64,000 nucleotides of DNA from an uncultured Actinomycetes bacterium (GTDB lineage Bacteria; Actinomycetota; Acidimicrobiia; IMCC26256; DASPTH01). Below the pieces are notes generated by a model. It had not been told where the DNA came from and did no database searches. It saw only the letters and a program-made list of their open reading frames with translations. A program made the position numbers and the translations under genes. This document shows positions 1 through 64,000 of this stretch, one piece after another (position 1 is the first letter of the stretch; the number at the start of each line of letters is the position of its first letter). Location of the stretch: assembly GCA_963721435.1 (NCBI GenBank), contig CAVRJC010000003.1, positions 8,183 to 72,182 on the forward strand, read 5' to 3'.

Positions 1-1533
1 CGGTCGGCATGGCACCGCGCGACGTCGCGGCCAAGATCGTGGTCGCGCTCGAAGCCGAGCGGCCCGGGCATCTGGAGCGGGCCGAGATCGCGGGCCCCGG
101 GTTCATCAACCTGTACCTCTCGCCGACCTGGCTGTACGAGGTGCTCCGCGCCGTGGTCGCGCGAGGCGAGCAGTACGGCCACGGGCGCGCCCTCGCGGGC
201 CAGCGGATCAACCTCGAGTTCGTGTCGGCCAACCCGACCGGGCCCATCCACGCCGGCGCCGGGCGGTGGGTGGCCGTCGGTGACGCGCTCGCCAACCTCC
301 TCGCGGCCGAAGGTGCCGTGGTGCACCGCGAGTACTACCTCAACGATGCGGGCAACCAGCTCGACACCTTCGCGGCGTCGCTGCTCGCGCGCGTGCGGGA
401 CGAGGAGCTCCCCGACGACGGCTACCAGGGCGAGTACGTCACGGAGATGGCGGCGCGGCTGCGCGCGGAGCTCGGTGACGACGTGACCCTCGACGACGCG
501 CGCGAGTGGGGCTACCAGGACGCCGTGCGCGGCCTGACCGAAGACCTCGGGCGAATCGGCGTGCACTTCGACACGTGGTTCTCGGAGCGGACGCTGCACG
601 CAGATGGCGCGGTCGATCGTGCGCTCGACGACCTCCGTGCGCCGCGGCGTGCTCTACGAGCAGGACGGCGCCACGTGGCTGCGGTCGAGCGACCTCGGCG
701 ACCAGCGCGACCGCGTGCTGGTGAAGTCCGACGGCACGTCCACCTACCTCCTGCCCGACATCGCGTACCACCGCAGCAAGTACGAACGCGGCTGGGAGCA
801 CCTCATCGACATCTGGGGGGCCGACCACCACGGCCAGGTGAAGTCGCTCCAGGTCGCGATGGAGGCCCTCGGCTATCCGGCGGGCGAGCCCGAGGTGCTG
901 CTCGGGCAGCTCGTGAAGCTCGAGCGCGGTGGCGAGCTCGTGCGCTTGTCGAAGCGCGCCGGCAACATCATCACCCTCGCCGACATCCTCGACGAGGTCG
1001 ATCCCGACGTCGCCCGGCTCACCTTCCTCTTGCAGAGCATCGACACACAGCAGACCTTCGACCTCGACCTTGTCACGTCGCAGTCGATGGAGAATCCCGT
1101 CTACTACGTGCAGTACGCGCACGCCCGCATCGCTTCGATCGGCCGCCGCGCCGCCGAGCGTGGCGTCACGCGGCTCCCGATCCTCGACGCCGACCTCGCG
1201 CCGCTCACCCACGACCGGGAGCTGGAGCTGCTGCGCGCGCTGGCGGCGTACCCCGACGTCGTCGCCGAGGCGGCCGCGTTGCGGGCGCCCCACCGGATCA
1301 CCACCTGGGTGCGCGACTTCGCCAAGGAGTTCCACGGCTTCTACCGCGACTGCCGCGTCATCTCCGACGACATCCCGCTCACGCAGGCACGGCTGTGGCT
1401 GGCGGAGGCGTGTCGCCTCGGTCTCGCCAGCGCGCTCGCGATCCTCGGCGTGCACGCGCCCGACGAGATGCACCGGCTGTCCGCAGACGACTCGGGCGAC
1501 GAGTTCGATGCCAACGGGGAGAACGACGCGTGA
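1..1533 (+). CDS. argS: Arginyl-tRNA synthetase (5' part outside the window; apparent +1 frameshift near 642)
   Basis: LEFVSANPTGPIHAGAGR (HIGH-like), GADHHGQ, NPVYYVQYAHAR. The N-part is in ORF 9.. and the C-part in ORF 604..1533. Removing one C at about 642-643 joins DDLRA to RGVLYEQ. Confidence 0.95.
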
Positions 1534-2867
1534 GCGCCGACGATCCCATCGACCTCGGGCTCCTGCCGGGATCGTCGACTGTCGACGAACGCGGGCACCT
1601 CGTGATCGGCGGCAGCGACCTCGAGCAGCTCGCTGGGGTGTTCGGCACACCTCTGTATGTGTACGACGAAGAAGAGGTGGTGGCGCGGTGCCGCGCCTAC
1701 GCCGAGGCGTTCGGTGCCGATGCCGTCGCCTACGCCGCGAAGGCGTTCCTCTGCGGGGCGATGGCCCGGATCGTGGCGCGGGAGGGCCTCGCGCTCGACG
1801 TCGCCACCGGGGGTGAGGCGTTTCTCGCGCAGCGGGCCGGCTTCCCGCCGTCGCGCATGGTCTTCCACGGCAACGACAAGTCGGAGAACGAGCTGCGCAC
1901 CGCGCTGACCATCGGCGTCGGCCGGTTGGTCGTCGACTCCTTCGACGAGCTCGATCGCATCGAGGCACTGGTACAGGTTGGCCTGCGCCCACCACGCGTC
2001 CTCGTGCGCGTCACGCCCGGGGTCGAGGCGCACACCCACGATTACATCGCGACCGGCGCCGACGACTCGAAGTTCGGGTTCACGGTGGCAACCGGGGCGG
2101 CGCGCGACGCTGCGGTGCGGGTCGCGAAGAGCGACTCGATGGAGCTGGTGGGCTTGCACTGCCACATCGGCTCGCAGATCCTGCTGCTCGAGCCGTTCGC
2201 ACGCGCGGCTGAGGTGGTCGCGGAGCTCGCAGCCGAGGTCGCTCGTATCACCGGTGAGCCCATCGACGAGATCAACCTCGGTGGCGGCCTCGGTGTCGCG
2301 TACACCGCCGACGACACCGACGCGCCGTCGATCGTGGAGTACGCCGCGTTCGTGCGCGCCGGCTTCGACACCGCGTGCGCGCACGCGGGTCTCGACCCCG
2401 CGCCGCGGCTCACAGTCGAGGCCGGTCGGTCGATCGTCGGCCCCGCCGCGGTCACGCTCTACACCGTCGGCACCATCAAGGAGATCCCATCGGTGCGCAC
2501 GTATGTCGCGGTCGACGGTGGGATGAGCGACAACCCGCGCCCGGCCACCTACGGCGCGCGGTACGAGGCGTTCGTGCCCGCGCGCGCGGGCGCGGCGCGA
2601 CCGTGGGTCGTCACGGTCGCGGGGAAGCACTGCGAGCAGGGTGACCTGCTCGTGCGCGACGCGCACGTCCCCGCCGACCTCGTTGTCGGCGATGTCCTCG
2701 CGACGCCGGTCACCGGCGCGTACACGCACTCGATGTCGTCGAACTACAACCTGGTGCCGCGTCCCGCGGTCGTGTTCGTACGCGACGGCCACGCGCGCGT
2801 CGTGGTCCGACGTGAGACCTTCGAGGATCTCGTCGCGCGCGACGTGAATGAGGAAGAGGCCGACTGA
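1530..2867 (+). CDS. lysA: Diaminopimelate decarboxylase
   Basis: TPLYVYD, YAAKAF (PLP Lys), HCHIGSQ, NLGGGLG, GKHCEQGD. GTG start overlaps the argS TGA. Confidence 0.95.
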   Translation: MSADDPIDLGLLPGSSTVDERGHLVIGGSDLEQLAGVFGTPLYVYDEEEVVARCRAYAEAFGADAVAYAAKAFLCGAMARIVAREGLALDVATGGEAFLAQRAGFPPSRMVFHGNDKSENELRTALTIGVGRLVVDSFDELDRIEALVQVGLRPPRVLVRVTPGVEAHTHDYIATGADDSKFGFTVATGAARDAAVRVAKSDSMELVGLHCHIGSQILLLEPFARAAEVVAELAAEVARITGEPIDEINLGGGLGVAYTADDTDAPSIVEYAAFVRAGFDTACAHAGLDPAPRLTVEAGRSIVGPAAVTLYTVGTIKEIPSVRTYVAVDGGMSDNPRPATYGARYEAFVPARAGAARPWVVTVAGKHCEQGDLLVRDAHVPADLVVGDVLATPVTGAYTHSMSSNYNLVPRPAVVFVRDGHARVVVRRETFEDLVARDVNEEEAD

Positions 2868-2868
2868 C

Positions 2869-4158
2869 ATGGACGACCGCGTACGCATCGGCGTGTTGGG
2901 CTGCGGCAACGTGGGCAGCGCGCTCGTGCGACTCATCCACGAGCACGCCGACGTGATCGAGGCGCGCGCGGGCGTCCCGCTCGAAGTCACGCGCGTCGCC
3001 GTGCGCGACACGAGCAAGGACCGCGGCCTCCCGCTGCCCGCGCGCTGCTTCACCGATGATCCCGGCGAAGTGGTCGGCGATCCCGAGGTCGACATCGTCG
3101 TCGAGGTCATCGGCGGGATCGAGCCGCCGCGCGCGCTCATCGTCGAAGCGTTGATGGGTGGCAAGCCCGTCGTCACCGCGAACAAGGAGCTGATCGCGAG
3201 CTACGGGCGCGAGCTGTTCGAGACCGCGGAGGGCGCGGGCGTCGACATCCTCTTCGAGGCCTCCGTCGGTGGCGGCATCCCGCTCATCCGCCCGTTGCGC
3301 GAATCGCTCGCCGGCGACCGCATCCGCCGCGTCATGGGGATCGTGAACGGCACGACCAACTACATCCTGACGCGCATGGCCGACGCCGGCGCGACCTTCT
3401 CCGATGCGCTCGACGAAGCCCAACGCCTCGGCTTCGCGGAGCCCGACCCGACCGCCGACGTCGACGGGTTCGACGCGGCGGCCAAGGCGGCGATCATCGC
3501 GTCGATCGCCTTCGGCGCGCGCGTGGTCACCGCCGACGTGTACCGCGAGGGGATCCGTGACATCACCGCCGACGACATCCAGTCGGCCGCGGATCTCGGC
3601 TACGTCGTGAAGCTGCTCGCAGTTGCCGAAGATCTCGACGGCGAAGTCGCGGTGCGCGTCCATCCGGCGATGGTGCCGCTCCGCCACCCGCTCGCCTCGG
3701 TGCGCGACTCGTTCAACGCGGTGTTCATCGAAGGCGACGCGGTGGGTGAGCTCATGCTCTACGGCCGCGGCGCCGGCGGTGCGCCGACCGCGTCGGCGGT
3801 GCTCGGCGACCTGGTCGATGCGGCCAAGAACCTGGTCGAGGGCCGGAAGGGCGCCACGATGGGCACGCTGGCCCCCAAGCCGATCCGGCCGATCGACGAG
3901 GTCGAGTCGCAGTTCTATCTTCTGCTCGAAGTCGCCGACCGCCCGGGAGTGCTCGCGGCGATCGCGACCGAGTTCGGTCGTCACGGTGTGTCGATCCGGT
4001 CGATGCAGCAGCGGGGGATCGGTGACGATGCGCGCCTCATCTTCGTGACCCACAAGGCGCGGGAAGCCGATCTGCGCGCGACCGTGGGCGCGCTCGAGGG
4101 AGTCGACCAGGTGCACCGAGTGGGCTCGGTGCTGCGGGTCATGGGTGAAGAGGAGTGA
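2869..4158 (+). CDS. hom: Homoserine dehydrogenase with C-terminal ACT domain
   Basis: [39 protein letters not shown]. Confidence 0.95.
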
Positions 4159-4162
4159 CGGC

Positions 4163-5224
4163 GTGACGGTGTCCGCGTGGCCAGGGCTCATCGAGGCGTA
4201 CCGGGAGTTCCTCCCCGTCACCGACTCGACGCCCGTGGTCACCCTGCTCGAAGGCAACACGCCGCTCCTCGACGCGCCGCGGATCGCCCAGCGCGCGGGC
4301 GTGGCACGGGTGTTCCTCAAGGTCGAAGGGCTCAACCCCACCGGCTCGTTCAAGGACCGCGGCATGACGATGGCGATCTCCACCGCGGTCGAGCGCGGGG
4401 CGAAGGTCGCGATCTGCGCCTCCACGGGTAATACATCTGCGTCGGCGGCTGCCTACGCGGCCCGCGCCGGCATGGTGTGTGCAGTTGTGATACCGGAAGG
4501 GCAGATCGCGCTCGGGAAGCTCGCCCAGGCATTGATCCACGGCGCCCGGGTGGTGCCGATCACCGGCAACTTCGACCACGCGCTCGAGATCGTGCGGGAG
4601 CTCGGGGAGCGGCCCGGGGTGGAAGTCGTGAACTCGGTGAACCCGGTGCGGATCGAGGGACAGAAGACGGCGGCGTTCGAGATCGTCGACGTGCTCGGCG
4701 ACGCGCCCCATGCCCACTGCATCCCCGTCGGCAACGCGGGCAACATCACCGCGTACTGGCGCGGTTACTCCGAGTACGCGGCCATCGGCCGGGCGACGCG
4801 CGCGCCGCGCATGCTCGGGTGGCAGGCCGCCGGCGCTGCGCCCATCGTGCTCGGCGAGCCGGTGCTGCACCCGGAGACGCTCGCGACCGCGATCCAGATC
4901 GGGAACCCCGCGTCGTGGGACGGCGCGGTCGCGGCGCGCGACGAGTCCGGCGGGCACATCGGCGCGGTCAGCGACGGCGACATCATCGAGGCGTACCGAA
5001 TGCTCGCGGCCGACGAGGGATGCTTCGTGGAGCCCGCGTCGGCCGCATCGGTCGCGGGCTTGCTCCGCGCTGCCGTCGACGGCCGGGTCGCGCCCGACGA
5101 GACGATCGTGTGCACGGTCACCGGCCACGGGCTCAAAGACCCACAGCGCGCGATCAATGAGGTGCAGGTCGGCCACGCGGTGCCTGCCAGCTCGCTCGCG
5201 GTCGCCGCCGCGCTCGAGCTGTAG
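4163..5224 (+). CDS. thrC: Threonine synthase
   Basis: [42 protein letters not shown] precedes GTG 4163. Confidence 0.95.
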
Positions 5225-5226
5225 GG

Positions 5227-6003
5227 ATGGCGACCGCACTCGTCACGGGGGCGTCGGCCGGTATCGGACGCGAGTTCGCCCGGCAGCTCTCGGTGCGCAA
5301 GCACGACGTCGTCCTCGTGGCGCGGGACGGTGAACGACTCGATGCCCTCGCGCACGACCTCGAGCGCGCGTACGGCACATCACCTGAACCGCTGCCCGCC
5401 GACCTCGTCAGTGCGGAGGGGCTCGCGGCCGTCGAGGCGCGGATCGCGGAGGCCGACCGTCCCGTCGACATCGTGGTGAACAACGCCGGGTTCACCACCT
5501 TCGGCCAGTTCTCCGAGATCGACATCGACCGCGAGGAGGACGAGATCCGGCTCAACGTGCTCGCGCTGGTGCGGCTCACGCATGCCGCACTCGCGGTCAT
5601 GGAGCCCCGGGGCGCGGGCGCGGTCGTGAACGTGTCGTCGCTGGCCGCGTACCAGCCGTCGCCGACCAGCGCGACCTACAGCGCGACCAAGGCATTCGTG
5701 AACAGCTTCACCCAGGCGGTGCACGAAGAGGCGCGCACGCGTGGTGTCGACGTGCTCCTCGTCTGCCCCGGGTACACGCACACCGAGTTCCACGCGCGGG
5801 CCGGGCTCGGCGCGCTGGGTGCGCCCGAGTTCTTCTGGCAGACCCCGGAGCAAGTGGTCACCGCGGCGCTGCGCGATCTCGACCGCGGTCGCGCGGTCAG
5901 CTTCCCGGGTGCGCTGAACCGCACGCTGGCCGCGGTCTCGAGCATCACTCCCGCGGGTGTCACCCGGCGCGCCGCCGGGATCGTGGTCAAGCGCAGTCAC
6001 TAG
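5227..6003 (+). CDS. Short-chain dehydrogenase/reductase
   Basis: TGASAGIG, NNAG, YSATK. Confidence 0.9.
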   Translation: MATALVTGASAGIGREFARQLSVRKHDVVLVARDGERLDALAHDLERAYGTSPEPLPADLVSAEGLAAVEARIAEADRPVDIVVNNAGFTTFGQFSEIDIDREEDEIRLNVLALVRLTHAALAVMEPRGAGAVVNVSSLAAYQPSPTSATYSATKAFVNSFTQAVHEEARTRGVDVLLVCPGYTHTEFHARAGLGALGAPEFFWQTPEQVVTAALRDLDRGRAVSFPGALNRTLAAVSSITPAGVTRRAAGIVVKRSH

Positions 6004-6023
6004 CACCGGCCGCTCGGGCACCG

Positions 6024-7211
6024 TCAATTCGCGGCGAGCCGGTACAGGCCCTTGCTCTGGGAGAGCACGAGGAGCTCGCGGTTGCGCTGCTCACCGAAGG
6101 TGGAGACGGATTCGGTCGTCGGACCGAGGTTCACGGCGGTGTACGAGCCGTTGGCTCGGGGCGCGAGGGCCCGGATGGCGCCGGTGCAGTAGTCGGTGAA
6201 CACGTACATCCCGCGCAGCGCGGCGATGGCACGCCCCCGGTAGACGTAGCCGCCGGTGACCGAGCAGGAGCCGTCGTCGTGCGAGTACTCGAAGACCGGC
6301 GGCTCACTCGACGCTGCCGCGGTGCCCGAGAACGGGTGGGTCCCTTCGAGCCGGTTCCACCCGAAGTTCACGCCCCGGCCCGCGTCGCGGCCGTCGACCG
6401 CCGCGGCGTGATCGATCTCCTCCCACGCGTCCTGGCCGACGTCACCGATCCACAGGTCGCCGGTCTGCGAGTCGAAGGTGAAGCGCCACGGGTTGCGCAG
6501 CCCGTATGACCAGATCTCGCCCCGTGCGCCGGGCTGGCCCACGAACGGGTTGTCGGGCGGCACGGTGTACGACGACGTGCCGTGCGGCGTCGGGTCGATG
6601 CGGAGGATCTTGCCGAGCAGCGTGGCGAGCGACTGCGCGTTGCCGCCGGCGGCGTGCCCCGTGCCGCGGTCGCCGGCACCACCGCCGTCGCCCAGCGCGA
6701 TGTAGAGCATCCCGTCGGGGCCGAACACGAGTTGCCCGCCGTTGTGGTTGCTCTGTGGCTGGGCAACGCTCAGCACGACTCGGCGCGAGCTCGTGACGAC
6801 CGTTCGCGCGCGCATCGCATATTCCACGACCTGGGTGGTGCCGGACCGGTCGGTGTAGTCGAGATAGAGGTGCGCACCGTCCGGTGCGAACGCGAGGCCG
6901 AGCAGTCCCTGCTCGCCGCCGTTCTGGCTCACGTCGGCGCTGATGTCGAGTACCGGCGTCGGCGCCATCTTCCCGCCGCGCACGACGCGCACGGTGCCGG
7001 CCTGCTCGGTGAGGTAGATGCCCGCGTCGCCCGCCCGCTGCGCGATCGCGGTGCCGTTGACCGGCGTGGCGACGAGCGTGAGCTTCACCGCGGGGTTGCG
7101 GGCCGCCGCGGCCGGGGCCATGGGGCTGCCGAGGGCCGCGCCGAGCGCGAGCAACGCACCGGCCGCGAGCGTTCGCACGGTGACCACAAGTACCCGCCTC
7201 ACGAGTCGCAT
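6024..7211 (-). CDS. Secreted PQQ-dependent (glucose/sorbosone-type) sugar dehydrogenase family beta-propeller
   Basis: Signal peptide, EQGLLGLAF, NHNGG, GKILRID, YGLRNPWRF. This is the C-terminal part of ORF 6024..9731. Confidence 0.85.
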   Translation of the reverse strand: MRLVRRVLVVTVRTLAAGALLALGAALGSPMAPAAAARNPAVKLTLVATPVNGTAIAQRAGDAGIYLTEQAGTVRVVRGGKMAPTPVLDISADVSQNGGEQGLLGLAFAPDGAHLYLDYTDRSGTTQVVEYAMRARTVVTSSRRVVLSVAQPQSNHNGGQLVFGPDGMLYIALGDGGGAGDRGTGHAAGGNAQSLATLLGKILRIDPTPHGTSSYTVPPDNPFVGQPGARGEIWSYGLRNPWRFTFDSQTGDLWIGDVGQDAWEEIDHAAAVDGRDAGRGVNFGWNRLEGTHPFSGTAAASSEPPVFEYSHDDGSCSVTGGYVYRGRAIAALRGMYVFTDYCTGAIRALAPRANGSYTAVNLGPTTESVSTFGEQRNRELLVLSQSKGLYRLAAN

Positions 7212-7289
7212 CGCACGGTCACGGTACCGGCGCGGGTCTCTTCCGAGTTCGCGAGGACCGTCGCGGACGCTTCCTCGTACTATGGGCAC

Positions 7290-8441
7290 ATGAAGTACGT
7301 GGTGTTGGTTCCCGACGGCTGCGCCGACGAACCGCTCGCCGAGCTCGACGGCCGCACGCCCCTCGAGGCCGCGCACATGCCGAACCTCGCCGCGCTCGCC
7401 GCCCGGGGCGAAGTCGGGCTCACCGACGTGATCCCGGCGGGGCTCCCGCCGGGCAGCGACGTCGGGAACCTCGCGATCCTCGGCTACGACCCCGCGCTGT
7501 ACCACACCGGCCGCGCGCCGATCGAGGCCGCGGCCATGGGCATCGATCTCGCACCCGACGAAGTCGCGTACCGCTGCAATCTCGTCACGGTCGACGACGG
7601 GATCATGGTCGACTTCGCGGCGGGCCATCTCACGAGTGAGCAGAGCCACCCGATCATCGCCGCGCTCGACGCCGCGCTCGGCGACGGCCGCAACGGCGTG
7701 CGCTTCCATCCCGGTGTCGAGTACCGCCACATCTGTGTGGTGCCGCGTGAGCTCGGCGAGGCCGAGTGCGTTCCGCCGCACGATCTCACCGGTCAGGCCG
7801 CGGTCCTCCCCACCGGGCCCGCAGCCGAGCAGTTGATCGCGTTGATGGAGGCGTCGCGCCCGGTGGTGCGCGCCGCCGCGGCCGAGGTCGGATCGATCGC
7901 GACGCAGATCTGGCTGTGGGGCCAGGGCGTGCGCCCGCGGATCCCCGGCTTCGTCGAGACCTACGGCGTCGACGGGCGACTGTCGTCCGCGGTCGACCTG
8001 GTGCGCGGGCTCGGTGTGCTGAGCGGTATCGAAGTCGTCGACGTGCCCGGCGCCACCGCCGGGTTCGACACTGACTACGTCGCCCAGCGCGACGCGGCGA
8101 TCATGTCGCTCGCTGACCGCGACTTCTTCCTGCTGCACGTCGAGGCAACCGACGAAGCCGGGCATCAGGGCGCGGTCGACGAGAAAGTGACGTCGCTCGA
8201 GCGCTGGGACGCCGAGATCATCGGGCCGCTCGTCGACGCGCTCGACGGCACGCCGTTCCGGATCCTGCTCATGCCCGACCACGCGACGCCCTGTGCGGCG
8301 CGTACGCACACGTCGGATCCCGTGCCTTACCTTCTCTACGACTCCGAGGTGGCGGGTCCCGGCGGTGAGTACTCGGAACGCGGCGTCGCGGGAACGACGC
8401 CCGTCGTCGCGCACGAGCTGATGGCGCGCCTTCTCAAGTAG
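7290..8441 (+). CDS. apgM: Cofactor-independent phosphoglycerate mutase family metalloenzyme (ApgM-like; candidate homoserine kinase substitute)
   Basis: DGCADEP, PGSDVGNL (phospho-Ser), YTGRAPIEA-like, HVEATDEAGH, DHATP. Confidence 0.85.
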   Translation: MKYVVLVPDGCADEPLAELDGRTPLEAAHMPNLAALAARGEVGLTDVIPAGLPPGSDVGNLAILGYDPALYHTGRAPIEAAAMGIDLAPDEVAYRCNLVTVDDGIMVDFAAGHLTSEQSHPIIAALDAALGDGRNGVRFHPGVEYRHICVVPRELGEAECVPPHDLTGQAAVLPTGPAAEQLIALMEASRPVVRAAAAEVGSIATQIWLWGQGVRPRIPGFVETYGVDGRLSSAVDLVRGLGVLSGIEVVDVPGATAGFDTDYVAQRDAAIMSLADRDFFLLHVEATDEAGHQGAVDEKVTSLERWDAEIIGPLVDALDGTPFRILLMPDHATPCAARTHTSDPVPYLLYDSEVAGPGGEYSERGVAGTTPVVAHELMARLLK

Positions 8442-8459
8442 CGCCTTTCTCTCGAGTGT

Positions 8460-8488
8460 TTGCTCGGGGGTGGGGGCGACGGTAGAGT
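8460..8488 (+). promoter_or_regulatory. Putative principal-sigma promoter of rho
   Basis: TTGCTC-N17-TAGAGT, about 180 nt upstream of ATG 8670. Confidence 0.5.
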
Positions 8489-8669
8489 GAAGACACCGCC
8501 GGTCGGTGCAGCGCCCTCTTTCGGGCCCCCCGACCCGGTTCCCGAGATTCGCGTCTGATTCTCGACGGCGGTTTTTCCATCTTTTCCGTTCTCGGGGGCG
8601 TCGATGCCGTCGAGGCTGACAATCGGGTCCGATGCCCGGGCACTCGGCCGGACCGAGGGAGAGCACCAC

Positions 8670-10443
8670 ATGAGCCCCGACCAGCAGATCGAGCGATCGA
8701 TGCTCGATGGCAAGGATCGCGAGCAGCTCCACACCATTGCCGGGGCAGTGGGCGTGAAGGGCGCCACCCGCATGCGCAAGGCCGACCTCATCGAGGCGAT
8801 CCTCGCGACTGCCGGCGCGGGTGGCACGAACGGCGCGAACACCGAAGCCGCGAACGGTGCGGACACCGAGGCCGCTCCGGCCACCGAAGCCGCGAAGCCA
8901 CGACGGGTGCGCTCCGCCCGCACCTCCGAGCTCGTCGACGATTCCCTTGCCGCCCTCGCCGAAGAGGAGAACGCGCTCGGCGGCGCGTCCGACGACGCCG
9001 ACCTGCTCCCGGCGCCGCGCCCGGTGCGGCTCCCGCCGGCGGCCGTCTCCTCCGCGGCTTCCCCCGCGGCACCGGCAGCGGAGACATCCAACGGCACCGT
9101 CACCGACGCGGAGCCCACTGCATCCGAAGGTAATACGAGCGTCGGCACCGAGCCGGGCGGGCCGACCGGTTCGGACGCGTTCGATACCGACGACGATCGC
9201 CAGTCGTTCAACGACGGCAATCGCCGTGGCCGCCGGCGTCGCCGCGGGCGCGGCGGCCAGGAACCGGTGGGCGTCGGGGCCGGCGAGCCGCGCGAGCGCG
9301 AGTTCCAGGGTGAGCCCATCCCGGTGCAGGGGCTCCTCGATCTGCGCGACGAGGGCTACGGGTTCCTGCGCGCGGGCGGGTACCTCCCCGGCCCGAAGGA
9401 CGTCTACATCTCGGCGTCGCAGGTGCGCCGCTTCGCGTTGCGCAAGGGCGACTACGTCCGCGGTACGTCGCGCCCGCAGGCCAGCAACGAGAAGTACCCG
9501 GCGCTCCTGCAGGGTCGACGACATCAACGGCATGACGCCCGACGCCGCGCGCGAGCGCCCCAAGTTCGAGGACCTCACGCCGCTCTTCCCCGATTCGCGC
9601 CTGCGCCTCGAGCTGCCCGACGAGCCGCACGAGATCACCGGCCGGATCGTGGATCTCATCTCGCCCATCGGCAAGGGCCAGCGCGGCTTGATCGTCTCGC
9701 CGCCGAAGGCCGGCAAGACCACGATCCTCAAGCAGCTCGTCTACGCGATCGAGCGCAACAACCCCGAGGTCCACCTCATGGTGCTGCTCGTCGACGAGCG
9801 CCCGGAGGAAGTGACCGACATGAAGCGCCACGTGGTGCGCGGCGAGGTGGTGGCGAGCACGTTCGACCGCCCCTCCGACGAGCACACCCACGTTGCCGAG
9901 CTCACCATCGAGCGGGCCAAGCGCCTCGTCGAGATGGGTACCGACGTGGTGATCGTCCTCGACGGTATTACGCGTCTGGCAAGGGCATACAACCTGGCGG
10001 CCCCGACCTCCGGTCGGATCATGTCGGGTGGTGTGGATTCGACCGCGCTCTACCCGCCGAAGCGGTTCTTCGGCGCGGCGCGCAACATCGAAGAGGGCGG
10101 ATCGCTCACGATCATCGCCACGGCGCTGATCGAGACCGGCAGCCGCATGGACGAAGTGATCTTCGAGGAGTTCAAGGGCACCGGGAACATGGAGCTGCGC
10201 CTCGACCGCCGCCTGTCGGAGCGGCGGATCTACCCGTCGATCGACGTCGAGGCGTCGAGCACGCGCCACGAGGAGCTGCTGTTCGATCGCCAGCAGCTCC
10301 AGCAGGTGTGGAAGCTACGCCGTGTCCTCAACGCGCTCGAGGAGGGCAAGGGCCTCGAGCTGCTGATCGACAAGATCCGCACCACGAAGAGCAACGACCA
10401 GTTCCTCTCCGAGATCGCCAAGGCGCCGAGCCCCGGGTCCTGA
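8670..10443 (+). CDS. rho: Transcription termination factor Rho with actinobacterial N-terminal insertion (apparent +1 frameshift at GGG 9512-9514)
   Basis: [39 protein letters not shown]. Removing one G gives ALLQVDDING. Confidence 0.95.
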
Positions 10444-10511
10444 CCCCGAACTTTGCGCCGAGTTGGGCAAGCGCAGGCCTGCCCGGGGGAATACCGTCCC
10501 GCCGGATTACG

Positions 10512-10517
10512 TAGACT
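10512..10517 (+). promoter_or_regulatory. Putative -10 element of rpmE
   Basis: TAGACT 9 nt upstream of the ATG. Confidence 0.4.
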
Positions 10518-10526
10518 GAGGCACTC

Positions 10527-10748
10527 ATGAAGACTGACATTCATCCCGAGTATGTGGAATGCCGAGTTCACTGTTCCTGTGGGAACGAGTTCGTCACCCG
10601 TTCCACCGTCCCGTCGCTCCGAGTGGAGCTCTGCTCCGAGTGCCACCCCTTCTACACCGGCAAGCAGAAGCTCGTTGACACCGGTGGCCGGGTCGAGCGC
10701 TTCCAGCGTCGCTACGCGAAGTCGAAGGCCGCACAGAGCAAGGACTGA
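10527..10748 (+). CDS. rpmE: 50S ribosomal protein L31 (zinc-binding C+ form)
   Basis: [25 protein letters not shown]. Confidence 0.97.
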
Positions 10749-10751
10749 CCC

Positions 10752-11699
10752 ATGAGCTCGAACCCTCCCGACACGAGTCCCCGTTACATGGGCGGGCAAG
10801 CGGTTGTCGAGGGCGTCATGATGCGCGGCGAGCGCACGTGGGCGGTGTCGGTTCGCACTCCGGAAGGCGACATCCAGACCGAGCTGCACGACGCCCCGGC
10901 CTGGGCGGAGCGGTGGTCGAAGATCCCGCTCGTCCGTGGGGTGATGGCGCTGGGCGAGTCGATGGCGCTCGGGTTCAAGGCGCTGTCGTGGTCGGCCAAC
11001 ATCCAGCTGCCGGAGGAGGAGCGGATCTCGGGCAAGGCGATGGGCTGGACCATCGGGATCGCACTCGCCTTCTTCACTGCGATCTTCATCGTGCTGCCGG
11101 CGGTCGCGGCCAACGGCATGGGAAACATCTTCGGCCTCAGTGGCTTCTGGTTCCACGTCTCCGAAGGCGCGCTCCGGCTGGCGATCTTCCTCGGTTACCT
11201 GCTCCTGATCGGCTGTCTCAAGGACATCAAGCGCGTGTTCCAGTACCACGGCGCCGAGCACAAGGCGATCGCAGCCTACGAGAACGACGCGCCGCTCACG
11301 CCTGAGTCAGCCCAACGGTTCACGACCCAGCACGTGCGCTGCGGCACCAACTTCCTCCTGACGGTGATGGTCGTCACCATCATCGTGTACTCGTTCGTCG
11401 GCCGTCCGTCGTGGCCCTACCTCATCGGGTCGCGCATCGTCCTCATCCCGTTCATCGCCGGGTTGAGCTACGAGGTGATCCGCTACGCGGCCCGGCACAT
11501 GCAGCACCGGTGGGTTCGTATTCTCATGCGCCCAGGCCTGCTGCTCCAGAAGCTCACGACGCGTGAGCCGAGCCTCGACCAAGTCGAAGTCGCGATCGTG
11601 TCGCTGCGCGCGGTGCTCACCGCGGAGCAGCTCGCCGAGGTGAACGCTCGCGCTGCGTACGCAGCACCGGCACCGACCACTCGGCCCGCGATCGCCTGA
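10752..11699 (+). CDS. DUF1385 domain membrane protein
   Basis: GGQAVVEGVMMR, FQYHGAEHK, HVRCGTNF, LQKLTTREP. Confidence 0.9.
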   Translation: MSSNPPDTSPRYMGGQAVVEGVMMRGERTWAVSVRTPEGDIQTELHDAPAWAERWSKIPLVRGVMALGESMALGFKALSWSANIQLPEEERISGKAMGWTIGIALAFFTAIFIVLPAVAANGMGNIFGLSGFWFHVSEGALRLAIFLGYLLLIGCLKDIKRVFQYHGAEHKAIAAYENDAPLTPESAQRFTTQHVRCGTNFLLTVMVVTIIVYSFVGRPSWPYLIGSRIVLIPFIAGLSYEVIRYAARHMQHRWVRILMRPGLLLQKLTTREPSLDQVEVAIVSLRAVLTAEQLAEVNARAAYAAPAPTTRPAIA

Positions 11700-11772
11700 T
11701 TCCCTGTTGTCTTCGGCGTTCTCCACGCTGCGCTGCTTGCAATCGCCACTCTGCGTGTGCGAGACTTCACGC

Positions 11773-11948
11773 CGTCACTCTCCGTGAGGTTCCGCGGAGG
11801 GTGGCGGGTAAGGAGCTGAGACCGCCAGGACCTTCGGTCACCTGGTACAAGTACCTGGCGCGAGCGCAGTGGTGAGACCGGCCTTTCCCTGAGTCGCGGG
11901 CGACGTTTCGGCGGACAGTGCCGAGACCAGGGGAAACAGGGGAACCCG
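11773..11948 (+). ncRNA. Candidate structured cis-regulatory 5' leader (unassigned family)
   Basis: Several nested stems, mutually exclusive pairings, and a last stem adjacent to the RBS. Upstream promoter-like TTGCAA-N18-GAGACT (11737-11766). Confidence 0.35.
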
Positions 11949-14156
11949 ATGGGCGAGGGATCGACGGCAACTCCCAAACAGCGCGCGTCGGACCATCGTC
12001 GCGCGCGCGCAACGCTTGCCGGGGTCCTCTTCACGCTCGTCGTCGCAGTGGCGGTGACGCCGTTCGCAACCGCCTGGGCCGACACGAGCACTCTTCCCAC
12101 GTCGGTCGAGACGACGAGCGGGTCCTCGCACGCCACGCGCTTCTCTGCCGCCGAGGCCGTCGCGCCGAGCGCCGATCCCGTGCCGGGAACACTCACCATC
12201 AATGCGGGTGGCGACCGCGTCGGCGGCGACATCGCGGGGGCAGCTGGTGCAGTCTTCAGCCTCTACACCGATGCCGACCTCACGGTGCCGGCGACGCCGG
12301 CCACGTGCGGCCCGACGAACGCAAGCGGCGTGTGCTCCGTGTCACTACCGCCCGGAACGTTCTACGCCGTGGAGACGACGGCGCCGCCCGGGTATCAGAC
12401 GCTGCCGCAACTCGCCACCGACCCTGACGACACCACTCGTGACTACACGAACGCGATCGGCCCGCTCACGATCACGTCGGGCAGCACTGTGACGATCCCC
12501 AACAACACCGGCTTGTCCACGAGCGATTACAACTACAACTCGGGCAAGTACTCCAACCGCCGGGTCAACCCGCCGTTGCCGTCGGTGTGCGGCTTCAACA
12601 TCGCGTTGGTGCTCGACATGTCGGGCTCGATCGATGACACCGAGTTCGGCCAGATGAAGGCCGCGGCCAAGGACTTCGTCACGTCGCTGGGTGGCACGCC
12701 GTCGTCGGTCGGCGTCTATCCGTTCGCGACTGCTGCACCTGCAGCAGGGAACACCAATCTCGCAGCCACCTCGGTGTCGACCGCCGCCGGCGTCACCACT
12801 GTCACGGACGCGATCGACAATCTGGTGAAGCCGACCGAGGGCAGCTCGACGAATTGGGACGCCGCGCTCGCGCAGATCCCGAGCGGGTACGACCTCGTGA
12901 TGGTCCTCACCGATGGCAACCCGACCGTCGACAGCACCAGTGTCAGCCCGTCCGGCACGAACTTCCACCGGATCGAGAACGGCATCGCGTCGGCCAACAC
13001 GGTCAAGACGCTCGTCGGCGGCCATGGCGCGAACACCCGCGTGCTCGGCATCGGCATCGGCATCGGCGCCGAGTCGGTCAAGAATCTCGCCGCGATCTCC
13101 GGGCCGACCGCATACAACGGCTCGAATGCCGCGACCGCCGACTACTTCACGACCGGCTTCGACACGCTGCGCGACACACTCGCATCGATCGCGAAGGCGC
13201 AATGTGTGGTGGATCTCGTGATCACGAAGAACGCGAGCCAGCCGGCGGTGTCGGTGGGCCAGCCGTTCAGCTACACCGTGGCCGTCGACAACCTCGGTCC
13301 GTCGGGCGCCACCGTCGATGCGGCGGTTATCGACGTCTTGCCTGCCGGCGTGTCGTTCGTGTCCTTCGTCGAGCTCCCTCCCGGCGTGGTCTGCGATCCG
13401 CCGGTCGGTCGGACGATCTCCTGCACGATTCCGAAGGGGCTGCTGGAGCTGGCCGACCCGCCGGTGTCGATCACGATGAATGTGACGGTGGCGTCGACGC
13501 CACAGACTGTCCCGCTGGTGAACAAGGTCATCGTGACGAGCTCCGACGATGCAGCGCCCTGCGCGGTGACCCCCACCGACATCACATGTGAGCCGGCGAA
13601 CACGAACAACTACGACGACGTGTCGGTCGGCTTCACCAGCCTCACCATCGTCAAGGACGCGCAGCCGAAAACCTCGACACCGTTCCAGTTCACCGTGACG
13701 GGTGGCGCCCTACCGTCCAGCTTCTCGCTGGTCGATGACGGCACCAACGGCAACCGTCAGGTGATCGGGAACATCGCGGCCGGCCAGCAGTACGTCATCA
13801 CGGAGTTCCAGCCTGCCGACGGCAGCTATGCGCTCAGCGCCATCAGCTGTACAGGCGGCGGGACCGGGTCGACGATCGTCGCCCTGGCGCGGGCGTCTCT
13901 GACCCTCGCTCCTGGTGACCAGGTGGTCTGCACGTTCGTGAACGGGGCCATCGACCCGGGCGGCGTGAGCACGACGACCGGCGCCGGCTCGGGCACGGGC
14001 ACCGGCACGGGAACGAGTGCCGGGCCGCTCGCATTCACCGGTTCCGGCATCGCGCGGATCTTCGGGCTCGGCATCCTGCTCGCCGTGTTGGGTCTGGCGC
14101 TGGTGGTCGAAATGCGACGCCGGCGCCGCCCTGACGACCGCATGGGTGTCACCTGA
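11949..14156 (+). CDS. Sortase-anchored surface protein with VWA, DUF11-like and prealbumin/SpaA-like domains
   Basis: N-terminal hydrophobic signal; MIDAS DMSGS and LTDG; DLVITKNA..YTVAVDNLGPS; C-terminal LAFTG, transmembrane helix and RRRRR. Confidence 0.8.
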   Translation: MGEGSTATPKQRASDHRRARATLAGVLFTLVVAVAVTPFATAWADTSTLPTSVETTSGSSHATRFSAAEAVAPSADPVPGTLTINAGGDRVGGDIAGAAGAVFSLYTDADLTVPATPATCGPTNASGVCSVSLPPGTFYAVETTAPPGYQTLPQLATDPDDTTRDYTNAIGPLTITSGSTVTIPNNTGLSTSDYNYNSGKYSNRRVNPPLPSVCGFNIALVLDMSGSIDDTEFGQMKAAAKDFVTSLGGTPSSVGVYPFATAAPAAGNTNLAATSVSTAAGVTTVTDAIDNLVKPTEGSSTNWDAALAQIPSGYDLVMVLTDGNPTVDSTSVSPSGTNFHRIENGIASANTVKTLVGGHGANTRVLGIGIGIGAESVKNLAAISGPTAYNGSNAATADYFTTGFDTLRDTLASIAKAQCVVDLVITKNASQPAVSVGQPFSYTVAVDNLGPSGATVDAAVIDVLPAGVSFVSFVELPPGVVCDPPVGRTISCTIPKGLLELADPPVSITMNVTVASTPQTVPLVNKVIVTSSDDAAPCAVTPTDITCEPANTNNYDDVSVGFTSLTIVKDAQPKTSTPFQFTVTGGALPSSFSLVDDGTNGNRQVIGNIAAGQQYVITEFQPADGSYALSAISCTGGGTGSTIVALARASLTLAPGDQVVCTFVNGAIDPGGVSTTTGAGSGTGTGTGTSAGPLAFTGSGIARIFGLGILLAVLGLALVVEMRRRRRPDDRMGVT

Positions 14157-14190
14157 CATCTCCCTCACACGGACGTGTCATCCTCGCGTC

Positions 14191-15486
14191 GTGCCGGCCC
14201 AGGCGTCGTCCCGTGAGCGCGTCTCCCACGTCATACGACGTCTGTCGATGGGGGCACATCCCGAGGTGCTCGCCGATCTGCGCGACACCGGGGCCGCGAC
14301 GGCGCGGGCGCTCGACCTGTCGGCCGCCCCGGCGGCGCCGCTGAACTTCCCGGCCCCGGCCGACTACACGGCCAGCCGGGACCTCACGACGATCGCCCAG
14401 CCGATCTCGTGGTGGTTCGCGCGGATGGCGAGCCCCGACCGAATGATCGAGGAGCGCCTCGTCTGGTTCTGGCACGACCACTTCGCCACCAGCCTCGCGA
14501 AGGTTCTCCAGCCCTACCTGATGTGGAAGCAGCACCTGACCCTGCGCCAGCACGCCACCGGGAACTTCGCCGACATGCTCAAGGCCGTCTCGCGCGACCC
14601 CGCGATGGTGCTGTACCTCGACGGCATCAAGAACTCGGCGCAGCAGCGCAACGAGAACTTCGGCCGCGAGGTGCTCGAGCTCTTCACCATGGGCCGCGAC
14701 GGCGGCTACACGCAGGACGACGTCGTCGCCGCGTCGCGAGCGTTCACCGGCTGGGTCGTCGACGTCCCCGGCCGCATCGGCAACCAGCTCAACTCGCCGT
14801 GGAACGCGGTCTTCGTGGCGCGTCGTCACGACACCGGCGTGAAGACGTTCCTCGGGAAGACGGGCGCGTTCGACATGGACGGCGCGCTCGACGTGGTCCT
14901 CGGGCACCCGTCGACCGCGAAGTTCGTGGCCGCGAAGTTGTACCGCGAGATCGTCGGCACGACTCCCACCGACGCGACAGTCCAGCGCCTCGGCAAGACG
15001 TTTCGCCGCGACTACGAGATCATGCCGTTGGTCGAGGCGATCGTGCAGGACGACGCGTTCGTCTCCGACGACGCGGTGCGGTCGAAGTACCGGACCCCGG
15101 TCGAGAAGGTCGTCGCGATCATGCAGGCGAGTGGCACCGACGCGGTGAACCTCGGGCAGGTGCGTGCGCGTGCGACGCAGAACGGGCGGCGAGGCTCGTT
15201 GTCGACGGCGCTGCGCACGATGAGCTATCTCCCGTTCCTCCCGCCGAACGTCGGCGGCTACCCGAAGGGCGCGCGTCTCATCGGGCCGGGGAACCTCGTG
15301 CACTCCTTCGACCTGCTGCAGTCGGTGGTCGCGCCGCCGACGAAGCGCCAGTCGGTCGACGACGTGTTCGCATCGCTCGGCGTGTTCGATGTCAGCGACC
15401 GATCGCGCGCGGTCCTCGCGAAGCAGCACAGCCCGTCGACCCGCTTCTCGCTCGCGGTCACGTCACCGGAGTTCACGCTCACATGA
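14191..15486 (+). CDS. DUF1800 family protein
   Basis: ERLVWFWHDHFAT, DPAMVLYLDG, NENFGREVLELFTMG, YTQDDV. Confidence 0.9.
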   Translation: MPAQASSRERVSHVIRRLSMGAHPEVLADLRDTGAATARALDLSAAPAAPLNFPAPADYTASRDLTTIAQPISWWFARMASPDRMIEERLVWFWHDHFATSLAKVLQPYLMWKQHLTLRQHATGNFADMLKAVSRDPAMVLYLDGIKNSAQQRNENFGREVLELFTMGRDGGYTQDDVVAASRAFTGWVVDVPGRIGNQLNSPWNAVFVARRHDTGVKTFLGKTGAFDMDGALDVVLGHPSTAKFVAAKLYREIVGTTPTDATVQRLGKTFRRDYEIMPLVEAIVQDDAFVSDDAVRSKYRTPVEKVVAIMQASGTDAVNLGQVRARATQNGRRGSLSTALRTMSYLPFLPPNVGGYPKGARLIGPGNLVHSFDLLQSVVAPPTKRQSVDDVFASLGVFDVSDRSRAVLAKQHSPSTRFSLAVTSPEFTLT

Positions 15487-16789
15487 ACGCGCACATGTCG
15501 CGCCGGCGCTTCCTCACCGGCCTCGGTGTCGCGACGACTGCCGCGGTGGCGGCCGGGTACGGCCTCACGGTGTGGCAGAGCGACGGTTCGTCGGGAGGAT
15601 CGGGCACGGCGGCTGCGCCGCGTCCGACGACCGGAGCGCTCGGGCCCGGCCGCGCCGACCGCACCCTGATCGTCCTCGAGCTCGGAGGTGGGAACGACGG
15701 GCTCAGCACGGTCGTACCGATGGCCGACCCCAACTACCGCGCGCTGCGGCCGACGCTTGCGGTCGCGGATGCCATCGCGCTCGACGACTCCGTCGGCCTG
15801 AGCCCGAAGCTGGTCAAGCTCGCGGAGCGCTACAAGGCGGGGCAGGTCGCGATCATCGAGGGCGTCGGCTATCCCGACCCGAACCTCTCGCACTTCGCGT
15901 CGCTCGCCTACTGGTGGACGGGCACGCCGGGTACCGGTGACGGCAGCGGGTGGATCGGTCGGTACCTCGACGGCACGGTCGGGTTCGACGACCCACTCGC
16001 AGCGATCAGCATCGGTCCGGTCCCGTCACCCGCGCTCCTCGGCAACCAGTCGTTCGCGACGTCGATCGCCGACACGACCGGGCTCCAGCCGTCGGTGCCC
16101 GCGTGGGCCGACACCCCGGACGATCTCATCGCCGCGTGGGGCGGGTTCACGCCTGCGTCGCCAGATCCCGCGTCGCTGCTCGGGCAGGTCCAGGAGGCGA
16201 TCCACCTCACGGTGAAGGCGCGGTCGCAACTCGACGCCGACCTCAGCGACGCCCAGTCGTCGACGGGGCCGAGCGATGGCCTGTACGCCAACCAGGCCGG
16301 CAAGCAGGGGAGCACCGTCTCCGAGTCGTTGAAGCTCGCGGCCCAGCTCGTCGTCGCCAAGCACCCGCCGCGGGTCATCTACGTGAGCGGCCTCGGCGAC
16401 TACGACACCCACCAGGGTCTGGCCGCTCGTCACCCGGTGCTGATGGCCGACCTCGACCTCGGTCTCGATACGTTCTTCACCACGCTCGACACCGCGGGCG
16501 GGACCGATCGCGCGCTGGTGATGACGGTGTCGGAGTTCGGGCGCCGGCCGGCCGAGAACGGGAGCGGCACCGACCACGGCACTGCGGCGCCGCACTTCCT
16601 CATCGGGGCGGGCGTCAAGGGCGGGCGCTACGGCGCGCCGCCGAGCTCACCCAGCTCGACAACAACGGCAACCTCGTGCACACGGTCGACTTCCGCACGT
16701 TGTACGCCACCGCCGCGCAAGGCTGGCTCGGCGTCGACGCCGAGGCAATCGTCGGCAAGGGCTTCGCGCCCCTCCCTGTCCTCGCCTGA
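15483..16789 (+). CDS. DUF1501 family protein with Tat signal (apparent -1 frameshift near 16646)
   Basis: SRRRFL, LGGGNDGL, YPDPNLSHF, YDTH, SEFGRR, GTDHG. The C-terminus LDNNGNLVHTVDFR lies in another frame. Confidence 0.88.
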
Positions 16790-16806
16790 CCGGTTACCGT
16801 CCCCGC

Positions 16807-18111
16807 ATGAAGGTGGGGATCTTCTACGAGCACCAGTTGCCGCGGCCGTGGGAGGAAGGCGCCGAGGCGCGGCTCATCCGCGACGCGCTCGACCAGTGCG
16901 AGCTCGCGGACGCAATCGGGATCGACTACGTGTGGGAGGTCGAGCACCACTTCCTCGAGGAGTACAGCCACTCGAGCGCGCCCGAGGTGTTCCTCGGCGC
17001 GGTGTCGCAGCGCACGAACCGCATCCGCCTCGGTCACGGGATCGTGCAGACGCCGCCGCCGTTCAACCATCCGGCGCGCGTCGCGGAGCGTGTGGCGATG
17101 CTCGACCTCGTGTCGGCCGGCCGCGCCGACTTCGGTACGGGTGAGTCGTCGTCGGAGGCGGAGCTCGGCGGGTTCCTCATCGATCCCGAGGAGAAGCGCG
17201 CGATGTGGGAGGAAGGCCTGCGGGTCGCGCTGCGGTGCATGACGGAGACACCGTTCACCGGGCATGCCGGCCAGTACGTCACGATGCCGCCGCGCAACGT
17301 GGTACCCAAGCCGATCCAGAAGCCGCACCCGCCGGTGTGGGTGGCGGCGAGCCGGCGCGAGACCATTCACCTCGCGGCACAGAAGGGCATCGGCGCGCTC
17401 GCGTTCGCGTTCATCAATCCCGAAGAGGCGCAGCACTGGATGACCGACTACTACGACACGCTCGCGGCGGAGTGCGTGCCGATCGGCGATGTCGTCAATC
17501 CCAACGTCGCGTGCGTCACCACCTTCATGTGCCACGAGGACGAGAGCGTCGCGATCGATCGCGGCCTCGAAGGCGCCAACTTCTTCGGATACTCGCTCGC
17601 GCACTACTACGTGTTCGGCCGTCATCAGCCGGGTCGCACCGACGTGTGGGCCGAGTACCGAGCACAGCGTGCGCAGCAGGGCTACTCGCCGGAGGCGGTC
17701 GAGGCCGCCATGACCGAGGGCGAGCGGCTCGGCGCGCAGATCGTGCAGCAGGAGGGCTTCTTCGGCCTGCGCGGCGCCATCGGCACGCCCGACCAGATCC
17801 GTGACTACCTGCGGCGCTACGAGGATGCCGGCGTCGACCAGGTGATCCTCTGCAGCCAGTCGGGGCACAACCGGCACGAGCACATCATGGAGAGCCTCGA
17901 GCTGTTCGGCCGCGAGGTCCTGCCGGAATTCATCGAACGCGACGAGCAGGCCCAACGCGACAAGGCGAAGCGCCTGGAGCCGGTGCTCGCCGCCGCGATG
18001 GCCCGCAAGCCGGCGTCCGATCATCCCCCTCTGGCCATCGACGACTACGAGTTCGCGGCGATGCCGCTCGATCCCGCGCTCCGCGCGCTACAGGACGATC
18101 TCTTCTCCTGA
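16807..18111 (+). CDS. LLM-class flavin-dependent oxidoreductase
   Basis: WEVEHHF, HPARVAERVAMLD, PKPIQKPHPP. Confidence 0.9.
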   Translation: MKVGIFYEHQLPRPWEEGAEARLIRDALDQCELADAIGIDYVWEVEHHFLEEYSHSSAPEVFLGAVSQRTNRIRLGHGIVQTPPPFNHPARVAERVAMLDLVSAGRADFGTGESSSEAELGGFLIDPEEKRAMWEEGLRVALRCMTETPFTGHAGQYVTMPPRNVVPKPIQKPHPPVWVAASRRETIHLAAQKGIGALAFAFINPEEAQHWMTDYYDTLAAECVPIGDVVNPNVACVTTFMCHEDESVAIDRGLEGANFFGYSLAHYYVFGRHQPGRTDVWAEYRAQRAQQGYSPEAVEAAMTEGERLGAQIVQQEGFFGLRGAIGTPDQIRDYLRRYEDAGVDQVILCSQSGHNRHEHIMESLELFGREVLPEFIERDEQAQRDKAKRLEPVLAAAMARKPASDHPPLAIDDYEFAAMPLDPALRALQDDLFS

Positions 18112-18155
18112 TTCGCGAGCCTGCCCGACAATCTGGCGTCACTACCCTGACGTCC

Positions 18156-19230
18156 ATGTTCGATCGCCTTGGCGAACTGGAGACCGAGCTCGAGAAGCTC
18201 GAGGCGAGGTTGTCGGAGATCTACGCGTCCGGCGACCAGAACGCGCGCGCGCGAAGCCGGCCGTCGCCACGCCGAGATCAAGCCGATCGTCGACGCATAC
18301 CGCGAGTACCGCGCCACGGAGGCGGATCTCGCGGACGCGCGCGAGCTGCTGGTGTCGGAGGACGACGCCGAGATGCGCGAGTACCTGCAGGCGGAGATCG
18401 ACGCCAAGGACGCGCAGCTCACCGAGCTCGACGCGCAGCTCCGTGAGCTGCTGATCCCGCGCGACCCGGATGCCGGGCGCAACGTCATCGTCGAGATCCG
18501 CGGGGGAGAGGGCGGCGAGGAGGGCAACCTGTGGGCGGCCGACCTCTTCCACATGTACGAGGGCTACGCGGACCTGCATCGTTGGAAGGTCGAGGTCCTC
18601 GATCGCCAGCTCTCCGACATGGGCGGCTTCCGCGACATCACGTTCGTGGTCAAGGGCGACGACGCCTGGTCGCGGCTCAAGCACGAAGCGGGCGTCCACC
18701 GCGTGCAGCGTGTGCCGGTCACCGAGAGCCAGGGTCGCGTGCATACGAGCGCGGCGTCGGTCGCGGTGCTGCCGGAAGCCGAGGAAGTCGACGTCGACAT
18801 CAACGAGCACGAGCTCCAGGTCGACGTCTACCGGTCGAGTGGGCCGGGGGGTCAGTCGGTGAACACCACCGACTCGGCGGTGCGCCTCACTCACAAGCCG
18901 ACCGGCCTCGTCGTCACCTGCCAGGACGAGAAGAGCCAGCTCCAGAACAAGGAGAAGGCGCTGCGCATCCTGCGGAGCCGGTTGCTCGAGGCCGAGCGTG
19001 AGCGGCAGGAGGCCGAGATGTCGTCCACCCGGCGCGATCAGGTGAAGAGCGGTGGCCGGTCCGACAAGATCCGCACGTACAACTACAAGGAAAACCGCGT
19101 CACCGACCATCGCATCGGGCTCACGCTGCACTCGCTCGACAACGTGCTCACCGGTCAGCTCGACGATCTCACCGATGCGCTGGCGGTGGCCGAGCGCGCC
19201 GAGCAGCTCGGCGGCGACGGCCGCGCGTGA
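18156..19230 (+). CDS. prfA: Peptide chain release factor 1 (apparent frameshift in the (GC)5 run 18243-18252)
   Basis: VQRVPVTE (PxT), [27 protein letters not shown]. Confidence 0.95.
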
Positions 19231-19249
19231 TCGCGCTTTCCTGCTGACG

Positions 19250-20158
19250 GTGCGCACCTGGCGAGAGCTGCGTGAGCAGACGGAGCGGGAGCTGCGCGCG
19301 CTCGCGGTCGACGCGCCCGACTCCGAAGCGCGGTGGATGATCGAGCGCGTCTCGGGCTACGACGGCGTGGAGCTCGTCATGGGCGAGAGCGAGCCCGCCA
19401 CCGACGCGGCGTCCGCGCACGTCGACGACATGGTCGCGCGCCGCGCGCGCGGGGAGCCGTTGCAGTACGTGCTCGGGGAGTGGCAGTTCCTCGGCCTCGA
19501 CCTGATCGTCGACCGGCGCGTGCTGGTGCCGCGTCCGGAGACCGAAGTGGTTGCGCAAGTCGCGATCGACGAAGCCGCGCGCCTCGGGGCGCGGCGTGGG
19601 CCGCCGGAGCCGTGGACGATGGTGGACGACGCGTTCCCGCTCGTCGACCTCGGGACGGGATCGGGCGCGCTCGCGCTGGCGTTGGTCACGGCGCTCCCCG
19701 AGGTGCTGGTGTGGGCGACCGACGCGAGCGACGACGCACTGGCCGTCGCCCGCGCCAACCTCTCCGGTACCGGAGTGGCCGCGACGCGCGTGCGGCTCGC
19801 GTCGGGCTCGTGGTTCGACGCGCTGCCCGACGACCTGCGGGGCCGCATCCGGGTGATCGTGGCGAACCCGCCGTACATCGCGGAGCACGAGGTCGCCGAC
19901 CTCCCTCGCGACGTGATCGAGTGGGAGCCCTACGGCGCGCTGGTCAGTGGCCCGACCGGTATGGAGTCCATCGCGGCCATCGTCGCGGGCGCGCCCGACT
20001 GGCTCGACACGGACGGAGGCGCGCTCGTCGTGGAGCTCGCGCCGCACCAGGCGTCGGACGCGAGCGAACGCGCACGAGCCGCGGGGTTCCACGAGGTCAC
20101 GATCCGCGCCGACCTTGCCGGCCGCGACCGGGTGCTCGTGGCGCGGCTGTCTGGCTAG
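19250..20158 (+). CDS. prmC: Release factor glutamine methyltransferase
   Basis: GEPLQY, VLVPRPETE, DLGTGSG, NPPY. Confidence 0.93.
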   Translation: MRTWRELREQTERELRALAVDAPDSEARWMIERVSGYDGVELVMGESEPATDAASAHVDDMVARRARGEPLQYVLGEWQFLGLDLIVDRRVLVPRPETEVVAQVAIDEAARLGARRGPPEPWTMVDDAFPLVDLGTGSGALALALVTALPEVLVWATDASDDALAVARANLSGTGVAATRVRLASGSWFDALPDDLRGRIRVIVANPPYIAEHEVADLPRDVIEWEPYGALVSGPTGMESIAAIVAGAPDWLDTDGGALVVELAPHQASDASERARAAGFHEVTIRADLAGRDRVLVARLSG

Positions 20159-20169
20159 CGTTCCGAAAC

Positions 20170-20391
20170 ATGGCTGACGAGCTCGATGTCGACGCAATGA
20201 TCGCCCGGTTCCGCGAGCGGGCGGCGGCAGTGAAGGATCGGCCGCTCCCGCCGGTTGCCGGTGCGGACCGCCAGCGCTTCGTCGAGCAGGCCCAGCGTGA
20301 CTTCCAGGACTTCGCCATCATCGGCGACGCCACCTGGGACTTCACCGACGGCGTCCTGACCCTCCGTGTCGACCTCGCGGGCGGCAACTGA
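20170..20391 (+). CDS. Small hypothetical protein (73 aa)
   Basis: MADELDVDAMIARFRERA...; coding-like composition, preceded by TAGCGT. Confidence 0.6.
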   Translation: MADELDVDAMIARFRERAAAVKDRPLPPVAGADRQRFVEQAQRDFQDFAIIGDATWDFTDGVLTLRVDLAGGN

Positions 20392-20395
20392 CGAG

Positions 20396-20439
20396 AATAT
20401 GGGTGACCCATATTGTCATAGGTTGCTAGTATGGGTCAC
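20396..20439 (+). promoter_or_regulatory. Palindromic operator/promoter of vapBC
   Basis: AATATGGG-TGA-CCCATATT (20396-20414); GTGACCCATA...TATGGGTCAC (20403-20412 / 20430-20439); -10 TAGTAT at 20427-20432. Confidence 0.7.
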
Positions 20440-20682
20440 ATGAAGACGACCATCGACATCGCCGACGGGCTCCTCGAGGAGGCGAGGGCTGCGGCGCGTC
20501 GTCGTCATACGACGCTCCGTGCGCTCGTCGAGGACGGGCTGCGGCGGACGCTCGACGCGACCGACCCGGCGGCCTTCACGTTGCGAGACACGACGCTCCG
20601 CGGCGGGAGGGGGCTCGCGCCCGAGTTCAAGGATGCACAGTGGGACCGGATCCGCGACGTGATCTACGAGACGGGCACGTGA
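20440..20682 (+). CDS. vapB: VapB-type antitoxin (ribbon-helix-helix)
   Basis: MKTTIDIADGLL..A..TTLRALVEDGL; overlaps the PIN gene. Confidence 0.85.
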   Translation: MKTTIDIADGLLEEARAAARRRHTTLRALVEDGLRRTLDATDPAAFTLRDTTLRGGRGLAPEFKDAQWDRIRDVIYETGT

Positions 20683-21113
20683 TCGCGGTCGACACGAACG
20701 TGCTGGTCGCCGCGTCGCGTGACGACGCGCCCGGACACGAGTTGGCACGGCCCGCGCTCAGAGCGCTCGCCGAGGCGCCCGACGCGTGGGCGATTCCGTG
20801 GCCGTGCATGCACGAGTTCCTCGCGGTCGTCACGCACCCTCGGATCTTCGACCCGCCGACGAGTCTCGATCGCGCGCTCGATCAAGTCGACAGTTGGACC
20901 GAGTCGCCGTCGCTCGTCGTTCTCTCCGAGACCGTCAACTACTGGCCGCAGCTCCGCAGGGTGCTCGCAGCGTCGGATGTGATCGGACCCCGAGTGCACG
21001 ATGCACGGATCGCCGCGCTGTGTCTCGTCCATGGGATCGAAGAGCTCTGGACCCAGGACCGCGACTTCTCGCGCTTCCCGTCCTTGAAGACGCGGAACCC
21101 GCTTGCCGCGTAG
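20679..21113 (+). CDS. vapC: VapC PIN-domain toxin
   Basis: AVDTNVLV, conserved E, HDARIAA, TQDRDF. Confidence 0.9.
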   Translation: MIAVDTNVLVAASRDDAPGHELARPALRALAEAPDAWAIPWPCMHEFLAVVTHPRIFDPPTSLDRALDQVDSWTESPSLVVLSETVNYWPQLRRVLAASDVIGPRVHDARIAALCLVHGIEELWTQDRDFSRFPSLKTRNPLAA

Positions 21114-21142
21114 CGCGCGCCACATCGCGCGGGGAGCAACCG

Positions 21143-21553
21143 CTACATCTGCTCGTCGAGGCGCTCGCCGGCGTCCATGTGCTGGAGCAGCGCGCGGTCG
21201 ACGGCCACCCAGATCGTCTTGGAGAACGGGTAGAAGACGATCGGCAGGACGATCATCAGCGGAATGAGCACCGCCAAGATCGGCGCGACGGGGACCTTGG
21301 GAATGGTGAACGCGAGCGCGGTGATGAGTGCGATCGCAAACACCGCGGCGGTGAAGCCGATGTTGATCGCGAGCGCGCCGGCCCAGTAGCCCTCCTCGCG
21401 TTCGAAGTGCAGCCCGCAGCGCGGGCAGTCGTCGACGATGTCGAACCAATTGGTGAAGAGCAGGCCGGACCCGCAACGCGCGCAGTGCTTCGCGAACCCG
21501 CGCCGCATCATCTGGCCCTTGGACGCGGGTGCGACGGGTTGCATCACGTTCAC
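21143..21553 (-). CDS. DUF983 family membrane protein (CxxC...CxxC plus 2 transmembrane helices)
   Basis: CARCGSGLLF, CPRCGLHFEREEGYW; GTGA overlap with the upstream gene. Confidence 0.8.
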   Translation of the reverse strand: MNVMQPVAPASKGQMMRRGFAKHCARCGSGLLFTNWFDIVDDCPRCGLHFEREEGYWAGALAINIGFTAAVFAIALITALAFTIPKVPVAPILAVLIPLMIVLPIVFYPFSKTIWVAVDRALLQHMDAGERLDEQM

Positions 21554-23067
21554 GCGTCCATGATGTCGGGCGCGTCCTCCGCTTCGACCATCGGCCACAC
21601 GGGGAGTCCGGGGACGGCCGAGTCGGGGCAGATCGAGCGGTAGCGACAGGTCCGGCACACTTCCGGATCGGCGATGCCGGCGTACACCGTCTCGGCGCGC
21701 ATCGCTTCGACGGTCGCGCGCAGCTCTTCCTCGATCGCGTCGAGGTCGTCGGCGTCGGGCTCGAAAGGCTCGGGATCCTCGCGCACGTCGGGCGACAGGT
21801 GCTCGAACGCGATCCGCAGCCGGAGCCCGCGAACCTGTGCGATCGGCGCGAGCACCCACGCCTGGAGTCGCGCTTGGCGGTCGAGGCTGAGCTGCTCGCT
21901 CCACACCTGACCGGTCTTGTAGTCGCGCGCGTCGAGGATCCCGTCGTGCACCCACAACGCATCGATCCGCGCGGTGGCCATGAACGGCGGCATCGGCTTG
22001 CGGTGGAACCGCGCCCGCGTGATCTCGTGGCCGAGCGCGACCGCGTCGGTGGGGCAGCGGCGCGCGTGGTTGGTGAGCTCGGCGTGGACGCGCGTGTCGG
22101 TCTCGAAGCCGTTCGCCTCGAGCGCTTCCCGTACGTACGCGTCGTCCTGGCACGACCCGGAGCCGTGGATGAACCGCAGGAGATCGTGCACCTGCTGGCC
22201 GTGCACCGTGTTGCCGGAGCCGTCACTCGACGGGATCGAGAGCACGTACGCGTTGCGCCAGTCGCGGCGGCACCGGTGCCAGGTGTCGAGCCCGGTGGGC
22301 GTGAGCGAGACGATCCCAGGCAGAAAGTCACGGCGGCTGCCGTAGTGCGCGCCCGACGGGTGCTCCGGGCACGCGGCGACGTACCCGCACCCGCGACAGT
22401 CGTCACCGTTGCTCGCCACGGGCTCGCGGGTGCGCTCGCGCACGATCTGCAGTCGCGCGTCGAGCCAGGTGGTCAGCTCGATCCGCTCGACTTCGGAGTC
22501 GACGACGCGCTCGCGCGCGATGCCGCTCACGAGGTCGGCCCACACGACGCGCAGTGGCGCGCCGTCGGCCCACTTGGTGAGCCGCAGCACCGCAGTGCGC
22601 ACTGCTTCGAGCTCGAGCGGATCGGAGGGGACGCGCGCGCCGTCCCAGAGCGAGAACTGGCGGACCTCCTTGGCGCCGTCGGCGTCGACGACCGCGAGGT
22701 CGACCCAGCCGCCGACGCGCACCGCGCGTACCGGCGACACGGTCGGAGTGTCGAGGTCGTGGTCCTCGTAGCGCACCGCGCGGTCACCGAAGAGCTGCAC
22801 GTACCAGTGCGCAGCCTGCGCGAGGACCGCGCGCTCCTCCGGCTCGAGGTCGGGGCCGATTCCCGCGAAGTCGCCGATCTCCGGTCGGCGCAGCTCGGCG
22901 TGCGTCTCCCGGGCCGCGGCGAGGAACGCGTCCCGGAGCCGTGACCGGTGCACCGGGTCGGGGGAGGCGTCGTCGCCCGCGAACGACTTCGCGAGCCTCC
23001 GTTCACACATGGTGTCGGCCCGCCGGAGAAGGTACGGAGTGACCTTCGGGAGCGCGCCACCATTCAT
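21550..23067 (-). CDS. Tandem PD-(D/E)XK (AddB/Cas4-like, Fe-S staple) nuclease-domain protein
   Basis: Domain 2 has C, HxxVH, E, RIDAL, DYKTG, CRTCRYRSIC. Domain 1 has C21, VDL, EVRQF, CRGCGYVAAC. Confidence 0.75.
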   Translation of the reverse strand: MNGGALPKVTPYLLRRADTMCERRLAKSFAGDDASPDPVHRSRLRDAFLAAARETHAELRRPEIGDFAGIGPDLEPEERAVLAQAAHWYVQLFGDRAVRYEDHDLDTPTVSPVRAVRVGGWVDLAVVDADGAKEVRQFSLWDGARVPSDPLELEAVRTAVLRLTKWADGAPLRVVWADLVSGIARERVVDSEVERIELTTWLDARLQIVRERTREPVASNGDDCRGCGYVAACPEHPSGAHYGSRRDFLPGIVSLTPTGLDTWHRCRRDWRNAYVLSIPSSDGSGNTVHGQQVHDLLRFIHGSGSCQDDAYVREALEANGFETDTRVHAELTNHARRCPTDAVALGHEITRARFHRKPMPPFMATARIDALWVHDGILDARDYKTGQVWSEQLSLDRQARLQAWVLAPIAQVRGLRLRIAFEHLSPDVREDPEPFEPDADDLDAIEEELRATVEAMRAETVYAGIADPEVCRTCRYRSICPDSAVPGLPVWPMVEAEDAPDIMDA

Positions 23068-23140
23068 CCGCGGAGCGTAAGCCTCGGATCGCGGGAGGGT
23101 CCGTATCTAGACTGCGGAAGTTGCCGTCGCAGGAGCGCTC

Positions 23141-23584
23141 ATGCGGATAGCCATCGGCTCCGATCACGCGGGCTACCGCTTGAAGGAGCACCTCATCTCG
23201 GTCCTGCACGACGGCGGTCACGATGTGATCGACCTCGGCACGGGGTCCGAGGAGCCGGTCGACTACCCGCCGATCTGCGCCGGGGTGGGCCGCGAGGTCG
23301 CCGCCGGCCGCGCCGAGCGCGGGATCGTGCTGGGCGGGAGCGGCCAGGGTGAGCAGATCTCCGCCAACAAGGTGCACGGAGTGCGGGCCGCGCTCTGCAA
23401 CGACCTCTACACCGCGGAGTACTCGCGGCGGCACAACGACGCCAACGTGCTGTCGATCGGCGCGCGCATCGTCGCCGAGGGGCTGGCCGACGAGATCCTG
23501 CGGGTCTGGCTCACCACGGAGTTCGAAGGTGGTCGCCACCAACGCCGGGTCGCCGAGATCCACGACATCGAAGAAGGTGGGTAG
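23141..23584 (+). CDS. rpiB: Ribose-5-phosphate isomerase B (actinobacterial Glu-type)
   Basis: [33 protein letters not shown]. Confidence 0.93.
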
Positions 23585-24858
23585 TGAGCGCTGAGTTCGA
23601 CGCGTTGACCGCGACCGATCCCGAGATCGCCGACATCATCCGCCGCGAGACCGCGCGCCAGAACACCACGGTGCAGCTGATCGCGTCGGAGAACTTCGTG
23701 TCGCCCGCGGTGCTCGCGGCCCAGGGCTCCGTGCTCACCAACAAGTACTCCGAGGGCTACCCGGGGAAGCGCTACTACGGCGGCAACGCGGTGGTCGACG
23801 ATGCCGAGACGCTCGCCCGCGACCGCCTGTGCGAGCTGTTCGACGCCGACCACGCCAACGTGCAGCCGCACTCGGGCGCCAACGCCAACATGGCCGCCTT
23901 CCTCGCGCTGCTGAACCCGGGCGACAAGGTGATGGGCATGCGCCTCGACCAGGGTGGGCACCTCACCCACGGGTCGCCGGTGAACTTCAGCGGGCGCCTC
24001 TACGACTTCGTCGCCTACGGCGTCGATCCCGAGTCGGAGACCCTCGACTACGACGAGATCCGCAAGCTCGCGCTCGACGCGCAGCCGAAGATGATCATCG
24101 CGGGCGCGACGGCGTACCCGAGGGTCATCGACTTCGCCGCGTTCCGCGAGATCGCCGACGTGTGCGGCGCGCTGCTGCTCGTCGACGCCGCGCACATCGC
24201 GGGCCTGATCGCGGGAGGTGCACACCCGTCACCGGTGCCGTATGCCGACGTCGTCACCATGACCACGCACAAGACGCTGCGCGGCCCGCGTGCGGGTGCG
24301 ATCATCAGTCGCGCCGAGCACGGCGCCGCGATCGACAAGGCGGTCTTCCCCGGCATGCAGGGCGGTCCGTTGATGCACGTGATCGCGGCGAAGGCGGTCG
24401 CCTTCCGCGAGGCGCTGCAGCCGTCGTTCTCCGACTACGCGGCTGCGATCGTCACGAATGCCGCCGCGCTCGCGGCCGCGCTGGCCGACGAAGGGTTCCG
24501 CATCGTGTCGGGTGGCACCGACAACCACCTCATGCTCGTCGACCTGCGGCCCTTCGGCGTCACCGGGAAGGTGGCGCAGGAGGCGCTCGACCGCGCCGGG
24601 ATCACCTGCAACAAGAACGCGATCCCGAACGACCCCGAGAAGCCGTTCGTCACGAGCGGGTTGCGCCTCGGTACCGCCGCGGTCACGACCGCAGGGATGC
24701 GCGAGGCGGAGATGGGGGAGATCGCGGCACTGATCGCCCAGGTGCTGCGCAAGACGGGCGACGAGCACATCGCCGGCGACGTTGCCAATGATGTGATGGA
24801 GCAGGTCAACGACCTGTGCGCGCGCTTCAGGCCCTACCCCGACCTGTTCGAGCAGTAG
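23584..24858 (+). CDS. glyA: Serine hydroxymethyltransferase
   Basis: [36 protein letters not shown]. Confidence 0.97.
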
Positions 24859-24870
24859 GCGAACCAGCTC

Positions 24871-26049
24871 TTGCCCAACTACATCCTCGTTGCGGGGATC
24901 GCCGCGGTCGTCACGTTCCTCCTCACCTTCGTGATGAGGTGGGCAGCACCACGGATCGGTGCCATCGCCATGCCTGGCCCTCGCAGCGTGCACACGACGC
25001 CGTTGCCGTCACTGGGCGGTGCGGCGATGTTCGTGGGCTTCCTCGTCGCGTTCGCGGTCGCGTCACAGGTCGACCAGTTCCGTGAGATGTTCACCGACAA
25101 CACGGAGCCGGTCGGGTTGCTCCTCGCCGCGGCGGTGATGTTCCTCGTCGGCGCGATCGACGACATCCGCCCGGTGTCACCGCCCGCCAAGATCGCCGGC
25201 CAGGTGCTCAGTGGCAGCGTGCTGTCGCTGCTCGGCGTCACCATGCTGTTCTTCCGGGTGCCGTTCGCGAACTCCGAGTTCGTGGTGCTGTCGCCCGATC
25301 TCGCGCCGCTCGTGACGGTCATCGGTGTCGTGCTGCTCGCCAACGCGATCAACCTCATCGACGGCCTCGACGGGCTCGCGGCCGGCATCGTGTTCATCGC
25401 CGCCGGCGCGATGTTCCTCTACGCCGATCGGCTGTTCAAAGCCGGCCTCCTCGGTGGCTCCAACATGGCGCCGCTCGTTGCCGCGATCACGGTCGGTGTG
25501 TGCGCAGGGTTCCTGCCGCACAACTTCAGCCCTGCGCGCATCATCATGGGCGACGCGGGCGCGATGTTCCTCGGCTTGCTCATGGCCACGCTCGTGATCA
25601 CGATCGGTGGCCGAACGTCGGACCCGTTCAGCGGCCAGACCTACTTCTACTTCGCGCCGTTGCTGATCCCGCTCGTGATCCTCGGCGTGCCGATCATCGA
25701 CACCGCGTTCTCGTTCGTGCGGCGCCTGCTGAAGGGGCAGAACTTCGCGCAACGCGACGAGGAGCACCTGCACCACCGGCTCATGCGCATGGGCCACGGC
25801 CCGCGTCGCGCCGTGATCATCCTGTGGGCGTGGACCGCGCTGCTGTCCGCGGTGGTGCTGCTGCCGACGTTCACCAACCGCGGCAACTCGCTGGTGCCGC
25901 TCGGCGTCGTGGGGATGGGGCTGCTGCTCTACGTCTACTTCCATCCGGGCGTCCGGAGCGTGCGCGAGGAGGCCGCGTTGGCGAAGGAGTCGGCGGCCTC
26001 CGACGACGTCGTTGCGCTCGACGAGCGCCGACGGAGGAAAAGCGGCTAG
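24871..26049 (+). CDS. Glycosyltransferase family 4 (WecA/TagO-like UndP GlcNAc-1-P transferase)
   Basis: GAIDD, NAINLIDGLDGLAAG, IMGDAG, HLHHRL. Confidence 0.9.
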   Translation: MPNYILVAGIAAVVTFLLTFVMRWAAPRIGAIAMPGPRSVHTTPLPSLGGAAMFVGFLVAFAVASQVDQFREMFTDNTEPVGLLLAAAVMFLVGAIDDIRPVSPPAKIAGQVLSGSVLSLLGVTMLFFRVPFANSEFVVLSPDLAPLVTVIGVVLLANAINLIDGLDGLAAGIVFIAAGAMFLYADRLFKAGLLGGSNMAPLVAAITVGVCAGFLPHNFSPARIIMGDAGAMFLGLLMATLVITIGGRTSDPFSGQTYFYFAPLLIPLVILGVPIIDTAFSFVRRLLKGQNFAQRDEEHLHHRLMRMGHGPRRAVIILWAWTALLSAVVLLPTFTNRGNSLVPLGVVGMGLLLYVYFHPGVRSVREEAALAKESAASDDVVALDERRRRKSG

Positions 26050-26075
26050 AAAGCAGAGTTCTGCGGGCCTCCGAG

Positions 26076-26105
26076 TTGCATCGCCGGAAATGCGTCCGCT
26101 AGTTT
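26076..26105 (+). promoter_or_regulatory. Putative atp operon promoter
   Basis: TTGCAT-N18-TAGTTT. Confidence 0.55.
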
Positions 26106-26121
26106 GAGAAAAGATTCACAA
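26104..26121. promoter_or_regulatory. Putative Rex operator
   Basis: TTGAGAA-AAGA-TTCACAA, one mismatch to TTGTGAA-N4-TTCACAA; overlaps the -10/TSS. Confidence 0.6.
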
Positions 26122-26163
26122 GCTCCCTGCGCAGCGACGCGCGGGGGTCTGAGGGGGAATCGT

Positions 26164-26424
26164 GTGGACGCCGCCGACGAGACGGCAAGAGAGCAGAAGG
26201 GGTACGGCGACGGGCTGACCCAGGCATTGACCCTCGTGGTCGGTCCTGTGCTCTTCGGCGCACTGGGCGCCTTGCTCGATCACCTGCTCGGTACCGCCCC
26301 GCTGTTCCTCATCATCCTCGGCCTGTTCGGCGTGCTCGCCTCCGCCGTCACCGCGTACTACGAGTACAAGGGCCGCATGGCGCTTCACGAAGAGGGGAAG
26401 CCGTGGGCACGACGCATGCGGTGA
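26164..26424 (+). CDS. AtpZ/AtpI-family small membrane protein
   Basis: Two hydrophobic helices, LDHLLGT.P motif; first gene of the atp operon. Confidence 0.75.
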   Translation: MDAADETAREQKGYGDGLTQALTLVVGPVLFGALGALLDHLLGTAPLFLIILGLFGVLASAVTAYYEYKGRMALHEEGKPWARRMR

Positions 26425-26873
26425 ACCCCCCCGTCGCCTACGAGGGCGAGATCGCGCGCGACCTCGTGCGGCGCATGCTCCTCGTCACGCCGATCGTGCT
26501 GCTCGTCGCCGGCGTGTTCCGCGGCCTCGACGGCCTCGTCAGCGCTTTGATCGGGCTCGTGCTGGTGGCGCTCAACTTCCTCGCGTCGGCGCGGCTCATC
26601 ACCTGGGTCGCGCAGCGCTCGCCCGGCGCGGTCATGGGCGTCATGCTCGGCGGCTTCGTCGTACGCATCGGCATCCTCTTCGGCATCGCGCTCGCGCTCG
26701 AGCAGGTGTCGTGGATCGACGTCCCCGTGCTCGTGCTCACGGTCGCGGTGGTGCACATCTCGCTGCTCACGTGGGAGACCCGCCACGTGAGCCTCACGCT
26801 CGGTGCGCCCGGCCTCAAGCCGGGCAAGAGCTACGGCCACGAGAGATTCGGCCAAGAGAAACTAGGAAGGTAG
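26421..26873 (+). CDS. atpI: ATP synthase protein I
   Basis: Four transmembrane helices; directly precedes atpB. Confidence 0.7.
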   Translation: MNPPVAYEGEIARDLVRRMLLVTPIVLLVAGVFRGLDGLVSALIGLVLVALNFLASARLITWVAQRSPGAVMGVMLGGFVVRIGILFGIALALEQVSWIDVPVLVLTVAVVHISLLTWETRHVSLTLGAPGLKPGKSYGHERFGQEKLGR

Positions 26874-26876
26874 GAA

Positions 26877-27650
26877 TTGCCTGTTCTCGGCGGTTTCGTG
26901 TTCCCACCGGTCGACGAGCTCTTCCGGTGGAAGGACATCTGGTTCGAAGGAACGCCGTTCGCGATCAACAAGACGGTGATCCTGATCATCCTCTCGTCGA
27001 TCTTCGTGATCGCCTTCATGTTCTCGGGCAGCCGGAAGATGAAGCTGCAGCCGAGCGGCATGCAGAACGTCGTCGAGATGACGTACGAGTTCATCGACAA
27101 CGGCATCACGAGAGACGTCGTCGGTCATGACGCGGAGCGGTACACGCCGTTCCTCGGCACCCTCTTCCTCTGGATCCTCTTCCTCAACTTCTGGGAAGTG
27201 ATCCCCGGCATCCAGTTCCCCCCGACGTCTCGCATGGGTGTCCCGGGGTTCCTGGCGATCATGGTCTACGGGATCTACCTGTTCGTCGGGTTCAAGCACC
27301 ACAAGCTCAAGTACCTCACCGGGCACCTGTTCCCGCCGGGTGTGCCGAAATTCCTCTACATCCTCGTGACGCCGATCGAGTTCGTGCAGCTGTTCCTCGT
27401 GCGGCCCTTCTCGCTCGCAGTCCGACTTCTCGCCAACATGATGGCGGGCCACATCCTGCTCACCGCGCTGTCGCTGCTCACGGCGTACGCGGTGAACAAC
27501 GTCGGCGTCCTCAAGCTCGTGGCGATCCCCGCGTTCGCACTGAACGTGGCAGTCACGGGATTCGAGATCCTCGTCGGCTTCCTGCAGGCGTACATCTTCA
27601 CGCTGCTCGCCGCCGTCTACATCGGCGACTCGCTGCACCCTGATCACTGA
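26877..27650 (+). CDS. atpB: ATP synthase subunit a
   Basis: RPFSLAVRLLANMMAGH, LQAYIF. Confidence 0.95.
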   Translation: MPVLGGFVFPPVDELFRWKDIWFEGTPFAINKTVILIILSSIFVIAFMFSGSRKMKLQPSGMQNVVEMTYEFIDNGITRDVVGHDAERYTPFLGTLFLWILFLNFWEVIPGIQFPPTSRMGVPGFLAIMVYGIYLFVGFKHHKLKYLTGHLFPPGVPKFLYILVTPIEFVQLFLVRPFSLAVRLLANMMAGHILLTALSLLTAYAVNNVGVLKLVAIPAFALNVAVTGFEILVGFLQAYIFTLLAAVYIGDSLHPDH

Positions 27651-27947
<297 letters not shown>

Positions 27948-27956
27948 GGGAACGCT

Positions 27957-28499
27957 GTGCTTGCAACCTTGTTCCTCGCTGCCGCGAAGGTGGAGGACGT
28001 CAAGGCCAAGAACCCGATCCTGCCCGAGGGCAAAGAGATCCTCTGGGCGTCGATCGCGTTCGTCATCGTGTTGTCGTTGCTGGCGTGGAAGGCGTGGCCT
28101 GCGGTGAAGGCCGGGCTCAAGGCGCGCCAGGACCGCATCGCGAGCGACCTCAGCAAGGCCGAGGAGGCACGCGTGGAAGCCGAGACCTCGCTCGAGGACT
28201 ACCGCCGTCAGCTCGCGGATGCGCGCAATGAGGCGGCCGGGATCATCGAAGAGGCCCGTCAGGATGCCGAGCGCGTGCGCCGGGAGCGCATCGCCGCGAT
28301 CGACGACGAGCTCGCAGGCATGCGTGCGCGTGCGGCCGAGGACATCCGGCTCGCCACGGAGCGGGCGATGAGCGACCTCTCGACGCGCGTCGCCGAGCTG
28401 TCGATCGAATTGGCCGAGAAGGTCGTCGAGCGCAACCTCGACCACGACACGCAGATCGCGCTGATCGAGAACTACATCAACCAGGTAGGGAGCAACTAA
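27957..28499 (+). CDS. atpF: ATP synthase subunit b
   Basis: N-terminal transmembrane helix, RQDRI, coiled coil. Confidence 0.93.
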   Translation: MLATLFLAAAKVEDVKAKNPILPEGKEILWASIAFVIVLSLLAWKAWPAVKAGLKARQDRIASDLSKAEEARVEAETSLEDYRRQLADARNEAAGIIEEARQDAERVRRERIAAIDDELAGMRARAAEDIRLATERAMSDLSTRVAELSIELAEKVVERNLDHDTQIALIENYINQVGSN

Positions 28500-28501
28500 C
28501 C

Positions 28502-29032
28502 GTGCCCGAGAGCTCGCGGATCGAGGCGTACGCCAACGCGCTCCTCGAAGTCGCGCGCGTGGAAGGCCACCTCGCAGAAGTCGAGGATGAGCTGTTCCGA
28601 TTCGCGCGCACCTTCGAGGGCAACGACGAACTGCGCATGGCGCTGAGCGACCGCGCGTTGCCCGCCGACCGCCGGGTCGCGGTGGTCGAGGAGCTGCTCG
28701 GCGAGAAGGCCCTGCAGACGAGCATGGCCCTCGCCTCGTTCGTGGTCTCGTCGGGACGCGCCGGTGAGTTCTCGGAGATCGTCGACCGGTTCGTGGAGCT
28801 CGCCGCCGCGGAGCGGAAGCAAGCCATCGCGGAGGTGCGCAGCGCGATCCCGCTCGACCAGGAGCAGATCGATCGCCTGCGGGTCGCGCTGAACCGTGCA
28901 ACCGACAAGGACGTCGAAGTGAAGGTGATCGTCGATCCGTCGGTGATGGGCGGCATCGTGGCCACCATCGGCGACATCGTGATCGACGGCTCCGTCCGTC
29001 ATCGGCTCGAGCAACTGAAAGAGCAGATCTGA
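28502..29032 (+). CDS. atpH: ATP synthase subunit delta
   Basis: [20 protein letters not shown]. Confidence 0.93.
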
Positions 29033-29033
29033 C

Positions 29034-30569
29034 ATGCCTGAATTGACCATCAATGCCGACGAGATCGCTGCGGCACTGCACAAGCACATCGACACGTTCA
29101 CGCCGTCGCTCTCGCAAGCCCAAGTCGGCCGCGTGCTCGAGGTCGGTGACGGCATCGCGCGTGTCGGGGGCCTGCCGTCCACCTCGGTGAACGAGGTGCT
29201 CGAGTTCGAGGGGGGAATCCTCGGCCTCGCCCTGAACCTCGACGAAGAGTCGATCGGCGCCGTGGTGCTGGGCAGTGCGAGCCACATCGAAGAAGGTGGC
29301 TCGGTCAAGGGGACCGGGCGCATCCTCTCGGTACCCGTCGGCGACGCGCTGATCGGCCGGGTCGTCAACGCGCTCGGCCAGGCGATCGACGGCAAGGGCC
29401 CGATCGCGACGTCGGAGACCCGACGGCTCGAGGTGCAGGCACCGGGCATCGTCGGCCGCCAGCCCGTGCACGAGCCGCTGCAGACCGGCATCAAGGCCAT
29501 CGACGCGATGACGCCGATCGGGCGCGGTCAGCGTGAGCTCATCATCGGCGACCGCAAGACCGGCAAGACCACCGTCGCCATCGACACGATCCTCGCCCAG
29601 AAGGGCCAGGGCGTGAAGTGCATCTACGTCGCGATCGGCCAGAAGGGCTCGACCGTCGCGCAGACCGTCGCCACCCTCGAAGAGCACGGCGCGATGGAGT
29701 ACACGGTCGTCGTCAACGCCCCCGCCGCCGACGAGGCCGTGTTCAAGTACCTCGCCCCGTACGCCGGCTGCGCGATCGGCCAGCACTGGATGGACCACGG
29801 CGAAGCCGCGCTGGTCGTCTACGACGACCTCTCGAAGCAGGCCGAGTCGTACCGCCAGATCTCGCTGCTGCTCCGCCGCCCACCGGGACGTGAGGCGTAC
29901 CCCGGCGACGTCTTCTACCTCCACAGCCGCCTGCTCGAGCGCGCCGCGAAGCTCAGCGAGGCGCTCGGGGGCGGATCGCTCACCGCGTTGCCGATCATCG
30001 AGACCAAGGCCGGCGACGTCTCGGCGTACATCCCGACCAACGTGATCTCGATCACCGACGGCCAGATCTACCTCCAGGAGAACCTGTTCCGCTCGGGTGT
30101 GCGGCCCGCGGTCGACGTGGGTATCTCGGTCTCCCGGGTCGGTGGTGCCGCGCAGGTCAAGGCCATGCGCTCGGTCGCCGGAACGCTGAAGGTCGACCTC
30201 GCGCAGTTCCGTGACCTCGAGGCCTTCGCGACGTTCGCATCGGACCTCGACGCGGTGTCGAAGGCCCAGCTCGAGCGTGGCTACCGGCTCGTCGAGCTGC
30301 TCAAGCAGCCGCTGAACTCGCCGATGCCGGTCGAGCTCCAGGTGCTGTCGGTGTTCGCGGGCACGAGCGGTGTCCTCGACGACCTCCCGGTCAGCGAGGT
30401 CAAGCGCTTCGAGACCGAGCTCCATGAGTACTTCAGCACGCGCTACTCGGGCCTCCTCGCCGAGATCCGCGACACCGGCGCACTCCCCGGCGACGACGCG
30501 TTGTCGGCCGCGGTGAACGACTTCCACGCCTCGTTCGTCGCCGGTCTCGCCGACGCCGCGAGCGAATAG
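29034..30569 (+). CDS. atpA: ATP synthase subunit alpha
   Basis: [35 protein letters not shown]. Confidence 0.98.
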
Positions 30570-30578
30570 CGGTTCACG

Positions 30579-33039
<2,461 letters not shown>

Positions 33040-33045
33040 TCCCCG

Positions 33046-33438
33046 ATGCCGCTCGCCGTGCAACTGGTCTCACCCGAACGGATCCTGTTCGAGGGCGAAG
33101 CCGAGATGGTCGTGTGCCGTCCCGTCGACGGTGAGATCGCGTTCCTCGCCGGCCATGTGCCCTTCCTCGGCGCGCTGCGCGACGACCCCGTACGGATCCT
33201 GATGGCCGGTGGCGCGGAGACCGCGGTGGCGGTGCACGGCGGGTTCGTCGAGGTGAGCAACGACCACGTGGTGGTGCTCTCCGACCTCGCCGAGCTCAAG
33301 GAGCAGATCGACGTGCCCCGGGCCGAGGCGGCCAAGCGGGCGGCGGAGGACATCCTGGCCCGCGACCCCGAGAACGAAGAAGCGGCCGCGGCGCTGGCCC
33401 GGGCCGAGACCCGCCTCAAGGTCGCCGCCGGCGCCTGA
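33046..33438 (+). CDS. atpC: ATP synthase subunit epsilon
   Basis: LVSPER, GHVP, AVHGGFVEV. Confidence 0.95.
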   Translation: MPLAVQLVSPERILFEGEAEMVVCRPVDGEIAFLAGHVPFLGALRDDPVRILMAGGAETAVAVHGGFVEVSNDHVVVLSDLAELKEQIDVPRAEAAKRAAEDILARDPENEEAAAALARAETRLKVAAGA

Positions 33439-33498
33439 TCCGCGCCTGACCCACACCCGACCGGGCGGCGCTCGCACCCCGTCACTACCCTGCAGCGG

Positions 33499-34441
33499 AT
33501 GCGTCGGGGCCTGCTGCTGTTCGTCGCGTGGGCCGTGGGACTGGTGCCCACCGTCCTGCTCCCGGTGGTCGCTGCCGGGAACTGCCGCGCAGGCAGCCAC
33601 TGCTTCGGCCGACGTCGACCCGTACCGCGGGCTCGGCGCGTGGGTCGACTCCTTCGACTACGCACCGCGCCTGCAGTCCAACGGCAACCCGCCGCCGGTC
33701 ACCGCTGCGAGCGTCGACGACATGGCCCGCCTGGGCGTGCGCACGTTGTACGTGCAGGTGGCCAATCCCGACGGCGCGTCACCCGACCAGCTCACCGACG
33801 AAGCGCAGCTGCGCGAGATCCTGACGCACGCGCGGACGTCGGGACTGAAGGTGGTCGCGTGGTACCTGCCGGGGCTCGCCGACGTCGCGCTCGACACGCG
33901 CATGATCAAGACGATCGTCGCGTTCCGCAGCGGCACCACACGCTTCGACACCGTCGCGCTCGACCTCGAGTACACGCAGGGTGAGCCCGACGTCACGGCC
34001 CGGAACGCCAACGCCGTCGAAGTGGCGCGCAACACGCGGAAGCTGCTCGGCACGAAGCGCGCGCTCGGCGCGATCGTGTACCCGGCGGTGCAGACGGAGG
34101 TGCTCAACCCCGTGCTGTGGCCGAACTTCCCGTACAAGAAGCTCGCCGAGTCGATCGACGTGTGGATGCCGATGACGTACTACACGTTCAGGTCCGATCC
34201 CTATCGTGACCCGTTCCGCTACACCGACGAGAGTGTCGCTCGGCTGCGCAAGCGGCTCGACGACGACAACGCGCCCGTGCACCCGATCGGGGGGATCGCC
34301 GACCAGACGTCGCCCGAGGACTACGTCGCGTTCCTGCGGGCGGTGAAGAGCACCAAGGCGATCGGGTACTCGGTGTACGACTTCAACACGACGTCGTCGA
34401 GCGCGTGGACGTACCTGCGCGGCGCCGGCCTTCCCGCGTGA
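33499..34441 (+). CDS. Secreted hypothetical protein, probably glycoside-hydrolase-like TIM barrel (apparent +1 frameshift at GGG 33577-33579)
   Basis: Removing one G joins the signal peptide to ATASADVDPYRGLGAWVD and ORF 33722..34441 (DLEY, WMPMTY, GYSVY). Confidence 0.55.
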
Positions 34442-34483
34442 CCGTCGTGCTGCCGACGAGCTGACGGCCCTCCTGATCGGGGT

Positions 34484-35359
34484 TCAGAGCTCGGCCGACC
34501 AGTCGCGCTGCTCGAGCAGGTCACGGACGTGCGCGAGGAACGCCGACGCGGTGGTGAGGCCGACGACGCGGCCGTCGAACGCGAGCGCGAGCACGCCGAC
34601 GGGATGCACCGCGATCGTGTCCGTGCCGTCGTCGCCGGGCACGACCACCAGGCGCGGCCGCACCGCATCGGTCGCGAGGATCGCGACCTGCGGGATGTTG
34701 AGCACCGGGGCGGAGACGATCGTGCCGAACGGGCCGGGATTGGTGATGGTGAAGGTCCCGCCGGTGACGTCGTCCGGTTGCAGGCGCCGCTCACGCGCTC
34801 GTCGCGCGAGCTCTCCGATCCTCGACGAGAGCGCGCGGAGTCGCAGCGTGTGTGCGTCGTGCACGACGGGGACGACGAGGTCGACGTGGTCGAGGTCGAC
34901 GGCGATGCCGAGGTGGACCGGGTCGTGCGTCGTGATCTCCTCCCCGGAGACGGTCGCGTTGCAGAGAGGGAACTCGTCGAGCGCGTCGATCACCGCGCGG
35001 GCGACGAACGGGAGGTACGAGAGCCCGGCGGGGCGCCGGACGTCATCGACTCGTCGATAGTCGCACTCGACCATCACGTAGGTGTGCGCCGCGGATGCCT
35101 TGGCCTCGATGAGCCGGCGCGCGGTCGTGCGGCGGAGCGCGCTGAACGGCTCGATCGCGTCGCTGGACTGCGACAGCACGTCGTCGCGCGTGACCCGTCC
35201 GCCGCGCCCGGTGCCGTGCAGGCGCGACGGGTCGATGGCGCGGTCGGTCGTGAGACGACGCACCGCAGGAGAGAGGAACGACGGCCCGCCGCGCGTGCGC
35301 TCGGCCCGTTGCCGGGCGGGGAGTGGTGGTGCGGCGGCGAGATCGTCGGTGCCCGTCAT
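34484..35359 (-). CDS. 2-oxoacid dehydrogenase E2-like protein lacking a lipoyl domain and the catalytic DHRxxDG motif
   Basis: PSBD (LSPAVRRL..GTGRGGRVTRDDV), SYLPFVARA, GTFTITNPG, PQVAIL; FDGRVVGL at the active site; RBS GGAGGG. Confidence 0.85.
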   Translation of the reverse strand: MTGTDDLAAAPPLPARQRAERTRGGPSFLSPAVRRLTTDRAIDPSRLHGTGRGGRVTRDDVLSQSSDAIEPFSALRRTTARRLIEAKASAAHTYVMVECDYRRVDDVRRPAGLSYLPFVARAVIDALDEFPLCNATVSGEEITTHDPVHLGIAVDLDHVDLVVPVVHDAHTLRLRALSSRIGELARRARERRLQPDDVTGGTFTITNPGPFGTIVSAPVLNIPQVAILATDAVRPRLVVVPGDDGTDTIAVHPVGVLALAFDGRVVGLTTASAFLAHVRDLLEQRDWSAEL

Positions 35360-35409
35360 TGCCCTCCAGCGTCGCGCGTCGTCGTGGAGCCCACTCGTAT
35401 GCTGACGAC

Positions 35410-37521
35410 GTGTCTCTGTTCGACCGCATCACCGGGCACCACCACGGCGTGGCGCTCGCCGATGCGGTGGCCGACTTCCGACTCGGCTGCGTGTCGCGTG
35501 CGCTCGACGACCGGGAGATCACGCTCCGTCAGCAGAGCCGGGTGTTCTTCCAGATCTCGGGCGCGGGCCACGAGGCGCTGGGGCTCGGGCTCGCCCGCGA
35601 GCTCCGCTCCGGGTACGACTGGTTCTTCCCGTACTACCGCGACCGCGCGTTGGTGCTCGGGCTCGGCGTGTCGGCGCTCGACATCCTGCTGCAGGCGGTC
35701 GGCAGCGCGGACGATCCCGCGTCGGGCGGGCGGCAGATGCCGTGCCACTGGGGCGACCGTGAGCGCAACATCGTCACGCAGAGCAGCCCCACGGGGAGCC
35801 AGTGCCTGCCTGCGGTGGGATGTGCGGAGGCGTCGCGCTACATCGTGCGGCGGACGCTGCCCGGCTGCACCGCCTACGGCGACGAGGTCGTGTACGTCTC
35901 CCTCGGCGAGGGTGCGACGTCGGAAGGCGAGTTCTGGGAGAGCCTCAACACTGCGTGCCGGCTCGGGTTGCCGGTGCTCTACGTCGTCGCCGACAACGGC
36001 TACGCGATCTCCGTCCGGGCCACCGATCAGGCGCCCGCGCCGATCTCGACGCTCGTGCGGGGCTTCACGGGCCTGCACGTCACGAAGCTCGACGGGCGCG
36101 ACTACTTCGACGTGCGCCGCAAGGGCGCGGAGGCGATCCAGCGGGTGCGGGCCGGCCAGGGCCCGGGCCTGATCCACGCGACCGTCACCCGGCCGTACTC
36201 CCACTCACTGTCCGACGACCAGAGCAAGTACCGCACGCACGGTGAGCTCGTCGACGAGCAAGAGCACGATCCGCTGCTCGTGCTCGAGCAGGAGCTGATC
36301 CGCGCCGGCGCGCTCACGCAGGAAGAGGCGAACGAGATCCGCGAGCACGCACGCGCGGAAGTTGCCCAGGCCGCAGTCGACGCGCTCGCCGCGCCGCGAC
36401 CCGACCCTGTGCGCGTGACCGAGCATCTGTACGCGCCGCCCACGGTCACCGAGCTCCCCGCCGACCCGGTGCCGCCGGTGGCCGACGACGGCTCCGAGCC
36501 CGAGCTGGTGACGTTCGGCGAGGCGATCCACCGCACACTGCACGAGGAGATGGCGCGCGACGAGCGCATCGTCGTGTTCGGCGAGGACGTCGCCGACGCC
36601 GACCCGTCCGCCCTCGACGCGGTGCCGGGCAAGGGTGGCGTGTTCGGGATCACGTTCGGCCTGCAGCGCGAGTTCGGGCAGGCCCGCTGCTACAACACGC
36701 CGCTCGCGGAGTCGAACATCGTCGGGCGTGCCGTGGGGCAGGGCATCCGCGGGCTGCGGCCCTCACCGGAGATCCAGTTCTTCGACTACATCTGGCCCGC
36801 GATGCAGCAGCTCCGCTCCGAGGCTGCGACCATCCGCTGGCGGAGCAACGGCGCGTTCTCGAGCCCGATGGTGCTGCGCGTTCCCATCGGCGGGTACCTC
36901 ACAGGCGGGGCGATCTGGCACTCGCAGTGCGGCGAGTCGATCTTCGCGCACTGCCCCGGGTTGCAGATCGTGTTCCCGTCACGCGCGCGCGACGCCGCGG
37001 GCCTGTTGCGCACCGCGTTCCGCACCGACGACCCCGTCCTCTTCCTCGAGCACAAGCACCTGTACCGCCAGGGTCACGCGCGCGACCCGATGCCGCCCGC
37101 CGACTGGCTGCTGCCGTTCGGCCGGGGCGCGCTCGTGACGCAGGGGAGCGCGGTCACCGTCGTCACGTGGGGTGCGACGGTGCGCGAGGCGGTGCTCGCA
37201 GCGCGTGAGGTCGATCCGGATGGCGGCGCGGTCGAGATCATCGACCTGCGCACGATCGTGCCGTGGGACCAGCAGATCGTCGCCGAGTCGGTGGCGCGCA
37301 CCGGCCGTGTGCTGGTGTTGCACGAAGACACGCTCACGTGCGGCTTCGGCGCGGAGATCGCCGCGTGGATCGCCGACGAGTGCTTCGAGGACCTCGACGC
37401 GCCTGTGCTCCGCCTCGCCGCGCTCGACACGCCCGTCGGCTACGAGCCCACCCTCGAAGCCGCCGTGCTCCCACAAGTCGCCGACATCACCCGCGACCTC
37501 CGCCACCTCCTCGCGTACTGA
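35410..37521 (+). CDS. Fused alpha/beta 2-oxoacid dehydrogenase E1 (branched-chain type)
   Basis: GEGATSEG...DNGYAIS ThDP motif, HSLSDD..YR, GEDV, NTPLAE, EIQFFDY, HSQ. Confidence 0.9.
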   Translation: MSLFDRITGHHHGVALADAVADFRLGCVSRALDDREITLRQQSRVFFQISGAGHEALGLGLARELRSGYDWFFPYYRDRALVLGLGVSALDILLQAVGSADDPASGGRQMPCHWGDRERNIVTQSSPTGSQCLPAVGCAEASRYIVRRTLPGCTAYGDEVVYVSLGEGATSEGEFWESLNTACRLGLPVLYVVADNGYAISVRATDQAPAPISTLVRGFTGLHVTKLDGRDYFDVRRKGAEAIQRVRAGQGPGLIHATVTRPYSHSLSDDQSKYRTHGELVDEQEHDPLLVLEQELIRAGALTQEEANEIREHARAEVAQAAVDALAAPRPDPVRVTEHLYAPPTVTELPADPVPPVADDGSEPELVTFGEAIHRTLHEEMARDERIVVFGEDVADADPSALDAVPGKGGVFGITFGLQREFGQARCYNTPLAESNIVGRAVGQGIRGLRPSPEIQFFDYIWPAMQQLRSEAATIRWRSNGAFSSPMVLRVPIGGYLTGGAIWHSQCGESIFAHCPGLQIVFPSRARDAAGLLRTAFRTDDPVLFLEHKHLYRQGHARDPMPPADWLLPFGRGALVTQGSAVTVVTWGATVREAVLAAREVDPDGGAVEIIDLRTIVPWDQQIVAESVARTGRVLVLHEDTLTCGFGAEIAAWIADECFEDLDAPVLRLAALDTPVGYEPTLEAAVLPQVADITRDLRHLLAY

Positions 37522-37711
37522 ACGAGCCGGCGCCCGCGAGCACAGGTCGACGGCGCGACGGTGCACTGGCAGTTGGGGCGCTGCTGAGTCAAGGTCGAGT
37601 AGCCCGAGAAACTCCTCGACAAGGACCCTTCTTGACCGCGATCACCCGTAGAACGGCGGTTCCGGCGTGGACGTGCCCGACGGGTCGGCGCCAGGATCCG
37701 ATCCGCGATGA

Positions 37712-38071
37712 TCATACGAAATGGCGTTGGAGGAGCAGTTCGAGTGCGGCACGTTCTGTCACGTCGAGGTCCACGAACTCGGCGCCCACTCGGAGTATCT
37801 CTTGGCCCGCGCTGATGTTGCGGATCTCACCGTAAAACACGATGCCGTTCGGCTGACCCTCGGCGTTCAGCAAACGAAAGGTGATCCGACAGCCGACAGC
37901 GGCAGCCGGTGGCGCGGCATCGACGAAGTCGAGGCCGACACCCATCAAAGACACGTCGATGAGCCGACACGGCCGCCACGTGCTGTCTGTGCCCGCGATC
38001 GTGTACTCGGCAACCCGACGTGATGGGTCACGTGCGCTGCGACGCCGCCGTCCTTCGATCGATCCCGACAC
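37712..38071 (-). CDS. Stand-alone PilZ-domain protein
   Basis: RRSAR (RxxxR) and DVSLMG (DxSxxG); GGAGG RBS. Confidence 0.8.
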   Translation of the reverse strand: MSGSIEGRRRRSARDPSRRVAEYTIAGTDSTWRPCRLIDVSLMGVGLDFVDAAPPAAAVGCRITFRLLNAEGQPNGIVFYGEIRNISAGQEILRVGAEFVDLDVTERAALELLLQRHFV

Positions 38072-38187
38072 GGTGCCTCCGTCGTTGGCGTTCGTCTCAA
38101 GGATTCGTCACCGCGGGCGCTCCGCTTGAGGCCACCGAGTTGCACCCGCGACTTCAACACGGGATCGACGACAACCAGCCTGTTTCC

Positions 38188-38214
38188 TAAGGGTCGCGGC
38201 TGAGGTGTCGATAT
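38188..38214 (+). promoter_or_regulatory. Putative sigma28 (FliA/WhiG-family) promoter
   Basis: TAAG-N15-GTCGATAT versus consensus TAAA-N15-GCCGATAA/T. Confidence 0.55.
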
Positions 38215-38239
38215 CCCTGGGGACGGGCGGAGGTGTCCG

Positions 38240-38596
38240 GTGGGCCGAACGGAATCACGAAGCGTTGGTCGCCAGCAGATCGAAAGACTTCCGGACGGCT
38301 GGATCGCGCGCTACGCGATCGAGGGGCACCCGGGATGGTCGGAGTGCCGTGTGACCGACCTGTCAGCCCGTGGCGCGCGCCTCGAACTCCACGGAGCGCG
38401 ACCGACTGCAACCGACCGTGTCATCCTCGACTTTCAACTCGGTGACGGTGGAATGCTGGGAGTCCAGTTGTGCGGACAGATCAAGCACACCCGCGCCGAA
38501 CCAGAACCCATAGCAGGGATCGAGTTCGTGCACCTCGACTCTCTGAGAACTGCCCTGGTCGAGTTGCTCACCGAACAACAATCCCGCTTGCCATAA
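38240..38596 (+). CDS. Stand-alone PilZ-domain protein
   Basis: RSVGR and DLSARG; GIEF C-terminal strand; GGAGG RBS. Confidence 0.75.
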   Translation: MGRTESRSVGRQQIERLPDGWIARYAIEGHPGWSECRVTDLSARGARLELHGARPTATDRVILDFQLGDGGMLGVQLCGQIKHTRAEPEPIAGIEFVHLDSLRTALVELLTEQQSRLP

Positions 38597-38722
38597 CCCC
38601 CACATCACAGCGACATCCGCGCCAGATTGCCCAGTGAGCACTGGAGCGCGTGCGCACGCCCGACATGGCAGCCCGACGTATCACGGTGAACCAGCGATTC
38701 CACGTTCGCGGGCAGGCGTCTG

Positions 38723-38830
38723 TCAGGTGGGGAACCAGCCGAGGACATCGACGATGACGTGCGTCGCGCCCGCGTGGTTGTAGATCGAGATCTGGCCGTT
38801 GGTGCCGACTTGGGCGATGACCATGTTCGG
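38723..38830 (-). pseudogene. C-terminal fragment of a repeat domain typical of actinobacterial secreted/cell-surface proteins
   Basis: PNMVIAQVGTNGQISIYNHAGATHVIVDVLGWFPT*; the upstream codons do not continue the domain. Confidence 0.55.
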
Positions 38831-38974
38831 CCGTCGAATTCGAAGGGCACCGAACGATTCACGCGCTCGCTGAACGGGGAGCGGTGGTCGACATGCACGC
38901 GAGCAGGAGGCCATCCGGGCGGAGCCAGTCGCGGATGCGTGCAAGCGGCGCGGCGTGCTCGGGCATCGCGTGGG

Positions 38975-39719
38975 CTAGGTCGCGAGGTGGCGGCCGAAGA
39001 AGTCCCAGATCTTCAGCCAGCCGTCGTTGGCCGCAGCGACGTTGAAGTTCGGGCGGTCGACACTGAAGAACGCGTGCCCGGCGTCCTCGTAGGTGTGGAA
39101 CTCATACTCCTTGCCGTGCTGTTGCAGCGCGCCTTGGATGCGCGCGAGTCTGCTCGGGTGACGGGTTGCCGTCGTTGGCGCCGAAGAGGCCGAGAAGTGG
39201 GCAAGACAGCGAGGCGGTGAGCTCGACGACCGCGGGCGGCGACTCGGGCGTGACGTCCTCGGGCGCAGGCGCGACCCGTCCGCCGTAGCAGTCGACGGCC
39301 GCGTCGAACGGGAGGCTGCACGCGACGAGGTACGATTGGCGTCCGCCGGAGCAATACCCGATCACGCCGACCTTGCCGTTCGCGGTGGTCATCGACCGCA
39401 GGAACGCGCTGGCGCCGGCGACATCGCCGATGCACTGCTCGTCGGGGACGCCGCCGCCTTCGCGTGTGAGCCGCGCCGCCTCGCCGGGATCGCCGTCGGG
39501 CAACGCTCGGTAGTGCAGGTTCGGGCAGAGCGCGTTGTAGCCGCGCGTCGCGAACGTGCGTGTGATCTCCTTCGTCGCCGCGTCGTACCCGGGCATGTGG
39601 TGGATCACGACGACGCCCGGGAACGGGCCCGGTCCGAGTGGCCGCGCGAGGTAGCCGGTGATCTCGTCGCTGCCGTGCCCGCGCAGCCGGATCGTCTCCG
39701 CCATCATCCCGTCGTACAT
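38975..39719 (-). CDS. Dienelactone hydrolase family protein (apparent -1 frameshift near 39148)
   Basis: GVVVIHH, GYCSGG, GANDGNP; the C-terminus YEDAGHAFF lies in another frame. Confidence 0.88.
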
Positions 39720-39893
39720 GCGGCCTCCTCTTCGACCGTGGGAGCGTACGGCAAGCTCCCCGACCGTGGCGACTGACTCGGAGAGGCCGGCGGTGGGGTG
39801 GTTCGGGAGTGTCGTGATCGACGCGGTCGATCCGCAGGCGCTGCCCGCCAGGAATCCGAGGCGCGCCGCTCGCACGATTTACGATCCTGCACC

Positions 39894-40664
39894 ATGAAGA
39901 TCGCGGTGAGTGTGAAGCACGTGCCGGCCGGGCGCCTCGGTATCGCGCCCGGCTCGTTGCGCCTGGATCGCAGCGGCCCCGGTGAGCTCAACGACGTCGA
40001 CCGGAACGCGATCGAAGCGGCGCTGAACCTGAAGGGTGACGGGGGCCACGAAGTGGTCATCGTGTCGATGGGCCCGGAGTCGGCGACCGAGTCGTTGCGG
40101 ACGGCGCTGGCGATGGGGGCGGATCGTGCGGTCCTGGTGAGTGACCCGGCGGTCGCGGGGTCGGATCTGGTGGCGACGAGCAAGGTGCTCGCGGCGGTGC
40201 TCGCACGTGAGGGCGCGGATCTCGTGTTGTTCGGTCAGCAGACGAGTGACGGCGGTGGTGCGGTGCTGTGGGCCGCGGTCGCCGATCGGTTGCGCATCCC
40301 GTTCGTGTCGCAGGCCGCGGAGCTCACGGTCGACGGCGAGACGGTGCGCGTCGTGCGGGAGACCGAGAACGGCTACGACGAGATCGAAGCACGGGTGCCG
40401 GCGCTCGTCGCGGTGAGTGACGCGATCAACGAGCCGCGCTACACGTCGTTGAAGGGGATGATGGGCGCCAAGAAGAAGCCGCTCGAGGTGTTGACGCTCG
40501 CGGATCTCGGGCTCGATGCGGGTGAGGCGGGTGACGCGGGATCGGGAACGCGTGTGCTCGGGCTCTCGGCCCCACCGACTCGGGCGAACTCGGTGACGGT
40601 CGAGGACGACGGCAACGCGGCTCGAGCGATCTTCGACTTCCTGGTGGAGCAGCAGCTCGTATGA
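39894..40664 (+). CDS. etfB: Electron transfer flavoprotein beta subunit
   Basis: MKIAVSVKHVP, AIEAAL, ALAMGAD, NEPRY. Confidence 0.93.
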   Translation: MKIAVSVKHVPAGRLGIAPGSLRLDRSGPGELNDVDRNAIEAALNLKGDGGHEVVIVSMGPESATESLRTALAMGADRAVLVSDPAVAGSDLVATSKVLAAVLAREGADLVLFGQQTSDGGGAVLWAAVADRLRIPFVSQAAELTVDGETVRVVRETENGYDEIEARVPALVAVSDAINEPRYTSLKGMMGAKKKPLEVLTLADLGLDAGEAGDAGSGTRVLGLSAPPTRANSVTVEDDGNAARAIFDFLVEQQLV

Positions 40665-41632
40665 AGATCCTCGTCTTCCTCGAGCATCACGGCAGTGAGC
40701 TGACCAAGGGATCGCTCGGTGTCCTCGCGAAGGCTGTCGCGCTGGGCGGCGGCGATGTCGCCGCGGTGCTCGTCGGTGGTGACGACGTCGCGGCACTCGC
40801 GGGTGAGGCGGGGAAGTTCGGTGCCGCGTCGGTCTACGTCGCCACCGACGACGCGTTGAGTCCGCCGCTGCCGCAACCGCGGGTCGACGTGCTCGATGCG
40901 TTGGTCCGTGCCCAGGGCTTCGACACCGTGATGTTCTCCAACTCCGTGCTCGCGGCCGATGTCGCCGCCGGCCTGGCGGCGCGGCTCGAGGCCGGTCTCA
41001 ACTGGGATCTCATCGACCTCGTGGAGCAGGACGGCGAGCTCGTCGGGAAGCGCCCCGCGCTCCAGGACTCCGTGCTCGTCGACGTCGCGTGGCGCTCGCC
41101 GCAGCGGCTCGCGCTGTTCCGCACCGGTTCGTTCGACGCCGTGAGCACTGGCGGCGACGCGCGGGTCGAGACGCTCGGCGTCGAGCTGCAGGACCACTCG
41201 ACCGGCGCGACGATCGTGAGCCAGGAGCTCGCGGCGAGCGAGGGCCCGTCGATCGAGGATGCGGAGGTGATCGTCGCCGGCGGTATCGGCCTCGGCTCCG
41301 CGGAGAACTTCTCCCTCGCCGAGACCCTCGCCGAGATCCTGGGCGGCGCGGTCGGCGCGACGCGCGCGGTCGTGTACAAGGGCTGGTACCCGCACGCGGC
41401 GCAGGTCGGTCAGACCGGCAAGACGGTCACGCCGAAGCTGTACATCGCGTTGGGGATCTCGGGCGCGGTGCAACACAAGGTCGGCATGCAGAACTCGAAG
41501 GTGATCGTCGCGATCAACAAGGACCCGAACGCGCCGATCTTCGAGTTCAGCGACCTCGCGGTCGTCGGCGACGTGCATACGATCGTGCCCGAACTCGTCG
41601 AGCTCCTCCGCGCCCGCAAGAGCTCGTCGTGA
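40661..41632 (+). CDS. etfA: Electron transfer flavoprotein alpha subunit
   Basis: QVGQTGK, GISGAVQHKVGM, AINKDPNAPIF. Confidence 0.95.
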   Translation: MKILVFLEHHGSELTKGSLGVLAKAVALGGGDVAAVLVGGDDVAALAGEAGKFGAASVYVATDDALSPPLPQPRVDVLDALVRAQGFDTVMFSNSVLAADVAAGLAARLEAGLNWDLIDLVEQDGELVGKRPALQDSVLVDVAWRSPQRLALFRTGSFDAVSTGGDARVETLGVELQDHSTGATIVSQELAASEGPSIEDAEVIVAGGIGLGSAENFSLAETLAEILGGAVGATRAVVYKGWYPHAAQVGQTGKTVTPKLYIALGISGAVQHKVGMQNSKVIVAINKDPNAPIFEFSDLAVVGDVHTIVPELVELLRARKSSS

Positions 41633-43317
41633 CCCGCCCGGCCAACTACCCGCCGCCGTTCACCGCCGGCGAGTTCGTCGCCGAGCCCACCGATCCTGTC
41701 GACGAGCGGATCGAGGTCGGTGTCCTCGTGGTCGGTGCCGGGCCCGCGGGCCTCGCGTGCGCGATCCGCTTCGGGCAGCTCCTCGAGGAGAACCCCGAGG
41801 TCGCCGAACAACTCGGCGAGGTGCCCCTGGCCGTCGTCGAGAAGGGGAAGCAGCCGGGTTCGCACCTCCTGTCGGGCGCGATCGTCAACCCCCGGTCGCT
41901 GCGCACGCTCCTCGGTGACGACGCACTCGCCGACATGCCGAGCTACGGACCGGTCCCGAAGGAGTCCGTGTACCTCCTCACCGGCACGCGTGCCGTTCCG
42001 ATCCCGCCGCCGCCGACCATGCGGAACCACGGCAACCTGATCGTCTCGTTGTCGGACCTCGGCCGCTGGCTCGCCGCGCGCGCCGAGGACGGCGGGGCGA
42101 TGATCCTGCCCGAGACCGCGGCGCAGGCCCTGCTGGTGGACGACGGGCGCGTCGTCGGCGTGCGCACCGGCGACAAGGGTCGCGGGAGCGACGGCGAGGC
42201 GCTCGGCAACTTCGAGCCGGGGTCCGACATCGTCGCCCGGGTGACGGTGCTGGCCGAGGGCACCCAGGGCCATCTCACCGGCGTGGCGCTCGACCAGCTC
42301 GATCTCCGCGGCGACGACCCGCAGGTGTGGGAGCTCGGGGTCAAGGAGGTGTGGAAGGTCCCGCAGCCGCTCGACCGCATCATCCACACCATGGGGTGGC
42401 CGCTGCGCCCGCAGGCGAGGTACCGCGAGTTCGGCGGCTCGTTCATCTACCCCATGGGCGACGACATGCTGAGCATCGGCATGGTCGTCGGCCTCGACTA
42501 CCGCGACCCCACGCTGTCGCCGCACGACCTCCTGCAGCAGCTGAAGACCCATCCGAAGATCCGCCCGCTGCTCGACGGTGGGGAGCGCCTCGAGTGGGGG
42601 GCGAAGACCATCCCGGGCGGGGGACACCACGCGTTGCCGAAGCGCTTGTACGCGCCGGGGCTCCTGCTCTCCGGTGACGGCGCGGGCATGGTCAACATCC
42701 CCACGCTCAAGGGCGTGCACTACGCGATCGAGGCCGGGCGACTCGCGGCCGAGACCGCATTCGCCGCGCTCGCGCGCGCCGACGAATCTCCGACCGCGCT
42801 CGCGGCGTACGACGACGCGGTGCGATCCGGCTTCATCGGGAAGGACCTCTACGAGGTGCGTGACATGCGCGCCGCGTTCGGTCGCGGCTTCGTGGTCGGT
42901 GCGGCGTGCGCCGGCGCGATGTCACTCTCGAAGGGTCGCATCAACATCGGTCGTATGCGGAACGTTGCCGACGACGCGCACGAGTTGCTACCGGTCGATC
43001 ACACCGCGCAGCACCTCACGCACGACGGGACGCTCACCTTCGACCGGCTCTCGTCGGTGTTCGCAGCGGGGAACAAGACGCGCGACGACCAACCGAATCA
43101 CATCCGGATCCAGCAGCGCGTCCCCACCGACGTCGCGCAGCTGTGGGCGCACCTCTGCCCGGCGCAGGTCTACTCGGTCGGCGCTGCAGGCGACGACGGT
43201 CTCGTGGCCGTCGACATCGAGCCGTCGAATTGCGTGCAGTGTGGCGCGATCTCCGCGAAGGGCGGGCGCCTGACGCCACCCGAAGGTGGCTCCGGCCCCG
43301 AGTACTTGCGGAGCTGA
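41629..43317 (+). CDS. ETF:quinone oxidoreductase (FixC-FixX fusion type)
   Basis: GAGPAG, SHLLSGA, LGVKEVW, GDGAG...LKGVHYA, CPAQVY, NCVQCG, PPEGGSGP. Confidence 0.88.
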   Translation: MTRPANYPPPFTAGEFVAEPTDPVDERIEVGVLVVGAGPAGLACAIRFGQLLEENPEVAEQLGEVPLAVVEKGKQPGSHLLSGAIVNPRSLRTLLGDDALADMPSYGPVPKESVYLLTGTRAVPIPPPPTMRNHGNLIVSLSDLGRWLAARAEDGGAMILPETAAQALLVDDGRVVGVRTGDKGRGSDGEALGNFEPGSDIVARVTVLAEGTQGHLTGVALDQLDLRGDDPQVWELGVKEVWKVPQPLDRIIHTMGWPLRPQARYREFGGSFIYPMGDDMLSIGMVVGLDYRDPTLSPHDLLQQLKTHPKIRPLLDGGERLEWGAKTIPGGGHHALPKRLYAPGLLLSGDGAGMVNIPTLKGVHYAIEAGRLAAETAFAALARADESPTALAAYDDAVRSGFIGKDLYEVRDMRAAFGRGFVVGAACAGAMSLSKGRINIGRMRNVADDAHELLPVDHTAQHLTHDGTLTFDRLSSVFAAGNKTRDDQPNHIRIQQRVPTDVAQLWAHLCPAQVYSVGAAGDDGLVAVDIEPSNCVQCGAISAKGGRLTPPEGGSGPEYLRS

Positions 43318-43326
43318 GGCGCAGAA

Positions 43327-43764
43327 CTACTGAGGCGTGAGGTCGAGGTCCTGCGGCGGGTCGGCGGGCATCTGCCAGCGCAGGAAGCCCTTGTCGTACT
43401 TCTCGTGGTACGCGTTGGCTTCGTCGATCATCTTCGCGTACGACGTCTCGAAGCTGCCCCAGTCTTCGGTCTCGATGCACGTGCGAATCGTCGCGACGAT
43501 GCCCGAGATGAACTCGTCCATGTCGTCGGAGTACTTCGGGCGCAGGATGGCGCCCTTCTCCATGAGGTTGACGGCCTCGGAGAGCTGGAACCGGGCCAGC
43601 GGCGCGTTGCCGGCCTTCCCCGCGTAGTAGCACTTCCAGATGCGCTCGCCGACGAGCGGCATGATCTCGGCCATCCCGGGTAACAGGTGACCCAGGTCGC
43701 TCAGATCGAAGGAACCGCCCTTGATCTTGATCTCGTGGTCGTGGTCGGCATCGTGATCAGACAT
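43327..43764 (-). CDS. Hypothetical helical protein resembling cytochrome c'-like bundles without CxxCH
   Basis: MAEIM..IWKCYYAGKAGNAPLARFQL...ANAYH; no signal peptide. Confidence 0.5.
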   Translation of the reverse strand: MSDHDADHDHEIKIKGGSFDLSDLGHLLPGMAEIMPLVGERIWKCYYAGKAGNAPLARFQLSEAVNLMEKGAILRPKYSDDMDEFISGIVATIRTCIETEDWGSFETSYAKMIDEANAYHEKYDKGFLRWQMPADPPQDLDLTPQ

Positions 43765-43769
43765 CGTCG

Positions 43770-44522
43770 TCAACCTGCTTGTCGGGCGACGGCATCGGCC
43801 GCCGCGTGCGCTGCGTCGCGGTCAAGGTAGCGGTCCCAGATCGACCGTTGCTCCATCGGGGCCATGTGCTCGTCGAGCTCGTAGACGAGCGGGTTGCCGG
43901 TCGGGATGTTGAGCTCCGCGATGTCGTCGTCGGAGATGCCGTCGAGGTGCTTCACGAGCGCGCGGAGCGAGTTGCCGTGCGCGGCGATCAGCACGACCCT
44001 CCCGTCGCGCAGGTCGGGCACGATGTCGTCGACCCAGTACGGCATCATGCGCTCCACGACGTCGGCGAGGCACTCCGACGCGGGCAGCGCGTCGTCGGGC
44101 AGGTCGGCGTAGCGCGGGTCGGCGCGTTGTGCGGCGAGCCCGGCCGCGTCGAGCGGCTCCGGCGGCACGTCGTACGACCGGCGCCAGATCTTCACCTGGT
44201 CGACGCCGTACTTCTCCGCGGTCTCCTTCTTGTCGAGGCCCTGCAACGCGCCGTAGTGGCGCTCGTTGAGGCGCCACGAGCGCCGAACCGGGATCCACGA
44301 CCGGTCCAGCTCGCGCAATGCGATCTCGGCCGTGCGGATCGCACGCTTCTGCAGCGAGGTGTGCAGCACGTCGGGTGCGATTCCCGCCGCGAGCATGAGC
44401 TCGCCGCCGTGCGCGGCCTCACGCTCACCGCGCTCGCTCAGGTCGACGTCGACCCAGCCGGTGAACCGGTTGGCCAGGTTCCATTCGCTCTCGCCGTGGC
44501 GGAGCAGGATCAGTTGGGGCAC
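43770..44522 (-). CDS. gpmA: 2,3-bisphosphoglycerate-dependent phosphoglycerate mutase
   Basis: [33 protein letters not shown]. Confidence 0.96.
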
Positions 44523-44530
44523 CGGAGGAG

Positions 44531-45745
44531 CTACTTGGTGATGCCGAAGCGCTCCAGGCCGAACGCCTTGATCGCGTTCCCGCGCAGGAACAGGTACCGC
44601 TCGCGGTCGTCGAGGCCGGCCTTGTCGCAGATGAGCTGCACCGTCTCCTTGGAGTGCGGGAACGTGCTGTCGGCGTGCGGGTAGTCGACCTCGTAGGTGA
44701 TCTGCTCCATCCCGATCGCCGAGCGGTTGGCGAGGCCGGTCTCGTCGTCGAAGATGCAGCCGTAGATGCGCCCGGCCATGTAGCTGCTCGGCGGGTGGGG
44801 GAGCGAGGTGCCGAAGCTGTCGCTGCTGATGCGCTCGGCCCACAGCTTGTCGGCGCGTTCGAGCACGTACGGCATCCACCCGACCTGGCCCTCGGAGTAC
44901 GCGAGCTTCATCGTCGGGAACCGCTCGAGCGTGCCCGAGAAGATGTAATCACACAGCGACCCCTGCGCGTTCTGGAACGTGAGCGTGGAGCTGACGATGA
45001 ACGGGGAGTCGGGCGACGTGCTCGGCATCTTCGACGACGACCCGATGTGCATGCACAGAGTGGTCTCGGTCTCCTCCACCGCGGCGAAGAACGGGTCCCA
45101 GTGGTGGTCCTTGTCGTGGATCGACGGCAGGCCGAGCGGGTACGGGTTCTCCGGGAACGTCACCGCGAAGCTGCCCTTCGCCGCGGTGCGCCGGATCTCC
45201 GCCGCCGCCAGCGCGGGGTCCCAGAGCGGCACGATGGTCAGCGGGATGAGGCGGCCGTGCGCTTCGCCCGCGCACCACTCGTCGATCATCCAGTCGTTGT
45301 AGGCCTGGACGCAGAGGAGCGCGAGGTCCTTGTCGGCCCGCTCGTAGAACGCCTGGCCCGCGAACCGCGGCAGCACGTTGGGGAAGCAGATCGACGCGTC
45401 GGTCCAGTTGTCGGTCATGTCCTGGAGACGCTCGGGGCGCTTCCAGCAGCCGGGCCGGATCTCGTCGAAGGTGACCGGGGTGTTGTCGAGGTCGGGGAAC
45501 CCGATGGCCGCCGAGAGGCGCGGGAACGGGTAGACGAGGTCGTCGTAGATCCAGAAGTCGCACCAGTCGCCGTCGGGCGCGCCCTTGTTGTACGAGAACA
45601 CCCCTCCGGACATCCCGAACTTCGCTCGGTCACGTTCGACGTGCGGAGCCTTGTCGAGGTACTTCGCAGGCAGCCGCGAGGTCCAGAGATCAGGGGGCTC
45701 CACCACGTGATCGTCGGTGGAGATGATGCGGGGAAGCTCGCTCAT
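44531..45745 (-). CDS. Amidohydrolase family protein
   Basis: [31 protein letters not shown]. Confidence 0.9.
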
Positions 45746-45805
45746 TGGTCAGTCCCCTTCGACTGCTGGCGTGTGCGTTCCTGCATTTCAGCACGTCCGG
45801 AGGGG

Positions 45806-45840
45806 GGACGGTGGGGTCGGCAGCACCGACCCCACCGTCC
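45806..45840. terminator. Perfect 15-bp intergenic hairpin (terminator or mRNA-stabilising element)
   Basis: GGACGGTGGGGTCGG-CAGCA-CCGACCCCACCGTCC just after the stop of the solute-binding-protein gene; no U-tract. Confidence 0.6.
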
Positions 45841-45853
45841 GGGGGGAACGCGG

Positions 45854-47563
45854 CTACTTCGCAGCAGTCGCGCCCGAGCTCGGGCAACCGGTGCACGGGT
45901 ACGTGGGCAGGTTGTCCGGGGCGGGGAGTGTTGCCTGGCCCGCAGTGGGAGTCGTCGACGTCGTCTCCTCGTAGATCGACACGCTCTTGTCGAAGAACTT
46001 CGGCTCGCCCTTCTCCCAGGTGCCGGAGGCGAAGCGCAGCGCGTTGTTCAGGTACGCGTACCGGCCCGTGCCGCTGACGGCGGCGATGTTGGACACCCCT
46101 ACGTTGGTCGGGTCGTACCAGTAGAGGTAGTAGTCGTAGCCGAGCCCGGCGCGCTCGTCGTACGGAAGACCGGCGGCCGGACCGTACGCGGTCATGTAGT
46201 TCTGGGTGTTGCCCGTCGCCGCGCCACCGGTGGCCGCCATCGAGAACAACCCTTGCTGGAACGTCTGCGGCGTGAGCTTCGGTCCCGCGAGCGACATGCC
46301 CGTGAACAACAGATTGAAGAAGCCGGTGCCGCCCGATTGGTAGGTGCCCTTGTTCGTGCCCCAATACCAGTTGAAGAGAGCGGTGTTCTGGTTCAGCGCC
46401 GACCCGACGATCGGCGGGAACAGCTGCCCGATGCCGAACGCGTGCGCCCACTGCGACTGGTCGATCCCACGGGCCGTGACGCTGACGTCGATACCGAGAG
46501 TTCCCGGCAGCACCCACTCGGGTGAGAAGTTCTGCGACGTCGCGGCCGCGGCCATGGGGGTCGCGACATTGGTCGACCCGAACAGCACCACGCTCGTGAT
46601 GCCGTCGCTCTTCATCTTCGGGATCAGCGTTGCTGCTTGCGTCTGCAGCGACGTGGTGATCTGCGCGGTGTCGAGCGGAACGTTGTACGGGTACGTGACG
46701 TAGCTGCTCTTCGGCAACTGCTTCGTGAACAGGTCGATCGTGACACCAGTGTCGGGGTACACGACTGCGAACTTGCGCGTCTTGGTCTTCAGCGACGCAT
46801 CACCGGCGAACTGCGCGGGCTTGCCGAGGAGTGACTTCTTGACGAACTCGCCACCGTTGAAGGGGGTGCCGTCTGCGTCGACCGATGCCCAACGGTACGG
46901 GGCCTGCTTGTTCCAGTCGTCGGGCGTACCCGTGTTCGAGTTCACGATGGTCTTGCTCTGGGCCACGGCGGCCGCGAACACAGGTTGGCCGATCGCGTCG
47001 ACGACGAAGAACGGCTTCTTCGAGGTCACCGTCAGGGCATCAGCGCGTTGCGAGGTCTCGTCGGTACCCGAAGGGGTCACGATCTCCATGTCGACCGTGC
47101 GGCCGTACGTCTCGTACGCGGTGTTGTTGTAGACCGCGAGCCAGTCCTTGAGCGACTGCGAGAAGTCACCCGGGCCGCCCGTCTCCCGGTTGATCGCCCG
47201 GCCCGACGCAGGACCGGCCTGGTTCTGGGCGTCGGTCGGCGCGTACACGACGACCTTGACCGAGTCCTTGGTGACGCCGACTGCCGTGGCGCCCCCGTTG
47301 TTCTTGCCATCCGGCCACGGAGTGACGCACGGCGGGCGGGTCAGGAACACGATCTTGATTCGCTGCGCGGTCGCATCGCAGTTCGGCCCGGCAAGCGCGG
47401 CCTTGCTGTTGATGCCGACGCCCGGAACCTCCGGTCCAGGGTTCCCGATCTTCACGGCCTTCGCGGCCCCCGCGCTCGCCGGGACGAGCAGGGAGGCGGC
47501 GAGCGCGCACGCGACCGCGACCACCAGGCCAATGGAACGACGTTTCGGCGCGCTGCTTCCCAC
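45854..47563 (-). CDS. Large secreted periplasmic-binding-protein-like (type I, branched-chain amino acid family-like) protein
   Basis: Signal peptide; YETYGRTVD, LAGPKLTPQTFQQGLF; start uncertain (47563 or 47593). Confidence 0.65.
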   Translation of the reverse strand: MGSSAPKRRSIGLVVAVACALAASLLVPASAGAAKAVKIGNPGPEVPGVGINSKAALAGPNCDATAQRIKIVFLTRPPCVTPWPDGKNNGGATAVGVTKDSVKVVVYAPTDAQNQAGPASGRAINRETGGPGDFSQSLKDWLAVYNNTAYETYGRTVDMEIVTPSGTDETSQRADALTVTSKKPFFVVDAIGQPVFAAAVAQSKTIVNSNTGTPDDWNKQAPYRWASVDADGTPFNGGEFVKKSLLGKPAQFAGDASLKTKTRKFAVVYPDTGVTIDLFTKQLPKSSYVTYPYNVPLDTAQITTSLQTQAATLIPKMKSDGITSVVLFGSTNVATPMAAAATSQNFSPEWVLPGTLGIDVSVTARGIDQSQWAHAFGIGQLFPPIVGSALNQNTALFNWYWGTNKGTYQSGGTGFFNLLFTGMSLAGPKLTPQTFQQGLFSMAATGGAATGNTQNYMTAYGPAAGLPYDERAGLGYDYYLYWYDPTNVGVSNIAAVSGTGRYAYLNNALRFASGTWEKGEPKFFDKSVSIYEETTSTTPTAGQATLPAPDNLPTYPCTGCPSSGATAAK

Positions 47564-47584
47564 GCGGAACCCCCCCAGATCTGC

Positions 47585-47601
47585 GTGCCACATAGTGGTA
47601 C
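47585..47601. promoter_or_regulatory. Candidate IclR operator
   Basis: GTGCCAC-ATA-GTGGTAC near-palindrome overlapping -10 TACGCT (47599-47604) in the divergent promoter region. Confidence 0.4.
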
Positions 47602-47691
47602 GCTGTGCCAGATGTGTGCGGCGGGACTGTACGCCGCACGGGCCAGTTTGGAAAGTCGACCGGCACGGTCCGGCGGAAAGACGAGGCCGGG

Positions 47692-48468
47692 ATGGCACAG
47701 GTGATGCAGAGCTCGTTGCTCACCCTCGCGGTGCTCGAGCACGTGTCCGTGCATCAGCCGGTGCGCGTCGCCGAGGTCGCGGAGGCGCTGGGGAAGCCCA
47801 AGAGCACCGTGCAGCGTGCGCTGGTCACGCTCCGGGAAGCAGGCTGGATCCGGCCCGACGGCTCGGAGTGGACCCGATGGGTGCTCACACCTCGGGTGCT
47901 CGAGGTGTCGCGCGGCGCCGCCAACGAGCACGGCCTGCACGACGCGGCGTATCCCGTCCTCGACGAGGTCCGGCGCGAGTCACGTGAGTCGGGGATCCTC
48001 GCGGTCCGCGACGGCGCCGACTGGGTCGTCGTCGACTTCCTGGAGGGACTGCGCTCGGTCCAGGTCCGCGTCGAGATCGGCCGGCGCTTCCCGCTGCACG
48101 CCGGTGCGTCGGGCAAGGCGATCCTGGCGTTCCTGCCGCCGGCCGAGATCGACGAGCTGCTGGCCACCGAGCTCCGCGCCTTCACCGACCGCACGATCAC
48201 GTCGCCCGTCGTGTTGCGGGAGGAGCTCGAACGCATCCGCGCCGCGGGCCACGCCTACTCCGAGTGCGAGGTCTCGGCGGGCATCCACAGCCTTGCGGCA
48301 CCCGTGTTCGATCGGAGCGGCGCGGTCATCGCCAGCCTGTCGCTGACGATCCCCGAGTCCCGGCTCGATGGTCACACGCCCGAGCTGGCGGCGCGCCTCG
48401 TCGGCGCGGCGGCGTCGATCACGTCGCAGCTGCGACCGCGCCACGCCGTCGGGACGCCGGCCCGCTGA
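47692..48468 (+). CDS. IclR family transcriptional regulator
   Basis: HTH (PKSTVQRALVTL), PLHAGASGKAILA, LAAPVF. Confidence 0.93.
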   Translation: MAQVMQSSLLTLAVLEHVSVHQPVRVAEVAEALGKPKSTVQRALVTLREAGWIRPDGSEWTRWVLTPRVLEVSRGAANEHGLHDAAYPVLDEVRRESRESGILAVRDGADWVVVDFLEGLRSVQVRVEIGRRFPLHAGASGKAILAFLPPAEIDELLATELRAFTDRTITSPVVLREELERIRAAGHAYSECEVSAGIHSLAAPVFDRSGAVIASLSLTIPESRLDGHTPELAARLVGAAASITSQLRPRHAVGTPAR

Positions 48469-48517
48469 TCCGTCTAGTCTCGGGACGATCTGACGGCCCA
48501 TCCCGGGGGGATACACA

Positions 48518-49657
48518 GTGGAATTCGGCGTCTTCATCCAGAGCTACGACCCGGCCTTCCGGCGGGGCAACGACCCCGACGAGGCAGAGCACCAGGTGCT
48601 CATGCACGACATGGCGGTCGCCAAGGCTGCCGACAAGGCCGGCTTCAAGTACGTCTGGGTCACCGAGCACCACTTCCTCGACGAGTACTCGCACATGTCG
48701 GCCAACGACGTCGTCTGCGGGTACCTCGCCAACGCCACCGAGCGCATCCACATCGGGTCGGGCATCTACAACCCGCTGCCCCAGGTGAACCACCCGGCCA
48801 AGGTCGCCGAGCGAGTCGCGATGCTCGACCACCTGTCCGACGGCCGATTCGAGTTCGGCACCGGCCGTGGCGCCGGCAGCCACGAGATCCTCGGGTTCCT
48901 GCCCGGCATCGAGAGCACCACGGTGACGCGCGAGATCTGGGAAGACGTCATCGAAGAGTTCCCGAAGATGTGGATGCAGGACACCTACGAGGGCTACGAG
49001 GGCAAGTACTGGTCGCTCCCGCCGCGCAAGATCCTGCCGAAGCCGTACCACAAGCCGCACCCGCCGATGTGGTACGCCGCCGGCAACCACTCGAGCTGGG
49101 AGATGTGCGCGCGCCGGGGGCTCGGCGTGCTCGGCTTCTCCGTGGGGACGATCGCCGAGCTCGAGCCCGTGCTCGCGGTCTACAAGCGCGCCGTTGCCGA
49201 CGCGGAGCCAATCGGCGCGTACGTGAACAACAACGTGATGATCACCGCCGCCGCCTACGTCGCGGAAGACGAGGCCAAGGCACGGAAGTCGTACGTCGAC
49301 GCGCGGCCGAACTACCTCGTGAGCAACGTGTTCCGGTACCACGACACGTTCCCGCACCCGGAGACCATCCCCTACTGGCCCGAGACCCTTCCCGAGGCGA
49401 CCGACGCCGACGTCGACTACCTGACCGAGGCGGGCACGGTCATCATCGGTGACCCCGCCCAGGCGCTCCAGCAGTGCCAGCGGTGGGCTGACGCCGGGAC
49501 CGACCAGCTCGTGTTCGGTGTCGGGCCCGCGCCGCTCGAGGACACGCTCGAGATGATCCGCCTCATGGGCGAGCACGTGATCCCGAAGATCGACACCGAC
49601 CCGGTGCACAGCACCACCCGCTACCGCGATGCTGCTGCCGCAAAGATGAAGAAGTAG
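48518..49657 (+). CDS. LLM-class flavin-dependent oxidoreductase
   Basis: WVTEHHF, HPAKVAERVAMLD, GTGRG. Confidence 0.9.
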   Translation: MEFGVFIQSYDPAFRRGNDPDEAEHQVLMHDMAVAKAADKAGFKYVWVTEHHFLDEYSHMSANDVVCGYLANATERIHIGSGIYNPLPQVNHPAKVAERVAMLDHLSDGRFEFGTGRGAGSHEILGFLPGIESTTVTREIWEDVIEEFPKMWMQDTYEGYEGKYWSLPPRKILPKPYHKPHPPMWYAAGNHSSWEMCARRGLGVLGFSVGTIAELEPVLAVYKRAVADAEPIGAYVNNNVMITAAAYVAEDEAKARKSYVDARPNYLVSNVFRYHDTFPHPETIPYWPETLPEATDADVDYLTEAGTVIIGDPAQALQQCQRWADAGTDQLVFGVGPAPLEDTLEMIRLMGEHVIPKIDTDPVHSTTRYRDAAAAKMKK

Positions 49658-49666
49658 GAGGCCGAG

Positions 49667-50611
49667 ATGGCCGCTCCACTCTCCGGCGAGAAGATCCTGA
49701 TCACGGGCGCGACCGGTCAGGTCGCGAAGCCGCTCGCGAAGTCGCTGGCGGCCGGCAACGAGGTGTGGGCGCTGGCGCGCTTCGGCAACGCCGACGTCCG
49801 CAAGGAGCTCGAGGACGCCGGCGTGAAGACGGCGGTCGTCGACCTCGCGCAGGGTGACTTCTCCGCCGCGCCCGACGACGTCACCATCGGCCTGCACTTC
49901 GCACGTGCGAGCGCGGCGGAGTGGGGCGCCGACCTCGACACCAACGTCGGTGGCCTCGCGTTCTTCATGGAGAAGTGCCAGAACGCCAAGGCGTTCCTGC
50001 ACTGCTCGTCGACCGCGGTGTACCAGCCGAACGGCGACCACCCGCGGTTCAAGGAGACCGACCCGCTCGGCGACAACCACCGCCCGATGCAGGCGTTCGT
50101 CCCCGACATGCAGACCTACAGCATCACGAAGATCGGCGCGGAAGGTGTCGCCCGCTGGGGTGCACGGCGGTTCGACCTGCCCACGACGATTGCCCGGCTG
50201 AACGTGCCGTACGGTGACAAGGAATTCAGCTGGCCCGGGTCACACCTCGACGCGATGGTCGCGGGGCAGCCGGTGGCGGTGCACACCGACGGCCACACCG
50301 AGTACAACCCGATCCACGACGACGACATCCTCGGGATGCTCCCGGGCATGCTGGCGATCGCGTCGGTGCCGGTCACCACGGTGAACTGGGGTGGTCACGA
50401 CCCCGTGAGCATCGAGGAGTGGTGCGCCTACTTCGGCGAGCTCACCGGCATCGAGCCGCAGTTCTTCCCGACTGACATGACGCTGCAGAGCGTCAGCGTC
50501 GACGTCACGAAGATGGAAGAGCTGGTCGGGAAGCCGACGATCGGTTGGAAGGACGGCTGGCGCCGCATCGTCGCCGCGCACTACCCCGATCTGCTGAAGT
50601 CCGACGCCTGA
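49667..50611 (+). CDS. NAD-dependent epimerase/dehydratase family
   Basis: ITGATGQV, SSTAVY, YSITK. Confidence 0.85.
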   Translation: MAAPLSGEKILITGATGQVAKPLAKSLAAGNEVWALARFGNADVRKELEDAGVKTAVVDLAQGDFSAAPDDVTIGLHFARASAAEWGADLDTNVGGLAFFMEKCQNAKAFLHCSSTAVYQPNGDHPRFKETDPLGDNHRPMQAFVPDMQTYSITKIGAEGVARWGARRFDLPTTIARLNVPYGDKEFSWPGSHLDAMVAGQPVAVHTDGHTEYNPIHDDDILGMLPGMLAIASVPVTTVNWGGHDPVSIEEWCAYFGELTGIEPQFFPTDMTLQSVSVDVTKMEELVGKPTIGWKDGWRRIVAAHYPDLLKSDA

Positions 50612-50625
50612 GTCAGACGCCCGAA

Positions 50626-51345
50626 TCAGACCCGCAGCTTCAACGGGTCCTCGCCGTCGGGCGACGTACCCGCCAACGCGTTGGCCACGAGTGGCGGCAT
50701 CGGCGCGTAACCCAGCGCGCCGAACACGAAGTTGGTCGTGAGTGGCTGCCAGAGCCGGTAGCGCCACAACATCGCGTGCCGTTCCCGTTCCACCTCGACG
50801 CGGCAGACGCGCTCGGTGACCTCGCGTGCCCGGCGCGCGTACTCGAGCGAGCCGCGTGGGCTCGTCGTGCTGTCGAGGGTGCCGTGGGCGATCATGATCG
50901 TGCGATCCGCGAGCTGGTCGACCGGCTCATCGCCGGGAAGCCACGGCGCGAGCGCGGCAACCGCGCGCACCGACGGGTCACCGGCGACGCGCAACGCGGT
51001 GCGCCCGCCGAGCGAGTGCCCGACCAGCACGACCGGCACGTCGCCATGGCGCGCGCGCACCTGGTCGAGTGCCCACCGCGCGTCGGGCAGCGTCGACATC
51101 TCGTCGCCGTTCCATCCGCGCATGCGGTAGCGCAGGATCCAGACCGCGAGCCCGTGATCCCGGCGCTCGGCTTCGATGTTGCGCGCGAACGGGCGCATCC
51201 GCCGCACGGTCAGCTGGTTCGCCGTGGTCGGTGCGTGGCTCTTGTCGCGGCCGCCGTGCAGCAGGAGCGCGACCGCGTCGACCGGTGAAGCGGGCGGCGT
51301 CCCCGTCTCCAGCGCGGGTATCGGGTCGGCGTCCGCCGCGTCCAA
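50626..51345 (-). CDS. Alpha/beta hydrolase
   Basis: LLHGG, GHSLGG, HGTLD, H in ERHAML. Confidence 0.85.
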   Translation of the reverse strand: MDAADADPIPALETGTPPASPVDAVALLLHGGRDKSHAPTTANQLTVRRMRPFARNIEAERRDHGLAVWILRYRMRGWNGDEMSTLPDARWALDQVRARHGDVPVVLVGHSLGGRTALRVAGDPSVRAVAALAPWLPGDEPVDQLADRTIMIAHGTLDSTTSPRGSLEYARRAREVTERVCRVEVERERHAMLWRYRLWQPLTTNFVFGALGYAPMPPLVANALAGTSPDGEDPLKLRV

Positions 51346-52296
51346 TTATGCGAGCCGCGAGTCGAGGTAGTGGAGCGTCTTGTCGCGCGCGACCTCGGCC
51401 ATGCGCATCGGGAACGCGTCGAAACCGTGCGGTGCGTCGGGGTAGACGTCGAGCTCGCATTCGTTGCCGGCCGCGGCCCACCGTGCTGCCATGGCCATCG
51501 TGTCCTCGAACAGGCCGTCACGGGTGCCCACGCTGAACAGCGCCGACGGCATGTCGTGCAGGTCGGCGTACAGCGGCGAGATGTCCGGATTGGTGCGCTG
51601 CTCCTGCGGCACGTGTCCCATGTACTGCGGGCGGAATTTGTCCGACGCAGCCGCGTGGATCTTCCCGCTCGGTGAGTAGTTGCTGAGGTCGTACGGTCCG
51701 TACAGCAGGTTGGCGCCGAGGAAGCGGTTGACGGCGTCGTGCTTGTCGCGCACGCGCAGCAGCGTCGCGACGGCGAGGTTGGCGCCCGCCGACGCGCCGC
51801 CGATCAGGAGGCGATCGGCGCCGAACTCGTCGCCCGCGTGGTCGAGGAGCCAGTGCGCGGCCGTCTCGCAGTCGTCGGGCCCAGCGGGCCACGGGTGCTC
51901 CGGCGCCAGTCGGTACTCGACGCTCACCACTGCCACGTGCAGGGTTTCGGCGCAGCGGGCGTTCCGGATGTCGCCCATGCTCGCGCGGCCGAGGTAGAAG
52001 CCGCCGCCGTGGATGTCGAGGTAGACGCCGCGTGCGTCGCCTTCGGGCACGAAGATGCGGACCGGTACCTCGGCGTCGCCCGCGTGCACGACGCGATCTT
52101 CGGGCGTGATGCCGAGATCGGCGGCGTCACCCGTCACGAAGCCCGCTCCGGACACGTCGCGTGCGGCGGCGAGGCCTTCGGGTGTCGAGAAGTCGGGAGG
52201 TGGGCGGTTGCCGATCAGCTCGTCGAACGCATCGGCGAACTTCGCGGCTTCCTCGCGGTACTCGTCGAGCGCGGCATCGTGCAGGTCGAAGAGCAT
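51346..52296 (-). CDS. HSL-family esterase/lipase
   Basis: HGGGF, GASAGA, D..., HGF. Confidence 0.9.
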   Translation of the reverse strand: MLFDLHDAALDEYREEAAKFADAFDELIGNRPPPDFSTPEGLAAARDVSGAGFVTGDAADLGITPEDRVVHAGDAEVPVRIFVPEGDARGVYLDIHGGGFYLGRASMGDIRNARCAETLHVAVVSVEYRLAPEHPWPAGPDDCETAAHWLLDHAGDEFGADRLLIGGASAGANLAVATLLRVRDKHDAVNRFLGANLLYGPYDLSNYSPSGKIHAAASDKFRPQYMGHVPQEQRTNPDISPLYADLHDMPSALFSVGTRDGLFEDTMAMAARWAAAGNECELDVYPDAPHGFDAFPMRMAEVARDKTLHYLDSRLA

Positions 52297-52319
52297 GGTT
52301 GCCCCCAGTCGGAGATGAC

Positions 52320-52883
52320 TCAGGTGCCGGCGTTGGCAGCGCGGGTGTTCGCGTCGGCGAACGTCTGCATCACGAAGTCGAGGTCGTACGGCTGCTCGAC
52401 CGGCTCGCCCGGGCCCCACTGGCTGCGCGGCTCGCGCACGAAGTCGCCGCCGTACACGTGGATCGCGCCGGTCAGGCGGTCGAGCGGGTTGTGCACGGAG
52501 TGGATGGCGTCGTCACCGAGCACGACCACCTGCCCGGGGTCGAGGGTGCGGTCGTTGGTCTCGACGACGCGCGTGCGATCGTCGGGGTCGCGCCGGAAGA
52601 ACTGGTTCTCCTCGCGCCCGGTGTAGATCGCGATCGCGGCCCACATCCGGTGGTCGTGGGGGAGCAGCGTCATACCCGGTGCCCACACGATGTTGATGAT
52701 CGTGAGATCCGGCGTGTTGTAGAGGAGCCCCAGCCCGCCTTCGCTGGGCGCGAGCGCGCGCGTCACATCGGGTGCGTTGTCGACGACGCGGGCGAGCACG
52801 TCGCGCGTCGCAAGGCGTGGCTCGGTCTCGGACGCGGCTGCGATGCAGTCCTTGATCAGCTCGTCGACGTCGAAGGTGGCCAC
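52320..52883 (-). CDS. Cysteine-dioxygenase-like cupin
   Basis: PHDH, IHSV, IHVYG. Confidence 0.7.
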   Translation of the reverse strand: MATFDVDELIKDCIAAASETEPRLATRDVLARVVDNAPDVTRALAPSEGGLGLLYNTPDLTIINIVWAPGMTLLPHDHRMWAAIAIYTGREENQFFRRDPDDRTRVVETNDRTLDPGQVVVLGDDAIHSVHNPLDRLTGAIHVYGGDFVREPRSQWGPGEPVEQPYDLDFVMQTFADANTRAANAGT

Positions 52884-52919
52884 GGGCGTCAGCGTACGAC
52901 TTTCGCGTACGATCCCGCG

Positions 52920-53324
52920 ATGACCGCACCTGATTCCGATTCGACGCGATGGGACGCCGGGATTGCCCGGTACCGCGAGGTCTACGGCGACGACTTCGTC
53001 GCCTTCGAGCGCGGCACCGTGCCGTTCTTCGACCTCATGATCGAGCAGCTGTTCGGGGAGGTGTGGACGCGTCCGGGTCTCTCGATCCCGGAGCGCCGCC
53101 TGCTCCTGATCGGCGCCATCGCCGCGCAAGGTCACTACGACATCCTCCAGATCCAGCTCACGCGCGCGCTTGCCGCCGGCGAGCTGACACCGGAACAGGT
53201 GCGTGAGGCGGTCATCCAGCTCGTGCCCTACGTCGGGTACCCGTCGAGCGGCGGGCTCCTCCAGGCATCCGAAGCCGCGATCACCGCGGTCACGAACGAA
53301 CAGGACCCGCGCGATGGCGAGTGA
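52920..53324 (+). CDS. Carboxymuconolactone decarboxylase family protein
   Basis: FGEVWTRPGL..ERRLL, YVGYP. Confidence 0.85.
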   Translation: MTAPDSDSTRWDAGIARYREVYGDDFVAFERGTVPFFDLMIEQLFGEVWTRPGLSIPERRLLLIGAIAAQGHYDILQIQLTRALAAGELTPEQVREAVIQLVPYVGYPSSGGLLQASEAAITAVTNEQDPRDGE

Positions 53325-54207
53325 CATCGCAACCAACACTCCGACTGGCCGGCTGTCGGTCGCGATGATCGGGCTCGGGCAGATGGGCGGTCACATGTGC
53401 GATCACGTGACCGCGGCCGGTCACGACGTGCGCGCCTTCGACCTGTCGGAAGCCGCGCTCGACGCGCGGGTGGCCGCGGGCGCCCGGCGCGCGACGTCGC
53501 CGGCCGACGCCGCCGCTGGTGCCGACATGATCGGGATCGTCGTGTTCGACGACGCACAGGTCCGCGCGGTCCTCGACGGGCCCGACGGCGTGCTCTCCGT
53601 GGTGAAGGCCGGCGCGGTCATCGCGGTGCACAGCACCGTGAAGGTCGAATCGATCCATGAATTCGCGGCGATGGCCACGGCCGCCGGCGCCCATCTGATC
53701 GACGCCGGGATCAGCGGGGGCGAGGTCGGCTCACAGGCCGGCACCCTCGTCACGATGGTCGGCGGCCCGGATGATGTCGTCGAGCGTGCGCGTCCGGTGC
53801 TCGAGACCTTCAGCAAGGACGTCGTCCACGCGGGGCCGCTCGGGAGCGGCATGGCGTTGAAGATCACCCGCAACCTGGTGGGCTACATCATCATGACGGC
53901 CGCGCACGAAGGGCTGGTACTGGCGCGTGCCGTCGGCCTCGAAGCCGCGACGCTCGAACACGTGCTGCATGGGACGAGCGCGGCGCTCGACGCGCAGCTC
54001 TACGCGCCGTTTGCGTTCGGCGGCCCTGAGCCGTTGTCGGCGGACGCGCCCGCCGAGCAGCGCAGCTTCATGACCCAGATCGCGCTCCTCGGCGAGAAGG
54101 ACCTCGACGACGCGCTCGAGCTGGCGGCCTCAGTCGGTGTGTCGCTCCCGATCGGCGAAGACGCGCGTCGCCGGTTCGACGCGGTCATGCGGTCCCCCCG
54201 GTCCTAG
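53314..54207 (+). CDS. 3-hydroxyisobutyrate/6-phosphogluconate dehydrogenase family NAD(P) oxidoreductase
   Basis: GLGQMG, DAGISGG, GSGMALK. Confidence 0.88.
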   Translation: MASDIATNTPTGRLSVAMIGLGQMGGHMCDHVTAAGHDVRAFDLSEAALDARVAAGARRATSPADAAAGADMIGIVVFDDAQVRAVLDGPDGVLSVVKAGAVIAVHSTVKVESIHEFAAMATAAGAHLIDAGISGGEVGSQAGTLVTMVGGPDDVVERARPVLETFSKDVVHAGPLGSGMALKITRNLVGYIIMTAAHEGLVLARAVGLEAATLEHVLHGTSAALDAQLYAPFAFGGPEPLSADAPAEQRSFMTQIALLGEKDLDDALELAASVGVSLPIGEDARRRFDAVMRSPRS

Positions 54208-54257
54208 GTTGCGGGGGACACCACCCACGATCGACCAACTGATGGAAAGGGCTTCCG

Positions 54258-54509
54258 ATGGCGGACGGCGACCGTGAGATCATCGAGCACATCGACCAAC
54301 TCGTCGCGGAGGAGCACGCGCTCGAATCCCGTCATCACGAGGGCAAGGCGCTGAGCGACGACGAGCAGCAGCGCCTGCATGCGTTGGAAGTGCACCTCGA
54401 TCAGCTCTGGGACCTCCTGCGCCAGCGCCGCGCCCGCCGCGATGCCGGCCTCGACCCCGACGATGCGTCCGAGCGCGGCCCCGACACGGTCGAGGGCTAT
54501 CGCCAGTGA
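54258..54509 (+). CDS. DUF2630 family protein
   Basis: LVAEEH, LDQLWDLLRQRRA, VEGYRQ. Confidence 0.85.
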   Translation: MADGDREIIEHIDQLVAEEHALESRHHEGKALSDDEQQRLHALEVHLDQLWDLLRQRRARRDAGLDPDDASERGPDTVEGYRQ

Positions 54510-55411
54510 GTGCGCACGTTCCCGGGCCGTGGCCTGCGCTGCCGTACGCGGCATGGAAGGACACGCTGGCGACGCTGCACATGGAGATGCAGATCCTCGG
54601 CAAGGTGCGGGTCGCGCTGTCGGAGCCCGAGCTCGAGTTCGCGCATGTCGCGCTGTACGTCACCGCGCGCGGCATCTCCACCGGCCCGGTGCCGTCGCCC
54701 CGCGGGATCTTCGAAGTCGAAGCCGACTTCTTCGACCACCGCGTGTACATCCGCACATCGTGGGGCGAGGTGCACAGCGTGGCGTTGGCCGCGCGTCCGA
54801 TCGCCGCGTTCTGGGCCGACTTCACCGCCGCGCTCTCGGCCGCCGGCGTCGACGTCGAGCTGCCGACCATGCCGCAGGAAGTACCCGACCCCATCCCGTT
54901 CCCGGACGACACCGTGCACACCGAGTACGACCCCGGCCACGCGCGCCGGTTCTGGGAGATCCTCACGCTGGTGCAGCCGGTGTGCGCCGAGTACCGCGCC
55001 GCGTATCACGGGCGGACCACGCCGGTGCACTTCTTCTGGGGCAGCATGGACCTCACGGTCACGCGGTTCTCCGGGCGACCGTGTGATCCGCCGGAGCACG
55101 CCGGTTTCCTCGATCGCGGCACGTACGACGCCGAGCAGATCAGCATCGGGTGGTGGCCCGGCAGCGAGAACTTCCCGGAGCCGGCGTTCTACGCGTACTC
55201 GTACCCGAAGGGCGAGGGGATCGAAGAAGCAGGGCTCGAGCCTCCCACCGCGTTCTGGAGCGACGCACTGGGCGAGCACCTGCTGCGCTACGACGACGTC
55301 CGCACCGCCGCCGATCCGGGCGTTCCCGTCCGCGCGTTCTTCGACAGCTTCTTCACCGCGGCGTCGATGCGGTGCGCGTGGGACCCGTCGCTCAGCTCGC
55401 GCGCCTCGTAG
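54506..55411 (+). CDS. DUF5996 family protein
   Basis: WKDTLATLH..QILGK, VHFFWGSMDL, FSGR, GWWPG, FYAYSYP. Confidence 0.8.
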   Translation: MSAHVPGPWPALPYAAWKDTLATLHMEMQILGKVRVALSEPELEFAHVALYVTARGISTGPVPSPRGIFEVEADFFDHRVYIRTSWGEVHSVALAARPIAAFWADFTAALSAAGVDVELPTMPQEVPDPIPFPDDTVHTEYDPGHARRFWEILTLVQPVCAEYRAAYHGRTTPVHFFWGSMDLTVTRFSGRPCDPPEHAGFLDRGTYDAEQISIGWWPGSENFPEPAFYAYSYPKGEGIEEAGLEPPTAFWSDALGEHLLRYDDVRTAADPGVPVRAFFDSFFTAASMRCAWDPSLSSRAS

Positions 55412-55477
55412 CCGCAAACCTCTGCCTGCACGATCACCAAGGTCAGGCCCTGCGTGGCGGTCATCGCGGGCACGAGC

Positions 55478-56341
55478 TCATGATTCGACGGTGACGAAGT
55501 CGATCAGCTGCTCGACCGCGTGCACGAGTGGTTGCTCGAGGTCCTTCCAGCTCGACACCGACGCGAGGATGCGCCTCCAGAACGCGCGCGGGTCGTCGAC
55601 ACCCAGTGCCGCGCACACGCCGGTCTTCCAATCGGTGCCCATCGGGATCTCGGGCCAGCCGGTGATGCCGACGGCGGCGGGGCGCACTGCCTGCCACACG
55701 TCGACGTACGGCGTGCCGGTGATCAACACGTGCGGCCCGGCGACTTCGCGCGCGAGTCTCGCCTCCTTGCTGCCGCTGACGAGGTGGTCGAGCAGCACAC
55801 CGACCCGGCGTTGCGGGCCGGGGCGGAGCTGCGCGAGCACCGCGGCGAGGTGATCGGCGCCGTCGAGCCGTTCCACGACGACGCCTTCGATGCGGAGGTC
55901 GTCACCCCAGACCCGCTCCACGAGCTCGGCGTCGTGCACGCCCTCGACGAGGATGCGGGCGGCGCGGGCGACCCGTGCCTGGGCCCCCACGACCGCGCGG
56001 CTGCCCGACGCGGTGCGCGCCGTCGCGGAGACGCGGGCGCGCGCGAGATGCGCGGGTGGCGCGGCTCCCTCGGGTGTGGCGGGCGCGACGAGCCGCACCG
56101 CGGCGCCGTCGACCGCGAAACCGCCGGGCTGGTTCGCGAATCGCCGCTCCAACCCGGTCTGCCCGCGCAGTACGACCTGATCGCCGTCGAGCGCGACGAG
56201 CGCGCCCGCGAACCCGGATGCGCGATGCAGCACCCGGAGCCCTGGTGTCGCCTCGACCGGAGGGAACGACGCGGCCAGCCGCTCCTGCGCTTCGAGCGGG
56301 CCGGCGAGGATGCCGTTGCGGGGTGGGGGAGCGGAGGGCAT
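55478..56341 (-). CDS. DUF3097 family protein
   Basis: RTASGS, VEGVHDAELVERVWGDDLRIEG, LLDHLVSGSKE, PYVDVWQAV. Confidence 0.85.
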   Translation of the reverse strand: MPSAPPPRNGILAGPLEAQERLAASFPPVEATPGLRVLHRASGFAGALVALDGDQVVLRGQTGLERRFANQPGGFAVDGAAVRLVAPATPEGAAPPAHLARARVSATARTASGSRAVVGAQARVARAARILVEGVHDAELVERVWGDDLRIEGVVVERLDGADHLAAVLAQLRPGPQRRVGVLLDHLVSGSKEARLAREVAGPHVLITGTPYVDVWQAVRPAAVGITGWPEIPMGTDWKTGVCAALGVDDPRAFWRRILASVSSWKDLEQPLVHAVEQLIDFVTVES

Positions 56342-56399
56342 GGCGCTCGACGGTACGCGGCCGTGGGCGGTGGCGGCGTCATGGTTACTGTGTGCGCCG

Positions 56400-56939
56400 A
56401 TGACCCCCCGGATCAGACCACTCGCCGCCGACGAGCACGACGAGACGACCGCACGCCTCGTCGACGGACTTCCCGGCGCGCACCTGAACATCGTGGCGAC
56501 GATGCTCCGACACCCCGATCTGTTCGGTCCGTTCGCGTCGTTCGCGGGCACGCTCACGCTGTCGGGACGGCTCGACACGCGCGCGAGAGAGCTGCTCACG
56601 CTCCGCACCGCGGTGCACTGCGGGTCCGACTACGAGTGGGGGCAGCACACCGCATCGGCACGCGCCGCGAACATCCTCGACGACGCCGACATCGCGCGTG
56701 TGCTCGAAGGCCCGCTTGCAGACGGATGGTCGCCGCGCGACATCGTGCTGCTCGACGCGGCCGACGAGCTGCACGCGCACAACTGCATCAGCGACGGGAC
56801 CTGGGCCGCGCTCGGCGAACACTTCGACGTGCCGCAGCTCATCGAGATCCCGATGCTCGTCGGGCTGTACCACATGGTCGCGTTCTTCGGCAGCTCGCTC
56901 GGCGTCGAGCAGGAGCCCGGCGAGGCCGTGCTGCCGTGA
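56400..56939 (+). CDS. Carboxymuconolactone decarboxylase family protein
   Basis: RELLTLR, SDYEWGQH, DELH, GLYHMV. Confidence 0.8.
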   Translation: MTPRIRPLAADEHDETTARLVDGLPGAHLNIVATMLRHPDLFGPFASFAGTLTLSGRLDTRARELLTLRTAVHCGSDYEWGQHTASARAANILDDADIARVLEGPLADGWSPRDIVLLDAADELHAHNCISDGTWAALGEHFDVPQLIEIPMLVGLYHMVAFFGSSLGVEQEPGEAVLP

Positions 56940-58105
56940 CCACGAGCAGCCTGCGCGACGCGTGCGCGATCGTCGGCGTCGCCAACACCGCCTACACGCG
57001 CGGCACCGACCAGTCCACGCTGCAGCTGCACCTCGAAGCGTCGCTCGGCGCGCTGGCCGACGCCGGCGTCGAGCCCGGCGAAGTCGACGCGGTGATGCCG
57101 CACGACCTCGGCGACCGCTGCGCCGAGGAGTTCATGGTGAACCTCGGCCTCTCCGACCTCACCTTCTCGTCGACCATGCACACCGGTGGCGCGAGCTTCG
57201 GCTCCGCGGTGCAGAGCGCGTGCCTCGCGGTCGCCGCCGGGATCGCCAACGTCGTGCTCATCCCCTTCGGGCGCCGCGGGTTCTCCGAGCAGCGCGTGTC
57301 GACCAGCACCGCGAAGATGATGCCCGCGCTCTACAGCATCGAAGAGTTCGAGAAGCCGTACGGCAGCCTCGTGGGCGTGCAGTGGTTCGCGCAGGCCGCG
57401 CAGCGCCACATGTTCGAGTACGGCACGACGAGCGAGCAGTTCGGTCACGTCGCCGTCGCGTGCCGCAAGCACGCGAACCTCAACCCGCAGGCCGTCATGT
57501 ACTCGCGTCCGATGACGCTCGAGGATCACCAGGCGTCGAAGATGATCTCGTCGCCGTTGCGGATGTTCGACTGCTCGCTCGAGTCCGACGGCGCGGGTGC
57601 GGTCGTGATCACGAGCGCGGCGCGTGCACGCGACTGCGCGAAGCCGCCGGTGCTCATCTCGGGTCTCGGTGAGGGCCACGGGAACCCGCCGACGTCGATC
57701 ACCCAGAAGCGCGACATGACATTCATCGAAGGGCTGCATTCGGCGGGGCAACGCGCGTACGCGATGGCCGGCATCACGCCGGACGACATCGACTGCGCGC
57801 AGCTCTACGACGGCTTCACGTGGTTCGTGCTGGGCGCGCTCGAAGCGCTCGGGTTCTGCGGGAAGGGGGAAAGCGGTCCGTTCGTCGAGGACGGCCGTAT
57901 CGAGCTCGGCGGCGACCTCCCGGTCAACACCCACGGCGGCCTCCTGTCGGAGGGGCACGTCTCGGGCATCAACCATGCCATCGAAGCGGTGCGGCAGCTG
58001 CGCCGGGAAGTCGAGCCGGAACGTCAGGTCGAGCACTGCGAGACGGTGCTCGTGAGCAACGAGGGCGACATGCACGAAGGCTCCGTCCTCATCCTGCACC
58101 GATGA
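56936..58105 (+). CDS. Thiolase-like (SCP-x/Ltp2-type) protein
   Basis: QLYDGFT, NTHGGLLSEG, AVRQLR; no N-terminal catalytic Cys (GGASFG). Confidence 0.85.
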   Translation: MTTSSLRDACAIVGVANTAYTRGTDQSTLQLHLEASLGALADAGVEPGEVDAVMPHDLGDRCAEEFMVNLGLSDLTFSSTMHTGGASFGSAVQSACLAVAAGIANVVLIPFGRRGFSEQRVSTSTAKMMPALYSIEEFEKPYGSLVGVQWFAQAAQRHMFEYGTTSEQFGHVAVACRKHANLNPQAVMYSRPMTLEDHQASKMISSPLRMFDCSLESDGAGAVVITSAARARDCAKPPVLISGLGEGHGNPPTSITQKRDMTFIEGLHSAGQRAYAMAGITPDDIDCAQLYDGFTWFVLGALEALGFCGKGESGPFVEDGRIELGGDLPVNTHGGLLSEGHVSGINHAIEAVRQLRREVEPERQVEHCETVLVSNEGDMHEGSVLILHR

Positions 58106-58479
58106 ACGAGCTCACCGCCGGCTTCTGGGACGCGGCGAGCCGTCACGAGCTCGTGGTGCAACGCTGCGACGCGTGCGGTCTGTGGCGGCACTACCCGCAG
58201 TATCTCTGCCCGGAGTGTCGCAGCGACGCCTGGTCGTGGGCACCGATCGAGGGGCGCGGTGTCGTGTACTCGTTCACGGTGACGCACCGCGCGTTCGGCG
58301 CGGCCTGGGCCGACCGCGTGCCGTACACGGTCGCGACCATCGAGCTCGACAACGGCATCCGCATGGTGAGTGACCTCCCTGCCGACGACACCGACGAGGT
58401 CGCGATCGGCGCGCGGGTCGAGGTGTGGTTCGACGACGCGGGCGAAGTCACGCTCCCACGGTTCCGCCTCGTGCGGTAG
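58102..58479 (+). CDS. DUF35 Zn-ribbon/OB-fold protein
   Basis: FWDA, CDAC, CPEC, IGARVEV.F. Confidence 0.9.
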   Translation: MNELTAGFWDAASRHELVVQRCDACGLWRHYPQYLCPECRSDAWSWAPIEGRGVVYSFTVTHRAFGAAWADRVPYTVATIELDNGIRMVSDLPADDTDEVAIGARVEVWFDDAGEVTLPRFRLVR

Positions 58480-58488
58480 ATCTCGATC

Positions 58489-59061
58489 TCAGCCGGAGGA
58501 CGGGGGCTCCCACGGCTGGAGCCACGGGGTCGACGGCCAGCCCTCGGCGGCGGCCATGATCGGGAACGCGGTCGCGCCGTCGATCGATTCGCGCACGATG
58601 TCGGCGTGGCCGGCATGCCGTGCGGTCTCGGCGATGAGGTGCAGCACGACCCACCGCACCGACCACGCGTCGACGTCGGCGGGGAACCACGGCACTCCCT
58701 GCGGCACCGGCACCGGGTGGTCGAGGCTCAGTCCCCGCACGACCTCCTCGGTCTCGCGTGCGACCGCGTCGTAGCGCTCGAGCGCGCTCGCGACCGTCTC
58801 GTCGGGGAGCAGGCGGAAGTTGTTCTCGTAGTCCTCCTGCGACATACGGTCTTCCTCGAGCACCATGCCGGTCCAATTGCGCTCGACGCTCGCAACGTGC
58901 TTGATCAGCCCGCCGACGCTGAGCGGGCTCACCGACGGCGTGGCGCGCGCCTGCTCGTCGGTCAGCCCGTACGCGGTGAGGCGCATCACGTAGCGCTGCT
59001 GCGCGAGCGCGGCGAGGAGCTGCTCGCGCTCGTCGGGGATCGGGGGAGCCATTCCCGGCAT
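58489..59061 (-). CDS. DinB/DUF664 family protein
   Basis: LIKHVASVE, LHLIAETARHAGHADI.RE. Confidence 0.85.
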   Translation of the reverse strand: MPGMAPPIPDEREQLLAALAQQRYVMRLTAYGLTDEQARATPSVSPLSVGGLIKHVASVERNWTGMVLEEDRMSQEDYENNFRLLPDETVASALERYDAVARETEEVVRGLSLDHPVPVPQGVPWFPADVDAWSVRWVVLHLIAETARHAGHADIVRESIDGATAFPIMAAAEGWPSTPWLQPWEPPSSG

Positions 59062-59076
59062 CGGCGAAACTCCGGT

Positions 59077-59535
59077 CTACGTGTCGCGGTGCGCGCCGAC
59101 GATGAACGCGGCGCACAGCGAGAGCTCGGTGCCGTGGTTGAGCCATCGGTGACGGGTGCCGTTCTGCACCAGGACGTCGCCCGGCCCGAGTTTGATCTCG
59201 GCGCCTTCGTCGAGCCCCATCCAGATCTCGCCCTGGATGACCAGGATCGCGTCGACGGTGTCGGAGGTGTGGTAGCCGTCGTCCTCGAGCGCCTCGCTCC
59301 ACTTGCCCTCGGCCGCTCCCGACGGCGGCACCGTGAACAGGATCACGCGTGATCCGCCCGGCGACGGGTTCCATTCCTCCATGTCACCGGGGACCTCGAG
59401 CACCGGTACGTGCGGCGGCGACGCGGCCGACCAGATCATGGCGATGGGCGCCGCGGCGTCGAGCGTGATCTGCTCGTCGCTCAGCACGATCCCCCTGCCG
59501 TCGGCGTCGTCCCCGGTGACGATCCGGCGCGCCAT
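59077..59535 (-). CDS. Cupin domain protein
   Basis: RRIVTG, HTSDTVD, GDVLVQNGTRHRW. Confidence 0.8.
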   Translation of the reverse strand: MARRIVTGDDADGRGIVLSDEQITLDAAAPIAMIWSAASPPHVPVLEVPGDMEEWNPSPGGSRVILFTVPPSGAAEGKWSEALEDDGYHTSDTVDAILVIQGEIWMGLDEGAEIKLGPGDVLVQNGTRHRWLNHGTELSLCAAFIVGAHRDT

Positions 59536-61209
59536 CACCGCGCCTGCCGGGGCGAGCATCGTGCCGGGCAGGCCGTCGATCGTGTCCCGCACATCGGTGC
59601 CGTCGACACGGATCGGTGTGCCGTTCACCATGACGTGCCGGAGGCCGCGCGGCGCGTCGGCGGTGAGGCGGTCGGTGCCCGCGGGGAAGTCGGTGACGCG
59701 CCGCAACGGCCCCGGATCGACGTCGTCGAGGTCGAAGACCACGACGTCCGCCGGACAGCCCACCTCGATGGTGCCGCGGTCGCCGAGGCCGAGGAAGTCG
59801 GCGAGCTCGCCCGTGACCTTGCGCACGCCCTGCTCGACCGGCATGAGCTCACGGTCGCGCACCCAGTTGGCGAGGAAGTCGAGCGGCAGTGACGCGTCGC
59901 ACATCTGTGAGTTGTGCGCGCCCGCATCGGACAGTCCGAGCACGCAGCCGTCGGTGCGCAGGATCCGTTCGAGCAGCGGGAGGTCGTCGTTGGCGAAGAT
60001 CACCCGGAACCGCGTGTCGAGGTTGTCGGCGAGCGCGATGTCGAGCGCGACCGCGGTCGGGTCCTCGCCGCGCTCACGCGCGATCTGCTCGACCGACTTC
60101 CCGATGAGCTCGGGCTGGTTGGGCGTCTCCTCGACGCTGAACTTGTCCCAGTTGGGATCGACCCACTGCTTGCTGCCGAGGTCACGTACGGCGCGGGCGC
60201 GCCACTCCGGGTCGCGGTAGCGCTCGGCGCGCTCCGACACCTCGAGGGTCGAGAGCTCACCGAACGCGGGCACCGGGTAGAACGGCATCGGCTGCGCGAG
60301 CGACACCTGGAAGCTGATGGGCCGCGGCGTGACCTGCGGGTAGACGCGGGCACCGGCGCGGAACGCGGCTTCGTGGATCTCGAGCTGCTCCTCGGGCCAC
60401 GGCTGGCGCGGGCTGCCGTCCGGGTACGTGATGATCTGGCACCACGTGATCGGCGCGCCCAGCGTCGGCTGCAGCCGGTAGATCCACGTGCAGTCCTCGT
60501 CGACGATCGCCGAGCACACGCCGCCCGCGCCGGCGGCGGCGCGCATCAACGCCTCGGTCTCCTCCTGCGAGGCCGTCACCGATGGCACCGGCCGTCCACC
60601 GTCGGCGGTGTGGAAGTGCGACCGGTCGGTCGAGAACCCGATCGCGCCCGCGCGGACCGACTCGGCGACGACCGCCTGCATCTGCTCGATCTCGTCGTCG
60701 GTGGCCTCGCGCTCGTAGCCCTCCGGGCCCATCGTCCAGAGCCGCACCGCAGTGTGGCCGACGTACGTGCCGAAGTTGATCCCGACGCCGCGCGCCCCGA
60801 TCCGCTGCCGGTACGACGCGTAGTCCTCCCACGTCCAGTCGACACCGATCGCCAGCGTCTCCGGCGACATGTCCTCGACGAAGTGGAGCGTGCGCATCAT
60901 CGAGTCGCGTGACGCTTCACGGCACGGCGCGAGCGACAGGCCGCAGTGACCGGCGATCACGCTGGTGACCCCCTGCAAGCTCGACGGCGTGAGCCACGGG
61001 TCCCAGAAGATCTGCGCGTCGTAGTGGGTGTGGAGATCGATGAACCCCGGCGTGACCAGTGATCCGTCGGCGTCGAGCACCCGGTCGCCGCTGAGGTTGC
61101 GGCCGAGCTCGGCGACCTTGCCGTCGACTACTCGCACGTCGACGGCCTGCGCCGGCCCGCCGGTGCCGTCGATCACTTGCCCACCCTTGATCACGTACTC
61201 GCCGATCAT
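59535..61209 (-). CDS. N-acyl-D-amino-acid deacylase family amidohydrolase (true stop probably the TGA at 59535-59537)
   Basis: PGFIDLHTHYD, GHCG, SDAGAH. Removing one base from the run at 59549-59552 gives ...ARQAR* with a TGATG overlap. Confidence 0.82.
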
Positions 61210-61257
61210 GCTTCCCCCTGGTCGTGGCTGCGCGGCGGGCGCAGGAGCTCGATCTTG

Positions 61258-62529
61258 TCACACGGGCACCCGGCCGATGCCCGGTGCGTCGCTCGCCTTC
61301 GTCGTCCCGGCCTCGAGGGCGGCGGGAAACTCGACGGTCACGGTCAGGCCACCGTCGGGCAACGCCTCGGCGCGGACCTGCGCGTGGTGCGCGTCGGCGA
61401 CCGCGGCGACGATCGAGAGGCCCAAGCCGAAGCCCGGCGCGCCGCGGGAGCGGGTTTCGTCGGTGCGATGGAAACGGTCGAACAGGGCATCGACGTCGGC
61501 CGGGTCGAGGGGCGCGCCCGAGTTCGCGACGCGGATCGACGCGACCGCGCCGGAGTGGCCGGTCTCGATCGTGATCCACCCACCGTCGACGTTGTGCCGC
61601 GCCGCGTTCTCGACCAGGTTGCCGACGAGGCGGTCGAGGAGCGACCGGTCTCCGATCACGACGGCCGGCTCGAGCGTGACGTCGATGTCGAGTGCCCGCG
61701 CGCGGGCGTCGAGCTCGAGGCGCGCGGCCGCGGCACGGGCGAGCGCGGCGAGATCGGTCGGTTCGGCGACCAGGCTGGCCGAGTCGCTGCGCGCGAGCAC
61801 GAGCAAGCTGTCGATGAGGAGCTCACTGCGTTGCGTGGCCTCCCGGACCGTCTCTGCCATCGCCCGCAACTCGGCGGGTGTGGCATCGGGGTCGGCGAGC
61901 GTGACGTCGACCTCGGCGCGGATGATCGCCAGCGGCGTCCGCAGCTCGTGCGAGGCGTCGGCGACGAAGCGCCGCTGGCCGTCGAAGGCCGACTCGAGCC
62001 GGGACAGCATCGCGTCGAAGGTGTCGGCGAGCTCCTTGAGCTCGTCGTCGGGGCCGTCGAGCGCGATCCGCTCGTGCAGGTTCGACTCCGACAACCGCTT
62101 GGCGGTGGTGGTCATGCGATGCACCGGTCGGAGCACGCGACCGGCGATGAGCCACCCGAGCCCGAGCGACGCGATCGTCATCGCTCCGAGCGCGATGGCC
62201 GACTCCGTGAGGAGGTGCTCCAGGTGCTCGTGGGCGATCTGACTCTGCACGTCGCGGAACACCGAGCGGTCGTCGCTGTCGGCGACCTCGCCCTGTTCGC
62301 TCGTGTGGACCTGGCTCGGGGAGATGCCGAGCTTGTCGGCCACTGCGATCCTGATCTCGTCGGGATTCTGGGTCAGGCTGTGATCGACGAGGAAGTAGTT
62401 CAGCGAGAGCAGCACCGCGCCGGCGACGAAGAAGAGCGCGGTGTACCAGAGGGTGAGCCGCCAGCGGGCGCTGAGGTGCGACCGGCGCACGAGACCGGGG
62501 CTCGCGGATCCGGAGCGGCGCGCGTTCAC
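61258..62529 (-). CDS. Sensor histidine kinase (HAMP-HisKA-HATPase), CutS-like
   Basis: WRLTLWY, DELKELADTFD, ASHELRTPL, NLVENA, GFGLGL. Confidence 0.9.
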   Translation of the reverse strand: MNARRSGSASPGLVRRSHLSARWRLTLWYTALFFVAGAVLLSLNYFLVDHSLTQNPDEIRIAVADKLGISPSQVHTSEQGEVADSDDRSVFRDVQSQIAHEHLEHLLTESAIALGAMTIASLGLGWLIAGRVLRPVHRMTTTAKRLSESNLHERIALDGPDDELKELADTFDAMLSRLESAFDGQRRFVADASHELRTPLAIIRAEVDVTLADPDATPAELRAMAETVREATQRSELLIDSLLVLARSDSASLVAEPTDLAALARAAAARLELDARARALDIDVTLEPAVVIGDRSLLDRLVGNLVENAARHNVDGGWITIETGHSGAVASIRVANSGAPLDPADVDALFDRFHRTDETRSRGAPGFGLGLSIVAAVADAHHAQVRAEALPDGGLTVTVEFPAALEAGTTKASDAPGIGRVPV

Positions 62530-63180
62530 GGGATCTGGTAGCCCGACGCCGGTGACCGTTTCGATCACGGGAGGGTCGCCGAGCTTGCGCCGCAGTGTCA
62601 TCACCGTGACCCGCACGGTGTTGGTGAAGGGGTCGGTGTACTCGTCCCACGCCCGCTCGAGCAGCTCCTCGGCGCTCACGACGTTGCCGTCGGCGGCCAA
62701 CAGCTCTTCGAGCACCGCGAGCTCCTTCGGCGTGAGCTTGATCTCGTCCCCGTCGCGTGTGACCTGTCGACGTCCGAGATCGAGCCGCACGCCGGCGCGC
62801 TCGAGCACGCGGCTCGTCGCGGGCGCGCGGCGTGCCAGCGCGCGGATGCGGGCGACGAGCTCGTCGAACGCGAACGGCTTCCCGAGGTAGTCGTCGGCGC
62901 CCAGCGCGAGGCCGTCGACGAGGTCCTGCGTCGTGCCCGAGGCCGTCAACATGAGGATGCGTGACGGCGTCTCGCGTTCGCGCAGGGTCGCGCACACGAT
63001 GTCGCCGTGCACGATGGGGAGCGCGCGATCGAGCACCACGACGTCGTAGTCGACGAGCGTCACCTTCTCGAGCGCGGTTGCGCCGTCAGCTGCCGTGTCG
63101 ACCGCGATCCCCTCGCGTCGCAACCCGCGTTCGAGCGTGGATGCGAGCTGAGGTTCGTCTTCTACGAGCAGCACACGCAT
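62526..63180 (-). CDS. OmpR-family response regulator, CutR-like (apparent +1 indel at 62542-62544)
   Basis: VEDE, LDR, KPFAF, AWDEYTDPFTNTVRVT; corrected end GVGYQIP*. Confidence 0.9.
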
Positions 63181-63225
63181 GTCCGCACTTCGGTTCGGCG
63201 ACAGACGGACGATACGCCCGCGACC

Positions 63226-63306
63226 GTAAAGCGCCGATAAGGGAGCAGATGCGGCGCGTTCCTGAGAGCCCGCTGAACATCGGGCGATCCTTTACCGCGC
63301 CGTTAT
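63226..63306. promoter_or_regulatory. Two oppositely oriented 11-bp-period direct repeats (candidate OmpR-family sites)
   Basis: (+) GTAAAG 63226-31 / ATAAGG 63237-42; (-) ATAACG 63306-63301 / GTAAAG 63295-63290. Confidence 0.45.
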
Positions 63307-63360
63307 GTCGTCCTCCGTAGCTTCGGTGTTGCTGCCACACCCCGCCCCGAGAGGACCGAC

Positions 63361-63666
63361 GTGGGCCCGTACGAACCCCACCATCGTGACGCCGGGCTGC
63401 GCCGCGTCACGCGCACGACGGCGTGGCTCGCGGCCGGCGCGGTGGCGCTGGTCGGGGGGTTCGCGGCGTACGTCGGCAACGCCTTTCCCGGGACCCGCTC
63501 CACATCACCCGCGTCAGTGGTCACACCGACCCAGCCCACGCAGGCGCCGGTCGCGACGATCCCACCCTCGCCCGGCGCGGTTCCCGTTCCCACCACACCA
63601 CCGGTGACGAGCCCGCCGCGCGTCGTCGTGCCCGTCCAGCCCCACACCCGGTCGAGGGGCTCATGA
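63361..63666 (+). CDS. Small membrane-anchored Pro/Thr-rich protein
   Basis: One transmembrane helix, PT-rich linker, C-terminal HTRSRGS. Confidence 0.6.
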   Translation: MGPYEPHHRDAGLRRVTRTTAWLAAGAVALVGGFAAYVGNAFPGTRSTSPASVVTPTQPTQAPVATIPPSPGAVPVPTTPPVTSPPRVVVPVQPHTRSRGS

Positions 63667-63682
63667 CGCCGGGGCCCTCGTG

Positions 63683-64000
63683 ATGCCCGTGCTCGGCGCG
63701 AGCGCATCGCTCTGGATGTGGTACGTCGCTCGCGCCGCGGGGATCGTGAGCCTGCTCCTCCTCACGGGGAGTGTGCTGCTCGGGATCCTCACCAGCGTGC
63801 GCTGGTTCAGTGACCGCTGGCCGCGGTTCACGACGACGCTCGTGCACCGGAACCTCTCGCTGCTCGCGGTGGTGTTCCTCGCCATTCACGTGGCGACCGT
63901 CGTGATCGACGGGTTCGCGCCGATCCGGTGGCTCGACGCGGTCGTGCCGTTCGCGTCGCCGTATCGCCCGTTCTGGCTCGGTCTCGGGACGGTCGCGTTC
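63683..64000 (+). CDS. Ferric-reductase-like (MsrQ-type) transmembrane protein, 3' part outside the window
   Basis: WYVARAAG, VHRNLS, IHV, PFASPYRPFWLGLG; two His heme ligands visible. Confidence 0.8.
   Translation, partial: MPVLGASASLWMWYVARAAGIVSLLLLTGSVLLGILTSVRWFSDRWPRFTTTLVHRNLSLLAVVFLAIHVATVVIDGFAPIRWLDAVVPFASPYRPFWLGLGTVAF

Follow-up and report, generated by a model that had tools for sequence, protein, structure and literature searches.

The leader described here lies in a 64-kb window (the whole stretch of DNA that was analysed), between a gene for a DUF1385 protein (10752-11699) and the open reading frame of a surface protein (11949-14156, + strand). As judged from Pfam, NCBIfam and the translation, the latter encodes 735 amino acids with a signal peptide, a SpaA prealbumin domain, a VWA domain carrying a DMSGS MIDAS motif, and DUF11 repeats. 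Its C-terminus reads LAFTG, followed by a hydrophobic stretch and RRRRR, and NCBIfam matches both the DUF11 repeat and the LAXTG tail. The combination of signal peptide, SpaA, VWA and DUF11 domains and an LAFTG tail indicates a sortase-anchored adhesin. A search for related loci using the adhesin returned one distant relative only. Genes encoding DUF1800 and DUF1501 proteins follow (14017-17144), the DUF1800 reading frame as called overlapping the 3' end of the adhesin gene. The block of adhesin, DUF1800, DUF1501 and luciferase-like genes sits between the DUF1385 gene, itself downstream of rho, and prfA-prmC.

In an earlier note the adhesin leader (11773-11948) had been described as a riboswitch-type cis-RNA that matched no known riboswitch and might be a new one, and an Rfam scan and a search for homologues and covariation had been proposed. 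The scan gave one Rfam match within the 64-kb window, to RF03169, the c-di-GMP-II-GAG riboswitch aptamer, at full length on the + strand (11803-11892; 44.9 bits, gathering score 40 bits; E = 3.8e-7 in a local search and 1.5e-5 over the whole window). A riboswitch-type element in the leader of a surface adhesin gene is thereby confirmed. It does match a known riboswitch, since it exceeds the curated threshold, and it is not new, as RF03169 is already in Rfam and 53 of the 61 genomes examined from the same order contain the family. The guess that it might sense a second messenger fits, since RF03169 belongs to the c-di-GMP-II clan. The parent model RF01786 (c-di-GMP-II) scores 24.5 bits at the same site, below its gathering score of 53.5 bits, so that the element is not a canonical member, and the model of the GCG variant (RF03170) gives no match at the aptamer site. 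A covariance model built in this work (R1) scores the aptamer at 51 bits. Weak matches to the Rfam families mir-9242 and mcrA, and of R1 at 41194, 44651 and 61548, were put down to chance. The parts of the aptamer are as follows.

11803-11892, + strand: c-di-GMP-II-GAG aptamer (RF03169, R1, and covariation of every helix)
11806-13 with 11882-89, + strand: helix P1, GGGUAAGG/CCUUUCCC, with one U-U
11815-16 with 11864-65, + strand: helix P2, 2 bp, from the family alignment
11823-29 with 11854-60, + strand: helix P3, CGCCAGG/CCUGGCG, from the family alignment
11835-38 (CGGU) with 11877-80 (ACCG) and 11839-42 (CACC) with 11871-74 (GGUG), + strand: pseudoknot, loop strand CGGUCACC (11835-42)
11874-80, + strand: signature GAGACCG

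The aptamer is on the same strand as the adhesin gene, in a 5' leader position, with 56 nt between its end and the ATG at 11949. Each of the eight pseudoknot pairs is canonical, with A11875 and G11876 bulged, and 13 of the 13 invariant family columns (of 32 members) are kept. It resembles RF03169 in its P1-P2-P3 architecture, its pseudoknot from loop to 3' tail, the GAGACCG signature, a score above threshold, and a 5' UTR placement before a gene for a secreted or surface protein. Within that family it scores low, only 4.9 bits over threshold, because 13 nt are inserted in the P3 loop and the outer part of P1 is weak. P1 contains one U-U mismatch and lacks its three outer pairs, and P2 is one pair short. 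At 11841-11858 the insertion looks like a local duplication (ACCUGGUAC ... UACCUGG). It also allows an alternative 5-bp helix, CCAGG (11825-29) with CCUGG (11841-45), which would abolish the pseudoknot.

Homologues and covariation were both found. Relatives supplied 85 distinct aptamers, and two alignments were made, one of 32 sequences with MAFFT and one of 86 based on the model. Across the 85 distinct sequences, 86.2% of the cells of the family structure, pseudoknot included, are paired, against 36 to 44% when the partners are slid. Compensatory changes occur in 19 of the 26 pairs, among them all six P3 pairs; the model-based alignment is biased towards the structure, and the MAFFT-based count concurs. 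The family pseudoknot is 98.8% paired and includes two covarying pairs (GC58/AU27 and UA43/CG35).

Comparison of folding energy with shuffled sequences, also proposed in the earlier note, gave a divided answer. Both modules that flank the aptamer are significant, namely a hairpin at 11773-11806 (dG -24.5, z -5.29, none of 200 shuffles as good) and a three-way junction at 11884-11936 (dG -27.1, z -3.58). Folded as one piece, the 176 nt do no better than chance (z -1.26; opposite strand +0.44), and the aptamer region alone gives z +0.76, as expected of an RNA that depends on a pseudoknot for its key helix. Homology and covariation, not folding energy, establish the aptamer. The small margin of 4.9 bits and a nested folding energy no better than that of shuffles would both be compatible with a GC-rich intergenic stretch that crosses a low Rfam threshold by chance. 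Such a chance resemblance is highly improbable, given the E-value over the whole window, the retention of all 13 invariant positions, the eight canonical pseudoknot pairs, and near-identical aptamers before orthologous or similar genes at the related loci L090, L054 and L043. The stretch 11803-11892 is a member of RF03169, a further one before the expected type of gene, and as such a matter of routine annotation.

The stems that had been read by eye all exist as complementarity; several are not functional helices, however, and the defining pseudoknot was overlooked. CUCUCCG/CGGAGGG (11778-84/11795-801) is the core of the 14-bp hairpin at 11773-11806, and CGCCAGG/CCUGGCG, given as the second of two competing options, is family helix P3. 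The first option, UGGCGG/CCGCCA (11802-07/11822-27), is complementary but absent from all MFE and centroid folds, and it clashes with P1 and P3. GACC-UUC-GGUC and GGUA-CAAG-UACC are likewise present as complementarity but are minor local alternatives in the P3 loop. The second of them sits inside the 13-nt insertion, and the GGUC of these small stems is the invariant pseudoknot strand of the family. GAGACC does recur at 11818, 11874 and 11923; the first two copies are family consensus and the third is locus-specific. The idea that the third copy is a conserved decoy was rejected, as it is missing from L090, L054 and L043. On balance, the earlier observation is partly confirmed and its interpretation partly supported.

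The signature GAGACCG of the window aptamer (with G11876, A11877 and G11880 as the putative variant bases G, A and G, their mapping to the ligand pocket being taken from the family name) is common to 24 other members, and 54 members have GAAACCG. Both types coexist within single genomes. The genome under study is a case in point, as its second aptamer copy (G000:C12:1537987-1538071, L001) is of the AAG type, with A in the signature where the window has G11876. An intrinsic terminator was found at 26 of 54 GAAACCG-type loci and at none of 25 GAGACCG-type loci. In the AAG-type loci the 5' arm of the terminator is the pseudoknot plus P1 3' strand, and loci with a terminator built on this strand are thus ON switches. 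GAAACCG-type aptamers mostly precede a gene for a small secreted protein (approximately 90 amino acids), whereas GAGACCG-type aptamers precede larger surface or polysaccharide genes. These encode adhesins (SpaA/VWA; L022 and L024), GT2 and GH114 polysaccharide enzymes, Ig-like surface proteins, Tat-secreted proteins and a LuxR-type regulator. At one locus (L091 461-541, - strand, G010:C8) a second, weaker aptamer match (36.6 bits with R1) lies about 1 kb from the main match.

Consensus scans returned no promoter and no terminator at the locus; the promoter was instead deduced from the alignment of related leaders. Those of L090, L054 and L043 have a common layout of a -35 element, an 18-nt spacer and a -10 element, (T/G)AGACT or CATACT. 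The features upstream of the aptamer are as follows.

11737-11742, + strand: putative -35 hexamer TTGCAA, aligned with TTGGAA, TTGAAT and TTGAC of L043, L090 and L001
11746-11758, no strand assigned: BldD-box-like palindrome 1, CCACTCTGCGTGT, core CAC-N5-GTG, in the 18-nt spacer (6 of 8 fixed positions)
11761-11766, + strand: putative -10 hexamer GAGACT, aligned with TAGACT (L090) and CATACT (L043)
11773-11806, + strand: 5' hairpin of 14 bp (11 Watson-Crick, 3 G-U), with box 2 in its 5' arm
11775-11787, no strand assigned: BldD-box palindrome 2, TCACTCTCCGTGA, roughly +2 to +14 relative to the predicted start (8 of 8 fixed positions)

From TTGCAA-18-GAGACT, the probable start of transcription is predicted near 11771-74, in which case the whole structure would be transcribed. 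The N-terminus of the L090 target protein resembles that of the adhesin, as judged by eye.

In Streptomyces the BldD box is a 13-bp pseudo-palindrome with the consensus TNAC-N5-GTNA (PMC4151990). The pattern CAC(T/G)C-N3-GTG occurs twice at the adhesin promoter, in the spacer (11747-57) and at 11776-86. A box stands in the same spacer position as box 1 in L043, L090, L001 and many other loci, and the equivalent of box 2 (CCACTCCACGTGG) is found in L090 and L054. Boxes lie within 150 nt upstream of 53 of 85 c-di-GMP-II-type aptamers, compared with 1 of 85 control segments, a count that overstates independence because many AAG-type loci are orthologous. The background in the upstream regions of this genome is 2.4 to 3.6%. 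Among GAG-type loci, which precede different genes, 15 of 25 have a box. Loci with a box, either in the spacer or just after the -10 element, include L001, L003, L007, L014, L015, L022, L043, L054 and L090, and several of the copies are identical to the canonical TCACGCTGCGTGA (PMC4151990). A third box in the 3' arm of the hairpin was considered and rejected, as CACCCTCCGCG is without a GTG half-site.

A BldD homologue is encoded elsewhere in the genome.

G000:C8:98225-98695, - strand: BldD homologue, 162 amino acids, HTH_3 plus BldD-like_C (71.7 bits, Pfam)

The protein carries RQD-FNGQMLTI-RHDD, which fits the c-di-GMP signature RXD-X8-RXXD. It is 44% identical to BldD, and its NCBIfam BldD score of 154.7 is below the equivalog cut-off of 250. 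A box (TCACGTACAGTGG) lies approximately 95 nt upstream of its gene. Orthologues (80 to 88% identity) occur in many related MAGs, and an upstream box is present at 34 of 46 of these loci, compared with 2 of 46 controls. In the genome as a whole, 18 of the top 30 high-scoring boxes are intergenic, compared with approximately 21% non-coding sequence (from crude gene calls). High-scoring boxes at G000:C6:~38020, C4:~247476, C4:~94981, C4:~58858-58942 and C11:~88262 adjoin genes for a WhiG-type sigma factor, a GGDEF-EAL protein, a small LAFTG-anchored protein, a UDP-sugar dehydrogenase and a polysaccharide sugar transferase. The high-scoring boxes may mark a BldD-like regulon that also takes in surface and matrix genes.

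The system resembles that of BldD-(c-di-GMP) in Streptomyces in that box 2 fits all fixed positions, a BldD homologue is present, and boxes likewise stand before bldD, a WhiG-type sigma gene and a GGDEF-EAL gene. It differs in that the lineage is Acidimicrobiia-like, the homologue scores below the equivalog cut-off, and the predicted boxes are coupled to riboswitch leaders. A literature search found no description of such coupling of BldD boxes with c-di-GMP-II riboswitch leaders.

The 5' hairpin persists when the aptamer is enforced and is a module separate from it. Three of its pairs are G-U and can form only in RNA of the plus strand, which argues that the hairpin is real as RNA. Since it also begins at the predicted 5' end with z -5.29, and most boxes of relatives point the same way, an unusual trait in a palindromic operator, it could be purely an RNA feature, such as a 5'-terminal stabiliser, in which case the CAC-N5-GTG boxes would not serve as BldD operators. 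Such a role is rather unlikely, because box 1 and many of the relatives' boxes lie between -35 and -10 and hence cannot be in the RNA, because the box is conserved in relatives and the long hairpin is not, and because the canonical TCACGCTGCGTGA is among the box sequences and 34 of 46 orthologous bldD loci have the same box upstream. The first stem is best read as a predicted BldD-type operator at the DNA level which, at the window locus only, would also form a stable 5' RNA hairpin.

Downstream of the aptamer, the junction adjoining the ribosome binding site, which had been picked out in the earlier note as UUUCCCUG/CAGGGGAAA, proved to be real and stable, and it is plausibly the expression platform. 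Its closing helix is of 8 bp with one G-U, because there are four G in the 3' arm.

11884-11936, + strand: three-way junction, expression platform (dG -27.1, z -3.58)
11884-91 with 11928-35, + strand: closing helix of the junction, 8 bp, whose 5' arm shares 11884-89 with the P1 3' strand
11893-96/11901-04 and 11905-13/11919-27, + strand: hairpins of the junction
11937-11951, + strand: second CAGGGGAA copy with Shine-Dalgarno AGGGGA (11938-43) and ATG (11949-51), from reading of the sequence

In the ligand-free ensemble the junction pairs have probabilities of 0.9 to 0.97, except for the terminal pair at 0.66. P1 and the junction are mutually exclusive, because they share 11884-11889. The 3' arm of the junction is the first of two tandem CAGGGGAA motifs, and the junction ends 2 nt ahead of the Shine-Dalgarno sequence, which in turn stands 5 nt before the ATG. 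The nearest relatives show no such three-way junction with a doubled Shine-Dalgarno-like motif.

In the proposed mechanism, P1 and the pseudoknot would hold the pyrimidine-rich anti-Shine-Dalgarno strand (11881-11891) when ligand is bound, leaving both the start codon and the purine tract CAGGGGAAACAGGGGAA unpaired, which would allow translation of the adhesin. When ligand is absent, the anti-Shine-Dalgarno strand would pair with the first CAGGGGAA copy, closing the junction against the ribosome binding site, or less often with the Shine-Dalgarno copy itself; either pairing would lower initiation. The window locus is without a terminator, so control is probably translational, unlike that of clostridial class II switches, which are mostly transcriptional.

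Constrained folding is in part consistent with this. With the aptamer enforced, the unpaired fraction of the region around the ribosome binding site (11934-11955) rises from approximately 0.45 to 0.70 and that of the AUG from approximately 0.5 to 0.92; accessibility of the Shine-Dalgarno sequence barely moves (0.52 to 0.59). The OFF state is not a clean one, because the anti-Shine-Dalgarno strand pairs with the Shine-Dalgarno copy at a cost 3.2 kcal/mol above that for the first CAGGGGAA copy. Thermodynamic modelling gave no clear sequestration of the Shine-Dalgarno sequence in the ligand-free state, and the direction of switching, which constrained folding did not settle, consequently rests on analogy and on the relatives. 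At many GAG-type loci the P1 3' strand pairs best with the Shine-Dalgarno/AUGGGC region. AUGGGC (Met-Gly) starts many GAG-type target genes (11949-11954 in the window, L003, L005, L009, L011, L016, L022 and L039). As it is complementary to GCCC(A/C) at the 3' end of the aptamer, the start codon may itself be part of the switch.

In C. difficile, the class II c-di-GMP riboswitches (RF01786) that precede the genes of the adhesins CD2831 and CD3246 turn expression ON (PMC11477304), and a further switch of this class stands before the type IV pilin operon. The window element precedes the same kind of target, a sortase-anchored adhesin, and probably follows the same ON logic. From this analogy and from the relatives, the adhesin riboswitch is most likely a translational ON switch. 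It could instead be an OFF switch, or act through a Rho effect on transcription or through mRNA stability and not through ribosome access. The Shine-Dalgarno sequence is largely unpaired in the ligand-free ensemble, and the leader is approximately 175 nt long with unstructured C-rich stretches. Furthermore, it seems contradictory for an ON switch to be paired with BldD-type repression at high c-di-GMP, whereas an OFF switch would make both layers coherent. These alternatives are nevertheless unlikely, because there is no terminator-like element at the locus, the AAG-type relatives are plainly ON switches, as are the characterised class II switches before adhesins, and the P1 3' strand is complementary to the Shine-Dalgarno/start region at many GAG-type loci.

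Immediately after the DUF1385 stop codon (11700-11727) stand UUCCCUGUUG and GUUCUCC, which are complementary to the Shine-Dalgarno/start region of the adhesin gene (11937-11959); a 261-nt fold that includes this stretch has z -3.28. As it lies upstream of the predicted promoter, it could silence only read-through transcripts.

The ligand of the window aptamer is most likely c-di-GMP; the element shares fold class and clan with the class II riboswitches (RF01786). Our confidence in this ligand is moderate, as none has to our knowledge been validated for the GAG variant. The variant reportedly stems from a paper in PNAS in 2017, where it is said to have been proposed as a possible class of altered specificity. 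It was not described in the NAR 2017 paper. A GAG variant of the same fold and family might sense a signal other than c-di-GMP, for instance another cyclic or a linear dinucleotide. The two aptamers of this genome, that of the GAG type in the window and that of the AAG type at G000:C12:1537987-1538071, would then report two inputs. Consistent with such a change of ligand are G and not A at 11876, giving GAGACCG where parent-like copies have GAAACCG, a score of the window copy 20 bits lower with RF01786, and the coexistence of the two types in one genome with different expression platforms and different target genes. A different ligand is nonetheless doubtful: the GAG-type targets, adhesins and exopolysaccharide enzymes, are a textbook c-di-GMP regulon, the same promoters bear boxes for c-di-GMP-dependent BldD, and, save for one signature base, the conserved aptamer positions are identical in both types. 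Matches to GGDEF and EAL domains number 14 and 8, respectively, in the genome.

Taken as a whole, the locus is best explained, with a probability of about 80%, by a member of RF03169 in the adhesin leader that probably acts as a translational ON switch behind a predicted BldD-box promoter. The boxes and the BldD homologue suggest two-layer control of the adhesin by c-di-GMP. It is a tentative extension, more doubtful than not, that most genes with c-di-GMP-II-type riboswitches in this lineage are doubly controlled by one messenger, through BldD at the promoter and the riboswitch in the leader.

The logic of such an arrangement is speculative. BldD repression at high c-di-GMP together with a riboswitch that turns ON would be either incoherent or a band-pass. 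If BldD represses at high (micromolar) c-di-GMP and the riboswitch turns ON at far lower concentrations, the adhesin would be made only at intermediate c-di-GMP. If the GAG variant reads a different ligand, BldD and the riboswitch would form a two-signal gate. The locus offers a clean example of the GAG variant beside an AAG-type copy in one genome, which helps with the question of the GAG ligand. More broadly, the co-occurrence of boxes and riboswitches (53/85) points to combined control by c-di-GMP at the transcriptional and RNA levels in these uncultured actinobacteria.

Follow-up and report, generated by a model that had tools for sequence, protein, structure and literature searches.

A predicted helicase-less nuclease that pairs an intact with a degenerate Cas4/AddB-type iron-sulfur domain in an uncultured actinomycete

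Results

Gene organization at the locus

The window, i.e. the whole 64,000-nucleotide stretch of DNA that was analysed, contains at positions 21550..23067 (-) an open, translated reading frame for a 505-aa protein, P0001, in which two iron-staple PD-(D/E)XK modules are fused. The N-type module (residues 1-245) is encoded at 22333..23067 (-) and the C-type module (residues 246-505) at 21553..22332 (-). Downstream lies a DUF983 gene (21143..21553 (-); PF06170, E 1.2e-9), whose product has a zinc ribbon and membrane helices. The two genes are tightly coupled here, with a GTG start for DUF983 that overlaps the TGA stop of the nuclease gene as GTGA, or an ATG start 5 nt later. The vapB and vapC genes adjoin DUF983 in the window.

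Approximately 40 loci share a core syntenic arrangement, prfA-prmC ... DUF983-(TLP1 thiolase-like)-C-N, with rpiB-glyA-wecA-atp on the other side of the nuclease. In most loci a same-strand DUF983 gene follows downstream of the nuclease, immediately or after 1.5-2.3 kb, and it is missing from some; between the two, many relatives have a TLP1 thiolase-like gene, an opposite-strand nitroreductase gene, or both. The vapBC pair is absent from all other loci. The preliminary description of this DNA was right about the DUF983 gene, its coupling and the adjoining vapBC pair, but it read too much into both as functional context. DUF983 is a conserved neighbour whose partnership with the nuclease is putative, and the literature searched mentions this family solely in connection with cytochrome oxidase operons of alphaproteobacteria. 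The TLP1 thiolase-like, nitroreductase and DUF983 neighbours in relatives give no hint of DNA metabolism.

The same description had seen no helicase, cas1 or CRISPR array near the gene, and this was borne out by domain and neighbourhood searches: no CRISPR-like array was detected at 10-35 kb of the window, and none of the ~40 loci has a helicase gene next to the nuclease. No sigma-70-like promoter or terminator was recognized upstream. Across the upstream regions of 33 loci there was no shared k-mer motif, nor any LexA box or RecA-NDp/PafBC-type motif matching the consensus patterns tried, which were mycobacterial only.

Domain architecture and predicted fold

A domain search of P0001 found no helicase domain. 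Residues 255-481, in the C half, matched Pfam PDDEXK_1 (PF12705) with an E-value of 2.3e-19 (70.8 bits, cut-off 22), and the Cas_Cas4 model PF01930 gave 17.3 bits, under that model's own cut-off. The N half yielded nothing above threshold in Pfam and NCBIfam; PDDEXK_1 reached only 13 bits versus the cut-off of 22. Sequence searches of PDB chains with the whole of P0001 and with the N-type profile gave nothing useful, and comparison at the level of fold was therefore needed. The AF2 model of full-length P0001 (pLDDT 93.8, pTM 0.90) matched ACE1, AdnA/B, AddB and Cas4 in Foldseek. When the N half was modelled alone (pLDDT 87.7), Foldseek matched it to AdnA (6ppr_A, E 1.5e-7), ACE1 (TMq 0.56-0.62), Cas4 SSO0001, lambda exonuclease and Exo5, all with a probability of 1.00. 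By this comparison the nuclease fold is indeed present in the N half, the point on which a two-domain reading of the protein had been said to stand or fall.

Profile-profile alignment of N-type against C-type sequences by hhalign extended end to end over 231-235 columns (probability 93-94%, E 2e-8) and paired C21 with C266, D123 with D369, and the two CxxCx5C motifs with each other. The end-to-end match came from the broader alignments; with fused homologues alone, only the C-terminal helix and the CxxC were aligned (E 3e-5). The N-type profile also matched the adjoining C-type gene and, weakly, the nuclease domains of helicase-nuclease ORFs of 1100-1900 aa.

Each half carries a four-Cys set, as claimed earlier: the N half has DTMC21ERR with C224RGC227GYVAAC233, and the C half has HRC266RR with C471RTC474RYRSIC480. 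These patterns are far beyond chance. None of the eight Cys varies, either among 35 N-type and 34 C-type sequences taken from outgroup loci and from loci of the fused and split kinds, or among a set of 74 fused homologues. We collected 272 full-length homologues of ~500 aa each, among which the architecture is constant. P0001 is predicted to be a nuclease without a helicase, in which a catalytically intact iron-sulfur domain of Cas4/AddB type is joined to a related, degenerate one. Literature searches found an architecture of two paired iron-staple modules nowhere described.

The C-type module

The C-type module is a canonical RecB/Cas4-like nuclease with an iron staple. Its Cys ligand set (21628..22272 (-)) comprises C266 (22270-22272) and C471, C474 and C480 (21628-21657), invariant in 34/34 sequences. 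The catalytic core (21916..22029 (-)) consists of H347-E348 as motif I, D369 as motif II and D382-Y-K384 as motif III. D369, D382 and K384 are present in 34/34 sequences, E348 in 32/34 and H347 in 31/34, and Y383 is invariant or nearly so; the observation that the second half keeps the catalytic E..D..DYK set thus holds, fully or nearly so, across these 34 sequences.

A helical insert of this module holds a further conserved quartet, H301, C306, H334 and C338 (22054..22167 (-)). H301, H334 and C338 occur in all 34 C-type sequences and C306 in 32, the two without it being outgroup sequences. Judged by this conservation, the quartet is a candidate additional metal site.

The N-type module

The N-type module is folded like a Cas4/AdnA-type nuclease, in degenerate form, and has a separate four-Cys site (22369..23007 (-)), formed by C21 (23005-23007) and by C224, C227 and C233 (22369-22398). 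The last three are invariant in 35/35 N-type sequences and C21 in the 34/34 that align there. The module presumably binds a [4Fe-4S] cluster; for both modules, cluster type and occupancy are predicted from Cys conservation and homology.

The first half had been described as carrying EVRQF in place of a catalytic set. Profile-profile alignment confirmed this, placing E134-V-R-Q-F-S139 (22651..22668 (-)) opposite D379-A-R-D-Y-K384 of the C-type module, so that Q137 and S139 occupy the catalytic Asp and Lys positions. Position 137 is variable (Q/L/V/I/M), as is position 139 (E/A/S/R/D), and Lys was never found at either in 35 + 74 sequences. Since motif III reads Q-F-S instead of D-Y-K and never has the Lys, the N-type module is almost certainly catalytically inactive, as far as its residues can tell. 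Its counterpart of motif I is likewise poorly preserved. D123 (22699..22701 (-)), the motif II equivalent of D369, is kept in fused forms (74/74 homologues); among the 35 N-type sequences it is Asp in 24 and Gly in 11 (~31%). E77, Y89, E134 and R136 are invariant in N-type sequences, and D178 and R162 are nearly so. We considered E134-x-R136 as a K-to-R variant of (D/E)xK and rejected it, because the profile alignment pairs these residues with D379-x-R381 and the true Asp and Lys are lost.

Fused and split forms

Both modules were found in 64 of 76 sampled genomes (84%) of one actinobacterial order, probably Acidimicrobiales, as a single fused gene in ~22 and as adjacent N-type and C-type genes in ~39. 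In the split forms the N-type gene comes first and the C-type gene follows, with overlaps of 0-10 nt. An outgroup in another class also has split N/C pairs, with a 4-nt overlap. The family tree clusters by family code and requires at least two fusion/fission changes. The idea that P0001 is an internal pseudo-dimer is strongly backed by most relatives and by the outgroup class, where the modules are encoded by separate genes that adjoin and often overlap, and the best reading is that the two modules form an obligate pair, a (pseudo)heterodimer. Because the halves are two adjacent genes in relatives, the family appears to be a conserved two-part chromosomal enzyme of one order and not part of a defence island. 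A small ORF upstream of the N-type gene is restricted to one subclade.

Other nucleases and mobile elements

The same genome encodes other candidate end-processing nucleases. These are an AddB-like plus UvrD-like helicase-nuclease pair, resembling AddAB/AdnAB and located on contig C12, and a single-domain Cas4-like gene on contig C6 that is not close to either half of P0001 (BLASTP E 0.03). Neither Cas1 nor a Piwi domain or pAgo was found in this genome, which is 90.6% complete, and recJ was not found there. Searches of phage and plasmid collections by tblastn gave no homologues. PADLOC returned no strong system match; its Cas4 and DruK models gave only weak generic matches, the best with an E-value of 5.9e-5.

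Discussion

The analysis shows how P0001 is built and folded, which of its residues are conserved, how its family fuses and splits, and how far the family and its synteny extend; cluster binding, the identity of the cutting module, the substrate and the cellular role are inferred. The reading that we consider probable is an obligate (pseudo)heterodimeric, motor-less Fe-S nuclease for housekeeping DNA processing, with an active C module and a non-cutting, DNA-guiding N module. It would consist of two paralogous Cas4/AddB/AdnA-type iron-staple PD-(D/E)XK modules that are always paired, as one polypeptide in the studied lineage and as the products of two adjacent, co-translated genes in most relatives. 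The C-type module would be the catalytic subunit, a metal-dependent nuclease for ssDNA or DNA ends acting through H347/E348, D369 and D382-x-K384. The N-type module, which keeps the fold and the four-Cys site, would not cut because the Asp and Lys of motif III are gone; it may instead bind DNA, recognize ends or guide a strand. Because the gene appears to be vertically inherited on the chromosome, in a housekeeping locus of one order, DNA end processing in repair or recombination is its most likely role, ahead of phage defence.

Members of the Cas4 family combine an iron staple with nuclease activity (PMC12094033). Both halves of P0001 have the fold of these nucleases (PF12705, PF01930; Cas4 SSO0001 and ACE1, PDB 9iab/9iac) and share with them one N-terminal and three C-terminal Cys, a length of ~250 aa per module and freedom from a motor, with RecB-type motifs in the C half. 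P0001 and ACE1 share only 13-16% sequence identity. Known family members are single modules, which form homo-oligomers or are bound to Cas1 or pAgo, whereas P0001 joins an active module permanently to a degenerate paralogue. CRISPR-associated Cas4 is found with cas1/cas2 and an array, while the P0001 neighbourhood is without cas genes; ACE1/APACE1 lies in an operon with long-A pAgo, while P0001 is flanked by rpiB and DUF983 in a genome without Piwi. Type I-A CRISPR adaptation modules (Cas4 + Csa1; PMC5704561) also encode two Cas4-family paralogues together, but these are CRISPR-associated, archaeal and unfused, and both have nuclease motifs; the P0001 locus has no CRISPR context.

AdnAB and AddAB are among the top Foldseek matches and have two paralogous nuclease modules paired in a heterodimer, with an Fe-S subdomain for DNA-end binding and strand splitting; that of AdnA sits at the Y-junction and separates the strands (PMC8789073). 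Their subunits have ~1000-1200 aa with a UvrD-like motor or motor-like domain, which the 505 aa of P0001 lack. An analogy, and no more, is offered by RecBCD, in which RecC places a dead, DNA-guiding PD-(D/E)XK fold beside an active nuclease. The C-terminal domain of RecC is reportedly an inactivated nuclease-like domain. Unlike P0001, RecC has no Fe-S cluster and belongs to a large three-subunit motor complex.

A bolder form of the preferred reading, to which we attach a rather low probability, would make the N/C pair a self-contained motor-less enzyme for DNA ends or forks that is peculiar to Acidimicrobiales and a sister class. Here the Fe-S subdomain of the N module might act as a wedge that splits the strands, or as a 5'-end holder, and feed one strand to the active module, and the clusters and His/Cys site might couple the enzyme to redox state or iron. 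As no recJ was found in the genome, the pair would then be the lineage's missing RecJ-like resection nuclease.

Somewhat less likely still is that P0001 provides the nuclease for a helicase-nuclease machine whose motor (of UvrD/PcrA, RecQ or RecD2 type) is encoded elsewhere and recruited in trans; it would then act in the manner of AddB/AdnA nuclease domains while standing outside those families. The presence of AdnA/AdnB and AddB nuclease domains among the closest structural matches is consistent with this, as are the weak match of the N-type profile to long helicase-nuclease ORFs and the description of UvrD-linked Cas4-like nucleases, both fused and in operons (PMC5704561). Against it are the ~40 loci without an adjacent helicase gene, the complete AddB-like plus UvrD-like pair already in the genome, and the motor-free action of Cas4 and ACE1 on ssDNA (PMC12094033). 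Identity with an AddB, AdnA or AdnB subunit was rejected: P0001 has no motor domain and no adjacent partner helicase, and a separate pair lies on C12. The preliminary description's own caution, that this might be an AddB/AdnB-like subunit with its partner elsewhere, did not prove justified on the same evidence.

We regard as improbable a function mainly outside DNA repair, either as an RNA-processing nuclease or as an Fe-S protein that senses redox state or iron and is linked to the operon's membrane and lipid genes (TLP1, nitroreductase, DUF983). Such a function would suit the conserved same-strand neighbours, a TLP1-type thiolase-like protein and DUF983 and not DNA-metabolism genes, the two predicted Fe-S sites and possible extra His/Cys site, and the lack of a recognizable upstream DNA-damage box. 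However, the full catalytic nuclease set is strictly conserved in the C module, every close structural relative acts on DNA, and the neighbours vary while the nuclease pair is the constant element.

The preliminary description had left the choice between repair and defence open. Of these, repair is what we infer, and defence is unlikely given the core synteny, the lack of phage or plasmid homologues and the lack of a strong PADLOC match. An anti-phage or anti-plasmid module in which the membrane protein DUF983, and possibly vapBC too, acted beside the nuclease as sensor or effector would draw on the parts that Cas4-family nucleases play in adaptation by CRISPR and in immunity by pAgo (APACE1) (PMC12094033, PMC5704561), on the weak PADLOC matches, and on the translational coupling to DUF983 with vapBC adjoining in the window. 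We give it little credence: the distribution over 84% of one order's sampled genomes, in the same housekeeping locus and with a tree that follows family code, is not patchy or island-borne, vapBC is confined to the window, DUF983 is often separated by TLP1/nitroreductase genes or missing, and the genome has neither cas1 nor piwi.

Both nucleases of AdnAB are active. For P0001, a dual nuclease cutting both strands like AddAB/AdnAB, with a non-canonical N site (D123, E134, R136, E77, D178), is conceivable because E77, Y89, E134 and R136 never vary, D178 and R162 hardly do, and D123 is constant in fused forms, but it is very improbable, as E134-x-R136 aligns with non-catalytic residues, the true motif III positions are variable and never Lys, D123 is often Gly and the motif I equivalent is poorly kept.

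To our knowledge, iron-staple nucleases (Cas4, AddB, AdnA, Dna2, Exo5, ACE1) are known only as stand-alone modules or attached to motors. The present family would add a third arrangement, in which the permanent partner of an active module is a degenerate paralogue that appears to retain its cluster site, a pairing documented through repeated gene fusion and fission across a whole order. As a minimal, ATPase-free system of ~500 aa, it bears on what an Fe-S domain contributes beyond catalysis. Acidimicrobiia are abundant in soil, freshwater and marine habitats and genetically unexplored, and the family may point to an unrecognized end-processing activity in this class. The N-type half, mostly a 'hypothetical protein' or unrecognized by Pfam/NCBIfam, gains a fold and a partner as well as a testable role. 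Source annotations of the homologues are generic, reading 'PD-(D/E)XK nuclease family protein', 'hypothetical protein' or 'Cas4 (RecB family)'.

Gene locus

The target gene (window 21550-23067, minus strand) encodes a protein of 505 aa, P0001, and the G+C content of the window, ~70%, continues unbroken across the locus. The DUF983 gene (21143-21553) follows it on the minus strand, and its frame has two possible starts: a GTG that shares GTGA with the TGA of the target, or an ATG 5 nt downstream. The junction GACGCGTGAAC at this boundary was also seen in one relative. On the plus strand are prfA (18169-19230), prmC (ending at 20158), and, by Pfam assignment, vapB (PF09957, 20431-20682) and the PIN-domain gene vapC (PF01850, 20640-21113). 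The plus-strand rpiB gene (23141-23584) diverges from the target and is followed by glyA, a wecA-like gene and the atp operon. The window yielded no sigma-70-like promoter or terminator, and no LexA-type or RecA-NDp-type box or common motif was detected in the upstream regions of 33 loci. The stretch separating prmC from vapB holds a small ORF of ~70 aa ('MADELDVDAMIARFRERAAAVKDRPLPP...'; 20177-20391, plus strand).

Two related modules

Pfam recognized PDDEXK_1 in the C module (residues 246-505) of P0001, at residues 255-481 (E = 2.3e-19). The N module (residues 1-245) had no match above threshold in Pfam or NCBIfam; PDDEXK_1 reached only 13-14 bits, in a consistent register, with this half and with three of the five other N-type relatives tested. 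The cysteine patterns quoted for both halves in the preliminary description are present. All eight cysteines were invariant across 74 fused homologues, and likewise in a set of 35 N-type and 34 C-type sequences drawn from fused, split (separate adjacent genes) and outgroup loci, and this invariance in every set indicates that the double pattern is genuine and under selection.

Broad N-type and C-type alignments, compared as profiles, gave an end-to-end match (probability 93-94%, E = 2e-8 to 3e-7, 231-235 columns) that paired C21 with C266, D123 with D369, and the CxxCx5C motifs with each other. The N-module stretch K-E134-V-R136-Q-F-S139 was placed opposite L-D379-A-R381-D382-Y-K384, so that the E-x-R invariant in the N module corresponds to the D/E-x-R ahead of the catalytic motif. 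In a phylum-level search, the N-type profile also gave weak matches to the nuclease domains of long helicase-nuclease ORFs and to the adjacent C-type gene, which supports homology at the sequence level. Judged from these alignments, the two halves are paralogues.

The positions of the catalytic Asp and Lys are occupied by Q137 and S139 in the N module of P0001, and by Q/L/V/I/M and E/A/S/R/D, respectively, in N-type relatives, with Lys in 0 of 35 + 74 sequences. D123 (motif II) is retained by every fused form, and Gly was found there in 11/35 N-type sequences overall. In the C module D369, D382, K384, G386, H294 and E422 were conserved in 34/34 sequences, and E348, H347 and Q402 in at least 31/34. 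The proposal that the first half is dead was borne out by the loss of its motif III Asp and Lys positions, and we conclude from residue conservation that C is the catalytic module and that N is almost certainly inactive as a canonical nuclease. In the N module E77, Y89, E134 and R136 were invariant, and R162 and D178 nearly so; such a strongly conserved surface argues for a retained binding role. A helical insert of the C module carries H301, H334 and C338, all invariant, and C306, found in 32/34 sequences and missing from the outgroup class. This quartet (22054-22167, minus strand), separate from the iron-staple cysteines, may form an additional site for Zn or another metal.

Predicted fold

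AlphaFold2, with 74 homologues as alignment input, modelled full-length P0001 with a pLDDT of 93.8 and a pTM of 0.90. The best PDB matches were ACE1 (an Argonaute-associated Cas4-family nuclease), AdnA/AdnB, AddB and Cas4 SSO0001, each matched over a single domain with TMq of at most 0.35; the two-module arrangement is therefore absent from solved structures. The N half modelled by itself had a pLDDT of 87.7, and its top match was the AdnA nuclease domain (E = 1.5e-7), with ACE1 at TMq 0.55-0.62 and Cas4 SSO0001, lambda exonuclease, RecE, Exo5 and MGME1 among the further top matches. That the N half might lack the nuclease fold had been considered earlier; the model and PDB search instead indicate that it adopts this fold. 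Structurally, both modules belong to the iron-staple PD-(D/E)XK superfamily.

Related proteins in the same genome

The window's own genome (assembly 90.6% complete) gave no match to Cas1 (PF01867), Piwi (PF02171) or RecJ (TIGR00644), and contains two other PDDEXK_1 proteins. A single-domain Cas4/RecB-like protein of ~275 aa (C6:450684-451415, minus strand; L024) has DYKTG, C...CDFCTFRPYC and its own iron staple, and shows no close kinship to either target half (BLASTP E = 0.03). On a second contig (C12:~681400-687928, plus strand; L025), an AddB-like protein of ~1050 aa, with a C-terminal LDYKTG nuclease (PDDEXK_1), no Walker A and no Cys cluster, precedes a UvrD-like helicase with GSGKT and a C-terminal VDYKT nuclease. 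This pair is the AddAB/AdnAB-type resection machine of the genome. Its separate presence rules out the target as an orphan AddB/AdnB subunit with its partner elsewhere, the alternative named in the preliminary description.

Conserved neighbourhood

In ~40 related loci the nuclease pair was flanked by prfA-prmC and by (rpiB)-glyA-wecA-atp. vapBC (20431-21113, plus strand), between prmC and DUF983, adjoined the nuclease locus in this window only; being absent from that position in all ~40 related loci, it is a lineage-specific insertion into a conserved locus and loses its value as a contextual cue. The reported coupling to DUF983 holds in the window, by overlap or a 5-nt start, but elsewhere the genes are often separated or, in some loci, DUF983 is missing. 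DUF983 is the usual same-strand downstream neighbour, directly following the target in the clade of the window; many split lineages, and some fused ones, have it 1.5-2.3 kb off, past a thiolase-like gene (~500 aa, TLP1 C-terminal domain, PF18313) found on the same strand directly after the C-type gene (L012:6415-8031; L029:3444-4958; L031:6495-8000; equivalents in L033-L046) and missing at the window's locus. An opposite-strand nitroreductase gene occupies the interval between the C-type gene and DUF983 in some loci, by itself in L001 and L002.

Possible function

In the Cas4 family, an Fe-S cluster ties together the N and C termini (PMC12094033; see also PMC4176176). Homology to Cas4, ACE1, AddB and AdnA predicts that each module carries a [4Fe-4S] (or [2Fe-2S]) cluster stapling its own termini. 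ACE1 and Cas4 need no motor to cut ssDNA (PMC12094033), and in AdnAB the unwound strands are held apart by the Fe-S subdomain of AdnA, located at the Y-junction (PMC8789073). The N module might bind or guide DNA, e.g. an end, a 5' phosphate or one fork arm, and the C module would cleave the strand presented to it, giving a minimal ATP-independent end-processing nuclease. Alternatively, the nuclease pair could be recruited by a helicase in trans. The core chromosomal position and vertical inheritance make a housekeeping part in DNA repair or recombination more likely than one in defence. A defence role exercised jointly with DUF983 would have to accommodate these features; tblastn found zero relatives in 50,697 phage and 72,556 plasmid records, and PADLOC returned only weak generic Cas4/DruK matches. 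Activity of both modules is a further rival, to be set against the motif III losses in N. A role not centred on DNA is another.

Relatives are labelled 'PD-(D/E)XK nuclease family protein', 'hypothetical protein' or 'Cas4 (RecB family)' in databases. A tandem or heteromeric architecture of such modules is not described in the Cas4 phylogenomics paper (PMC5704561) or in the other literature searched. Undescribed features are an active module obligately paired with a dead one, the N-type subfamily as such, and conservation across the order.

Distribution, fusion and fission

When 1.84 billion representative proteins were searched exhaustively, only 282 relatives emerged at E <= 1e-3: full-length forms of ~500 aa, forms of ~235 aa matching residues 5-236 only, and forms of ~250 aa matching 246-492 only. 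At the genome level these short forms are adjoining genes, N leading, which commonly share a few bases; in L012 the C gene begins at 5699, before the N gene stops at 5702. Among 301 genomes of the class, 64 of the 76 belonging to the order of the window had the family; elsewhere in the class it was essentially absent, with a single C-type-like match. Seven of the 12 order genomes without it belong to one genus with genomes of 1.5-1.8 Mb. By six-frame matches rather than curated gene calls, ~22 order genomes had one uninterrupted full-length gene, ~35 two adjacent matches and four an in-frame stop where the modules join; a few were fragmentary. Searching the phylum with the N-type profile added just one family with complete N-type genes; it belongs to another class, and its pair is also split (4-nt overlap).

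A maximum-likelihood tree of concatenated N and C sequences, rooted on this outgroup, required at least two changes between fused and split states and is compatible with a split ancestor. Lasting adjacency, co-translation and repeated fusion of two modules are textbook marks of an obligate complex. One split-gene subclade has a small ORF ('...ELALGMVTLHELE.D.PS.RVIELNAAVD...'; L012:4762-5001, L020:4588-4980, L022/L040) whose end overlaps the start codon of the N-type gene; no other clade showed it. Two loci titled 'uncultured Burkholderiales bacterium' (L011 and L022) have the Acidimicrobiia-type glyA-rpiB-N-C-prmC-prfA synteny and were placed within the actinobacterial tree, and this MAG label probably reflects faulty binning or taxonomy.

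Follow-up and report, generated by a model that had tools for sequence, protein, structure and literature searches.

A lipoyl-less, E1-linked E2 paralogue with a degenerate catalytic motif in an accessory 2-oxoacid dehydrogenase module of Acidimicrobiia

In 2-oxoacid dehydrogenase complexes, the E2 core is assumed to bear the lipoyl arm and to provide docking and acyl transfer as well. A 64,000-nucleotide stretch of DNA from an uncultured member of the Acidimicrobiia (assembly GCA_963721435.1, contig CAVRJC010000003.1; hereafter, the window) carries a gene for a fused E1 and, divergent from it, a gene for an E2-like protein (E2L) with no lipoyl domain and an altered active-site motif (Table 1). 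The question raised by this locus is what such a protein does beside an E1 with intact motifs.

Table 1. Features of the E1/E2L locus in the window and related genes elsewhere in the genome
Feature	Position	Strand	Basis or remark
E2-like gene (E2L), 291 aa	34484..35359	-	N-terminal basic motif, PSBD and CAT-fold catalytic domain, without lipoyl domain; Pfam, alignments to solved structures
N-terminal basic motif of E2L, LPARQRAERTR	35291..35323	-	Family comparison
PSBD of E2L, residues 28-62, intact	35174..35278	-	PF02817 (E3_binding), 7.5e-12
Acyltransferase-type catalytic domain of E2L, residues 67-284	34508..35161	-	PF00198 (2-oxoacid_dh), 1.5e-53; column scans
Degenerate catalytic loop of E2L, D262-G263-R264-V-V-G267-L268 (canonical D-H-R-x-x-D-G)	34556..34576	-	
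W287 of E2L, equivalent to PCI	34499..34501	-	Alignment to 6zzi; invariant in the family
Divergent intergenic region between E2L and E1, 50 bp	35360..35409	.	Block GCGCGCGAC...TGGA conserved among close relatives
Fused E1 alpha-beta 2-oxoacid dehydrogenase, 703 aa	35410..37521	+	Pfam
E1_dh domain of fused E1	35491-36408	+	Pfam
Transket_pyr domain of fused E1	36511-37068	+	Pfam
Transketolase_C domain of fused E1	37123-37488	+	Pfam
Conserved hypothetical gene between atpC and the module, marking the cassette site	33722..34441	+	Synteny
lpd and lipoylated E2 (DlaT/AceF-type, PCI-type)	C4:145999-148883 (E2 at C4:147438-148883)		Same genome
E1a/E1b/E2 operon	C12:9327-12461		Same genome
AceE	C7		Same genome
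OdhA-like fusion	C4:370616		Same genome

The preliminary description of the locus had the E2 homologue begin at its binding domain, behind a good ribosome-binding site and with no space for a lipoyl domain, and the reading frame, the Pfam annotation and the upstream limit agree on this point. Only 23 codons above the ATG remain open (314 aa in total), and the gene for E1 begins 50 bp from E2L, which leaves too little space for a lipoyl domain. The first residues, MTGTDD, agree with those of homologues, and GGAGGG lies immediately 5′ of the ATG. Within E2L, neither Pfam (Biotin_lipoyl, PF00364) nor a local lipoyl-domain HMM detected a lipoyl domain. All family-invariant residues of the PSBD are kept (S30, P31, R34, G49, G51, G54, R55, T57, R58 and D60), and the catalytic domain retains GGTFTITNPG, R108, T206, N207 and D262 in column scans. 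Compared with a canonical E2, the protein has the PSBD and the CAT fold, and lacks the lipoyl domain, the DHRxxDG motif and an equivalog-level NCBIfam score, its best match (TIGR02927) reaching 191.6 bits against a cut-off of 423.45.

An AF2 model of E2L (pLDDT 83.4) had its best Foldseek matches in Mycobacterium tuberculosis DlaT (9y6t) and Corynebacterium glutamicum AceF (6zzl/6zzi), with TMt values of 0.77-0.83. E2p proteins of this DlaT/AceF type, including the one encoded in the same genome, are the closest in both sequence and fold (~50% identity in the catalytic domain); E2L shares with them the PSBD, the CAT fold, GGTFTITNPG and a PCI-type C-terminus with W in place of F, but has neither their lipoyl domain nor their Ala/Pro linker and reads GxxxGL for HxxxDG. 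PCI has been described for actinobacterial E2p (bioRxiv 10.1101/2020.07.24.212647); the C-terminus of E2L reads RDWSAEL and that of the genome's own lipoylated E2 EQRDWEAELD, an ending that the BCKDH-type E2 does not have. In family trees obtained by quick LG+G4 searches, E2L nests among Acidimicrobiia E2 and E2-like sequences, and its nearest solved relatives are actinobacterial E2p proteins. Judged from sequence, the partner is derived from an actinobacterial DlaT/AceF-type E2 whose lipoyl domain was lost in most lineages.

The start of the divergent E1 was first placed at the head of its open reading frame (35323); the GTG at 35410 is preferred here, as it gives the length (703 aa) and the N-terminus of orthologues. 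The nearest solved structures are the Thermus thermophilus and human BCKDH E1s and Pyrobaculum aerophilum E1beta. In alignments to the two BCKDH E1s, the ThDP and His motifs with which this E1 had been credited are all present, namely GEG...N-G-Y (ThDP/Mg), the His of SHSLSDD, the beta Glu (PLAES) and the His of WHSQ. For the assignment of a substrate, every NCBIfam match of the E1 lies far under its cut-off.

Orthologues of this E1 were found in 83 of the 251 genomes of the window's order (class Acidimicrobiia), and an E2-like gene adjoins 66 of the 71 E1 genes examined, so that the linkage is nearly universal. The divergent arrangement recurs in every context examined, including all metagenome loci examined, and the neighbourhoods outside the pair vary between clades. 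In the window's lineage, the module forms a cassette of ~3 kb between the atp operon and glpX; it is accessory, and other genomes in the same genus and in the same family lack it. The gene that marks its site has no Pfam match, is syntenic in four related loci (L011, L012, L050 and L051) and, at loci without the module (L125-L127), lies immediately next to glpX. A search for related loci with the single E2L protein returned only canonical E2 operons with separate E1a/E1b and a lipoylated E2 (Pseudomonas, Thermoleophilia L013 and Actinomycetes L014) and OdhA fusions, none of which represents the module, and no published description of it was found in a literature search. The E1/E2L pair of the window is a single representative of a hitherto undescribed accessory module found in this order.

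In a HMMER alignment to C. glutamicum AceF (6zzl/6zzi), DGRVVGL of E2L falls without gaps on the His645/Asp649 region of CgE2p, with G263 in the place of the catalytic His and G267-L268 in that of the Asp-Gly, which bears out the reported replacement of DHRxxDG. The loop is encoded by GAC GGC CGC GTC GTC GGC CTC. Its origin by multi-base substitutions rather than an indel, as originally put forward, is consistent with the gap-free alignment and with two base changes each at His (CAC to GGC) and Gly (GGC to CTC), but the Asp (GAC to GGC) differs by only one. The same DGRxxGL occurs in the nearest relatives P0001 (84% identity) and P0014 (93%), which come from independent assemblies, so that neither a sequencing error nor a strain-specific wreck accounts for it. 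The erosion is local: clade A retains nearly all family-invariant residues, and the changes cluster at positions 263-270.

Across the family, the loss of the lipoyl domain is general and that of the catalytic motif is recurrent. Among 90 lipoyl-less partners, 55 have HRDG, 17 keep the His but have lost the DG and 18 have lost the His; the replacement of His by Gly is shared by the window and its nearest relatives but is not conserved family-wide. Mapped on the tree, these partners require at least 10 changes for the His, 10 for the DG and four for the PSBD, and the lipoylated E2 controls are all HRDG (12/12 and 37/37 rows). As ~60% of the family keep HRDG, catalysis probably still matters in most lineages. 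An N-terminal consensus, (V)LP[WA]RxRxxR, is found only in the lipoyl-less partners and is retained in members without a PSBD (L042, L091, L092, L094, L110 and L112); a further PSBD-less member, L111, carries it by sequence reading, the pattern search having chosen another site. This LP[WA]RxR peptide is a candidate partner-binding peptide.

Whether E2L is "catalytically dead", as the preliminary description put it, is unproven. The protein may instead be the working acyltransferase of the module, in which the His-to-Gly and Asp-to-Gly changes lower or retune activity (for example, by making room for a bulkier acyl group) and lipoyl arms are supplied in trans. In Escherichia coli E2o, the H375G variant retains 13% and D379A 9.5% of complex activity, the His has been argued not to be the acid-base catalyst and Asp374 counts equally with it (PMC5986005). 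The corresponding Asp262, together with Thr206, Asn207 and the CoA 3′-phosphate-binding Arg108 (Cg Arg480), is invariant in 18/18 His-less members by column scan, and the xL-T-T-A replacement sequence is itself conserved within the window's sub-clade; the invariance of Arg108, Thr206 and Asp262 fits continued catalysis as well as a structural role. On the other hand, the lipoylated E2s sampled all have the His and Asp-Gly, whereas the lipoyl-less partners lost each of the two at least 10 times. Their replacement by G, A, C, S or R, the loss of Arg264 in some members and the AARA or RSGP loops of others point to lapsed selection rather than to a single adaptive retuning, and the E. coli factors combined predict only ~1% activity. 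The E. coli variants carry the same substitutions at the same positions as E2L and show that a site of this kind can keep part of its activity; they are engineered single mutants of a lipoylated 24-mer, whereas in E2L both changes arose naturally and in a paralogue without a lipoyl domain. That E2L is the working acyltransferase of the module is considered possible, though less likely than the docking reading given below.

Relaxed selection, which would be expected of a gene in decay, was not seen. Between the window and locus L049, both with DGRxxGL, the dN/dS of E2L is 0.26 (bootstrap CI 0.17-0.39), and that of the catalytic domain alone, which also speaks for a working enzyme, is 0.22; these and the following values are NG86 pairwise estimates from a genome of 70% GC, with dS reaching ~1, YN00 being unstable. 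Pairwise dN/dS ranges from 0.21 to 0.28 for E2L, 0.08 to 0.10 for E1 and 0.05 to 0.13 for atpD; a test for extra relaxation of E2L in the degenerate clade found none, with 0.22-0.28 in this clade and 0.28-0.31 in clades with an intact motif. The dN(E2L)/dN(E1) ratio is larger in the degenerate clade (3.2-4.2) than in intact clades (1.7-2.4), mostly because E1 is slower and partly because only the alpha half of E1 was used at some loci. Relatives with 90-93% identity in E1 share only 64-72% in E2L. E2L is therefore under purifying selection after the loss of the motif.

It could still be argued that E2L is a decaying remnant heading for loss, or an assembly or sequencing artefact, given that its dN is three to four times that of E1 and that the module is missing even from close relatives. 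However, the frame is intact in the window, L049, L050, L051 and L012, the post-loss dN/dS of 0.26 has an upper bound of 0.39, independent assemblies have the identical motif, and the conserved residues and the PSBD are intact. The shared motif, the conservation of the module and the near-universal linkage also argue against decay in one strain. The pseudogene reading was rejected on the dN/dS values and the conserved residues, and decay or artefact is considered highly improbable.

The observation that the window contains neither an E3 nor a lipoyl carrier holds for all 64 kb, and both are encoded elsewhere in the genome (Table 1). Two lipoylated E2s are present, and the remaining PF00364 matches in the genome are biotin carboxylases or these same two proteins. 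A 92-aa Biotin_lipoyl-like ORF (C4:331971-332150) was considered as a stand-alone lipoyl carrier and rejected because its hairpin has no lysine. This inventory, drawn from a 12-contig assembly of 90.6% completeness, may be incomplete. Nothing was found that points to a non-lipoyl acceptor for the E1, as had been suggested; the genome offers the two lipoylated E2s and Lpd in trans.

From this complement of AceE, OdhA-like fusion, Lpd and two lipoylated E2s, we infer that E2L is a trimer in the style of OdhA that docks E1, borrows lipoyl arms and retains no more than residual transferase activity, core catalysis being carried out mostly by the housekeeping E2; we give this reading a probability of about one half. 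E2L would form the usual CAT-fold trimer, limited in size by its PCI-type C-terminus, and E1 dimers would bind to it at the intact PSBD, the N-terminal LP[WA]RxR peptide or both, much as an E2 trimer organises E1 dimers in OdhA. After decarboxylation of its 2-oxoacid, the E1 would pass the acyl group in trans to the lipoyl arms of the housekeeping DlaT/AceF-type E2, which Lpd would reoxidise. Transfer to CoA would occur mostly at the core of the housekeeping E2 or, slowly, at the Asp262/Thr206/Arg108 site of E2L; in E. coli, the isolated E2o catalytic domain does function with a free, non-covalently supplied lipoyl domain (PMC5986005). Such redundancy would explain why selection on the His and Asp-Gly lapsed while the fold, the docking elements and the ligand-binding residues stayed under selection.

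A mainly structural or adaptor role of E2L is plausible in view of the shared motif loss, the family-wide lipoyl loss, the linkage to E1 and the purifying selection that followed the loss. Of the two roles initially offered, adaptor and inhibitor, it is the former that these data favour, the latter having no regulatory context. A weakened paralogue with binding elements could in principle be dominant-negative, sequestering E1 or capping housekeeping E2 trimers and so throttling flux, but a gene co-inherited with E1 as a divergent unit in many lineages, the majority of which keep the active site intact, looks like that of a cooperating subunit, and a negative regulator or decoy is very unlikely.

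The adaptor could also be of the strict E3BP type, with the PSBD recruiting E3 (Lpd) instead of E1 and the core co-assembling with the housekeeping E2. E3BP (protein X; 6h60, PMC10156792) is likewise an E2 paralogue with a PSBD and a core without the catalytic His, and is a structural subunit, as proposed for E2L; the level of identity between E2L and the genome's own DlaT-like E2, together with their common C-terminal EQRDW.AEL, makes mixed trimers conceivable. However, E3BP is of eukaryotic origin, has a lipoyl domain, binds E3 and inserts into or inside an icosahedral E2 core (60-mer), whereas E2L is lipoyl-less, travels with an E1 gene and not with lpd, carries the actinobacterial trimer-limiting C-terminal insertion and arose independently inside the Acidimicrobiia E2s. 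Since members without a PSBD keep the gene, PSBD-mediated E3 binding is not the conserved function. The label "E3BP-like" thus applies by analogy only, in the PSBD and the His-less core, and not by descent, and the strict form of this explanation is improbable.

The closest parallel to the proposed docking subunit is OdhA/Kgd with AceF/DlaT in the hybrid PDH-ODH supercomplex (PMC8740704, PMC10415282, bioRxiv 10.1101/2020.07.24.212647). OdhA has no lipoyl domains and is thought to share those of AceF (PMC8740704), and its hexamer depends on an E2 trimer and an E1 dimer (PMC10415282). As in E2L, a lipoyl-less E2-type catalytic domain is tied to its own E1, and both systems presumably need the lipoyl arms of a housekeeping PCI-type E2p and a shared Lpd; trimer and dimer would be the assembly units of E2L too, and both an OdhA-like fusion and a PCI-type lipoylated E2 are encoded in the window's own genome. 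The differences are that OdhA/Kgd is a single polypeptide whereas E1 and E2L are separate divergent genes, that the window's E1 is a fused alpha-beta enzyme of the BCKDH/PDH heterotetramer class, unlike E1o, that E2L keeps the PSBD and adds the N-terminal basic motif, and that the E2 domain of OdhA is catalytic whereas E2L lacks the His/Asp-Gly motif.

A bolder and tentative version of the docking reading is that E2L is a pseudoenzyme or near-pseudoenzyme that connects the actinobacterial PDH/ODH supercomplex to a third E1, one that moves horizontally, docking this E1 through the PSBD or LPWRxR and associating, or forming mixed trimers, with the DlaT-type E2 of the housekeeping complex. A single lipoyl pool, one transferase core and one E3 might then serve three different decarboxylases, and the repeated, independent losses of lipoyl domain, PSBD and His would be stages of a take-over.

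Genes of this kind are now named as ordinary E2 acetyl- or succinyltransferases. If E2L does work without the His, it would support the view, derived from E. coli E2o, that this residue is not the essential base. The Actinobacteria broke the all-in-one E2 rule once, with OdhA and a trimeric E2p; the module departs from it a second time, independently and far more variably, in that the same E1 occurs within one order with partners that lack the lipoyl domain, the PSBD or the His/Asp-Gly in varied combinations, under purifying selection throughout. The module thus offers a natural series from which to read what parts of E2 function a housekeeping complex can take over. It also yields testable candidates, one for a non-catalytic E2 paralogue as a bacterial analogue of E3BP and one for a new docking peptide.

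The E2-like protein (E2L), encoded in a window of ~70% GC, carries a peripheral-subunit-binding domain (PSBD; residues 28–62) and a catalytic domain (CD; residues 67–284), and a Pfam search of the 291-aa protein detected no lipoyl domain. Its N-terminus (MTGTDD) is common to homologues, GGAGGG lies just before the start codon, and only 23 open codons stand above the ATG, which bears out the preliminary description of an E2 homologue that starts at the binding domain with a ribosome-binding site and no upstream space for a lipoyl domain. In HMMER alignments to Corynebacterium glutamicum AceF (CgE2p; 6zzl, 6zzi) and Mycobacterium tuberculosis DlaT, gap-free across the active site, G263 occupies the position of the catalytic His and G267-L268 that of Asp-Gly (His645/Asp649 in CgE2p), confirming FDGRVVGL in place of FDHRxxDG with both His and Asp replaced. 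The codons read GAC GGC CGC GTC GTC GGC CTC; no indel is involved, and the proposed multi-base substitutions hold for His to Gly and Gly to Leu (two changes each) but not for Asp to Gly (one change). E2L scores far under the cut-offs of all NCBIfam E2 equivalogs (top score, 191.6 bits; cut-off, 423) and fails two defining features of a canonical E2. An AlphaFold2 model (pLDDT 83.4; 92–98 near the degenerate loop) best matches the folds of DlaT and AceF (TMt 0.77–0.83). The C-terminus is EQRDWSAEL, compared with EQRDWEAELD in the DlaT-like E2 of the same genome, from which the BCKDH-type E2 differs; W287 aligns with Phe669 of a three-residue insertion that turns the C-terminal helix of actinobacterial E2p inward and restricts it to trimers (bioRxiv 10.1101/2020.07.24.212647), and that has been reported in Acidimicrobiia as well.

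The divergent gene encodes a fused E1 alpha-beta; its true start is GTG 35410, as length and N-terminus then agree with those of orthologues, and a gap of 50 bp is left. Alignments to Thermus thermophilus and human BCKDH E1 showed that the ThDP/Mg motif, loop His, beta Glu and beta His are retained, as had been noted for the ThDP and His motifs. Close relatives share a conserved block in this gap (…CATACGAGTGGGCTCC…GCGCGCGACGCTGGA…), a possible promoter or operator common to both genes. Orthologues of E1 (68–81% identity) occur in 83 of the 251 genomes of the order. When homologues were checked for linkage by examining the regions upstream of 71 of these E1 genes, an E2-like gene was adjacent in 66, and two of the five exceptions are truncated by contig ends. 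The divergent pair was found in every context examined (loci L011, L012 and L050–L053, and five genomes from other families), which makes it a conserved module rather than a one-off. A protein search returned thousands of E2 relatives, the top matches including many lipoyl-less PSBD+CD proteins of ~290 aa; NCBI labels one relative, P0007, as Acidimicrobiia. In the closest relative, L011 (ERZ25039488 contig_23565), E1, E2L and atpG are each broken into several frames; as the damage extends to atpG, it looks like the result of long-read indel errors and not of pseudogene formation, and this locus was used piecewise only.

The atp operon, a hypothetical gene and the module follow in this order in the window and in L011, L012, L050 and L051. 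The hypothetical gene, without a Pfam match, always lies between atpC and the module, or directly beside glpX where the module is missing. In the four relatives glpX follows the pair (within ~2 kb in L050); the window has PilZ genes instead, and its genome carries glpX on another contig, 99% identical to the copy of L050. Each of the ~30 further genomes from the window's family lacks both module genes, and the hypothetical gene abuts glpX in L125 (same genus), L126 and L127 (same family). Because the site is occupied in the window's relatives and empty in these three, the module behaves as a ~3-kb cassette, reflecting gain in a sub-lineage or loss elsewhere. All members found in the atp context fall in the clade without Asp-Gly. 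The PilZ pair lies immediately downstream of E1. The etf genes, ~2.4 kb from E1, would provide an acyl-CoA dehydrogenase electron route; their association with E1 is not conserved in relatives.

Features of the window and of other contigs (C) of its genome, with one empty site in a relative
Feature	Sequence	Coordinates	Strand	Remarks
Conserved hypothetical gene	window	33722–34441	+	239 aa; 289–311 aa as called in relatives
E2L	window	34484–35359	-	291 aa; Pfam E3_binding, 2-oxoacid_dh
E2L/E1 gap	window	35360–35409		50 bp
Fused E1 alpha-beta	window	35410–37521	+	703 aa; Pfam E1_dh, Transket_pyr, Transketolase_C
Stand-alone small PilZ-domain gene	window	37712–38071	-	Pfam 6.7e-09; divergent from next
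Stand-alone small PilZ-domain gene	window	38240–38596	+	Pfam 1.2e-05
Dienelactone-hydrolase-family gene	window	39102–39875	-	precedes etfB
etfB, etfA, ETF:quinone oxidoreductase	window	39891–43317	+	in a row
lpd and lipoylated DlaT/AceF-like E2	C4	145999–148883		E2 directly after lpd
Biotin_lipoyl-like ORF	C4	331971–332150	+	92 aa; 38.9 bits
OdhA/Kgd-like fusion	C4	370616
glpX	C6	125458–126411
Second lipoamide-dehydrogenase-like gene	C6	139278–140624	+	383.8 bits, under TIGR01350 cut-off; one in-frame TGA
AceE	C7
E1a, E1b and lipoylated E2	C12	9327–12461		E2 after separate E1a and E1b genes
Site without module, L125	G296:C78	4500–12400

The architectures of the E1 partners were scored by local HMMs and sequence reading. 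Most comprise PSBD and CD; L042, L091, L092, L094, L110, L111 and L112 have CD only, with the PSBD reduced to a stub (e.g., GFVPPRxRFG); and L115 and L118, from one family, show the converse reduction, a lipoyl-bearing E2 (…VSTDKVD…) with a decayed PSBD beside the same fused E1. A basic N-terminal motif, (V)LP[WA]RxRxxR, is common to the lipoyl-less forms; since LPWRxR is kept where the PSBD is lost, this motif is a candidate for the conserved docking element in place of the PSBD. The active-site residues (HRDG) are intact in all lipoylated sequences (12/12 in the erosion tree, 37/37 in the first tree). The check for His-to-Gly exchange and lipoyl loss gave a divided answer: lipoyl-less forms are widespread, but 55 of 90 retain HRDG, 17 have lost only Asp-Gly, and 18 have lost His (to G, A, C, S or R). 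On a tree built without the motif columns (all trees being quick searches), His and Asp-Gly each changed at least 10 times, the PSBD at least 4 times and the lipoyl domain at least 2 times, indicating recurrent erosion of the partner beside an E1 that persists. The window's clade (SH-aLRT 99) contains no member with Asp-Gly, and its His position holds H, C or, through two separate events, G; nearly every family-invariant residue is preserved there, with changes concentrated at 263–270, plus G160, Q222 and P237. Arg108, Thr/Ser206, Asn207 and Asp262 are unchanged in 18/18 His-less proteins, and Arg108 aligns with CgE2p Arg480, which forms a salt bridge to the CoA 3'-phosphate. The main rival explanation, that E2L is still the working transferase, is a possible though doubtful one: Escherichia coli E2o complexes retain 13% (H375G) and 9.5% (D379A) activity, and Asp374 is as important as His375 (PMC5986005).

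Identity between the window and its relatives is 90–93% for E1 and 64–72% for E2L. NG86 dN/dS values, pairwise and approximate at high GC and dS up to ~1, are 0.21–0.28 for E2L, 0.08–0.10 for E1 and 0.05–0.13 for atpD. Intact-motif E2L clades give 0.28–0.31; overall, then, selection is no more relaxed in the degenerate clade. Most decisive is the pair formed by the window and L049, which share DGRxxGL and so diverged after the motif was lost; as their dN/dS is 0.26 (bootstrap 95% interval 0.17–0.39; catalytic domain alone, 0.22), the E2L gene is judged to be functional. The relaxed selection named beforehand as contrary evidence was not found, and it is very improbable that E2L, despite its lost motif, is decaying; a regulatory role deserves equally little credence.

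The genome assembly (4.07 Mb, 12 contigs, 90.6% complete) contains four E2-type catalytic domains, including the window's. The search for further E2, E3 and lipoyl genes yielded two lipoylated E2s, lpd, an OdhA/Kgd-like fusion and AceE; since lpd and lipoylated E2s are encoded elsewhere, the genome can supply lipoyl arms, E3 and a working transferase core in trans. The Biotin_lipoyl-like ORF lacks the hairpin lysine and was rejected as a usable lipoyl/biotin carrier. The second lipoamide-dehydrogenase-like gene adjoins the alpha subunit of a biotin-dependent acyl-CoA carboxylase. The suggested likeness to the eukaryotic E3-binding protein (E3BP) stands only insofar as E2L is a His-less E2 paralogue with a PSBD, and fails on the lipoyl domain and on descent; a strict E3BP-type E3 adaptor is improbable.

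We favor, at a probability of about one half, E2L as an E1-docking trimer that borrows lipoyl arms from a housekeeping E2 and mostly outsources transfer. E2L would trimerise, E1 would dock on it via the PSBD and/or the N-terminal peptide and load the lipoyl arms of the housekeeping E2, and the acyl group would pass to CoA mostly through that E2, or slowly through E2L. The isolated catalytic domain of E. coli E2o works with a free lipoyl domain (PMC5986005). Closest in working is OdhA, whose E2 domain without lipoyl domains is thought to use the lipoyl arms of AceF (PMC8740704) and whose assembly needs an E2 trimer and an E1 dimer (PMC10415282); in the module, by contrast, E1 and E2L are separate genes, E1 belongs to a different class, and E2L retains the PSBD, adds a new N-terminal motif and has lost the active-site motif. 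In the literature searched, the module itself is undescribed. Under the proposed redundancy, His and Asp-Gly would no longer be under selection, whereas constraint would persist on the fold, the docking elements and the ligand-contacting residues.
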